DNA of 64,000 nucleotides from Okamejei kenojei (lineage: Eukaryota): NCBI GenBank assembly GCA_035221665.1, contig CM069144.1, positions 34,596,001-34,660,000 on the forward strand, in the 5' to 3' direction. The notes under the pieces are model-generated. The model searched no databases. It was not told where the DNA came from and worked only from the letters and a program-made list of their open reading frames with translations. Within the stretch, counting starts at the first letter, position 1. Every line of letters begins with the position of its first letter. Made by a program: the position numbers and the translations under genes. Below are positions 1 through 64,000 of the stretch, piece by piece.

Positions 1-149
1 ACGATATTTCGACTTTACGGTTGTCAAATGCTCGGCAACGGCAGCGAGCCGCATGTCACTTCCAGTCACGTGATCACATTGTATTAAATACGTTTTCGAC
101 TTGCGATATCAGAATGTAACCCCATCCATTGTAGGTCGAGGAGCAACTG
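1..149. mobile_element. End of a Tigger/pogo-like (Tc1/mariner superfamily) non-autonomous DNA element
   Basis: Ends ...gtaggtcgaggagcaactg followed by TA; internal ttcgactt motifs resemble Tigger-type termini; other end is outside the window. Confidence 0.5.
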
Positions 150-428
150 TATCTCTAATTGGTTTGCCTTCTTTTCCTTTTCACTTCCTCAGCTTTCTTT
201 ATTCACACTGGTCCTCCATGGAATTATTCATCTGAAGTCAATCTGTGTGCGTGTAACAAGGGCAATTCGCTGCTGATAGCCATAAAAATTTAAAATGGGT
301 GTTTAAAGTATAGTAGTGATACTTTTTATTGTGTGTGAGATTAATAACCAGTGTGCTGTTGCCTTTTAAAGAACCAAATGATTGTCAGAATAATACTATT
401 TACTAATTGTTTCCTTTTTCATTTTTAG

Positions 429-497
429 AACCGGGTTTGGCAGAGAGATCACAGAGACCTCCGAGCAATTCAGCCTGATTCAGCATATTATAATGAT
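429..497 (+). CDS. WDR33: WDR33 coding exon (~exon 3): [23 protein letters not shown]
   Basis: ttttag|AAC...GAT|gtaagg; 69 bp; peptide matches the WDR33 N-terminal region. Confidence 0.93.
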
Positions 498-1145
498 GTA
501 AGGAAAGATCATTGTAAATTGCCTGTAATTGTTTGATGTGTAGCTTCTCTTGGTTTTCTTGCTCTTTTTCTGTTTGTTTTGCTGGCAGTGGTGCATAAAC
601 ATATGTCTTTGAATATTACATTCCATAATAGTTCAATCATTTTGACAATGAACTTGCATTTTGTTAATGTGCTTCATAGGATATGGAGTCGAAAGAAACT
701 GCTAAGTGACAATTGAATTAAACTAATACATCTTAAGGTTGCTAGCTTTGGAAAAGATTGGGGTTTAATTTACGAATTAAGCTTATATTTAAAGGCAATG
801 AAGTCTGGAAAAATGGCAGTGTTACTGGAGTGGTTCAGGGATTGGTGTCGGATGAAAATAAAATCATTCTTCTTATTTTGTTGAAAGAACCTGAAATATT
901 TTCAAAAAAGACATAAATTCTGTGGCAGTAGTACATCGGAGGTTAGTCATAGTATTCATTTCACTAGTCAGCAATAACTGAAAACCAATGTCATGGGAAA
1001 AGAGAGCTCACATTGTGGAAAATCGCAATATTGTGGAGCCATCAGTATTCAAGTCACAACCGGCCGAACACATCGGACTGGCTTCCCTTTTGAGCATTGT
1101 ATGCAATTCTGATTGCCACAATCCAAGAAGGATGGGGTGGCTTTA

Positions 1146-1474
1146 AGCCCCTGTCGTACTTTCCAGAGTTATTCACGAATTCTCCCGAGTTTTCCCTTGA
1201 TTCAAACTCGGAGAATTACGGTAATAGCCAGCCGTAGGTACTCAGGGCTATTTTTTTACTCGTGGACATTTTTCAACATGCTGAAAAAACGTCCCGACTT
1301 ACCTGATGCCCCGAGTACCTACGGCTGGCATTACGAGCCTCTACGAAATATCTACGGACTCCTACGGCCTCGCTACAGACTCCTACGGACTCGCTATGGA
1401 CATTCTCCGAGTTTGAATCAAGGGGAAAACTCGGGAGAATTCGTGAGTAACTCGGGGAAAGTGGGACAGGGGCT
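1146..1474. mobile_element. PIF/Harbinger-type MITE
   Basis: ~70-bp terminal inverted repeats (agcccctgtc...gacaggggct) with TTA duplicated at 1143-1145 and 1475-1477. Confidence 0.8.
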
Positions 1475-2237
1475 TTAGAGAGAATGTAGAAGAGGTTTAC
1501 CAGATTGTTGCCTGGCCTTTTCACGAAAGGTTAGACAAACTTGAATTGTTCTCTCTGGTGCGTTAAAGGCTAAGGGACGACCTAACAGAAGTACATAAAA
1601 TTATCAGGCAAAGATGGGAGAGACAATCAAAGTCTTTTTCTACCCAAATATTTCAGGGAGCAAAATTTGCTCTCATGCATTTAGCACAACAGAACATAGT
1701 AGGCATTGACTACAAAACAGGTCAGTGTGTCCATATACCATTATATACGTAAATACAACATGAATAAATAAATTGATAAAGTGCAAATAACAGATAAAGG
1801 CATATTGATGTTCAGAGTTTTGTCCGAGCCAAATTTAATAGTCTGCACCATTACAATTCTTTTAGAATTTTGTTGAGCATGAACAGTGTTGGTGAATCAA
1901 TCTCAATTTGACCCTTTTATTTTGTGCAATTATTTATGCTTTAATTTAAATAAGTTGTAGTTGGTCATAAAGCCATTTAGCACAGCAAAAGGCCCTTCAG
2001 ACAAACCTAGTTCACGACGACCTTGAAATGCCTGTCAATGACATGAGCTGTCTGGTGTACTGTTGGATTGATTTGGTTTATGATTTTTTTGTTATATTTG
2101 TTGATGACTTTACAGATGTTGTGTTAGCTTTGTGGTGCTGGTCCTCTTGGCTGCCATTGCCATTGTTCCTGTTGGTAAATCTTGCCCTATAATGCAGATG
2201 GAAAGGTTGGTTTACATCTATCTTCAATATTTTCCAG

Positions 2238-2342
2238 CTGGTGCCACCCATGGGAATGCTGCAGAATCCAATGAATGCTGTAACAACTAAGTTTGTCCGA
2301 ACCTCAACCAATAAAGTAAAGTGTCCAGTGTTTGTTGTCAGG
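2238..2342 (+). CDS. WDR33: WDR33 exon (~4): [35 protein letters not shown]
   Basis: ttccag|CTG...AGG|gtaagt; 105 bp; phase 0. Confidence 0.96.
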
Positions 2343-2779
2343 GTAAGTTCTCGAGGAAAGAAGATAGTTATGAATCTTCTAACCTTGCAGTTCTCTCTAC
2401 ATTTAAGAAACATTCATCTGATCCTCATTATAATGATGGAATTAGATGACCATAAAAAGTTCAGATTAAAAAATGCTGTGGAACTGGTTAACAATATAAA
2501 GCATCGAGATCAATTTTGCAGATATAATGAATAGTCTTCAATTCCAATCTAATTCAGTTTTCCACATCGTTACCATTTCTCTTTGCTGTTCACAGTAAAT
2601 AGGGTCATCTCTATTGCCCCAAGTTTTCCATTGCTCTTGTACTATGGTCAGCTCATCACATTTGTTCATAAATGCTTTGATCAAGGTGTTCTTTATTTTA
2701 TTCTAATACAATTAAATTGGCACTTCATTGCCATTTTTGTTTTCTGTTTTGTATTAACGCTTGCTACTAATGCCACCAT

Positions 2780-3085
2780 AGGGTGGCGCAGCTGGTAGAG
2801 CTGCTGCCTCACAGTGCCAAAGAGTGCGGGTTCGATCCTGACCTCGGGTGTTGTGTCTGTTTGGACGTTGCATATTTTCACGTGTGATTTTTCTGGATAC
2901 TTTAGGTTCCTCCATCATTCCAAAGACATGCAGCTTTGTAGGTTAATTGGCCTCTGTAATTTGTCCCAAGTGCGTACACAATGGAAGCATAAGTAGGATA
3001 ACATTAGAGCTATGAGCGGATGATTATAGTTGGTGTGGACTTGAATGGAAAGACCTGTTTCCATGTTGTATCTTTCAATCAATCA
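2780..3085 (+). mobile_element. tRNA-derived SINE (V-SINE/HE1-like)
   Basis: Pol III A box tggcgcagctgg, B box gttcgatcc, CR1-like tail cctgtttccatgttgtatctttcaatcaatc. Confidence 0.75.
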
Positions 3086-3748
3086 TAACATTTAATTTCT
3101 GTGTTATTCCTCATCAATGTTGCGATTGCAGGAATTCCATTCTGATACAATCCACGGAACTTTTTCTTTGTGTCTGCATTTAATTAACGTAGGAAAAATT
3201 CTTTCTACACTAGATGTTGTTACTCGAGCTGAAATGAATGCGCAGTTATGTAAACTGTGGTTGTGGGAATTAAGGGTGAACAGGAATTTTAATTTGACTG
3301 CTTTTGCAAGTCCATGTTAAACTCGCATATTCTTAACATACTAGACTATTTGAGGGGGTGTTCCTATGCCCATATATTTGTTTTCACCTGATGGGTGGGT
3401 TTCCGCATTCCTAGATTAAATTGCTATTTATTATTTTGGCGACCTTGAAGGCATGCAGCTTTCAAGGTGCAACATGATATAAGAATAATGAATGATCTCT
3501 ACATATCTTCCACTGAAGTTGAAAACTAAATTAGATCTTCCATTAATCTTGAACATTTAACCTAAGTCTATAGCTCTGCCATGGACCATCCAGAAATAAT
3601 TGCCAGTCTTGTTAAAAGCTAGACGTATGAAATGTTTGTAAGATATTAACTTGTTTTGTGTTTCTGGATTAGTGTTTTTATGTTATGCCTGCGTTTTGAA
3701 AAAGCTGCTTATTTCTGTGTGTAAATGGTTATTTTTGTTCTGATCTAG

Positions 3749-3877
<129 letters not shown>

Positions 3878-5102
3878 TAATGCTAGAGGGCGGAGTTGTA
3901 GAGTTGTGTTCTGTTTTGTAGCAATTCATTTCTAACAATGTATTTCAATTGTATCCATTGAAATAAGTACCCATTGTGCATTACAGTCATTACATTGATG
4001 AACAAATGCTCATTTGTTAGTTTTCTCTTGCTCGGGAAGGTAGGACAATTATTCGTGCTGTTGGTGGGACAATTTCTGGCTATTTTTGTCAGAAACTGTA
4101 GTCGCATTGCACTTGTTCCTTTACTGTATGGCAAAAGAGAGAAAGTGCCAACTGAAAATGAATTGGGTCTGAGTGATTAAGAACATCCTATTGGACATTC
4201 CCTGCTGCTTTCTAGTATCCATTCTTCATCATAGATTTGTTCCATCGCTATATCTTTATTGAGTAGTGTTAATATTAAAAACCATAATTTTCAATTCGCA
4301 AAAGCGTTAGAGCAACATTAGTAAATATTGTCTTGACAACATACTTGCCAAGGATCATCTCGACACCATCTGAGCTCATAACCTGTGATTCTCTTTCACA
4401 AAGATCCAAAGTATTTAATATATTTTCATGCTATTCATTTTGCATTTGAGATTTCAACTTATTGCTTTCTATCCTACTTGTGTTGTGTTCTGATGTTTGA
4501 CCTCAGTTGGTAGACTTTACTGATTGTGCCTAGTGTGCTTACTTTGTGTTACTTAGAGACAATATCTCCATTTAAAGAAATAATTTATGTATCATGTCTG
4601 CCATGTGTGAGCTCACCATATGACCTAGAGATTCCCAGGCTCTTCCGTGGTTTACTTGTTCATAGTACTGAGGTCATTGTTGCTGAGGATGATTTGTAAT
4701 AGCGTAGAGGTTGTGTCTAGTTTCTATTATGTCCTCACTTCCTGCAGAGGTGTTGCACACTGACAGATGCCAAAACTACTCTCTCCATATTCACAGTGGA
4801 TACCTTCACGTGCCCGTAACTTTATAAGAGATAACCTAGTTGATTTAATTTTTAAAAAAGAGTTGTGTGCAAACAGTTTCAGAGAAATATAATTGAAAAT
4901 TAGGTTTTATGTCGGTACTAGCATATCCTGTATTTAAGTATTTATTATCCTGAAATAGATTCCCAGGCTGATGAAATATCACTAAAGCTAGCATTGGACC
5001 GATACTTTTCTTGAAAAGAAAAATAAATGTGCATTTCATATGACATGGAAATTAAACTTGTAAGGCATCTGAGAATGTAATCAATATTTTTTTTCTCAAT
5101 AG

Positions 5103-5567
<465 letters not shown>

Positions 5568-5574
5568 CATTTTA

Positions 5575-5703
5575 AATAAAGTATTTCCTTTTTCTAAAAC
5601 TGAATAAAGGTTAAAACTTCAGAAATAAAGCCAGTTGCAACATCAAAGTAAAATGGTCACCAGTGTCCGGGTGGTGGTGATCCATGGAGGGATTAAAAAT
5701 AAA
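5575..5703 (+). terminator. Cluster of intronic polyadenylation signals
   Basis: AATAAA at 5575, 5603, 5624 and 5698; ATTAAA at 5692; T-rich tracts downstream. Confidence 0.55.
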
Positions 5704-6954
5704 TACTTAGACACAGACATCCATCTACAACCAGTGACAACCAAGATTGAAGAAGTTCAAAATGAATAATTTTTTTAATTACTTTAGCATTTCCAACATA
5801 AAAAATGTAAAATTAGATGGTGGGTTTTACAGCTTTTAACTTTTGCTTATGGTTTGATTTTTGTTGGAGAGGAGTCCATTTTTTTTTTAGTAAACTTTAA
5901 TCCCATTTCAGTTGTATACCCATTACATTGGTGTTTTGTCACTTTTTTCTGGTATTGTGACTGACTACATTGTAGTATCACTAGATGAAACTAAAACTTT
6001 TCTATTGAGATAATGGAGCCAATGAACAGTTATCAAGGCCAGGTGCTGATGGATTAGCATTCTGGCTATGCTCTGATTCTTGGGCTATTGTTTGTTGACA
6101 CAACACTCCCAAAGTACCAAATGGCAGCACAGGGTTACTACACAGTTTAGTACATATACCTTCACGAACAGAAGGTAAATATTAGTAAACTAGCAACAGC
6201 ATTCACCACTACTGCTAACACTGATGTGGCTGGGAATGTTGAAGACCAGATGCACAACATTGTGATACTTGCATTAGTTTGGCTAAGTGAGCTGCATCTT
6301 TTAATATTCAATACTTTCAGTACAACAATGCATCTTTAAATTTCACACTTACAAAGACCTTTCACTGGTCAATAAAGTTACGATCCAAATAGTCTGATTT
6401 AAATAACAATCTTTTTATACTGATTTTTACACTGGTAGAAGTTAGCTGGTTTCCGGTAACTCATTGCATTACCCCAACCAGGTTCTACAGCCAATATGTA
6501 ATATTTTGTAACAATCCACTTATCCCTTTGCTTCTGTAAATGACATGGTAGGGTTATTGCTTTGATGAGAAAGAAAAATACATAGTTCTATGTACATTTC
6601 TGCCATATGGAAGTGCACTTGTGTGTGGACCAAGAAATTTTATGTAGAAACATTTCTATGCAAACCTTAGTATGATGCAGTTGTACTCACTGTTTATTCA
6701 TCTTATTGCTAACACCTTATATAGCAGTGTATGCACTATCCTTGGCAGTGCAGGAGCTTTTGTCTTTAACATGGTGGAACCTTGGTTATAGGCATACCTG
6801 CAATCAGGGTACTTGTTTATACCCAATTATAAGTTTCATTAGTGACCAGATTTGGTAAAAGATTATCAAATGAGCAGAGAGTGAAATATCCTTGCATTGA
6901 ATTATCACAACTACCAATTAATTATTATGGAAGAGAAGTAATTTCCCCCCCCCC

Positions 6955-7310
6955 ACATAGACGTGATTTAATCCCTGGGCGGCTCGCCATAGATATCATC
7001 CCTGGGAGACTCACTATAGACATGGCTTCATATATGAACGCTCACCATAGACATGGCTTCATCTCTGGCAGACATGTCATGGATATGGCTTCTTCTCCGG
7101 AAGGCTCACCATGGGCATGACATAATCTCTGGGAGGCATGCCATAGACATGGTTTCATCTGTTGTAGGCATGGCTTCATCTCTAGAAGGCTTACCATAGA
7201 CATGGCTTCATATCTAGGAGGCCCACCACTGAGATGGTGTCATCTCTGGGATGCTCACCATAGACATGGCACCTCTTTTACCCTGCCACAGATGTGGCTT
7301 CAATTCTGGG
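6955..7310. repeat. Degenerate ~32-bp minisatellite (~10 units)
   Basis: Recurring unit ctcaccatagacatggcttcatctctgggagg. Confidence 0.85.
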
Positions 7311-7653
7311 GAGGCCTGACCTGGCTAGAACTCTACATCTGAGTGCAGAGTTTGGTCTCTACATATTTGTCTCCAGCAGGAGATGATTTAATGCCATTGA
7401 TTTTGGAAGTTCCTGTTTAAATAATAAATCTGCATAAATCTGTTGAAAGCACTTGCTGTGAAACTTGGTATAAGGAGACCTTTGATTGTCCACCAATTTC
7501 AGTTTCTGCTGGTGGAGGATACGCTCCCATGTTGGCAATAAACGAGGTTCCAGCCTAAAGCACTGTAGTTATTCTAGTTAACTAATGGAATCCATTTGTG
7601 CAGAACACTTAAATGAGGATGAGCCAGATTGGGCTCAGTTCGGCTCGTGTTAA

Positions 7654-7797
<144 letters not shown>

Positions 7798-9119
7798 TAA
7801 AGCAAAATGATACTGTATCTACTGTATACTGGGCCGACCAATTTAAGTACGCATGTTCACCCTGGAATTCGGAAATCCACACACAGTTTTGTACGTAGGT
7901 TTGGACAGTCAAATGTCTGCTATTTACGCCCCTGCCTATCAAAGGCACGGGTCAAACATATCTATAAATGTTACCTGTCATATTTTTTAAAGACTTGCGT
8001 TTTTGCCTATTAACTCTGCACCTCCTCATCAACTTGTTGTCTTTTATATCCTTCTGTCCCATATCATGCATCCTCATCTGAGGTGATGAATTTATAACAT
8101 ACATCGCACTTTGCAGTTTGTGTTGGCACAGTGTAAGAAGTATAGTTTTGAAAATCATTATTTCACTGGTGAAAAATCAACATACCTTTGGTTTCAAGAA
8201 TTTCATCCGAGAAACTAATTAACTGTTTGAGATGCATGCATAATACACGTTTTATAATCCGAAAGCCATGCTCTTCACTACCAATCATGAGTCAATACAA
8301 GGAGTTGTTAATAAGTCATAGTCAAAATCTGCAGTTTGAATGTTGCCGTTTGAACATTCTGCTCTTGACTTGCTGGTATATTTTATTTTCCCGCCAAATT
8401 GGAGTTCAGTGACACATGGGCCTAAAATAAATGTGTACATTTCAGCAGTGCTTTACATGTTCTGTGAAAAAAATCATTTTTGAAATCCTGCAGCTGTCAG
8501 GTACCTCTCAGTGGACATCATTCCAACCGCTGAGCTAATTAGTTGCCTGCTTAAATTCCGGTCTAGAACAGAAAAGAACAACAGGGAAATCATTCTTGTT
8601 GACCCAACCAATAATTATTTCTTAACCAATTGCTTTAAAAAAAAAACTTATCATACTATATTATTTATTGCGATTCAGACTGCAGTTATGATAATTTACC
8701 TTTGTTGCAACAGGTAGAGTACTTAATTGACAGAAGTAATAGGGATGTCCTAAGGTTGTGACAGGAACTATACAAATGCTGTGCTTTTCATTGATTAATG
8801 TTAGGGAACACAGTCAATTTGCATCCAGTCATGTTTAGCCAAGTACATCAAAATGTATGCTGTGCTTTTTCCAACTACCAGAGATGGCTGACAAGTCTAT
8901 GGTTTCATGTCTCATGTGGTAGATAATATCTTCCCTCAGTGCAGTACTGGAGTCCTGCCTAAATTTTGTATTCATCACAAATGTGGGTCCCATACCAATA
9001 ATGTTCCGGGTCAGGTGCAAGAACACAACAAAATCTGGCAGCGACTGTTTATGTCCAATTCCAGCTTGGAGTGATGAATGAGGATTTGCAAAAGGTTGTA
9101 AATGTCCGTTCATAATGAC

Positions 9120-9450
9120 TATGCACAGAACATGGATAGGTGACGTTTCAGATTGAGACCCTTCGTCAGACTGATTGCAATGGGGAGGGAGAAGAAAGCT
9201 GGGAGAGGGAGGACAAAGCATGGCACGTTCCTCCTTCCCCCCCCCCCCCCCCCGCACGCTAGTCTAATTCCTCTAGCTTCGCAATTCGCAACTCTATTAC
9301 CTGTAACACTTTGTCCTGCCTCTCCCCTCATTTAGCTTTCTCCACCCACCTGAATCAGCCTGAACAAGGGTCTTGCCCGAAACGTCACCATCCATGTTCT
9401 CCAGAGTTGCTGCCTGACCTGCTGAGTTACTCCATCACATTATGTCCTTT
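9120..9450. mobile_element. Penelope-derived fragment with inverted terminal segments carrying hammerhead-like motifs
   Basis: Inverted copies of the ctga.gaagggtct...gaaacgtcacc motif at 9139-9173 (-) and 9356-9389 (+). Confidence 0.6.
9139..9173 (-). ncRNA. Minimal type-I hammerhead ribozyme motif (Penelope-associated)
   Basis: Minus strand cagtCTGACGAagggtctcaatctGAAACGTCacc: CUGANGA, short stem II, GAAAC, GUC triplet. Confidence 0.55.
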
Positions 9451-10639
9451 TAAATATAACTGTACCATGTCTTAGTTGAAGAACAGCATCTCGAATAATG
9501 CAGCATTATTGATGTCAGATCATGATTACAAATCCTCCTCCTGACTCATGAGCAAAAATATAAACCAAGCTAAGGCAACATGAAAAATCATAAAAAACTG
9601 CAGATGTTGAATATCTGAAACAAAAAGTGAAAATTCTGGAAATATTTAGAGGGTCAGACAGCATCAACAGAAAGATAAACAGTTCATGTTTCGGGTGGCA
9701 ACCCATCACAACTGGGAAAGTGAAAAAACAGGTTCTTTCAAGTTGCAGAGTAGGTGGTGAACGGATTGATAACAATCAAATGATAGATTGATAGTAATCA
9801 AATGAGATCAGGGTTGCCCAAGTGTTTACAGAGCCATCCGAGTAATAAATTGGGATGTTAATGCTTGTTTCTGCTTCCTTTGCATGAAGTCGAATGTGTT
9901 CCTTGCCACAGTTCACTTTTCTCAATACTCTACATCGATTTGAGACTTTTTCCAGTGCCTTGTATCACTGAATGCTTATGTCCATTTTGGGTTCAGAAGG
10001 TGCTATTGCCAGGTTCCTGCAAATTTACTCATTTCTGAAAATGTTTCAAGGTTTTTTGCAGTGTTAAACATTTTCATAAACATTTAAAATGTAGTTTCTC
10101 TGTGCAGACTGGGTTAACTTTAGAGAAATGTTGTAATGATTACTTTAAATATTGAAGTTTAATATTTAGCCCTGACTTATGGAAGTATGTGTACAGCAAC
10201 TTATTGATCATATTACTGCATTAGTATCCGGACTCGAGCTCCATTGATTTAGGCACATGAGTTAAAATCCCATCATGGCAGCAGGGAATTAAAATACAAA
10301 TAAATAAAATCTAGAATAAAAAAGGTCCCATTAATAATAGCAATGTGAAATTGCATCCAGTCCACTTATGTCCTTCAGAAAGGATCGTTATGTGACTCCC
10401 ATCAATGTGATTGACTCTTTATTGGCCATTGGGCCAGTTAGAGATGTAGGAATGGACTAAAGAAAAGGACAAGTAAAATTAGTCCAGATTTTTAAAAGTT
10501 TAATTCACAGTCAACGTGTCTGTGTGATATAAGAGTGCGTGATGTAATTTTCAAAATCTGAGATTACTTTGATAGCATTTTATGTTGAAATTGGATTTCA
10601 TCTCAGTGTCCAATGCTAGATAGAAATATTTTACCTGCT

Positions 10640-11420
10640 CTTTTTTCTATTCATTTTTTGGAATCTTGGATTTTCCTGGCAGAGCCAACAATTCTCTATC
10701 CCCAAATGCCGTTGAGATGGCAGTGGTGAACTGTTGCCTTGACCTGCTACAGTAGTTCTGATGAAAATCAGTGCTAATGGGCAGGTAAGGTGGTTAGACT
10801 CCTTATTATTCGAAATGGACATTCCTTGCCTTTTTTGTGGCATAAATGTTACTTAGCATTTTTCAGCCCATGCCCTATCTAGATCCTGCTGGACTTGTAT
10901 TGAAGGAAAACTCTTGGAAACACTCAACAGGCCACGCAGCTTCTGTACAAAGAGAAGCATGGACTTCTTCATTTGCTGAAGAGTTGGGAATGGAAATGAA
11001 CATATCCATTCTAGCCTTATGATAGAGGAAAGGACATTGGAGTAACTGAAGCTGGTTGGATCCAGGACATTTCTCTGAGAGATGCCTACATTTATGTCCT
11101 CAGCAGGATAATCAACCTTCAACAATCACAACTATCTTAATGTGTGAACATTTGAAGACATTGGAATGCTTTCTTTTTTATACCCATTGAATTCAATTTT
11201 ATCAGAGTTCTTTGATGCCGCACCCAGTTAAATGCTGCTTCAATGCCAAGGGCAATCACATTTCTTCTGCTTTGAAATTCAGCCGTTTGGTCCGTATTTG
11301 GACCACGGTTTTGAAGAGATCTGGAATGGAGTGGTTGTGGCGAAATCGAAAATGAGCATTGGTGAGCAAAGTGATGCCCCTCGATAGCAGTGCTGATGTT
11401 AGTCATCTCTTTGCTCGCCA
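10640..11420 (-). mobile_element. Decayed CR1/L2-clade LINE reverse-transcriptase fragment
   Basis: Translation VIALGIEAAFNWVRHQRTLIKLNSMGI resembles the RT motif xALDIxxAFDxVWHxxLxxKL. Confidence 0.6.
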
Positions 11421-14400
11421 TCTCTTTGCTGATGTTAGTGGTAATTAGCTAGATTTGATGTGAGCTGCTTTTCCTCGTTGTGCAGAAAACTGCTGTAACC
11501 ATAAAATATTAAAAATGCGAAATTTCTCTCAGAATATATATTAATCAATGTACGTCATCTTTTCTAAGGTTTGTCGTATTTGCGGTCTCAATTCACTATC
11601 AATGAATGACAAAGGAAATCTTACATTTCAGTTGTAATTTTAACATCCCTTTCCGAACAGTGCGTTTTCCAAACCATGAAGAATATGAATGCACTACACT
11701 CGAGCTGGTTCTTCAAATTCTGCTTAAAGCAAGTTGTTGGAATCTTTAGTTCCTTGCACTTACCCAGGCATTTATATTGCTTTCAAGTGCTTTATGGAAG
11801 AGCATACAGTGAGAACTTCAGCCGAAGAAATTTGCAAGCTCATATGGCCTGAAGGACAAGGTTTGATTCGGAACATTACTCTATGGGCCATGAGCCAGAA
11901 GGACAAGTTCAGACCTATTGAAGACTGTACCAGCCAACTGATGTCGTCCACCTATTAGTTGATACTATTTCAAAATTAAATTTTCTAATTAGTTTAATTA
12001 TATAATTTGAGTTAAATTACATGACTGCTACAAATTTTGTTTAAGATTGTCAACCAGCTTATTTTTTAACTTAAGTAGCTGTTGGGAATTTCTTCAGGAC
12101 CAGAGATGAAGCTGAATGATTTCTTACACTTTCTCCTCATGCTGCCCCCCCCCACCCCCCGCAACCGCACGTTAGGGGAACAGACACAACGGGTCTGCAC
12201 TTGGTCTAGTGTACTTTAAAACTGATCTTTCCCACAAATTGCAGATTCAGCCATTAACCAATGATACTTATTAAAATCTAGTCTCGATTGTGATTTCAGC
12301 TTCACACTAATGACTTTATTCGACTAATAGCAAGGAAGATGCAATTTAGACCTTTATCTTTGCAGTAAATGTTTTTTTTATACTTATTCATGTTCCAAGA
12401 TCTGGACAACACTTGTAAACACTTGCCTTCATGGCACATTATCAGTCTTGAGTTCCATAGTGTGATAGGCTATTTCATGGTCATTTAAGAATGAACCACG
12501 TTGGTGGGTATGGCAAGACCATTAGATGGGATGTTTTAAGACTTTCAGGGATTTTATGGTTATTTTCTAAATTTGAGATTATTAACAGTTGAAATCAATG
12601 GTATAGATTTGAGTGTAATCAATGACAAAGATGATAAACTGGCTAATGATACTAAAGAAAGCTGACCAATGTAGACAGCTGTAAGTGGGATCAATGATAG
12701 GGTCAAACTTTTACATGAAATATGTTCTTGCTCATTCACATTTTATGAGGCAATTTCAATGTTTTCCATTTTTGAAAGAGCTTTGACCTGGAATTCATAC
12801 TGATCCCAGCAGTTTTTAATAATAATAATATATTTTATTGTCATTACACATAAGTGCAACGAGATTTGGTTTGTAACTAGCATTGTGTAGCTTTTACATC
12901 CCCATTACTGATTTGGGCATTCGTGGGCTTTTTATGCGAAGATATACAGTTCCTGATTTGCATGAATGCCCGTTTTAGGTTTCCCTTGTAGTACGATCCC
13001 TTTGGCATTTGAAAGAGCAGGTAGAAATGTAAATTAGGATTTGAAATTCTTCAAATTTCTCCTTCCACAGCCTTCAGTTGTGGAAGGAGAAATTCTCATG
13101 TAGTGTAGTGAGTTCTGGGCAGATTTGGGTTTTAGGGACGTCTCATGAATTGAGAAATAATACATCTTGCAATGTGAACAAAAAAAAATCAAAGTATTTT
13201 TACTACAAAATAATATGCTTGGTGATAATATGTAATTGTTTCTGGGCTGCCCATCTTGAATGCTTTGCACCCTTCAAGAGTTAATTGTGTAAATGAATTC
13301 TAAAATATTTTTCCTTTAATGGGATGTTAAATGTACAATATGACTGATACCTCAACAGCTTTACGATAAATCTAATGCTAAATTACCATGGCAGTGATCA
13401 GCATCCTTTGTAAGATCAAGCATTCACAGAATTACCAGTTTTCTTCAAGGAGAAGCAGTTAGAAGTCTCCATAGCTCAGTGAGGCATTTGTTCTTGATGC
13501 TCTGCAACGCTGGTTGGTATCCTTTCTTTGTTAAAATTCCTATTTCTATTTCTGCTCACCGCCCAGGTTAGAGATTGCAATCAAATTAAAAAGAGATAGA
13601 AGCAGAGCTAAATGCAGAAAGTATACTAGAAATAGCATGATTTCCAAAAGGCTGTCATGGTTAATCAATGGTTATATATTTTTTGAAGAAGTAACAGAAG
13701 CAGAAGACAAATGCACTAGACCCTTGATGTATTTTCAGAAGACTTTTGATAGCATACCCATAATAAACTCTTGTCAAAGACCGACGTAAGTAGAAATAGG
13801 ACAATGAGTGAATTAATGCCAATTAGCTGAGGGTATAAAGCTGTGGATAGATACAAATTATAGTTTTCAGATTGGAGGTACGTTGAAAAATACGTTGGCC
13901 ATTTAAGGAGGCGATGAGGTATATTTTTCAGTGCATCATGAGTTTTTGTAAGTCTCCTTGATGGAAGCAGTGTTTTTCAATATTTTTAAGACACATAGAT
14001 GTTGGAGGCAGTTGGTTACTGTGGTAAATGGGAATGTGGAGTTGAGGTTTTTGCAAAGTTATACAGGGTCTTGTTAAATGGCAAAGTAGGCTTAAGTGGA
14101 GTAACTACTCTGGCTTCTAACTTGTATGTACTTATACATTGTAAGTTGTATGTACTTGTAAGTTCCTTACATTTTTCATTGGGGCAATTACCAAATGTTC
14201 ACATTAATGCTAAACTAGAATGGGTAGATTACAATGCAGATAATACAGAACAAAAATACTGCCTTTAAGAACTGCATCTTAAAATTAATATAGGGGAGTT
14301 AAGTTGCAGATAAACTTTTAGCATTGAAATATTGTCAGGAAAATTGAAAACACGTATTTACAGCTTGGACAATAAACAATGTCAGAACACAAGTGAATAA

Positions 14401-14544
14401 ATCGCAATGTTGGGCATAGTAAATCAGGAACAAATTACAAATGCTAATTTGTAATGATGCCAAATCTATGTATGAGTCTGGTTTGGCTGCTTGCAGACTA
14501 CAATGAATTGTTCTGATTTCTGAAAGCCAAAAAGGATGAAGAAA

Positions 14545-14754
14545 GGACACAAAGTGGTGGAGTATTTTGGCATGTCAGGCAGCATCTCTGGAGAATGTGG
14601 ACAGGTGACGTTTCAGATTGTGACCTTTCTTCAGACCTGACCTGAAACGCCACCTATCTGTGTGCTCCAGGTATGTTGCCTAACCTGCTGAGTTGCTCCA
14701 GCACTTTGTGTCCTTTGAGTATTAACCAGCATCTGCAGTTCTTTGTTTCTACTT
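14545..14754. mobile_element. Palindromic non-autonomous Penelope-derived element with 13-bp target-site duplication
   Basis: Arms ggacacaaagtg...cactttgtgtcc; aaggatgaagaaa repeated at 14532-14544 and 14755-14767; hammerhead-like motif at 14604-14636 (-). Confidence 0.7.
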
Positions 14755-16779
14755 AAGGATGAAGAAACACTGGAGAAAGTACGAAAGTATTGACAGATAA
14801 AAGTGGAGCTGTGATTTCATCTCTTGGAAAGTAACGAAAAGGTTTAGGCAAAATCTAAAAGGCCATTTAAAATTACGTGGTGGGAATCAAAAACTGAGCT
14901 CATGGATGCCTTCAGTATGCTTCAGCAAGCGTCGAATTCTGGTAGGACAAAAAGAGTAAATGGCAGGAGTGTTGATGTACACAGGGACTTCGGGCTTGAA
15001 CGAGTTGGCAGTATGGATGGTAAAAGCAGATACAGCCACAATGTTTAAAATACATTTGGGATGGCACTTAAATATGAATGGCATTAAAAGATCTGGGCTA
15101 TTTCATGCAAATGCGATTCACTGAGAAAGGCATGATGGGCAGCACAAATGAGATTGACCAAAAAGCCCAGTTTCTGTGATGGATGATTATGAATTTGCAC
15201 CCTCGGATTACAATGATCAGTGAAAAACATTCCACGTTTAAACAAATATAAATTAATACAATGGTCTGCACGAAATGTGGGTATCAGATCCTCATTTGGT
15301 GCAATAGACCAGAGGGAAATAATAAATATTTTCTAAGTTTAGAAAGAAATTGACTATCATAATTTGCTTAAGGCAAATATAAAGGAAAACTGAATAGGGC
15401 CTAGTCTATACGATTAAAAAGCTGAGATGATAGAATGGAAGATTGTATTGGGTTTGGCAAGAAAACTGGAATGGATTTTAAATTGTTTCTACTGGTTGGA
15501 GTAAATAGTTTGGTTTAATGCTGCCTATAAATTGGCATATTCTGTGAACCTAGTTCAGATTATACATACAGTGCTTTCTCTTAATTGTTTCTATTTTTTT
15601 TTTGCACGTCCAGCTTTTTATGTATGATTTTTTTGTTTTACTCTTTTTACTGTTTTGCACGACAAGGCTCTCTTTGTAGCTTTGTAGGAGGCTCATGCTT
15701 GAAGGACTAAGAGACCTAGAAACATTTCAGCCAGTTTACTTGATCCACTAATTTCTCTGTCTTAGTTGAGTATACGCAAGATGTGACTGATTTAGCACGT
15801 AAACTGTTTGACTCCCAAATGTATCGGTTGCCTACCCCATCCCAATGTTAATGTGCTGCAAAGACAATCTGTTGCTGCAGAAAACCAAATCACACCTCAA
15901 CATTCCAGTGACTGAATGGTTCACAACCCCAGTCTGTGCAGATCATTATATTAAGTTGTGCTTGGAATGTATTTCACTGATCATTGTACTCCGAGGTTGT
16001 AAATTGAAGATATCAGTGAGCTCCGCTAATGTCAGACTTGTGAATCGTAGGCTGAAGTTTTACTCCAGAGCTTACAAAGCCACAGCAGCAAGATGTATGT
16101 GATGTAATTGCAAATTGTTGTGAGTTGTGTGCTGATGTGGGTATACCACATGCTGGAATTGGATTTGGATTAGAGGAAGAGCGTGTTCATAATTGTATGT
16201 GGGCTCACTTTAATTGGTACACCATCAAGCAACCTATCACCAGATATTGTCATAGACTATCTGTTGAATAATTGATTAACAGTATGTTTTAGTTTGGGGC
16301 CGAGAAGTCCATGTGCATTCAGCTCACCCATCTAGATTCTAGAGCATTTTCTTTGGTGTATTCGGAATAATTCTAATTGTCATCTGCTGACTAGAAACTA
16401 TTGAGTGCCATCCTTTATAGTTTTATGTTCTACCAGCTGCATTGATAACCTTTGAAAGAAAGATTTGCTGATACTCTAAAATAAAAGTGACTACATATTT
16501 CTAGTAGAAATATCCTTCCATGTTTCTGGATTTCTAAAACAAATGAAATGCATTCCCTATTCAGCAAATTGTCTGTTAGTGGTTTTACTGGTGTTTGAAG
16601 GAAGTGTAACAGCAACTGTTGCTTGATGAATTTAAATTATTAGGTTGTGAGACATGATATACCAATATGCAAAAGCAACATGCAAAACAAAAGAGAGTGC
16701 ATATTGTAGCATTGGTGATAACATTTGCTGGGTTTGGACATTTGAAATGAGCCCCTGAATTTAAAAAAGTGTTGTCGTA

Positions 16780-17530
16780 CGATAAAGTTTGAAGGTGAGA
16801 CCAAGTAGAATGGGCCCTTCAGCTCACAATGTCTGCCGAACATAATGCCAAAATCATCTCATATTAAACTCCACATTATCCATATCATTCCATTCCCTAC
16901 ATATCCATCTACCTATAAAAAAAGTCTCTTAAATGCCACTTTCGTATTTGCCTCAACCACCAACCCGAGCAGCGGGTTTCATCATTCGCCACCCTCTGCA
17001 AAAATAAAAGTTGCCCTGCACGTCTCCTTTAAAGTTTGCCCCTCTCAGCAGAAAGCTTGGCGCTCGAGTATTTGACTTTTCCAACCTGAGAAAGGGTTCT
17101 GACTGTCTACTCAATCTATGCCTCTCATAATTTTATATACTTCTATCAGGACTTCCTGTATCCTCCAGCTTTCCAGAGAAAATCAAAATCTGTCCACTCT
17201 TCCTGTAACTGATCCAGGCATTATTCTGGCAAACTAGACTGCACACAATGCTTCAATTGGGGCCTAACCAAAGCTGTATTGTGACTTCCTGACTCATACT
17301 TGATGCCCTATGAAAGCAAGCGTACAATATCCCTTCATTACCACTCTGTCTACTTGTGTTCCCACTTTGAGAGATTTATGGATTTGGTCCCCTAGATCCC
17401 TCTGTCCATCGATGTTGTTAAGGATCATTCCATAAGTGTATATTTTCCGCTCGTATTTGACCTTCCAAGTGCAACACCTCACACTTGCTCAATTTAAACT
17501 CCATCTGTCAATTTTCTACCCATTCCAGCA
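16780..17530 (-). mobile_element. CR1 LINE 3' fragment (degraded)
   Basis: Minus-strand translation QRDLGDQIHKSLKVGTQVDRVVMKGYCTLAFI is typical of the CR1 ORF2 C-terminus. Confidence 0.7.
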
Positions 17531-17540
17531 TTGCTAGTGA

Positions 17541-17798
17541 CTTAGTTAAATTACAGTTCACGGGCATTCTTTGTGCCAGTGCAGCCATGCCCGAATAGTT
17601 CCAACTAAATCAAGGGCATGAGATGGGAGAAATAAGATGAAAAGTGTGCTTTGTGTAAGTATTAAAAAATCCGTGCCACTTCATGCATAAATCTGACTAA
17701 ATAAGACTTGGCACAAATATCTGTTCTATTTTTCAGTGTATTGGAGGAAAGGTCACGTTGAAGAAAAAATAAATGCGGCCTTTGTATTATCACTGGAA
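17541..17798. other. Copy 1 of a diverged tandem-duplicated non-coding element
   Basis: Collinear with 18116-18368; shares identical 22-, 27- and 18-nt blocks. Confidence 0.85.
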
Positions 17799-18115
17799 GT
17801 AACTCTTACGTTTTCCTGCATTCTTTCTGGCTCAGCACATTCTCATTCTCACTTGCCTGCCTGCCTGCCTGCTTGCTTGACTTTGCCTACCCTTATTTGT
17901 GCATTCCCTCTTCTGATTGCTGCAATTCTGTGAGGATGGACACGCGCGCGCGTGCTTGCGCGCACACACTCACACTAGCACTTACTTGCTTTTGGCCACC
18001 TGTTTGAAGATTGGTGGAAGTATTTCTTGGGCAGCGAACTCTCAAGGTTTAAATGGCAGCGTGTGAATATTGAACTTGCATTTCAGGTTCAGTAGTGACC
18101 ATTAGCTTGTATTTC

Positions 18116-18368
18116 CTTAGTTAAATTATGGTTTAAGCCTTTTTGTCAGTGTAGCCAAGCCCCAACAAGTCCAACTACATCATGGGTGTGTAATGGGAGA
18201 AAGAAGAGGAACAGTGTGCTTTGTACGACTGTTTATAGAACCATGCCACTTCATGCATAAATCTGTGTGACTGGAAAACGTGGCACAAATATCTGTTCTA
18301 TTTTTCAATATTGGAGGGAACGCCATATTATATGAATTTTGAATACGGCCTTTGTATTATCACAGGAA
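18116..18368. other. Copy 2 of a diverged tandem-duplicated non-coding element
   Basis: Collinear with 17541-17798. Confidence 0.85.
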
Positions 18369-21276
18369 CATCACATTTAAATCCAGCTAATTGAGGAAGG
18401 GTTATTTTAACTCAACAGCTGTCAATAATCTTGTGATAGTTTTGTTCAGTTGTTCAGCATACACTGCATCTTTAATATCAGCTACACTACATTTCAATAA
18501 AGGTTAACATTGGAAATGATATATGCATTCAAGTGTATGTGCACATATCTTTAGCCATAGATGTCAATATCATATCTCTGAAGTGATTTTATTATTTCAC
18601 GCTTTGCTTGAATCCTTTAAGCCAATTGGTTAACGGTATTACATTTCAAATTAGCAATTGACCTAGCAAATCTTTACATTCCAGAAAGTACAACCTTAGT
18701 TTATGTATTCTCTCCATATTGGGTAACCCTCTGAATCCTGGTTTCATTATCTAAAATTTATGCTGCGCTTCTTCCTCAGACAATATTTCCTTCCTCAGAT
18801 TGAAACACAAAATTAGGAGTTGATTGTTCTATTCCTCTTGCCTGTTTTGTCACAATTTCTGCACTGTCCACATTCATTGATTCTCATAACACCTAAAAGT
18901 TCTGCCATGAATATACTCAGTGACAGATCCTTCTCAGTCTTCTAGGGCAGGAAATTTCAAAAGATTCACAAGACTGCATGAAGGAATTTCTTCTCATCTG
19001 TTTCCTGAATGGTTGGCCCTTTATTTGTGATCGACCTTCGCTCCTTGACATTGCAGCCAGGAGAAATGTTAACTCTGGATTTACCCTGCCAAGTCCTTAC
19101 AGTTGCGATTAAAACTTATTTCATTATTCCAGCTGATTCAACTGGAGTTTTCCATAGCTGCCATCTAACTTTTATTTCTTTGTAGTTCATATAAAGGTCA
19201 GCATTACATTTGTCTTTTTGTACCTGTCCATGAGACTCTGTATGTGACCACATTGTAGTCACATTGGATCTGTTCTAGTGTGTATCACCACAGAAAATAT
19301 TCTTATCTTCTCAGCTCAAAGTGGATTACCTCCACTTTGTCCACGTTGAAATCTGCCAAAATGTTAACACTTACCAGGTATTAATATATTTTTGTAATGT
19401 AATGCTTTTCAAATGCAGCGTTTGCAATATATTTTTGTGTTATCCTCAGACTTGGATGTGTTTCTTTCTATCTCAGTCACATCTCAGTATAATGAATTTC
19501 CCCAACACATATCCTGGACCCAATAGGTGGCTTGCGGATTTGACACTGGCTCATCATCCCTATCTGTCCCTGGCTGTTCAGCCAATTTCTTGGTGAGATC
19601 TACAAATTTTCTTCAAACCCAACAGCCTCTTGAGGGTTTTCATCAAATGACTTGTGGAAACCCATCCAGACAATGTCCATAGATATTCCTCTGTTCATTA
19701 CTTCTTCCATTTCATCAGGCCTTGTCTACCCAGTATAATGTCGTCTTGCTCTGTTTGATCACCTGGAGCTTTTTGTTTCCACTTGTTTCCATTATGACTC
19801 AAGTAATTTCTTGACAACTATTAGGCTAACTAATTCTCTGCTCATCCATAATCATCTCATCTTTCTTAAATACGTGCACAGCTTTCCAATCAGTTGGCAG
19901 ATCATGACAGCTTTGGTATATTATGGCAAATGCATTTGTAAATGCCTCGTGCTTCCTTTAAAACACTTGGGTGGAATCAATCTATTTACGATATGATATA
20001 ATAGAACTTTATTTATCCCAGGAGGGAAATTGATCTGCCAACAGTCATAAAAAAAACACAAAATACATGAAACATGAAATTTGGGGGGGGGGGGGGGGGG
20101 GGGGGGGGAGAGTCTCAGTCTACCCCATGATAGAAAGGGGAGGAGGTTTGCTACTTTTTATTTCATGAATCCTAATTTACCTGTGCTTGTTCTGTTCGGT
20201 GTGCTTTTAGTTTGATGATGTCCCTTTTAAATATGCATAATTACACTTTAGGATATTAACTAGTTCCGTATTACAGCAGGTTCTTCTATAAATAGTCTGC
20301 TCCATATGAGTTGTGGTATCCAATGCCATAATTATCAAGTTTATCATGATATGTATGCTTCAGTGGATACTTGTTCAGCCTTCTGAAAACTGCAGCTGTA
20401 GCCACTGATTCACATTTCTTCCAGTATAAAGAATATATATAACAAATTAATCTGAGATGGTTTCAATTCTAGAAATGTGTACATCAGTGTGATATATGCA
20501 CAAAAATGAGAGATATGTTATTGTAATTCCATAGTATTGCTGAACAAATAAGGCTGTCAAGAACAGACAGCCGATATAGCCTATTTCCCATTCTGTGGAG
20601 AAAATGTAACACATGAAATAGTAGTTAATAATGTGTATTACATTTTCTCCTCACATGTATTCTACACTGCAATTTACAATATTTCAGCATTATCCACAGA
20701 TGAGTAATAGGAAAGTCATGCAAGATATCCTTGACATATGTATATACAGGGGACGAATTGTGAATATAATCAGGTCAAATTTTCTTCCCATCTCAATTAC
20801 AGCAATCCATTTTTGTTCAGTATACATCAAATTCGCCAGAGAATAATTTTCAGAAATAATCTGCGTTTTGTCATGGACGAGAGATTGATCCATTTACTAA
20901 TTAAACCATCCTTGGAGTTCTTTTGCAGAGAATCACTTAATTGTCACTTTTGTAATCCTTTCAAGGACAATGTGAAATGGATATCACCAAATCCATTTCT
21001 TTAATTTGTTTACCCACTGAATGGCAAATTGTATGAATTGGGTTTCTTAAAGATTTATTTAAATCTAAATTCAAGATTTGACTAAACTGATTTTTGCATG
21101 TTGCACAATTGCCCCTTATCCTTCAGTTGGGAAAGTGCAAAGCAAGATTGTCCTTCATTACAGTCATTACAGTCTAGTCACTTATGGAAGTGTTCTAGAA
21201 TGTTGTTTTAGATATTGATGGGTGCTTGATGTTTGACACAGACATGGAGGGTCGAAGAGCTTGCTTTTGAGCTGGA

Positions 21277-21515
21277 TGACAATAGGTGCAGGAGTAGGCC
21301 ATTTGGCCCTTCGAGCCAGCACCGCCCTTCAATGTGATCATGGCTGATCATCCCCAATCAGTACCCTGTTCCTGCCTTCTCCCCATATCCCCTGACTCTG
21401 CTATTTTTAAGTCCTATCTAGCTCTCTCTTGAAAGCATCCAGAGAACTGGCCTCCACTGTCCTCTGAGGCAGAGAATTCCACAGACTCACCACTCTCTGT
21501 GAGAAAAAGTGTTTA
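21277..21515 (-). mobile_element. CR1 LINE 3' end fragment
   Basis: Reverse complement of the CR1 tail seen at 61750-61980; related copies at ~26190-26530 and ~31470-31760. Confidence 0.8.
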
Positions 21516-24500
21516 TGATTATAACAGCACTAATCTACACCGCGGTTCCTTGTTTCATTTTAGCCTCCTTATAAAAATCTACTCTGTTGGCTAAGATATT
21601 CAAGGATAACAGGAATTCTTCCAGGATTTGTTTTCTTCAAGTTGGGTGAAAAGTAATAAAAAAATTAAGGCTTAAAAGAAATTCTCAGAAGTGCAGTAAA
21701 ATGGACACTGGAGGGCAGCAGAGTGTTAATGCTCGAAACATTCCTGTTACACTGAACTGCCGCACATGTAATCCTAAAGAGCAAATCATCATCCCTTATT
21801 TCTGCCTGTAAAATTTTTGGAGACTATCTCTTAATGTATGTGATAAATTGTTTTGCACTTTAGTCTGCTGTGTTTTAATCAGTCCGCAATATTCCCCATG
21901 AGTTAATCTTTTTTAAATTTGCTCTGAGCACTCCCTCCTTGGTAGAACTGATCAGCTGTGAATAAACCAAAAACAAATGTATTCCAGTTAGCCTCGCTCT
22001 ACAGTACAGCTCTGTGCTCTTGACACATTTATATAACTTCATGCATGAATTATGTGTTGTACCATGTGACACAGAATAAGCAAACTGAAAAACAGGTTTT
22101 TACTTTAGAAACCCATTTTGAATACTGTTATCGTATTAATCACATAGTACAATAGAATAGGGCAGACATTACGACAGTACCAGCCAGTTTCATTAGTTAA
22201 ATTGTCGTTTTTTCCCCAAATTACTATTGATTCAAACCACTTGACGATGGTCATGATTACTTGCCACCTTGCCTTCCTTACATTTGCATATTGCATGATG
22301 TTGACAAACCAGTTCTATTTAGAATCAGTCCTTTTGACCTAGCCATTTGTGTATTTTTAGATGGTTCATGGCCTTGTTTTTTTTCCAGACAAAATCCAGC
22401 ATATTCAGTTTAGAATTTAAACTGTATAGAGAGGTGGGAATTGTAGAATTTCCCAAATTTCATTTTGCACTCGTCAGACTCCAGTCATTCAGTCTATTCA
22501 AATCCCAAAATGCAATTTTTGTTAGATTTTTTTTTTTTTTTTAATTTTTCTGTATCCCCCTATTCTCTATTTTATAATTACTTTCTCTTCCATCTGTACC
22601 ATACCTTCCTCTGGAAAATCTAGATTTAAAAATGTTCTTGTCTGGCATGATTATGCGCTTTTTTTAAGTTCACGACAAATCTGCAGAGACTTTCCTTATT
22701 GCTGATGCCGTCTTCAGTGGTTCAGCACTGAACTTCCTCAAGGAAGCCGTGGTTTTCACGCCTCGGCATTAATGTGGATCAACTGCGTTCCATCCATTAC
22801 CATTTGATAATGATTGTCCGTCGATCTTTGTGAGAGCGCTCCATTTTGCATGGAAATAAATCATATCTTTTTGTTCTCAGCCCTGGCATAACATAAAGTA
22901 GTGGGAGCAGTATATTGATTCTATTGCATTTCTTTTTCTTCTAACTTTGATGCCCGCCATAAATGAATTGACCGAATAATGGACTTTAGTTCTCTCTTGG
23001 ACAGCACAGATAAATTGCTTTTGAAACGTAAGCCCAAAGTATAAAATTATTTTATATTGTGAGAAATTAGCTCTGGGAATGATACTTGGTCTTGGTTAAA
23101 ATAGATTGAACCAAACCATGATAATTCCATACACTTTACGACTATTAGAATTCAAACGTTTGTGGAAAAGTTGAGAGGTGTATGGACTGATGGGACTAGC
23201 TCAGGAAGGCAACTTGGCGGGCATAGGATCGTTGGGCCGAAAGGTCGCTTTCCATGCCATGTAACCTTTTGCCTCTGACTCTTATCTGCTAGCTTTATAT
23301 ATTAAAATCCATTCTGCGCTGTTACAGACTGTCGAATCTCAGATGTCAGCTTCCAACTTCAATGATTTGTTAAATGTACTTCAAAACCATAGCTTTTTAT
23401 TACATTTCATTCCAAGAGAGTTATTTGATTAAATTCCAGCACTTCTTTGCAAATACACAATTTTGCACATGTATTATTTCGATTATGCAGATCAAAACAA
23501 AATAATTTGAAACAGGAGGAAAAAGTAGCACTTCTAAGAGTTGCAACCTTAATAGGTAAAATGCGCTGAACACGAGGAACTTTATGAAAGGGAAAATAGA
23601 AAATAGACCACTTTGTGGGAATCATGCTGTTAATACAATTTTCAACAGATGCTGACCAAATTAAAATGTACAGCTGCATCTTTCATCATTAAAATTATAT
23701 TCCTAAGAATTTAGAAGGCAATAAAGTATTGTATTTCATGATATTTTTGGGTGGTTTTGTTAAAAATCCATAAAAACAATGATTTTCTTGCTTTACAAAA
23801 TTATAGATGTAAACTAAGAGTCAATGTATCTTTACTTTAGTTAAATAAGGGGGTTTTCTACAAGGTATTTCTCAACCACAGCCGCACAGATGGCACGGTA
23901 TTGCAGCTCAGACAATGAAATACATCCAAAGTATAGTTACTACTGGTGTAGTGACAGATTTTTATATCGTTTCAAGGATTCCTCCTTTGTCACGATGATT
24001 GAAGACAGGGGTTTAGGAGATTATCGATACGCATTCACGAGCTGTCCACGAGACATAAAATGCCGTCGAAAGATAAATCTTACAAAACACAGTCTTAATT
24101 AATAGTTTATTTATTGCAGCAGTAAAAACAGTAAGATATTCATCCAAACTTCTTGTTTAAGTTTTTGATCTTACTCGTAGTCAAACTCGTGAATGGTGGA
24201 AAGCTGTGATCTCTCCTCCATGCTTCTTCAAACTAAACTAAACACTAGGGCATCTGCGCAAGAATCCCAGCCGCAAACACGCCTCCGACTATGTATGAAT
24301 CCCACCCACATAATTATGGGCAGATAAAATTTAAAGAGTTTACATAAAGCAAGATTCCATAAATGGTGGTTAAATAAATGATCAAATAATGTTTTTAAAA
24401 GATTCGTAAAACAGTTTAAAAGAATATAGAATCTATAATTTTATAAATGAATGAAATTAAAACATTACACTAAAACATTGGCAAATTTCTTTGGGAATCA

Positions 24501-26189
24501 GAAGAAGTCATGGTATAAAATAATTAACAAAAGGACCAGTGAAGAACATTTTATAAGGTTTTGAACTTATGGGAATGTTCTGCCTGAAAGAGTGGTGGAT
24601 GCAAATGAAATAGCAACTTTCAAAGGGAATTAGAGTTGAATGTTTAATTGCCATACGTACTGACAACAGAACAATTAAATTCTTGCTTGCAGCAGCCGAA
24701 CAGGCCTGTCAACACAATACTGACAGATAACGTATAGTCACAAAAATGCTAATAAATTAATAACCCCAATACAAGTTTTAAAACTTCCCGAAGTTTTTAG
24801 TGTAACCAAAGACAGTCCGTAGTTCACGTGATTTTGTGTTTTGTAGTGTTCAAGAGTCTGATAGTTTTTGGAAAGAAGCTATTCTTGAACTTGGTGGTCA
24901 TGGTTTTTAAACTCCAATACTTCCTTCCCAATGGTCTGAAATGAGAGCGCAGCCAGGGTGCTGTGAGTCTTTGCTGGTTGCCTTTTTGAGGCAGCATCTC
25001 CTATAGATCCCTTCAATGTTGGGTTGGTCAGTAACTGTGATGCACCGGGTCTGTGTCCACCACTTTTTGTAATCTCCTTAATTTCTCGGGATGCACATGA
25101 AAAATAATTTACAGGGCTATGGAGAAATAGCAAGAGATTCTGCCCATTTAGATAATTATATATCTGAACCAGCTTAGAAATAGAAGTCCTAAATTAATAC
25201 CTGTGCATTATCATATTATAATTTACTTAAGTATTGGCTGAACTTTTTTTGTATTAATTCTTGGGACAAGGGCAGTAATCCTCTGTCAAATTGACTTTTT
25301 TTAAATCTGACTAATCCTTGTGATAAAGACCACTTCCACATTGCTATTAGTTTAAGTTCCAGGAAACTGACCTGCTGATGATATTTTCAGCTCTGTTTAG
25401 AGCTTTGCTTTGAATCAAGCTTGCATTGCTCTTAAGTATCAACTAGCTTGGCAATTAGAAATTAAAGGATAAGGGATGTGCGCTGGAATGTTGATATTAA
25501 GGCAAGGAGAACTCAACTTGTTTTCAAATTTGTTATGACCTTTTTTTTTATATATCCACTTTGGAGAGCTGACAGGGTTTAGTCAAACATCACCTCAAAA
25601 GCATGGTAGCACGAGTCTTCAGAATGTGGCTTGAATACAGCAATCATGCTAGTTGGCTCCCAACAGGACTGTGGCAAATATTGGAAAGTTTTGTAACTTG
25701 AAAAGGTGTAACTAGTTTGAAAGAAGAACTTCACTTTCCTGGTGGAGAAAGTAACCCAGTCTGATGGTTTATTTAATAGTCGCAGGATTTGCTGTTACAG
25801 CTGCCTACCAATTAAAAATCAATCCACTGGAAATCTAAAATAGTAATGGTGGAAAGGAGGTCGGGCTGCACCTGGGGGAAGAGAAATAATTAACGTTTCA
25901 GGTCGAAGACCCTTTGTCAGAACTGCATCATTCAACATGCGCTTCATTCTTTCCTGTATCTGTCAAACCCTTATAGAACTGAACATCCCAGTTGTCCAAC
26001 TCAATGCACTGAGTGATAACAGAATTAAAATATTTGTAGTCTCCAAGCAATTTATCTTGATGGGCCTATTGTGCAAATGGTATGGATCCAAATGGCGATT
26101 AGATAATTTAATGTTCCAGTTTCTCAGTTGCCAGTACTTACAGATTGTGTTCTAGTTCAGTCATTGCTGCTAGAGCGGGAATAGCTCTT

Positions 26190-26530
26190 ACATAGAAACA
26201 TAGAAAATAGATGCAGGTGGAGGCCATTTGGCCCTTCGAGCCAGCACCGCCATTCATTGTGATCATGGCTGATCATCCACAATCAGTAACCCGTGCCTGC
26301 CTTGTCCCCATATTCCTTGATTCCGCTAGCCACTGGAGCTCTATCTCTCTTTTAAATTAATCCAGTGAATTGACCTCCACCGCCTTCTGTGGCAGAGAAT
26401 TCCACAAATTCACACCTCTCTGGGTGAAAAAGTTGTTTCTCATCTCAGTTTTAAATGGCCTCCCCTTTATTCTTAGACTGTGGTCTCTGGTTCTGGACTC
26501 CCCCGACACTGGGAACATTTTTCCTGCTCC
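26190..26530 (-). mobile_element. CR1 LINE 3' end fragment
   Basis: (catagaaa)n tail followed by gcaggtggaggccatttggcccttcgagccagcaccgcc. Confidence 0.8.
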
Positions 26531-26629
26531 AGTCCTATATAATTGGCATGTAAACCTCTGGTCCTATATAATTCGCAAATAAAAATAACACTCGATTAAC
26601 TTTAGTTAGTGGGTCAATTTTGATATTTG

Positions 26630-27487
26630 CAATGCCCTCCTTAATGTTTGGGACAAAGACCCATCATTTATTTATTTGCCTCGGTAGTCCACAATTTGGG
26701 ATTGTGGAGTATTGGCCTGTATTGCAGCCACCTTTAGCTTATGCTTGTTTTGGGGCTAGACCCCTTCAATTTATCTTCAGCATATAAAAGGCTGAAGATA
26801 AATTGGGTTCAGATCAGGTGATTGACTTGGCCACTTGAGAATTAACCGTTTTTTAGCTTTGAAAAACTCCTTTGTTGCTTTAGTAGAATGTTCGGGATCA
26901 TTGGCTTGCTGTAGAATGAACCGCCGGCCAATGAGTTTTGAGGCATTTGTTTGAGCTTGAGCAGATAGGATGTGTCAATACACTTAAGAATTCATTATGC
27001 TACTACCATCAGCAGTTGTATCATCATTGAAGATGTGAGTCAGTACCTTCAGCAGCCATACGTGCCCAGGCCATAACACCCCCACCACCGTGTTTCACAG
27101 ATGAGGTGGTATGTTTAGGCGTTTGGGCGGTTCCTTCTCTCCTCCATACTTTGCTCTTGCCATCACTCTGATATAAGTTAATCTTTGTCTCATCTGTCCA
27201 CAAGACATTTTTCCAGAAATGTGGTTGCTCTTTTAAGAACTTCCTGGCAAACTTGGCCATCCTATTTTTCTGGCTAACCAGTCATTTGCATCTTCTAGTG
27301 TAGCCTCTGTATTTCTGTTCATGACGTCTTCTGCGGACAGTGGTCATTGACAAATCCACACCTGACTCCTGAAGAGTGTTCCTGATCTGTTGGACAGATG
27401 TTTGGGGATTTTTCTTTATTATAGAGAAAATTTGTCTGTCATCAGCTGTGGAGGTCTTCCTTGGCCTGCCAGTCCCTTTGCTCACCA

Positions 27488-27540
<53 letters not shown>

Positions 27541-27988
27541 CTCTCGCTCTCTCTCGCTCTCGTAATGACATTCCAAACTGTTGATTTTGGTAAGGCTAAG
27601 GTTTGGTTGATGTCTCTTAACCGTTTTATTCTTGTTTCTCAGTCTCATAATGGTTTCTTTGACTTTCATTGGCACAACTTTGGTCCTCATGTTGATAAAC
27701 AGCAATACAACTTTCCAAAGTTAAACACACCTGAACAATTACAAACGCCTGTGAAGATATGTGTCCCAAACATTATGGTGCCCTGAAATGGGGGGGACAA
27801 TGTATAAACACAGCTGTCATTTCTACATGGTGAAACCAAAATGTTTAAAAATGGTATTTAATAAAATCTGACAATGTGCACTTTAACCACATGTGATTTT
27901 TTTTTTCTATTACAAACCTCAAATTGTGGAGTACAGAGGCAAATAAATAAATGATGGGTGTTTGTCCCAAACATTATGGAGGGCACTG
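26630..27988 (-). mobile_element. Tc1-like transposon, internally deleted, with a disrupted transposase
   Basis: Termini ca.tgccctcc.taatgtttgggacaaa; TA at right end; translations GTGRPRKTS and WKNVLWTDETKINLYQSDG...VKHGGGGVMAW. Confidence 0.92.
27491..27560. repeat. (CT)n microsatellite inside the Tc1 element
   Basis: Direct inspection. Confidence 0.95.
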
Positions 27989-28211
27989 TAAGATTCTTAT
28001 TCATTTTCCGCTTGTTTTCCACTTTCATCCGGTCCATTTACTAAATTATTTGAATTTCATATACTGGCAAGTGGCATGAATTAATCCAGTTTCAATGGAT
28101 ACGCAGACAGTTGAGGATTTTTCACATAAACTTAATTTTCTTGTGAACCTTGGTGGCAGCTAGTTTTAAAGAGGTGACGTCTTTGACCTGTGTAAACAAG
28201 ACTTTGTGATA

Positions 28212-29216
28212 CAGGTAGATCTGCTGTAACAAATGTCCAATTCGATATAACAAGATTGATGAATCAGGGAACACCATTTGTATTATGCTGCCCAAATTGA
28301 TTATAACGCGTTTTCAACCGGAATCTAGAAAATCGTTCAAAAGTTATTTTGGAAGTTAACAAGCAGAAATAAAAGCTGTTTTGGGGAAAATACTCTCAGG
28401 AGAAAAAATAGTTTCCATATAACCTCCCTGCAGCAATCAGATACCATTGGCCCTGAAGAACACAGCTGCTAGTTTCACCACAGGAGGACACTGAAATTGA
28501 TAAACAGTTGCTTCAATTGACAAGTGCAATGATACTCTGTTAAGACAAGTCAAGTCAAATTTATTCGTCACATACACATATGAGATGTATAGTGAAATGA
28601 AAAGTAGCAATTCCCGCAGACTTTGCAAAAAACAAACAAACTACAAACAGAATGGAACAAAATCACATATACTTTTACATATTGCATATTGTGGGAGGAA
28701 GAAAAAAGGAAAAGAAAACCTGCAATTTAAAAAAAATAGTAGAATGGTTCAGTAACGTTAGTCCCTGGTGAGGTAGGAGTTTACAGTCCTAATGGCCTCT
28801 GGGAAGAAACTCCTTCTCAACCTCTCCGTTCGCACAGCATGGCAATGGAGGTGTTTGCCTGACCGTAGCAGCTGGAACAGTCCGTTGCAGGGGTGGAAGG
28901 GGTCTCTCATGATCTTATTAAGCAATGTAACATACAGCCTTAGTACTTTTAGCTTGCAGCATCAAAAGATAAATTATATCTAATAATAAAGATCTTTATT
29001 TTTGAAAATCCTGTGAGATAAATAACTTATATAATTAAATTAAAATAAAATTCAAAATAATATTGACATTTAAATAAATTAACTTTTTAGTAAATCTGAA
29101 ACTCTCAAACCCCTAACTTCCCTTTGTTAATTAACACAGTTGTTTTTTATAACGCTATTTTCTATAACGCAGGATTTCTTAGGAATGCGACTCTTGTGTG
29201 ATAGCAGAATGACCTG
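28212..29216. mobile_element. Probable Tigger/pogo-like non-autonomous element interrupted by a Rex/L2-type 3' fragment (~28545-28915)
   Basis: Imperfect inverted ends caggtagatctgctgtaac / gtgatagcagaatgacctg, TA on the left, subterminal tataacgc motifs. Confidence 0.4.
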
Positions 29217-30216
29217 TTTTAAGGCAACCGTCCCTTTGCAAATGTTTGCAATGATTAAAACGTTTCAATGAGTATCCAAACAACCAAATGAAAAGCAGGT
29301 CGGTCAAGGTTCTGGTTATCAGAAAGTTCCTTAAAGTGTTTCTGCACATGTATAGTTCTTTTCCATTTTTAAATGGAAAGTCAGGGTTCCTTTAATGGTC
29401 ATAGAATTTCATACTAATACACCTTGGAAAAATGACAGTGCCAAGTTACAGCGAAGCAGAATGGAATGAAAATGACCATTTGTTCCAGCAACCTATTTCC
29501 CACACGTATCACCTACAACCTGTCATCACAAACTTCAGCTGAAGTAGAACTGCGGGGAAGTTCTCTGATCCACTTGCACTAATCCATCCTCATCACAAAT
29601 TGAGGAAAACTGCATGTCTTAACGATATTGCATTCTGCAATACTTCTTATTTATTTGTTGATTAATTTTACCTTTTCATTATTCCATGATCAAGTATTTG
29701 AAGATCTGTATTTTTGATAAGATTTTTATATATTCTAATTTATCTTCAAAAGTTTGTCATGGTATTAACTAGCCTTTTTTGGGTATTTCCCCTAATTTTG
29801 GACCTCAAGGCTTTTAGATCTTCTAATCTCGTGCATTTAAAAAAGACTGTAGTTGCAAAATTGATGGCTTTTATATTGTGTAAAGTTTTATCTAAACTGG
29901 TTACAACACTACCTAGCTTTTCCTTATTGTCAAACATTAAACACATGACTGTATCCTATTATCTGAATCATTTATGGAAGCGAGCAGTTGCAACTAAAAC
30001 TCATCCTTGCAAGGCACCATTGTTTTTATTCATGCATTTGCATCAATTTGAACAGATTACCGGTTTCAACTTCGCCATATCCACAACAAACTTGTTTTAT
30101 CAATGAAACTTTTCTCATCTTTGTGATTGGTCAACAACACTTCACTATTGGTGATCTTTCCCCAATTTCACAATGGAAGGGAGTGTTTTTTGTTAGTGTC
30201 ATTTTATAACTCTGAC

Positions 30217-30577
30217 GGTGGTAGCATATTCGTGATTCCTATTGCTCGATATGCCTTGGGCTGGATTTGGGTTTGGGCAATCTTAAAAATACCTACTTTC
30301 ATCCATTCCAAAATAAGAGGCTATTGTGTGCTTTGGCTGTCTTTTGAAGTATGTAATCTTGCTTTTACTTGTCCACATTGACAAACTGTACCTAATTATT
30401 TTCACTGTAAGGCAGTGCTCATGTCTGTAACAGTTCAACTTGGGTTTCCTTAATAAATTACATGTGATGGAACTATTCTCAATTAATTTATGCAAGCCAC
30501 GAAATAGACACGTTCACCCAAACCCAAATCCAGCCCAAGGCACATCGAGCAATAGGAATCACGAATATGCTACCACC
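30217..30577. mobile_element. MITE-like element with 61-bp near-perfect inverted repeats
   Basis: 30217-30277 is the reverse complement of 30517-30577 with 1 mismatch. Confidence 0.75.
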
Positions 30578-31469
30578 CTGTGGAATTCAAGGGTTCACTG
30601 CTCTTGGTCCCAGCTGGAGATTTTCCCATTTACTTTTAAGTTATGAAAGATGCTTTAAATATGTCTTTCACTACCATTCCTTTTCGTTTGTTCCACAAAG
30701 GATATATTTGTAGTTTAATTCTTGTTTATGATTACTGCACATTGTAGATAAAAAATAATAGAACTCATTGCTGCACAGTGGCACAGTAGGTAAATGCACC
30801 ACCAGTTATACGGAGACACAGGAAATTGGAGATGCTGTCATCTTGCGCAAAGCACTAATTGCTGGAGGAGCTCAGCAGGTCAGGCAGCATCAGTGGAGGG
30901 AATGGACAGACAATGTTTCCTGATACTTCTTCAGATGAGTACCGATCTGAAATGCCATCTGTCCATTCCCTCCAGATATGCTGAGCTCCTTCAGCGCTTT
31001 GTATTTTAAGCTACCAGGTATCATTCAAACAGTATTCTATAGATTTTAAGTGTTTGAGCATGTCCTTTCTCGTTAGCCTTATCTCTCTTAATTCACTAAT
31101 GCACTAAACATTGCGTCTGAAATCCTTCCTTGTACACAGATGATTTAATTAAAGATTCAGTCTAAGAAGGTGTGTGGGGATAAAGTAGAATAATTACCTT
31201 AAGTTTTACAAAAGGAAAAACAATTGAATGCTAGAAATATGAAATGTAAATGTTAGAAATGCTGATCAACTGAATTTGCTGGAAAGCTGTTGAGTCTGCA
31301 AGGCTGTTACCAGTCCGAACACGCGATTGACCATCACTGACTGCTTATTTAATGTATATTTAATTTCTATTTCTAAACTTTCTCTTCCTGTTTTTTTAAA
31401 TTAATGTTCCAACTGCTGCTCCCTGTGGTACGGTTCTAAGGTCCTCATGCAATCAACATGGGTGCAGAC

Positions 31470-31760
31470 TTGGACAATGGACAATAGATGCAGGAGTAGG
31501 CCATTCGGCCCTTCGAGCCAGAACCACCATTCAATGTGATCATGGCTGATCATCTCCAATCAGTACCCCATTCTTGCCTTCTCCCCATATCCCCATATCC
31601 CCTGACTCCGCTATCTTTAAGAGCCGTATCTAGCTCTCTCTTGAAAGTATCCAGAGAACCGGCCTCCACTGCCCTCTGAGGCAGAGAATTCCACACTCAC
31701 AACTCTCTGTGAGAAAAAGTGTTTCCTTGTCTCTGTTCTAAATGGCTTGCCCCTTATTCT
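31470..31760 (-). mobile_element. CR1 LINE 3' end fragment
   Basis: Same family as 21277-21515. Confidence 0.8.
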
Positions 31761-32514
31761 TGCTTCTACTGGGTTACCAGGCTATACTCAGTACCGAGAT
31801 TTTTAAAGAAAATTCAATAATTCGCAGAATATATTTTTCTATTTGTTTTCAATATACTTTTGTTTTTGATACATTTTCTCTGCTGATCCAATGATGTATA
31901 CCAAATAAATTGTAGATCAAAAATATTGGAGAAAACAACCTTTCTTAACATTGTGGCAACTTTGGAACTTTGACTTGTATCCTTCAGCTTTTATTGTCTC
32001 TCCGTGTTGTTCGTATTAAAATGTGACATTTTGCACTCTTTTCCGTTAAATTATATCTGCCTCACACTCACCCACTCCAGCAGTTTGCTTATCTGACTTT
32101 TTTTTTATTCTCCACACTCTTTATTTCCAAGTTCCACATCATCTGCTCATTTTGAAGCTATTCTGCATATATTCTGCATATAAAAGTGGTGGTCCACGGG
32201 AAGACCATTGTATCTTCATCAGGTTTGACAAATGATTGTTGAACCATAACTCTGTTTCTTACCACTTACTGTTATATTCCTGCTGGCACTGCACCTTATA
32301 TTTCAGGATATTCAGTTTTGCTGACAGGTCTATTGCATGGTACACTAGCAAATCTTTCTTGGAAGACCAAATGTACATTATCTAGATTAGCTTCATCAAT
32401 CCTTTCTGCTTCTTAACACACAAAAATAAGGTCTGTAGTTGATGGGTTTATCCTTAAATTCTTTTTGCATAAAGATATATTTTCAATGTCTCAACTTTTT
32501 CTCCAGTACCCCTA

Positions 32515-33759
32515 CAGTGCCCTCCATAATGTTTGGGACTGACCTATCATTTATTTATTTGCCTCCACAATTTGACATTTGTAATAGAAAAAAATATATG
32601 TGGTCTTATATGTGGTGCACGTTGTCAGATTTTATTAAATGCCATTTTTATACATTTTGGTTTTCACCATGTAGAAATTATACCCGTGTTTATACATAGT
32701 TCCCCCCCCCCCCCCCATTTCAGGGCACTGTAATGTTTGGGACACATGGCTTCACATGCGTTTGTAATTGCTCAGGTGTGTTTAATTGCCTCCTTAATGC
32801 AGGCATAAGAGAGCTGTCAGCACCTAATCTTAGCTCCAGTCTTTCCATGACCTTTGGAAACTTTTGTTGCTGTTTATCAACATGAGGACCAAAGTTATGC
32901 CAATGAAGTCAAAGAAGCTATTATGATACTGAGAAACTGTTTGAGACATCATACAAATCTAAGACTTGCCAAAATCAACTGTTTGGAACATCATTAAGAA
33001 GAAAGAGTGCACTGGTGAGCTTACTATTTGCAAAGGGACTGGCAGGCCAAGGAAGACCTTCACAGATGTCAGAAGAATTCTCTCTATAATAAAGAAAAAT
33101 CCCCAAACACGTGTCCAAAAGATCAGAAACCCTCTTCAAGAGTCAGGTGTGGATTTGTCAATGATCACTGTCCGCAGAAGACTTCATGAACAGAAATACC
33201 GCGGCTACGCTGCAAGATGCAAACCACTGGTTAGATGGAAAAATAGGATGGCCAGGTTACAATTTGCCAAGAAGTACGTAAAAAGAGCAACCACACTTCT
33301 GGAAAAAGGTCTTGTGGACAGATGAGATGAAGATTAACATATCAGAGTGATGGCAAGAGCAAAGTATGGAGGAGGGAAGAAACTGCCCAAGATCCAAAGC
33401 ATACCACATAATCTGTGAAACATGGTGGTGGGGGTGTTATGGCATGGGAATGTATGGCTGCTGAAGGTACTGGCTCACTTATCTTCATTGATGATATAGC
33501 TGCTGATGGTAGTAACATAATGAATTCTGAAGTGTATAGACACATCCTATCTGCTCAAGTTCAAACAAATGCCACAAAACTCATTGGCTGGCAGTTCATT
33601 CTACAAGAAGACAATGATCCCAAACATACTGCTAAAGCAACAAAGGAGTTTTTCAAAGCTAAAAAATTGTCAATTTTTGGGTGGCCATCAATCACCCAAT
33701 TTGAACCCAATTGAGCATACCTTTTATATGCTGAAGAAAAAACTGAATTGGACTATCGC

Positions 33760-33806
<47 letters not shown>

Positions 33807-34191
33807 ATACAAGCATAAGCTAAAGATGGCAGTAATATAGGCCTAGCAGAGCATTACCAGAGAAGACACCCAGCAACTGGTGATGTCCATGAATCACAGA
33901 CTTGCACGCAAAGGATATGCAACTGAATACTAAACATGACTACTTTCATTTACATTACATTGCTGTGTCCCAAACGTTATGGTGCCCTGAAATGGAGGGG
34001 ACCATGTGTCAACACTGCTGTAATTTCTACATGGTGAAACCAAAATGTGTAAAAATGGCCTTTATTAAAATCTGACAATGTGCACTTTAACCACATTTGA
34101 TTTTTTTTTCTATTACAAATCCCAAAGTGTGGAGTGCAGAGGCAAATAAATAAATGATGTTTCTTTGTCCCAAACATTATAGAGGGCACTG
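32515..34191 (+). mobile_element. Near full-length Tc1 transposon with long inverted termini and a frameshifted DDE transposase
   Basis: TA|cagtgccctccataatgtttgggac...caaacattatagagggcactg; fragments GTGRPRKT, VKHGGGGVMAW, LQEDNDPKHT, SPNLNPIEH; poly-C expansion at ~33761-33804. Confidence 0.95.
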
Positions 34192-35729
34192 TTTGTATTT
34201 TCCACTTTGCTAACGATGCATTCCATTCAGACCTGATGACATCCACAATCTTTTCTTGTATCGGTCTTTTTCAAATGTTATCCAAAAATGACAATTTCCA
34301 CTTACTGTGACTTTGGAAGCTGTATCTCCATTGGCTACTGGAGATGCCAAGTACTCAGTTAGTACCTGTGCCATGATCTGTACCTCCATATGCACATCAG
34401 GTTATAGGTCCTTACCAGGCCCATTCCTGCCCGTGCATTTACTATTACTTTGTGTGTGTGTGACATATATATATAATTCATTTTGAAATGTATTGCCATT
34501 AGAGTATTATTACCCTGATCTATATTATCAAAGTTCTTGCACCAGTCTACTTCCTGGAGATTTGGCCCTCTAAACCTTTCCCTGTAGTTGATGGTATGTC
34601 AACAGTATTCATTGAATATGGAAGCTGGAGAAGTGGAATGTGAGGACTGCCAAAGATCTTTCCCACCTGTGGATGGGAGAAGAGGTGGTGAGCAGAACTG
34701 TGTAAGTGGTTCAGATGCAATAAAAGACCCCTATCAAATGTAATGGAGAGGATGCCATGGGTAAAAAAATAAAAAATAAAATCTCAAGTGCACTGGTGTG
34801 GGAAATCTGACCAAAACAAGTAGGGAAGCTGACTGGGTGGAGGTGTGATCAAAATAGCTGTGGGAGTCTTGATTTATAATGCAGATTAGTTACTAACCTA
34901 CCCCTTGAGATGGCAAAAAAAGGTGTAGAAAAAGGGAAGAATCAGAGATATGAGAAATGCCCCCTGGTAATATTCTCTGTGCGTTATAAGTGCCCAGTTT
35001 GTCTGTGTATAACTGACATCTTTTGGTCCGTTTCAAGTAATGACATCAGACAAAAATGTTTTTAAACTGCATTTCGTCACAGCAAATATCACATTAAAAT
35101 GTCATCTCAACTTGCTTTCAATATATGTTAAAAGTAAATCCACCTTGACTTTCAATATCATTTGTTTTAAAAAAAAATATTAAAACTTTAAAATCTACAT
35201 CAGCTGTTCCCATAGAGAGATCAATTAATCATTATCTTGGAACTGTTCCTCAATTCTACAAAGCCTAACTTAATTTTCCCTTAGTAGTCTTGTCTCGTGG
35301 ATTAAATTACAGTTTTATTAATGTAAAGCCCAGCCAAATCAATGAGCCTTGTTTTTGTTGACATCTACTTGCAAAGGACTGCTTACACCATGGGCTAAGC
35401 AATGGGGCAATATAGTGGCTTTTAAAATTGCAATGCGACCCCTGCATATGACTAATTGCCTTCTATTGGTGCACCATTAATGGTTGCCCTTCCAGCTGCA
35501 ACATTAACCACAAATACCTACCATGCATTTTTTCCTTGCTTTCTAATTCCTCCATTTCTATTCAATACGTTTTTCTCTGCCACAAAAGGGTAAAAGTGCT
35601 GCATGCTGTTAATTAAATGATTTATTCGCTCTAAATTAGGAGTAAAGATAGTGAAAATGTTTAACGAATTTGTGTTCTCAACAACAGTTGTAAATGTTGC
35701 ACAGCAGTTTACACTTTTCTGGTAGTGAA

Positions 35730-36090
35730 TTGGATTGTTTTGAAATCAGGAAGTTCTGGGTCCAAGTCCTTCCACTGGAATTTAATCAAGGCAGGTTCTC
35801 CAGTGCAGTACTGAGATAATATTCTTCTGTTGGGGATGCCATCTTTCAGATGAGTTGTTATACCCAAGACTCTGCGCTCAAATGGATATTAAAAGTTCTT
35901 TACTCAAAGAAAAACAGGGGAGATAATTCTGACCAATGTTTCTACCTCAATAACTTCCCTAAAGCTGATTGACACTTCGCTGAATGTGGGGAATGGCTGG
36001 AGAGGGGTGTGGTGTGCAAATTGGTTCATGCAGTTTCTCCATTCAAAAGTAATGTATTGATTATAGGATCATGAAAGATGCTGTCAAATT
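35730..36090 (+). mobile_element. Ancient Deu-domain SINE remnant (SacSINE1/AmnSINE-like)
   Basis: ccagtgcagtactgag...gatgccatctttcagatgag core resembles the Deu domain. Confidence 0.5.
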
Positions 36091-37336
36091 TAAGTTGTTT
36101 AATTTTGGTAAATTGAATGTCAAAATGATTTTGGTAGTGGTTGGTAGTATAAATTCAGAGGAAAATTATAGTGCCTTTCAAGGTGGTGAGAAATGCACAA
36201 CACTCTAGTTGCCACTAGTTGTAGAGCATCAAGTGCAGATGAACACTAGGTATCAAGTGGTCTGGGTACGGATGACCGCAGATGGAAACTGGAAAAGTTG
36301 GATAGCATGGAATGAAATCATGGAAATCGTCTGAAACTGCAATGACAAATGATGTGATTACATGTCAATACTTCAATTCTGCAGGAGTTGGAGCTTTGTA
36401 GATGCTGGAGCTTGGGTGGCCAGGGAGGATGGTGTTGGAAACGCTAAAGGCGGCTTGGAAGCCCTTGATTTATAGAAATCAAAGAATGCAGGTCATGGTA
36501 GGAATTAGGACACCAGTATTTTGCATGTTTGAACATAATCAAATGTCGAATTCCTGGTGTGAGTAGATCAGTTAGTGCTGTTGCTATTATTTAGTTAGTA
36601 AAAGTATTAATTGCTTTACAGTGTTTGAAAAGTACAGTAAAATCAAATGGAGGCAATGGTGAAAGCAGAAAACTAACACTATTTTGTCAGAGGTTGTGCT
36701 CCGCTCGCAGATTCTCTGGTTTGGAGTCGACTAAGCAAGTACCTCAAACATGAAATGAGATTTGTAAATTATTTGTTCCTAAATCTAGTATGAGCAAACT
36801 GATTTTTCACAATAGACCATTCATTCTGTTTAAATGGAGCATCTGCGTTACTTCTTGTGCCTCTAACTTTAAGTAACTGCCGGATGGATGAGTCAGGACC
36901 TCTTTCCGACTGATTTCTAAGTTAATTTTTAGTGAATAATTCCGTTACCTACGTAACGAAGAGTTCAGTGAACTTGGTTAGATTTTGTGGAATGGTTATA
37001 TGTTGGTGTAAGATAGGGTCAACGTTTTTCAGAACCAAGTTATCGCATGTTGCTTTGCTGTAAACCTTTATCTACATTGCTGAGAGGAAGTGTATTTGCT
37101 TACTGAGCTGAGTAGGACGATGGACTACATATTGTGCATTAGTTGAGTGCATTGTTAATATAACGGGGCTGTCTGCTGCTGGGGTTAAAGTAGTTTGCTC
37201 ACGTGCAAAGGATGAGTTGTTTTGGGGTGAACACGTGAATTGCTAAGAATTGGTTGATTTCTGTCCATGCAGATTTTATGAGTGAGTTCAAAATGCAATT
37301 TAATGAGAAGATTATGGAATAGTTTATTCTGAATAA

Positions 37337-37492
<156 letters not shown>

Positions 37493-38937
37493 TAAGTTAT
37501 GATGGTTTCAATGTGGACAATATTTACAGTATTTGTGCACCCTCGACTACTTAAACTGATGGGATTAATTTACTTAAACTAACACAGAGAAAGTAATTTC
37601 ACTTGACAGTAATGTCAAATCTTAATTTCATGGAGTCTGAGCTAGACAAAATAAAATAAAGACAAAAGAAAGTAACTATTCTGTGCAATGGATTCTGCAC
37701 TGCCAAGCTGTGACCTATTATGGTCAGAGGCCAAAGCACTTCTTGTTGATTAGTTTTAATGGGTGGGCCAGAGTTGCTGTAATCCTCATTTGAAAGGGAA
37801 AGTTTCAAATCAGTCATGATCAGTCTAAGCGCAAAAGGAGCTCATGAATACCTGTAATCACAAACTGCTGCCAAGATATAGTCACTCAAGCATTTTGTAT
37901 CTCTTCCCTGGGGAGCAAGGATACAAAGTATTCTAAATTAGCAACATCCACTACTAAATTGTGTTCTTTAAGATGGTAATGATTGCTAAAGTAACTTGGA
38001 TATTAATAGGGAGCAAGATATGATGCCTCAAGAGACTGCAGATGCAGCAGCAAAAGCGAGCTGGTGGAGAAACTCAGGTAGCATGGAGGGAAGTGGGCGG
38101 ATGACGTTTTGTGTCATCTGGGCAGTTCTGTTCCCCTTGCAGATTTTTTTTTTGTTGCAATATACGGTGCCTGATGTGTTGTTGGGTCCAGCATTTTATA
38201 TAATAAATAATATACATAATATTGTCTATGAGCAAAAAGAAAGTGCAGGGGGAAGTTAGGTTGCATCTGTGGAGGGAAATGGACAGATGACATTTCAGGT
38301 CAGGACTCTTCTCCAATAGAAGAAATGTCATGTATTTTCCCTTTGCATATGTTGCTTGACCCGCTGAGTTCCTCTAGCAGTTTGTTTTTTTGCTCAAGAT
38401 TTCAACGTCTGCTATCTCTTAGGTTCCTATTTTACTTACATATGGCTGCAGGTAAAAGGACAAAATGACTGGCGAAGTCAACCATATCTTTTCAAACGTT
38501 GAACTTAGTGCAGCGCACTATATTTTCTAAATAGGGTCTAACAAAATTTACAGGGATTAATTTTAAATAATGTTGTAGTTTTGAGCACAGTTTAAAGGAC
38601 ATCAGACGTGACAATATTCCTCAGCATGATAACCTTATAGGGGGAGAGTTGAGATGGTGGCATATGTAAAAAAAAATGAGAGAGGAGATTTAATAGTACT
38701 TTGTTTAAATTTTGGAATTCCATAAAGTGGGAAAGTATTCTTTCTTGAGGTTGCAGAAAGCAACGTAAAAATATCAGGCATTGCGAAAAGACATTAGGCA
38801 AAATTTCTGGATGTTGAAGTGTAGAATGCTTTTATTGACAGCGTCAATTTGGTTGGGGCAAAGTAATCATATTCAACAATTAGACATGTGTTAGAAGCAA
38901 GGAAGTTTGTAAGCAGGACAATGAGATTATTTTATGA

Positions 38938-39150
<213 letters not shown>

Positions 39151-39943
39151 TAGTCATTGCCATTTCCAAGATCTCAGGACAGTATGCACATATCCGTGGC
39201 CTGCAGTCAGGCAAAAATCCTAAAATCTCAATCTAGAATTCTGTCAGTTCTCAAGGATGCAACAAGCATTTTGTTGCATTTGTCCAGATCCATGTACATC
39301 TGAACAAAGTCAAATGTCCTTCCAAGACAATTTAGATTAGATAATTATGCACACCATTCTGCTTTTTAAGAAAGATGAGAGGAAATCAATGTATTGAAAA
39401 TCACAGTTTAATCTTAAATATTCTCTTGTGAAATTACCAGTTGATGAGAGAGCCCAAGCATGGTATTTCAAAGAACAAATTGTGTCTATTAAAACTTAGC
39501 CACGGCTTTATTTTGAAGGGGGCATCGTCCAGGTGAATGAACACAGTCTTTTTAAGAGGAGAGGGAAGTCTAAACGTAAAATGTTTCTTCCCCCCTCCCC
39601 CACCACCACCACCACCACCAGTTTGTCCATCCCTATTACTAAGCTTTACTCCTCACCCCTGTATGTACACTGCATTCAGAAACAAACAGACTAATTCCAA
39701 AAATTAGTAAGAAGGTTATGGATATTGTTCCAGTATCTGTGCAGATGTAACTTTCCTCTTTGTACTTTTTCTCGATACTTGGAAGCTGTGCTCAAGACTG
39801 TGGCAAATATAGGAAAAATCTCCAGGGCACTGGAACCAATGCTGAGGCACCCATGGAATTAATAAATCCCTGAAAGCTCCTTTCCATTGTCAGAAAGCCT
39901 GTGAATTTCCCATGATAATCTGTTAATACTTAATGGTGATGAC

Positions 39944-41988
39944 GAGAGCTAGGATTTTGCCATAAATGCCATGTACCTTTTCATGCCTTTTTTGATGATT
40001 TCACCAGGTTAATGCCCTTTTCACGATTGAGTGCCTAAATCAGCCTTTTTTTTGCTGCTTTGCTAAAAGGTCGTGCTATTTTCTCTAGTTGTACTGTGAT
40101 TACAATGATGTTTTCTATGTTAACATGCTAATATTAATAGGTTATTATTAACATGTTAACATAGTATAACTTACAAGAAGATTTCCACCACCGGAGCAAA
40201 ACCGGGGGCGCCACCGTCGGTCGTTCAATCGATCGTGCCGCTGCCCGCTGGTTCAGCCTTCTCCAAAATCTATTTAAGAAAGAACTGCAGATGCTTGAAA
40301 AATCGAAGGTAGACAAAAAATGCTGGAGAAACTCAGCGGGTGAGGCAGCATCTATGGAGAGAAGGAATAGTCGACGTTTTCGGTCGAGACCCTTCTTCAG
40401 ACTGATGTGGGGGGGGCAGGAAAAAGAAAGAAAGAGGCTGAGACAGTAGGACTAGAAGGAGAGCCGGGAAGGGTGAGGGGGAGGAGGGAGAAGACAAGGG
40501 CTATCTAAAATTAGATAAGTCAATGTTGGGGTGTAGATTACCCAAGCAAAATACCCAAGCTTGTCTCCTCACTACATTTACTGCTGGCTCCAGTCACAAA
40601 TCTGAGTTTTCGAGTGATCTGTGCAAGGCATTCATTGATGCTGGAATTCCACTGTGGAAATTGGAAAACAAATCTCTCAGAGGTTTTTTAGAGAAATACA
40701 CGGAGGAATATATACCGAGCGAGTCATCATTACGGAAAAATGATGTTGACAGCAACTTCAACATTGTTGTGCAGAAAATTAGAGATGAAGTTGCACGCAA
40801 CAAAATATGGATCGATAGATGAGACAACCAATGCTATGGGGAGATATATTGCCAATGTGGTCATCAGTACACTGGAGGCAGGTCAACCATCAAAGGAGTA
40901 TTTGTTGACATCGGAAGTATTGGAGAAGTCAAACCGCTCCACTATTGCTCACTTGTTTACATCCAGTTGTTTTGGCCAGAAGGTATAAAACACGAGAATG
41001 TTCTTCTCTTTGTGACTGATACAGCTGCCTATATGAAAAAAGCTGCTCATGCTCTTAAAGTTTTATTCCCCAAAATGTTGCATTTGACATGCTTAGCGCA
41101 AGGACTTCATAGAATTGCCAAGCACATATGTAGCTTGTTTCCAAATGTCGATCGCCTAGTTTCCAATGTCAAGAAAATCTTCCTCAAAGCATCGTCACGT
41201 GTGCAGTTGTTCAAGGAAATGGCACCAGAGATTCCGCTACCTCCTCAGCCCATTTTGACTAGATGGGGTACATGGCTTTCTGCTTTACTCTACTATGCTA
41301 CAAATTTTGAAAAGGTTAAAAATAAATAGTCAACTATTTTGAAGAAGAAGAATCTGCTGCAGTCAGGATCGTCGGTGAAATCATGCAGTCCCTCCACCGC
41401 AATCTTGTGTTTACTGCTTCCAATTTTGCAAACTTCCCACAAACTATCACTTCCCTTGGGAAACGTAGCGAAACATTAGTGAATAACTTGCAGGTTTTCA
41501 ACAAAGTAACTGACAATATCCGTAAAATTCCTGGCGATGTAGGTAAAGATATACAAGGAAAATGTGAGAGAGTGATTTTAGCTCACAAAGATCTTGAAGA
41601 AATACAAAACATAGCTGAAGTTCACAAAGGTAGTTGTAACACAAGATATCGACATGAATATAGAGCTGGTAGCTTGTTTCGGGTATGCGCCAGTGATTTC
41701 AGCTGAGGTAGAAATACGTTTTTCACAACTGAAGCATATTCTGTCTGACAGATGGCATAGTTTAACACCAGATTCTTTGAAAAAAATGCTAGTAATTATG
41801 TGCAACCAAGCAACTTTGGTAATTTAATGTAGAATATCTTCATATTATCATTTTTAACCATATTTTGGTGGTGGAAATACATACCTTTTTCTGCCTTTTT
41901 TTGTCAATAAACGCCTTTTTTGTAATTTTATTATGCCTTTTTGCCTGCCTATTTCAGAGTTTTTTAGCCCCTAATCATCCTGGCTCTA
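39944..41988 (+). mobile_element. hAT transposon with a CGGBP1-related transposase pseudogene
   Basis: 8-bp TSD gtgatgac (39936-39943, 41989-41996); imperfect 12-bp TIRs gagagctaggat / atcctggctcta; frameshifted transposase at ~40550-41810 (IPLWKLEN, DETT, VTD, HLTCLAQGLH, LTRWGTW). Confidence 0.85.
40275..40552 (-). mobile_element. Penelope 3' fragment nested in the hAT element, with a hammerhead-like motif at 40370-40404
   Basis: Same family as 51782-52191. Confidence 0.7.
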
Positions 41989-42539
41989 GTGATGACTAAT
42001 ACCCGATTAGACCATTGTATTAAACTTAATACATTTACTTGTAAAACAAAGTTTTGCAGTTTCTGAAAATCTGAAATAAAACAGAAACTTGAGCTGCACC
42101 ATTTCAGACAATAATTTAAAAACAAAAGACAGTTTGTTGTTGATGTGGAACCCCAATTGAATAAGTATGACCTATTTAGCCACCCATAGGTGGCTAATGT
42201 GTAGAACTGAAGATGCTGGTTTAAATCGAAGGAAGACACAAAATGCTGGAGTAACTAAGCAGGACAGGCAGCATCTCAGGAGAGAAGGAATGGGTGATGC
42301 TGCCTGTCCCACTGAGTTACTCCAGCATTTTGTGCCTGCCATAGGTGGCTAATGTTGTACTGTCATTTAAGAAGGGCAGCAATGACAAGTCAGGGAACTA
42401 CAGACTTGTGAGGTTGCTGTCAATGGTGGGAAAGTTATTGGAGGGAATTCTTAAGCGCAGATTAATTAGGAATAGTCAGCACAAATTTTGCTTAGAAAAT
42501 GTTTACAGTACAGTCAAACTTAGATATATTACAAAGTGA

Positions 42540-42665
<126 letters not shown>

Positions 42666-43016
42666 TGAGTAAAATACCATCTGATTGTTTTTGTCCTTCT
42701 GACTTTATGGACATGAAAGGTTTGGAGAATAAAGGCTAATCATGGGCAAACAACTATCAAACCTGGTCAGCATAGACAAGTTTTGCCAAAAGGGCTTGTT
42801 TCCATGCTGTTTGACTGACTTGTTTGATGAAATAACAGGCCCATGTATAATTTTTCCAGTCTGCATCCGAATATGTTGTAGTCATTTTCTCGTCAACCTG
42901 TGAGAAGATAAAATCTAATCTTACAGTCAACGTCTTTTCAGTTCGTGTTTTGTGCAAGGCTTATTGAAGACCTTTTTTTAATGCTGATCTGGTTTATGTT
43001 CTACCATTGTATTTGA

Positions 43017-43181
<165 letters not shown>

Positions 43182-44526
43182 TAAAAACATCAGGGAATCT
43201 CATTATACTGATGTTCACCGCTTAATAACCTGCTAATAAGTTGTTGACTGACCATTGAATAGTTTGATTTTAAGAAAAATAAATCATGCATGAAATACTC
43301 AGGATTAAATCCTCCCATTACAATTTCAATTCCTTTCAAACATAACTTCTTTCTCCTGCTATTCATAACTTCAACCCAAGCCAATCTTACATGAATATCC
43401 AAAAGTCCGCACCACTCTGGTACCTTCCTTGATTAACAAGACTACCCCTCCTTTCTTTTTGGTTTGTTCTTTTGTCACTTAAAGTATTGAGCACCCAGTC
43501 TTGGTCATCCTTCAACCATGTCTCCATAATAGCTTTTGGATCATATTTATAATTTGCCATCCGTGCTGTCAACTTGTCTATCATCATGCAAATGCTACAC
43601 GTGTCAAGTTTTGGTATTTTACAGTTTTTTACTAACTTTGGCTTTGCTCGGTGCTGCATATTTTCTGCCTGTATCCAGCCTGTCCCACTTTGCTTGTCAA
43701 TAATCTCCTCACTCTCCCATGCCACTGCCCTCTCATTTTCTCTTATAAAACATCCCTGTTCCTGAACTATTGCACGGCCCACTGCCCACTCTCCAATTTA
43801 GTTTAAATCTCTTACCAGCATGTTTTCAGGAAACAGGGCGGTTTACACACCCCAGTCAGCATCAACATTGCTGAAGCAGAGATGATTGAGAGTTTCAATT
43901 CCTGAGCTTAAATATCACCAATAATTTACCCCAATCCAATCTCATTTACTTTACAGCCAAAAAGCCTTTGTTTTCTCAAGCTACTGAGGAAATGCGGCTT
44001 GTCTCCAGCAACACTTATCAATTTCTATTGAAGCCATCCTATTGGTTTGAAACTGCTCTGCCTAAGACCGTAAGAAATTGTAGAGAATTATAGATGCAGC
44101 CCAGCCCATCACACAAACTAGCCTCACTGTCTACTCTACAGTTCACGCTGTCTTGGAAAAATTGCCAACATAGTCAAGGACTATTAACATCTAGACTATT
44201 AACATCCAAACCAAATTACTGGTGGCTTGAATAATAATCCATTGTTTGTCACCCTTGTGGTTCTACTTTTCAATTTTGCCCTGAGCTACTCATAATCACT
44301 CATCAGAACCTTGTTATTTGTCCTACCTAAGGCATTGGTGCCTACGACGACCATGCAATTGAATCCATCTCCTACCACTCCAACAACCTCTCCAGCCCCA
44401 AACTGATGTCCTTAACCTTTGTTCCCGGCGGGCAATACTACCTTGGGGACTTTCTGTCTTTGCAGCAGAGGACAGTGTCCATTACCCTAACTCTGCTATC
44501 CTCTGTAACTTTACTTTCATTGGCAG

Positions 44527-44624
44527 TAAATTCTGGACGCGAAACAGACCTGGAGATAAAATGAGAGATCGCTACAATCTCAACTTGCTTCCAGGAATGT
44601 CAGACGAAGCTGTAGGAGAGTATG
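44527..44624 (+). CDS. WDR33: WDR33 exon (~12): KFWTRNRPGDKMRDRYNLNLLPGMSDEAVGEY
   Basis: ggcag|TAAA...TATG|gtaaga; 98 bp. Confidence 0.96.
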
Positions 44625-45299
44625 GTAAGAAAAAATATACAATATCAGAATATATTATGCAGTATCTTACAGTGTAATAATTAGTAGAACCGATCAGATC
44701 AAAGTAAATTGCAGTTCTCATTGGTATTCTAATTGACGGTATAATTTGAAATATTAGTGTATAATATGGATAACATCAGAGTTCTTCCACAATAAATAGT
44801 TCTCCATATGATGGGAATATGATTTATCCAATTATTGATCTGATATTCAACAAACACCAAAGGTGTTTACAATCTCATACTCGTACTAGGATTCACAGGG
44901 CTGGGAATGACTTCCACTCCATGTCTCTGGGTTCTGAAGTGGCCACTAAGGCCAACGTAGGACACCCCAACTCTGCCACAGGACAAAAAAGGTGGAGGAG
45001 ATAGTTTGTGATTTGTATTCTTTCTTCCCTTTTCGTTGGATTTCTGTTTGCTCCCAGGAAAGAGAGTCAAGAGAGTCCCGATTCTGAATTCTCCTACTTC
45101 ATTCTGAGCAATAAATGTTACTTGCAACAGTTTATAAAGCTTTATGTTTATAAACTTTGTGGTTTAAACTTTATACATTTGATAGTTTATAATACTCCTC
45201 CACCATGTAGAGTGGTCACAGAGGAATAAAACTGCGATAGTTTAGAAAGATGAAACTCTGTAAAAATCCTGAACTTTTATTTATTATTGAATTCCACAG

Positions 45300-45386
45300 A
45301 TGACATTGAGCCAAACAGTCTGTCCAATATTCCTGGGATGGGCATTCCAGAACAACTGAAACAAGCCTTGGAGCTGGAACAGACCT
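45300..45386 (+). CDS. WDR33: WDR33 exon (~13): (D)DIEPNSLSNIPGMGIPEQLKQALELEQT
   Basis: cacag|ATGAC...ACCT|gtaagt; 87 bp. Confidence 0.94.
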
Positions 45387-46051
45387 GTAAGTAGTCTACA
45401 AATAATTTTAACATTTACAACCAGGAGACTGAAGTTTCACATTGTGTGCTGAAAGTTTTTACTGTGGGCCAAGCAATCAGACAGTGGCTGACATTGATTT
45501 AAATTTAGAACTGTGCACTATTAAGGACTAATTACATGATGCAAAATTCACTGGAAAAAAAAATTGATATGGCGCGGCTGATGCATTCGGCATTAAAACC
45601 TCTGGAGGAGGAAGTCCACCATTATTCATAAATTGGCAAGCAGGTCGGGCATCTGTGATACTCGATGGGGAGTCTCTGACACTTGATGGGGAGGATGAGG
45701 TGAACATGTCAGCCACAAAATAATGGCTAGGCTTCAGAGGAAATATGGGTTTGGCATAGTAAATCTTGATTCATTTTAAATTTTGCTTTGTTCTCAATGA
45801 CATTTTAACAAATGTTCATTTTCAGTTGTGCTAATCATACTGTGATTAATTGACAGCCCAAATAATATATAATTATTGACGGGGTTAACGGTCCTTTGAC
45901 AGGTACTGTTAAGTTCCAGCAGTTCCTCCATTTAAATAGATTTTGGCTGCATATATGGTATGTGAATGTGTTGACATGAGTCATTCCAAAAAGATTTCAA
46001 AAATATTCTGCCGAGTTTCATATCCTTATAAAGCATATGTTTTTGTTGTAG

Positions 46052-46191
46052 GCAAAGAAGAGGTGAATGAAGTGGAGATGGCAATTCCAGGATTGGACTG
46101 GGGCATGGATGAAATGATGTTGAAGGATCAAAAGAAAGTGATTCAGAAGAAAGTCCCTTATGCAAAGCCAATTCCTGTACAGTTCCAGCAG
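46052..46191 (+). CDS. WDR33: WDR33 exon (~14): KEEVNEVEMAIPGLDWGMDEMMLKDQKKVIQKKVPYAKPIPVQFQQ
   Basis: tgtag|GCAAA...CAG|gtcagt; 140 bp. Confidence 0.95.
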
Positions 46192-47116
46192 GTCAGTCAA
46201 ATTCAGTACAATCCAATCCCATGTGACACTGCTGTAATACTGATTTATTTGGATTGACTTGCAGGAAACTCTACACACAGTTTATGATTTGACACATATT
46301 CATGATCATGAATATCTGGGTTTAGCCAGCATAATTCGCAAGATAATGGGATTTTAATGTCCTGTATCTGCAGGAAGGTGAAAAAGGAAACCAACCAAGG
46401 ACCTACTTTAGTTTGTTTCTTGGAAAAAGAAAGGTGCCCTTTTCCATGCTTGATCAACACTAGCTTTGTTTTGTATTTGGAGGCTATTTATTATATTTGA
46501 ATATCGCTGTAGCTTACAGAATCCTATTCACACACAATTATAGCCATCAGGCTGTGCTGGATGGGAAGATATACTCAACACATGGGAGGGAGGGACTGCC
46601 CAGTGGGAGAGGTAGAGGGAGAAAATATTTTTTTCATGTTTCAGGATACCCCAAAGCATTTCAGAAATGATTTTGGATCCTGGTTACTATCCTGATTTGT
46701 AACATTGAGAGAAGGAGTTTATATCAGTTAAGAGGGAGAATGTAGGATGTTTTACTCCCAAAATGAGCAACTTGCATATTGTTCAACTTATTTATTTCAA
46801 TGACAGATTGTATTGTGCCATTGACTCAATGTTTTATGTATCATTCCTAACTGTCACTATATGTCATGTTGTCACTTGTGGGCGGAGCACCAAGGGAAAT
46901 TTCTTGTATGTGAATACCTGGCCAATAAACTTATTCATTCATTCATACCTCCAGTAGAAAAGTAGCACTGGTTGAACGACAGCGAACAAAACCATTTGCT
47001 CTATTTATAAACACTTTGAGTGAAGTAATGGGAATTTAAAGTGATGGAATGGGGATAAGCGATTTGAAGATGGGAGATTATTTCAGTGTGAGGTAATGTT
47101 TTTATTTTATCCACAG

Positions 47117-47269
47117 GCATGGTCTCAGAACAAGGTTCTCACAATCCCTGTTGAGGAACCAAAAATCGAGAGAGCAGAAGAGAAAAAAAAGGATGAAAAG
47201 AAGAAATCTCAAGCAGAAATTGAGCAGGAGATGGCTGCCCTACAGTACACCAATCCATTGCTCCTGGAG
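47117..47269 (+). CDS. WDR33: WDR33 exon (~15): AWSQNKV...KKSQAEIEQEMAALQYTNPLLLE
   Basis: cacag|GCA...GAG|gttaga; 153 bp. Confidence 0.94.
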
Positions 47270-47556
47270 GTTAGAGAACACTTTCAAACTGTATCATTTT
47301 TAACATTGTCATTCATGGTTTCCAGATAATGTGAAACTTACAACTTTTGGACATTTTGTCCATTTGTTTTTGGTGATTTTTGCCATTTAAAAATATTTAG
47401 CTAGAGATTGGTTAAATACTTGATCTAATATTTTTTTTTTAAAGTGGAAGATGAGGGGATAATTTTGGCAAGTCAAGATGCTGATAGATTAGGATGTATC
47501 TATGCACAATGGTTTTATAGGCTTGGGCAGTCAGAGAGCAAAGGCTTACTTAAACA

Positions 47557-48452
47557 AGGGCGGTATGTTGGAGCAGTGGTAGAGTTGCTGCCTTAAGGGC
47601 CTGTCCTACCAACATCCAACTCCATGCGGTGAGCGCGACCAAACCGGCAGCAGGGGCCGCGCGGAGGTCGGGTGATCCCTGTACAGGGCCGTTCCCAACA
47701 GCATGTGCCTGCATGGAAAGAGCGCGACCAAACTGGCAGCCGGGGCCGCGCGGAGGTCGGGTGAGTGGCGCAACGCGGCGGGAAGTGGAGCGAAGTCTGA
47801 AAGGTAAATTCGCCAGGACAGAGAGGGACACACACGGAGGGGCACAGAGGCACACACAGAGAGGGCCATGGAGCCACACACAGAGAGGGTCACGGAGGCA
47901 CCTACAGAGAGGGTCACGGAGGCACGACATTGAGGCGGTGTGTAATGCGTCGAGGCGACTGCAAGCCGACAAGCCATTGCTGCGCAGAATTTTTGAACAT
48001 GGTCAGTTTTTCGGAGCCCCGCACGATGTCGGGACGAACTCCGCACAATTCCGCACGGCTCCGGCGATCGAAGTGGGACCGGCCCCGCGACGCCGGACGG
48101 CTCAAGCGACCACGTTAGGTCGCGCTCATCGCATGGAGTTGCATGCTGGTGGGACAGGCCCTTTACACTGCTTGCAGCGCCGGAGACCCGGGTTCCATCC
48201 CAACTATGGGTGCTGTCTGTACAGAGTTTGTACGTTCTTCCCGTGGCCACGTGGGTTTTCTCTGAAATCTTCGGTTTCCTCCCACAGTACAAAGACATAC
48301 AAGTTTGTAGGTTTTTTGATTTGGGTTTGTATACTTGGTTATAGTGTAAATGTCCCCAGTGTGTGTGGGATAGTGTTAGTGTGCGGGGATTGTTGGTCGG
48401 TGCCGACTCGGGCCAAAGGGCCTGTTTCCGCGCTGTATCTCTAAACTAAACG
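47557..48452 (+). mobile_element. tRNA-derived SINE split by a MITE insertion
   Basis: A-box half (tggagcagtggtagagttgctgcc) before 47596; B-box half, body and tail (gggttccatccc...tatctctaaactaaac) after 48162. Confidence 0.8.
47596..48162. mobile_element. PIF/Harbinger-type MITE (GC-rich) nested in a SINE
   Basis: TIR agggcctgtcc...gggacaggccct (~45 bp), TTA TSD at 47593-47595 and 48163-48165, internal direct repeats. Confidence 0.85.
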
Positions 48453-48717
48453 AAGCAGAAGAGGGGAAATTTTGTCCCAGACAGTAAAACAATTCCCAAA
48501 AGCTTAAATGTTTCCGATATGATTGGAGACAGAAGAAGAAAATTAGAAGAACATTTGCATTGTTTTAGTCCCCTAAAAGCAATGGAACCTTCCAATATGT
48601 AATCCTGTAATAGACTTTCATGCCAAACTAAATTATTCTTTAGATATCTTGTTATCTGTGATATGTTTCCAAATTGCAAAAAGATATATATTTTATGTAC
48701 ATGTTTCTTCTGTGCAG

Positions 48718-49977
48718 CAACTGAAGATTGAGAGAATGGCACAGAAACAGGCTGAACAAGTTCAGCAGCAACAACAAGGACCTTCCATGGCACCACAGAC
48801 TTTTCCAGGACAAGGATTTATTCCACAAGGTCCACAAGCCTTTCAGCAGGCACATCCACCTCAGCAGATGCAGATGAACATGCCTCTAGGACATTCAGGA
48901 CTGCAAGGCAATTTCAGAGCACCAGCACCTCCAGGACAAATGGGTCCTCAAGTACCCCCACTAATGCAGGGGCCTATTGGGTCCCAAGGATTAATGGGAC
49001 CCCAAGCACACGCAGGACCACAAGGAATTCATGGTCCAGGAGGTCACCCTGGACCTCAGGGGCATCCAGGGCCTCAAGGCCACCCCGGACCTCCGGGGCA
49101 CCCAGGCCCTCAAGTTCACCCAGGACCCCCAGGCCACCCTGGCCCACAAGGCCACCCAGGACCACATGCTTCACAGGGGTTTCCAGGTCCCCAAAACCAC
49201 CCTGGGCCACAAGGACAGCAAGGACCCCATGTTCAGCAAGGTTTGGGAGCCCAAGGGCATCCAGGTCCTCAAGGGCATCCTGGTCCTCAAGGGCATCCAG
49301 GTCCTCAAGGACATCCAGGGCCTCAAGGTCATCCAGGTTCACAAGGTCATCCAGGGCCTCAAGGTCATCCAGGGCCTCAAGGACATCCAGGGCCTCAAGG
49401 ACATCCAGGGCCTCAAGGTCATCCAGGGCCTCAAGGTCATCCAGGGCCTCAAGGTCATCCAGGGCCTCAAGGACATCCAGGGCCTCAAGGTCATCCAGGG
49501 CCCCAAGGACATCCAGGGCCTCCAGGTCATCCAGGTTCACAAGGACATCCAGGGCCTCCAGGTCATCCAGCTTCACAAGGTCATCCAGGTTCACAAGGAC
49601 ATCCAGGGCCTCCAGGTCATCCAGCTTCACAAGGACATCCAGGGCCTCAAGGTCATCCAGGTTCACAAGGACATCCAGGGCCCCAAGGACATCCAGGGCC
49701 CCAAGGATTACCTGGGACACAAGGAATGCAAGGGCCATCAGGTCCAAGAGGAATGCAAGGCCCTCCGATGCAGGGACCTCAGCAGGGAATACAAGGACAT
49801 CCCCAGGGAATGCAAGGACCGCAGGGACCCCAAGGGCCAGGATGTGCACCAGGAGGACCACCACATTCTCAGCATGGTGCTTCAAACACACAAGGGCCAC
49901 CTCATCAAACCTCTTCGTTCCAACCGCCAGCCAAGCCATCATTGTTGGGTGATGGACCTAGAATGCCTTTTAACCAG
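48718..49977 (+). CDS. WDR33: WDR33 large exon (~16): Gln/Pro-rich and collagen-like (GPQGHP)n region
   Basis: tgcag|CAACTGAAGATTGAG...TTTAACCAG|gtgagc; 1260 bp; [11 protein letters not shown]...[13 protein letters not shown]. Confidence 0.95.
49040..49710 (+). repeat. Coding 18-bp tandem repeat (gggcctcaaggtcatcca = GPQGHP)
   Basis: Direct inspection; about 35 hexapeptide units, with near-identical copies in 49250-49700. Confidence 0.95.
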
Positions 49978-51781
49978 GTGAGCTATTCTGTGTCGAGTAG
50001 GTGTTACAGAAGCCATATCTATACGCTATACACAGTAATTGAAAATCCAAGGAAGCTCAGATCTATTATATTTTAATGAATTGTTCAAAACCGGTAACGG
50101 CTTAGCAAATGACGGGGATTTTAATCAAACATTCTTCAGCCTGGATGATTCAAATCACTAAACTGCTGAATAAAATTTGCACTACTACATTTTAAGGAAG
50201 TTAACTCCTAAAATAGTAAATAGGAATAGGAGGATTTGGAATACTTTATTGTCACATGTGACTAAGCACAGTGAGATTCTTTCCTTGCATACACAATGTG
50301 TACAAATCGCAGCCACCTATGGCGCTGACAAAGTTACAAAGCGCGCTTCTCCCCCTTTTGTCCCCCCTCTCCCCCACCACAGCTGTTCCCCCACGCTGGG
50401 ACCGCATTGTCCTTTGTGTCCCGTCCCCCCTCATTGTCCATTGTTCTTCCCCTCTCCCCTCACGGCGGCCCCCCCACGCCAGGTCCTCCATTGTTCTTCC
50501 CCTCCCCCCTCACGATGGTTCTCCACGTTCTCATCAACCGTGGGTCGACCCGCGAGGCATCGCCGCCGTCGCGATGCTTCACCACCACCGAGGCCCCATC
50601 GTCGCGTGTCTGCACCGCTACCGCCGGTAAGGCCTCTCCCCTGTCGACGCCCCACTTCACACCTCCGTGGTGCCGACCTGGGCTCCAGCCGCGGGCTCCG
50701 TCGGCCGCTTCGCCCCGCCCAGGCTTCTACCCATGAGCCCCCGATCCGGGCTTCAATGCGGCGATCTGGGAGGCATTGCGATCGCGGAGCCCCAATAAAG
50801 GCATGCAGCTGTATGGCAGTATGAACCGGTTGGCAGTTTGAACCGTTCTTGGAATGCCAATTGGAGAGGCCAAGTGCAGAATGAATACCACAACCTATTT
50901 CAACGAGGCAGGCACTATTATGAAAAATGTACTTGCTTTATGTACATAATCTCCGTTCTTCTAGACAATTGCATGCACTTTGCAGAGGAGGAAAGTGTGT
51001 TGACACAATTTAGGATAAATGTTACTGTGCAGAAGTAAAGTTAAATCAAAAAATAAAGAGTTCACTTTAATGACACCACCAAATTATATTAAAAATATTG
51101 CTTTAATATTTCACTCTGATATTCCATGTGTTTCACATTCAAGTTTCTTCAATATTTCTGGCAATATTCTAATGGTACAATAAACCAATGAATGAATGAA
51201 GTCTGTGGAACTGCTTCACCTGAAGAATTTATGATGGATGCAGTTATATTGTGTACAAAGAACGATCTTACACAATACAATAATAATGTATAAATCTGTT
51301 GCAATTAGTGAATTACCTAATCTCGGCAAAATGCTATAACGTCAGTTCTAAAGTGTGACAATACAGTAAATAACAGCCTTTTTATGCGCCCGGGACATAT
51401 AGAGTAGCAAGAAAGCGTGACATTCTGACCCAGGGTTGATTGCTGCCAGCTGCTTTACACAGACAGTGGTACACATAATCGAAATATATCAAACCTACAT
51501 TGGGCAGATTAAAAACTCAAACCTGTTTAAGTTATCTTTGAGTTTTGAGAGTTCAAATATGTGGCCGAGAGTAGATGGCTCAGTGGTCCACTTCTCAATC
51601 TAATTTACTTCTGTTTACTTCATGTATGTGTTGTTTGCAAGGCCACCTGTAACTCTGTGGACTCATTGCCCATTCTCAACCTCTCCCCTTACCCGTTCTC
51701 TTAATCGCATTCCTTTGTGTTTTAAGTCCCATTTCTTTCCAAAAAGGCAGTCGTGAATGAAATAGGATGGTAGAACAATGT

Positions 51782-52191
51782 AGATAAAAATGCTGGGGAA
51801 ACTCAGCGGATGAGGCAGGATCTATGGAGCGAAGGAAATAGGCAACGTTTCGGGTCGAAACCCTTCTTCAGACTGATGTGAGGGTGGGGAGGGCGGGAAG
51901 AAGAAAGGAAGAGGAGGAGCCAGTGAGCTGAGGGAGAGCTGAGAAAGTATGGACTCTCTGAAATGAGAGAAGTCAATGTTCATACCGCTGGGGTGCAGAC
52001 TACCCAACTGAAATATGAGGTGCTGCCCCTCCAATTTACGATGGTCCTCACTCTGGCCATGGAGGAGGCCCAGGACAGAAAGGTCGGATTCGGAATGGGA
52101 GGGGGAGTTGAAGTGCTGAGCCACCGGGAGATCAGGTTGGTTATTGCGACCGAGCGTAGGTGTTCGGCGACGTGATCGCCAAGCTTACGCT
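51782..52191 (-). mobile_element. 5'-truncated Penelope-like retroelement (GIY-YIG C-terminus plus 3' region)
   Basis: Translation AQHFNSPSHS...RKLEGQHLIFQLGSLHPSGMNIDF; 14-bp duplication tggtagaacaatgt at 51768-51781 and 52192-52205. Confidence 0.85.
51841..51875 (-). ncRNA. Minimal hammerhead ribozyme motif in the Penelope 3' region
   Basis: Minus strand cagtCTGAAGAagggtttcgacccGAAACGTTgcc. Confidence 0.55.
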
Positions 52192-52599
52192 TGGTAGAAC
52201 AATGTGATACTTTCACTATATTCTGAATTAAATTTTTCATTCCTCACCGTCTGTTTTGTATTTTTGGATATCAAATTTTGTTCCCTGCTATACTGGTTGA
52301 TGAATCAATTTGTAAATGGGCAGAATGTTGCAGATCAAAGTCTATATTGAGAATCTTGAACGACTGCCCATTGAAACATTGTGGGAGGGCTTCATCACCT
52401 TGTTGACTGTGATCGTTTACAGATCAACAATAAACCAATGTTAGTTCTGATGGATGGTAAAGTTCCTATGGTGAGGTTTGAAAAGTCAACCTGACCATGC
52501 CATGAAACATGTTAGTGTTTTAGCAAGGTCATATCTAAACTAGCTACTGTATTGCTTGCAGAATGGTTGTAATGACTTGCTGGCTCAACACACTCCTGG

Positions 52600-53137
52600 T
52601 AGCAATGTTACAAAATTTTGAGATTTTAAAAACCAAGTCTGCAATTTATCCCATCAGATAAAGCATAAAACGAAGTTTAATTTGACACCTAATTCACTTT
52701 CATATCTTCAGTATTAAAAAAGTTATGGCCATTTTCATACTCGGAAATTAGCATCTTGTTCCCCATTGCCTTTCCATTGACTTAACTCAAAAGCTGTGAT
52801 CTAAGACAGTCAAAAGCCCAAAACTCTCTTAAACGTTAAGAGAACTCAATGACATTTTCAGTTATTATAGATTGAAGCATTCTGAAACAAATATGAAATA
52901 ATCTTACTTGGATGACCTGAAATTAAAGCATATAATTAGTTGTCTAATTGTAGCTAATTACAAAATTCAACTACTAGATCTAAAAATCTATCCATTTCGT
53001 AAGAAATGATAAATAAATCGCCCAACAAATGATAAATAAATCCCCTCCCCCCCCCACCTCTGAAAGGTGCCAAAGTCACGCACACGGGGAGCGGCAGAAC
53101 TGCAGCGCTGCTCAAGGTATGTATTGTAACATACCTA
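52600..53137. mobile_element. Non-autonomous DNA transposon (possibly hAT)
   Basis: Inverted ends tagcaatgttacaa / ttgtaacataccta with ctcctgg duplicated on both flanks. Confidence 0.5.
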
Positions 53138-54955
53138 CTCCTGGCTGGCTTTTATTGACCTGTTCTCACTACTCTTCACTCCTGCTGCCCCATCATAATC
53201 TGGTTCATCTAGCACTCCTGTACTTGCTGACCTACCTGCTCTGTGTAATGCCCTCTGAGTAGTCTGCACCCATGCAGCTTTGGCAAATTTAACAGAAACC
53301 TTCCGTTCATATCTCAGTGCCTGAAATTCTATAATTGCTTTTCAAACCCCCTCCATCACACTATTTCCATTTCTGCTTTGTTAAAATGTACTTCTTGATC
53401 ACTTTGGATACGTCCTAATTTTTCCTTCTAGGGGGCTGGGCATCAGTGATAATAGTCTTGTGAAGTGATATGGGATTTTTTTAGGTATTTTAATAGTGCT
53501 GTAAGTTGATGTTACTGTCCTTCAGAATGATTCATTAAATGTGACATCCTTTGAGATATTTATCATAATTGTAATAAGGTTACTGCCTAATTGCATGCTT
53601 CTTGTGTAATTTAGTATTATAGAATTAGGGACATATTTTGCATAGATATAATTGACACTGACCACCTTTAACCATGAAGTTCCCAGGATTGATCATATTA
53701 ATTTCATTTTGATTTAAATGGACAATTCCAAATAGTTTGTGTAGCTTAAACAATTCAGTGACTTTCTTTACAACCTCTGATCAGCAGGGTGTAAGGTGTA
53801 TTGTGAAAATATCTAGCTTACCTCCTCCATTTCTACTATCTTCTCTTTTAAAAACATAGACTATTCTGAATTATAAGTATTAATGACTGGCAGAATTTAA
53901 AAAAAAACATATTAAATACATCCAACAGCATATTGCTGAAGATTCTAGTCTTTCCATTACATTAATATATTTTGGAAACATTCACCATATTATTCATGTT
54001 AATTCTGGAAAAGGCTCCTTTCTAATAACTTAACTTTGACATGTAGAGTCATATTGAATTCCAACCTTGCCAACGTTTGGGTATTATTGGACCTCTCCTA
54101 TACTTGCATAGTAAGCTATCAACAATCTTGAGGGTTCTAATGGAGCCTGCCTTTTGGAAAGCGTTGCAGAGTACTCTAGGCAGATCTTCCAAATCTGTCA
54201 GTTGCTGGGAGCTAGAGTGCATGCAATTTAGTTTATTGATTTTGACTGTGACAACAGTTTATAGAGATCAAGTGGCGTATGGTGTAACAGCACAGCACCC
54301 CAAACAAAAGGATGATGAAATGTGTTCACATGATCTTTTAACTTCAATAAAAATCATTGGAAGGCAAATTTGATATTTCTGTTGACTTTTTTGCAGAGAA
54401 TATTTTTGTGAGATTTAGGAAAATCCAATGATTCGCTAGGGAAACCAATTTGTATAATATTGTGAGTCCAGTAATTAGAGGTGCTGAAAATGGACATATA
54501 TTAAACTTGCCCATTTACTGTTGCTCCAAGTTGCAGGTGAATTGGGATATTTGGATTAGGGTTCATGATGTACACGCCCCTTTCTGGACCCAAGTTTATT
54601 TTATTTATTCCACTATAACTAAAAATGTGCCTCCTAAAACCCATCTATTCACCCTCTGGGGCCATAACTATACTGTGATTCAATTCCATCTCAACATCTG
54701 CACCTTCAGATCATTAACATGAAAAGTTAGATTTGTGTTTATACAGAATGATAATTAAAGCACTGTAAATAAACAGACCAATTTTAAACCAAGTTCAGTT
54801 TTACAAAAGATTGAGGTGCAAACTGAGTTTATGTAGTGCTTTCCCTGCTGTTTGTGTGTCATCTGACTTCTGTCGAGTCTTGTTTATAAAACAGTTTTCT
54901 TTAAATGTACCTTTTTCTCACACTTGACTCATTTTTTATTCTCTTTTAACAAAAG

Positions 54956-55052
54956 GCTTCAAACCAAGTGCCACCGTTGTTGATGGTGGGGCAGGGACCA
55001 GTCCGCCTGCCTGCATCCAATCAAGGGTCTGCTGGTCCTGGGCCAAGCAAAG
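54956..55052 (+). CDS. WDR33: WDR33 exon (~17): ASNQVPPLLMVGQGPVRLPASNQGSAGPGPSK(G)
   Basis: Polypyrimidine tract + aag|GCT...AAAG|gtgaga; 97 bp; phases fit both neighbouring exons. Confidence 0.85.
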
Positions 55053-56429
55053 GTGAGAAGTGCAGCAGGGCACATGGAATGATTTATTCGACAGAAACTT
55101 AAATGGTGGTCATCTTCTCAAAGCTCTAACTTCCTTGTTAAATAATATTGTAAATAATGGTTATTAAAGAAGCATGGAAATTCTGATTTATTATTAAATT
55201 TGGCTTGTGAAATAACTTGTGGCAAAAGGGAAGAGCACCAATGATTATTGTGTGTAGGGTACTCAAAGTTGGTGTGGCAGCTGCAAACTAATTTCAACAT
55301 GCATGCATAAAAGGCCCAGAGTGGGCTTTATGGGTCAAATGTACGATCTCTGTCACAGTTTTAAATGTATTTCATTTCTGATTTCTCCTCTAAATGTTGC
55401 TCAGCGTCTTCCAGTGAATAAAGCCTTGTCTAAAACTGAGGCACAACACCAAAGCAGACCCACGGGACAGTTCTGGCTTACTCACCTTGGTAACAAGTGA
55501 GCTTCTGGAACTCAACAATCCCAGTTTATTGAATGGCAGTGAATTAATTCTTCAACGATTAGGGGAGATTTCCTTCACTCAAGGATACTCTTGTCCTCCC
55601 TTAGGTACTCATCTACCCAGACAGTTCCCAAGGGACCAATACTTAGTGCTGGCTATATTGAAAGTAAATTGCTTTCATATATTGGGTGCTATGAAGATCT
55701 TGCTTCTCCTGCTCTGCACAGTGGCCAATACCTTCATAAGAAAAATAACTCCAACAAGCCTGCCAAACCCCTGAAACTAGTTCCTGATTGACAAAGTTGC
55801 AATGAACAGAGTCTTCTGAATCACCTGGACCCTTGCCTCCCCTTTCGTATCTTGTTGAAATGCTAAGTCCCAACTCCAGGTTTTATCATGAAAAAAAAAG
55901 CATGAAAGCTAGGGATAGTTAATGGAGACAAAACAACATTTAAAAGACATTTGAACAGGTACATGGATCAGAAAGGTTTAGAGAGATATCGTCCAAATGC
56001 AGGCAGCTGAGCCAAACAAGTGGCGTTGTTAGGTCGGCATAAGCAAATTGGACTGAAGGACCTATTCCCGTGCTGCGTGACTTTGAGAACAGTTTATTAT
56101 GGTCGAGGAGGTACTATATATCCTCGGGCATCTGAAGGTAGTTAAATCTTCCAGGCCTGATCAGATATATCGGAGGATGCTGTGGGAAGCTCAAGAAGAA
56201 ATTGAAGGGGCGGATTAGATATTTCAATCATTTTTACACATGGGTCAGGTGCCGGATGACTGGAGGGTGGCTAATGTTCCTCTATTTAAGAAAAGCTGCA
56301 AAACCTTGGATCCATAGATCAGTGAGCGTAACCTCTGTTACTGGAGAGGATTATGAGGTATGTTTAACTAACTAGTGGCCAGTTTTTTCTTTGATTCTTA
56401 TTGACCCACTTTGTGAAGTCTCATTGATA

Positions 56430-57385
56430 CTGCATGCAGAGAAATGATGCCTTGTAGTCAAGGATCATCATCTTGGGTCCAGCTCTGAAGAATAACATTC
56501 CAGAATAGATCCATGTCCAGCCATCACTCTGGCTGTGGTCAGTTACAACACCGGCACCTACCTGACATTGTGAAAAATCTACTTCAGCTAAATACAGTCC
56601 AAACACACCACTCATTCAACAGCAAACTGATGGGAAGTATCATGATGTGCTATCAAAATGGCTTGAACCCTGCAATAATTCCACTGTTGGTCATTGGTTT
56701 CATCAGGACCAAGCATGAACTAAACAGCTAAGTTATAAGTGAGGTGAAATGTAAAGGCAATATTTGACTGAACATGGCATTAAGGAGCCCAACTAAGATG
56801 GAGATTAAAATATATAAAAGGGAAAGTTATTTAAAGGCTGGCATAATTCCTTGCACAAAGAAGGTATTTGTGGTTTTTGTAGTTCAATCATCCCAGTCCC
56901 AATACATTACTGTAGAAGTTCTCAGTGCAGTGCCCTGAGCCCAAATATCTTCAGCTATTTCATCAACGATCTTCCTTCCCTACATCATATGGTCACACGT
57001 AAGACTATTTGCATTTAGTTTCAATTTCATTCCAACCTCATTCTCAACTCCACAACAAACGAGCAACCAATGCCTGCATGCAGCAATGAACCAGCCATTC
57101 ATGCATAATTGATGATCGATAATTCACGGTTGATAATTGGAAGAGGTTACACCTTCCAAATGTGCCCCAAAGTGGCCATCTCCAACAAGGAAAAAGTCTA
57201 ACCACTTGACAATAATATTGTTAATAAACATCAAAACCATTAATGTTCTGGGGATCACCATTGATGAACATACAACCTATATCATGATGCCTGAGAGCCT
57301 TTCCATCAAGGCACAAACCAGGAGTGTGGTGAAAAATGCTCCACTTGCCAGAATATGTATGATCCATCAACACAGGACAAAGTAG
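56430..57385 (+). mobile_element. Heavily decayed CR1/L2-clade RT fragment
   Basis: Remnants of RT motifs (GFHQD, AIFD-TWH, IFSYFINDLP). Confidence 0.5.
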
Positions 57386-58294
57386 CCCCCCCCCCCTCCC
57401 CCACTACCTGAAACATTAATTTCCTTTGTCATGGGCATGTTGTGGGCCATTTCCATATTGCCTTATAATTATTCGTAGAAATGACTATCTAGTTCTGCTG
57501 CCTGCATTTTGTTCCACTCTTCTCTTTGAACCTAGCTTGGTTCTCTGGTTTGATGGCAATGATGTAATGGGGAATGTGCCCATCATGAGGTTACAGATAG
57601 TGGTAAAATGTACCTGTGTACTGAAAGATGTCTCATTTTAAGTTGCTTGACTTGCTGTTGATCATCTTCTTGCGTATGGTATGCACAGCCTAAAGTTATA
57701 GGACAACTTGTTCTACTTGATTGTGCACGCCAGATTGATTGCATTCGTCAAAACAGGGCAGACCATGTGAAGGTTGCAATCTCCCACCCCACTTCTTGTT
57801 GATCAGTCTCATTTATATGGTGAAATAAACATCGCATATCAGAGCAGGAGAGGGACGCCACGAATGGTGATGCAATGTACAAGGGAATCTGTGGCAGTCG
57901 GATTAGTAGGGGCAAGGTGATGCAAGTTTTTCCATGAGCTGATTGTGTCTTCATCTGTCCCAGACCCAATATGGTTGTTAGGTCACTCAGGACTCTGGCA
58001 GCCCACTCAATACAGGTGTCACAGAACTGCTCAGTGCTGAAGATTAAGTCCCCTACCCATCTGAAGAAAGATGGTAGATGGAGACTTCCTTGCCTATGTT
58101 TCAAAAATACTGTAGACAATGCTGACAATTTGAGTTACAAATCTTTCTTGCTGTATTGGTCTTTCACCATTACAATTAGCTGTAATTGCTGTTTCCATTG
58201 CACATATGGCTTGATAACTAAGTTGGACAGATCTGATGTTTGTGCCTATGTAATTTATCTTTTTGAATTAAATCAATTAATTTTACCCTGACAG

Positions 58295-58769
58295 GTGACT
58301 CTCATGGTCCACCAAACCATCACACAGGCCATTCACAAGAAATGAGGCGAGATCATAGTGCCGAGCGGGACCCTGAGCGAGGACCTCCTTTCAGGGGATC
58401 CCAGGACTGGGGAGATCACCGTGATAACCGAGGGTCTGCAGAGAGGCGAGGTCCACCACAGGACTACCACGATCGTTTTGAGGGACCCGATCAATTCCAC
58501 GATGACTTCCGCAAGGAGGAGCGATTCGGTCACCGGCCGCGGGAGTTTGAGAACCGTATGGGTCCGAACCCTCATGAGGAGGGTTGGCGAAGGGGTCCTG
58601 GTCCTCAGCGGGATTTTCCTCCTGATCAGGAGTACAGGGAATTTGGGGACCCGGAGCAGAGGGGCCCAGGTCGGTGTCCACCCCAAGGTTGGGACGGAAG
58701 GAAACCCCCGGAAGAGCGATTCCCGAGGGAGCCTGAAGATGCACGTTTTCGTGGGCGGAGAGATGACAG
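58295..58769 (+). CDS. WDR33: WDR33 exon (~18): Arg/Gly/Pro/Asp-rich region (G)DSHGPPNHH...RFPREPEDARFRGRRDD
   Basis: gacag|GTGAC...GACAG|gtggga; 475 bp; matches the WDR33 C-terminal low-complexity region. Confidence 0.88.
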
Positions 58770-58894
58770 GTGGGAACAAATTTCCAACAATTATTGAGTG
58801 GGAGACTGAGGTGAAGTTCTATTTAATCAAGAATTCTTTATTTTTATTCACAGTTGTATACTGAACTGGATTTTAAAAAGCATCAGATTGTGTT

Positions 58895-59720
58895 AGTTTA
58901 TTGTCATTTACACCAGGGTGCAATGAAATTTCTTGTTCAGATAGAGCTCGCAGAGTATACCGCGTATAGTGTAACGATAAATACACTGATGAGTGTAAAA
59001 CCGCAGAATGGTGCAATATTATAGTACAAAAAAAGTAATGTTCAATAGCAATAAGCAAATGAGGTAGAGTTAATAGTGAGGGTACAAGGCAGCACCTCTG
59101 GGAATGGGATATGAAAGAGGTGATTGGTTCTGGAACTCGATAGCAGTGGCAAAGAAATTCTTGAGTCTGGACATCCGAGCTTTCAATCTGCATCTTCTCC
59201 CAGAAAGTAGAAGAGGGAAAAGGGAATGGTCAGCACGGCGGGCATTCTTGACAATATTTTCAGCCTTCCTGATGCAATGCACCGTGAAGTTGGGCTGGAT
59301 GAAGAAAGTGACAAGCCTGTGATTGGGCTGTTTACCACTCTCTGCAGGTTCAGACGGACAAGAGCAGAGCAGTTGCAGTACCAACCAGTTTGAGGTGCAT
59401 CCCGCCATAATGTTTACCATGGCACATCTGTAGAAGTTAGAGGGAATCCCTGTGGGCAAACTGATTCTTCTCACATCGCCGAGAAAGTGAATACACTGAT
59501 GCATTTTCTTGATCACTGCATCAATTGGAAGGAACAAGGTTAGGTGATATGATGAGTAGAAGCTTGAAACAGTCGAAGATCTCTGCTGCAGCTCCATGGT
59601 TGAGCATAGGATTTTGTTCAGATCTTGCTTCCATTGATCAACAATCAACTCATTTGTCTTGCCGATGTGAAGGGCTAGGTTGATGTCCTGACACCGTAAC
59701 ACACACGTTTCTCCATCACA
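58895..59720 (-). mobile_element. Rex1/L2-type LINE 3' fragment
   Basis: Translation KTNELIVD...FYRC...HSLFPLLLSGRR...RLKNFFATAI. Confidence 0.75.
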
Positions 59721-59899
59721 GGTGGGTTTAAACCAAAAAGTCCGGGGGTGGAGTCAACAACGTGGAGCTAACGGGAAAGAGAATCTAGGAAAGGTCACGT
59801 TTAAACTAACAGGGCAGGGGGATGGGACCCAATGCAAGGAGACAGAGGGCCATAAAAGAAGGACAAAAGCAAAAGGTAGAAGGGAGATAAGAAAAGTTC

Positions 59900-61985
59900 A
59901 CCTGAAAGCTTTGTGCCTTAATTTGAAAGAAGGTGGATGCTTTGAATGCGCAGTTTGTAGTCAAGGGATATGATATAGTTGGAATTACGGAGACATGGCT
60001 CCAGGGTGACCAAGGCTGGGAGCTAAACATGCAGGGGTATTCAATATTCAGGAAAGATCGACAGAAAGGAAGAGGAGGTGGGGTGACATTGCTGGTTAAA
60101 GAGGAGATTAATGCAATAACAAGGAGAGACATTAGCTTGGATGCTGTAGAATCGGTATGGGTAGAACTGTGAATAGTCAAGGGCAGAAAATGCTTGTTGG
60201 AGTGGAATACAGACCACCAAATAGCAGTAGGGAGGTTGGGGATAGCACCAAGGAGGAAATTAGGGATGCGTACAGCAGTTATCATGGGTGACTTTAATCT
60301 ACGTATAGATTGGGCCAACCAAATTGGTAACAGTGCTGAGGAGGATTTCCTGGAATATATATGTGATGAGTTTTTTAACCAATATGTAGAGGATCTGACG
60401 AGGGCAGGCAATCCTGGACTGGGTATTGTGTAATGAGGAAGGATTAGGTAGCAATCATGTTGCGCAAGGCCCCTTGGGCAACAGTGACCATAATATGGTG
60501 GAATTCAGTGTTAGGATGGAGAGTGACATGAGAGTAATTCAGAGACTAGGGTCCTGAACTTGAATAAAGGAGACTTTGTGGGTATGATACGGGAATTGGC
60601 TAGGATAGACAGGCAAATTATACTTAAAGGGTTGACAGTGGAGATGCAATGGTGAAGATTTAAAGACCTCATGGATGAACTCAAATTGTTCATCACTGTC
60701 TGGTGAAACAATAAAACTGGGAAGGCGGCTCGACCATGGCTGACGAGGGAAGTCAAGGATAGTGTTAAACCCAAGGAAGAGGCATATAAATTGGCCAGAA
60801 GAAGTGGCAAACCAGAGGACGTGGTGAACTTTAGAACTCAACAGAGGAGGACAAAGGGGTTAATTATGAGGGGAAAATGAGAGCTTGAAAGAAAGCTTGC
60901 GAGGAATATAAAAACTGACTAAACGTTTCTATAGGAATGTAAAAAGGAAAAGATTAGTGAAGACGAATGTAGGTCCCTTACAGTCAGAGACAGGTGAATG
61001 TATAATGGGAGACAAGCAAATGGCAGAACAATTAAAGAGTACTTTGGTCCTGTCTTCACTAAGGAAGAACAAACAATCTCCCGGAAATACTAGGGGACCG
61101 AGGCTCTAGTGAGAGGGAGGAACTGAATGAATCCACATTAGTCAGAAAATGGTGTTAGGTAAACTGTTGCGACTGAAGGCAGATAAATCCCCAGGGCCTG
61201 ATGGTCTGCATCCCAGAGTACTCAAAGAGGTGGCCCTAGAAATCGTGGATGCTTTGGTGATCATTTTCCAATGTTCCCTCGACTCTGGCTACCCTCCAGT
61301 CCACAGGAACTGATCCAATGTAACTCCACTTTTTAAGAAAGGAGGGAGAGTGAAAATGGGGAATTATAGACCAGTTAACCTTACATTGGTAGTAGGGAAG
61401 ATGCTTGAGTATTATTTAAGCTGTAATAGCAACGCAATGGGAAAGCAGTGTCAGGATTAGTCAAAGTCAGCATGGATTTATGGGGAAATCATGCTTGATT
61501 AATCTTCTGGAATTTTTTGAGGATGTATCAAGTAGAATGGATAATGGCGAGCCAGTGGATGTGTGTAACTGGACTTCGAAGAAGCATATCACAAGGTCCT
61601 ATATAAGAGATTAATGTGCAAAATTAGTGCACATGGTATTGGACAGGAAAATGTTCCCAATGTTGGGAGTCCAGAACCCGGAGTCACAGTTTAAGAATAA
61701 GGGGACTGAGATGAGGAAATTAGGACTGAGATGAGGAAAATCTTTTTCACCCAGAGAGTTGTGAATCTGTGGAATTCTCTGCCACAAAAGGCAGTGGAGG
61801 CAAATTCACTGGATGTTTTCAAGAGAGTTAGATGTAGCTCTTAGGGCTAAGGGTATCAAGGGATATGGGGGAAAAGCCGGAACGGGATACTAATTTTGGA
61901 TGATCAGCCATGATCTTATTGAATGGCGTTGCTGGCTCGAAGGACCGAATGGCCTACTCCTGCACCTTTCTGTTTCTATGTCTTT
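59900..61985 (+). mobile_element. CR1 LINE ORF2 pseudogene (APE endonuclease + RT, internally deleted) with 3' tail
   Basis: YDIVGITETWL, RKDRQKGRGGGV, IMGDFN, KSPGPDGLHP, NYRPV, QHGF motifs; tail tttctatg. Confidence 0.92.
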
Positions 61986-64000
61986 CCTGTACTTCATGTT
62001 ACATAATTTGAACTAATATCCAGCTTATTGAATCCATCATCTCAACCTTCCATCGCCTGAGAGTGCATTTCAAGCAACATTGCAGCTCAAACAAATCACA
62101 GCAGGTAGCTAGAGAATGACAATTATATTACTTATACGCGAGAGATCCAATGGGTACGTTGAATTAAATGATTAATGAAAATATAGTACGTGGACTCGGA
62201 AAGGAAATGTTAATTCCATCAATCGGAAAGGAAATGTTAATTCCATCAATCACAAGTTGGTGCACAGCAGGGACACGCACAGACAAATGCATATGCAACA
62301 TCAAAAAGCTAGTAAAGAAAGTGTTGTCACAGAAATGGGAAGGCTCTGGGGCACCATGGAACATAATTGTAACACAATACTCAAGGAAAGATATCAATGT
62401 TTTGACATTTTTAGAATTCCATAAATAATCCACTACCAGAGGACTGGTAGTCGATATTCTCTACTGTTTAAAAAAACATGCAAACCTGGAGAGTCTAAAA
62501 TTCAATCCTCCAAAAAATTGAGGACATTCCATAATATGTTGAAAAAGTAGATTTGAGCAACACAAGTAACATAGTATCATCATGGTATTAGATGAACAAG
62601 ATTACACTGCACAAACCTCTAGAATCTATTTGAGGAGGTGATGAACAAACCTCTGCACAAACTTCTCGAATGTTTGATGAGGTGATTCTGATAATGATCT
62701 AGAATCTAGTCCATTATTAGATTTTCAGAAGTATGATCTTCATAGAAATGGTTCAGTCTTCGAGAGAGAATGAGGATCGATGTACCAACTGAAGTTGGTG
62801 ATAAATGGACCCTTCCGGTTCTGTGAATTATTTGTGTATATAGTTCAAGTAGTAAATACTGTATGTAAGTACAATCACAGCTGGAATTGGGAACGTTTAT
62901 GAGTATGAATCTTCTCCCTGCTGCAATTGATCTCAGTCTCTTCAAGGATGCCCCTGCAAATTGTGGGTGGGCACGGAAATAGCTTGTGAGAGATAGCCTG
63001 TCTCCACTTCATGGGAGGCAGTCAGCATTCATATCTCCAAATCAGTGTTAGGGCAAATGTCTCAAAATTCCTTCTAAAGATTTGAGCAGGTTTTGGATCA
63101 AGATGGCAATGTTTGGCTAGTGGCATTGACCATGTGATCAATTTGAGATTCATAAGTGTTTTTGTGTTGACTTGCAAATCAAATTTTAAATGCCCACCAA
63201 GTGCCACACCCCTGGACCCTATGAGAAATTGGAAATTGAAGCACTTCATCAAATTCTTCTAGGCACAGCCAAGCAGAAAATCAGACCCATGTGTAGCTGG
63301 GCTATTAACTCAGGACAACTGTAAAGTGCATTCATTGTTCCAGTTTAAGCTTCGTCCCCATGTTTTACCTGCACCACTGGCAAGTGTTTGCTTTCTGGAA
63401 TCACTTACTCAAGGTGAGCTGTGAACTTCTTAAATAGAACAAGATACCATGCAGGAATTCTGTACCTTGTATCACTTCAGAGGGTAGCATCAGCCATGTC
63501 AGATACTTCTGGTAGCCATCAGGAGTATGAGTAGTTTGTTCGCAGAAGCATTATACGCAATCCACAAACTCAATTCAGATTGGGTAAAGTGGAATTACAA
63601 AAGGGTTAAGTAGACTATAAGCAGGCAAAGTATTCTCTTGAATTATTTACAGTTCTTGAAATTGAAGTATTTCTTCAAAAGAAGCAGCATCCTGATCTTC
63701 AAGAAGATCCATGAAAAGATGCATCCTGCATCCCCAACCTGTAATAGGACAAGTACTAGACTGCTGATAACTACATTTTTAATTTACATAACATCTGAAG
63801 ACTGGGCTGGCTTTGAAGATAACACTCTGCGACCAAGGTCGTCTACATGGTCCATGCTGGCAGTCCACAAAGCCAAAATCAAGGAACTGCGATGATAACA
63901 CCTATGTTCGTTGTTATACACAGCTGCATTGACTAATTTTAAAGAATCCTGTCATGGATCAAGATTAGCAGCCAGTTATTTGGATTGCAACAATTATTTC

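Follow-up and report, generated by a model that had tools for sequence, protein, structure and literature searches.

Two tandem copies of an old non-coding element with block-wise conservation in a large WDR33 intron of the skate Okamejei kenojei

Why should two neighbouring copies of a stretch of about 255 bp, lying in one intron of a skate gene, have kept long islands identical while the letters between the islands drifted apart? We investigated this question in a window of 64,000 nucleotides from Okamejei kenojei (GenBank assembly GCA_035221665.1, contig CM069144.1, positions 34,596,001 to 34,660,000 of the forward strand), in which position 1 is the first letter. About 9.7 kb separate the element from the start of its host intron, which is 29.6 kb long, belongs to WDR33 on the + strand and is the equivalent of human intron 7; this host, already suggested by a first-pass annotation of the same letters, is borne out by the flanking exons. 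The human intron 7 is over 36 kb long, and in it WDR33 makes use of an alternative acceptor as well as of functional poly(A) sites (PMC11019558). The main features of the locus are the following:

3749-3844, + strand: WDR33 exon (exon mapping in the window)
from 5103, + strand: WDR33 exon 6 (exon mapping in the window)
7695..7792, + strand: WDR33 exon upstream of the host intron, equivalent of human exon 7 (exon mapping in the window)
17300..17530, no strand assigned: high-copy repeat adjoining copy 1, outside the element (depth table of a related genome)
17541..17798, no strand assigned: copy 1 of the element, decaying (alignment and related genome)
17799..18115, no strand assigned: spacer between the copies, short simple repeats, no significant homology to either flank
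18116..18368, no strand assigned: copy 2 of the element, better kept (alignment and related genome)
37365..37491, + strand: WDR33 exon downstream of the host intron (exon mapping in the window)

Short WDR33 isoforms are annotated in a related skate, Rhinoraja longicauda: the tails of isoforms X2 and X3, which are alternative last exons, correspond to window 12079-12259 and 31440-31803, one short-isoform tail matches 12079-12141 at 95%, and the match at 31440-31803 overlaps an interspersed repeat. Unrelated short-isoform tails are numerous, that is, the intron leaks in most vertebrates. In intron 6, the exon-6 frame continues at 5103-5564 (+ strand) for about 100 mostly hydrophobic residues; the readthrough product has a 96% identical counterpart in Logan protein P0001, falls into the same cluster as a 326-aa entry of Callorhinchus milii, and has similar tails also in mammals, birds, snakes and teleosts. 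The V2-type isoform of WDR33, a STING regulator in human in the accessible text of PMC11019558, appears on the likeness of sequences to be as old as cartilaginous fish. Intron 6 also harbors a 32-bp minisatellite (6996-7277), and an 18-bp tandem array at 48875-49706 (+ strand) encodes the collagen-like proline/glycine repeat of WDR33. A DNA transposon with inverted ends is present in two decayed copies of opposite orientation, at 26630-27990 (- strand) and 32615-34190 (+ strand); we take their ORF fragments to be Tc1-like, and two of these fragments gave no match in Pfam. Broken ORFs at 40442-41824 (+ strand), with a DUF659 match just below the cut-off, are probably a transposase remnant, and inverted arms at 30217-30577 (61 nt, 98%) and 15192-16005 (60 nt, 82%) mark candidate miniature inverted-repeat elements.

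The two copies are collinear with a start-to-start spacing of 570-575, and every identical island quoted in the first-pass annotation was found where it had been placed. They share 197 of 251 ungapped columns in a 260-column alignment (about 78% identity, K2P distance 0.26), and their local alignment score is 211, while 200 shuffles average 21 and reach 29 at most. Identical runs measure 27, 22, 18, 13, 12 and 10 nt; the four longest are clumped beyond what uniform divergence gives (p=0.00025 in 20,000 permutations after trimming of the anchored ends; p=0.0007 if indels are collapsed), while the number of runs of at least 10 nt is by itself not significant (p=0.15). The + strand holds no ORF common to both copies, as had been claimed, the frames being interrupted by indels of 5 nt and 2 nt, and the reading frame of copy 2 has no protein homologue. 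A head-to-tail duplication of the full 575-bp unit was considered and rejected: the scores of the spacer against the flanks were reached by 242/300 and 31/300 shuffles. The spacer is thus unlike either flank, and the homology does not reach beyond the element and perhaps 25 nt on its upstream side. No third copy was found in the 64-kb window. The old duplicated non-coding element is confirmed as a real observation.

The identical blocks, with the words that they carry, are arranged as follows (no strand is assigned to the blocks themselves):

17541-17553 (partner 18116-18128): block 1, 13 nt (alignment); its AG at 17544-45 / 18119-20 resembles a 3' splice site, and its - strand has a TAATT core that we take to be homeodomain-like
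17577-17587 (partner 18147-18157): block 2, 11 nt identical ancestrally (ancestral-column test); in copy 2 its - strand has a 7-nt match to a published U2 antisense probe (18148-18154)
17623-17654 (partner 18193-18224): purine-rich block and 12-nt block (alignment, motif scan); contains H-box-like ANANNA words, and the 12-nt block ends in CTTTGT, presumably an HMG-box-like site
17674-17695 (partner 18244-18265): 22-nt identical block (alignment, motif scan); carries the poly(A)-signal variant CATAAA (17686-91 / 18256-61) and words that we take to be NKX-like, POU-like and PBX/HOX-like
17709-17735 (partner 18281-18307): 27-nt identical block (alignment, motif scan); a presumed NFI-half/ACAAA word is followed by a U-rich stretch, and the - strand has a 9-nt match to the published U2-Cm40 probe (17718-26 / 18290-98)
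17739-17793: 9-nt block, variable hairpin and 18-nt identical block (17776-93; partner 18346-63) (alignment, consensus fold); contains CTTTGT, 8 nt identical to U2 positions 10-17 and, on the - strand, a presumably GATA-like/C-box-like word (17787-93 / 18357-63)

Comparison with a related genome indicates that the blocks have been held by selection. One contig of that genome covers 17390-18569 with 52 differing letters and behaves as DNA; the between-species counts given here are among the differences listed, which number 40 and do not include 31 further ones with less support. Within the copies there are at least 16 substitutions, and at 11 of the 16 sites the related genome has the paralog's letter (8 of these 11 in copy 1), so these changes arose in the lineage of the window. 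Copy 2 differs from the related genome by 5 substitutions and 1 insertion among the differences listed. The long blocks (at least 8 nt) account for 133 of 208 ancestrally identical columns and have received 2 of the 14 between-species substitutions (binomial p=2e-4), a test that omits 2 of the 16 differences located in an indel-ambiguous linker; against the 11.3 substitutions expected at the flank rate of 22/518, these 2 are again too few (Fisher p=0.004), and run thresholds of 10 and 12 nt agree. An initial ortholog test with Fisher p=8e-7 was discarded as biased, because any change in the lineage of this genome automatically turns its column into one where the paralogs differ, and was replaced by the test on ancestrally identical columns. 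The divergence of whole copies is not significantly lower than that of the flanks (copy 1 11/244, p=0.85; copy 2 5/253, p=0.14). Both copies have been under purifying selection since the split from the related fish, as the depletion of changes in the blocks supports; the first-pass annotation had proposed such selection and had named substitutions distributed as in neutral sequence as the contrary outcome, and what we see is the depletion.

The same contig informs on copy number. The depth of the related genome is 24 and flat across both copies and the flanks, with one contig over both copies at 85% likeness and about 88/100 of the run covered, whereas the adjacent upstream repeat reaches about 57,000. 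Therefore, a young high-copy transposable element is unlikely, in agreement with the earlier remark that no such element could be recognised. The history of the two copies differs: 11 nt were deleted just upstream of copy 1 in this genome and 14 nt from 17618 in the related one, the latter removing most of one block. These independent deletions in two lineages show copy 1 in decay, and we infer that it is partly dispensable. By linker divergence, the age of the duplication is very roughly 8 to 11 times that of the split from the relative. Scans of metagenomes returned 0 and 86 matches and scans of viral contigs 0 and 1, with no homologue among them: none of these 87 loci reaches much past the seed, and the best gives 13.9 bits in nhmmer against at least 280 for the copies.

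What, then, do the blocks do? Conserved non-coding elements of large vertebrate introns mostly test as enhancers. By elimination and by this base rate we tentatively favour, at somewhat less than an even chance, an ancient conserved non-coding element of the enhancer type that was duplicated in tandem in WDR33 intron 7. Under this reading the blocks would be clustered transcription-factor sites with constrained spacing. The HMG-box (SOX/TCF-type) words CTTTGT/ACAAA would be the most repeated of them, with GATA-, NKX-, POU- and PBX/HOX-like words between. The two copies may act additively or in partial redundancy, which would leave copy 1 free to erode, and the target would be WDR33 itself or a neighbouring gene beyond the limits of the window, the latter being more typical of such elements. 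The element is non-coding with block constraint (p=2e-4), and its long invariant blocks keep a nearly constant spacing, with no evidence of covariation, coding or splicing. In the related genome its depth is that of a single copy, the window holds no third copy, and it has neither an Rfam family nor a shared ORF nor an annotated isoform tail. The two copies hold 5 occurrences of CTTTGT/ACAAAG (9.8 per kb), where the intron has 38 (1.3 per kb); the word was chosen post hoc and counted in copies that are not independent. One CTTTGT/ACAAA word per copy lies near 17570/18140 with its register shifted.

Several observations fit the enhancer-type reading less well. The motif names were assigned post hoc, the words other than CTTTGT are enriched in the copies weakly or not at all, with no clear enrichment of the GATA and NFI words relative to the intron, and the MEF2-like site of the first-pass annotation lacks, on inspection, the final AG of the consensus. 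The divergence of whole copies does not fall significantly under the flank level. The edges of the homology carry signals of an RNA type: an AG acceptor at the 5' edge, and at the 3' edge an ACA plus 3 nt in copy 2 together with the C-box-like word on the - strand. The + strand consensus fold is slightly better than class shuffles (9/250), and the complementarity to U2 is left unexplained. If the element is an enhancer, two copies that are 20-25% diverged mark the essential bases directly and form a natural experiment, though the class of element is ordinary.

A different role, absent from the first-pass annotation like the U2 pairing discussed below, is suggested by the function of the host gene. 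WDR33 is the subunit that recognises the poly(A) hexamer, so a suboptimal site such as CATAAA would serve only at high 3'-end activity. It could be that the element is a weak poly(A) site of the intron, present in duplicate and perhaps having an acceptor of its own that defines an alternative last exon, which attenuates WDR33 by feedback; we regard this as possible but doubtful. The precedent for such feedback is the conserved intronic poly(A) site in intron 3 of CSTF3 (accessible part of PMC3708835). On the + strand both copies have a branch-like word, a pyrimidine tract and the AG at the 5' edge, the tract being intact in copy 2 and, via an insertion of 11 nt, in copy 1 of two related genomes. 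After this edge come a purine-rich block, the invariant CATAAA, a U/GU-rich 18-mer and a G-rich block. CATAAA is the sole + strand hexamer common to both copies within one mismatch of AATAAA, and in both of them a CA follows 22-24 nt downstream, with a U-rich block behind it. Human WDR33 terminates in intron 7 (PMC11019558, in the part accessible), and the annotated skate short isoforms end in the same intron (window 12079-12259 and 31440).

However, 0 of 105 short-isoform tails (5 shark/skate), taken among the matches listed (e.g. 15 of 310 in one cluster), match the translation from any AG at 17400-18450; a poly(A) site that is used without an acceptor would escape this comparison. The copy-2 frame, as said, is without homologue. 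By our own estimate about 1.4 hexamers within one mismatch are expected by chance in AT-rich conserved sequence, the enrichment of UGUA (7 in the two copies) is about 2-fold and no more, and the 5' splice site of the host intron is ordinary-looking, in contrast to the weak one of CSTF3. Of the 5 runs listed for this locus, 4 were compared with it, and none is on record as RNA. Low-depth contig pieces from 3 presumed-RNA runs of one study, one of them probably DNA, cover both copies and pass the element edges, the candidate acceptor and the candidate cleavage site; they weigh neither way. If the element is an intronic poly(A) unit, a feedback loop of the CSTF3 type extends to WDR33, the hexamer-reading subunit, in cartilaginous fish.

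Two further readings treat the element as an RNA gene. According to the first, the - strand would give a small RNA, about 250 nt long, with three sites of pairing to the 5' region of U2 snRNA; this RNA would be a non-canonical scaRNA-like guide or chaperone, possibly for U2-Cm40. This is unlikely, and that an independently transcribed antisense RNA of this size with degenerate boxes would clamp the first 46 nt of U2 at 10-17, 30-36 and 37-45 as the vertebrate U2-Cm40 guide or chaperone is very unlikely. The - strand of both copies matches the U2-Cm40 probe over 9 nt, and 7 further probe nucleotides are matched in copy 2, as far as the probe is given in the accessible part of PMC8336889; the related genome's copy 1 has the matching letter at 17582. 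The combined 9+7 pattern arose in 39 of 100,000 shuffles and in 0 of 2,254 intron windows, the 9-nt match alone in 1,241 of 100,000 shuffles. An 8-nt match to U2 10-17 was seen by eye against the sequence in the available portion of the PMC6984369 supplement; the text and supplement of that paper do not contain "wdr33". All three U2-complementary segments sit in invariant blocks, a C-box word with one mismatch stands at the 5' edge of the - strand, and the best local stem is found on the - strand (middle stem, 6/500 shuffles). The U2-Cm40 guide of vertebrates appears to be without assignment. The fly Cm40 guide has no known orthologue in the accessible text of PMC5733568, and C40 is absent from the Xenopus/human guide table; MBII-19 is a mouse candidate RNA listed for U2-Cm40 (PMC7960923) and is located in an imprinted cluster (10.1101/430561; PMC13385853), as stated in the accessible parts of these sources. 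If the element gives a U2-pairing RNA, it is a candidate for an unassigned spliceosomal methylation guide.

Against this stands the way in which the complementarity was noticed, namely post hoc: with about 200 comparable snRNA/rRNA windows, we estimate the joint chance at about 0.01-0.1. For C40, the D+5 position leads into UUGU, where the essential A is lacking, and exact CTGA common to both copies is absent from either strand. The box C/D class is accordingly not supported: there is a C box with one mismatch on the - strand and none on the + strand, no exact D box is common to both copies, and the antisense stretch directly before a D/D' box, which should measure at least 10 nt, is a 9-nt U2-Cm40 match that runs into UUGU. 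On inspection the terminal box candidates lack a normal kink-turn, and the H/ACA pocket distances and stems fail. Such an RNA would need a promoter of its own, yet the two copies have unrelated flanks, and it would be antisense to its host. Most shuffles fold better than the - strand consensus (180/250), and of 8 sub-tests the local stem is the one with the best result. Short stretches that looked complementary to rRNA disagreed between the two copies and were set aside.

The second RNA reading, a novel structured intronic RNA on the sense strand, H/ACA-like or unclassified, released either as one RNA per copy or as a single capped sno-lncRNA of 830 nt, is improbable. The + strand consensus fold has -30.0 kcal/mol against -16.9 for the - strand, is multibranched with 3 two-sided changes, and its energy is reached by 9/250 class shuffles; an H-like word lies 14 nt past the first stem, the homology of copy 2 stops 3-4 nt beyond an ACA, and the scaRNA3 copies of Xenopus lie 579 nt apart. 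However, when only variable columns are permuted, 48/250 shuffles reach the fold energy, and covariation is at chance: the 3 compensatory pairs compare with a shuffle mean of 3.0 and are reached in 153/250 shuffles, in a test that rests on two sequences and has little power. Single copies fold like their shuffles (z -0.99 and +1.06 on the + strand, -0.41 and +0.71 on the - strand), and in the 8 local fold tests the + strand 3' hairpin (25/500) stands next to the - strand middle stem already mentioned. In the related genome, read by hand, 3 substitutions fall on predicted pairs and 1 of them breaks its pair, and the 14-nt deletion takes out paired columns of copy 1.

The box H/ACA class, which demands hairpin-H-hairpin-ACA with boxes 14-16 nt from the pocket, likewise does not describe the element: the H-like word fits the first stem, the terminal ACA is present in copy 2 only, copy 1 having ACT, about 150 nt and several helices separate the H word from the ACA, and the minus-strand geometry fails. 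No CAB, Sm or D box is common to both copies, and the window gave no match in Rfam, the best local match being snoR118 with 18.2 bits against a threshold of 44 (E=1.1). Of the stems named in the first-pass annotation, tgcca/tggca (5-6 bp) and, in copy 1, catgccc/gggcatg can form, but on either strand neither copy folds better than its shuffles; the structured intronic RNA pair proposed from them finds no support in covariation or in Rfam. An iron-responsive element, a SECIS, an Sm site and a hammerhead core were rejected by inspection against consensus sequences, the Sm site also by a scan. A scan for tRNA genes found none, and a bacterial promoter scan stayed at chance level and is inapplicable here. 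The GC/AC-rich spacer as a Cajal-body signal was dropped, since it is not common to the copies and varies in relatives.

To all functions beyond those discussed we give a small chance. That the pair is a neutral duplicate or an ordinary transposon fragment is hardly tenable and largely refuted: the substitution rates of whole copies, not significantly under those of the flanks, speak for it, but the runs are clumped (p<0.001), the blocks are depleted of between-species change, the element is still 78% identical where the flanks are unalignable, and the depth in the related genome is that of a single copy.

The favoured enhancer-type reading places the element in a known kind. No published description of it was found in the WDR33 literature, mostly open-access, and the accessible part of PMC8522698 holds nothing on it; most likely it is an element without earlier published description that belongs to a known kind. 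Vertebrate CNEs and duplicated CNEs acting as enhancers resemble it in being about 250 bp long, AT-rich, non-coding and confined to a single locus, and in having linkers that drift between long invariant blocks, within a large housekeeping-gene intron. It differs from them in being a local tandem pair 575 bp apart instead of copies from genome duplication, and in that its conservation is seen in close relatives.

The other known systems share some of these traits and part from the element in others. The CSTF3 intron 3 site (PMC3708835) and the intron-7 sites of human WDR33 V3 (PMC11019558), each as described in the accessible part of its source, also lie in a gene for a 3'-end factor, in an intron of about 30 kb, with a suboptimal hexamer, UGUA upstream and U/GU-rich sequence downstream; here the hexamer is CATAAA and not AUUAAA, is duplicated and shows no sign of use, and the 5' splice site, weak in CSTF3, is not obviously weak in the host intron of WDR33. 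The U2-modifying scaRNAs (SCARNA2, SCARNA9, SCARNA28, SNORD89 and fly scaRNA:MeU2-C41) and the hybrid C/D-H/ACA scaRNAs of 245-330 nt agree with the element in size, in complementarity to the 5' region of U2, in a C-box-like word at one end and in tandem copies. Unlike them, the element is antisense to its host gene, lacks both a valid D/D' box at D+5 and a CAB box common to the copies, and has no Rfam match.
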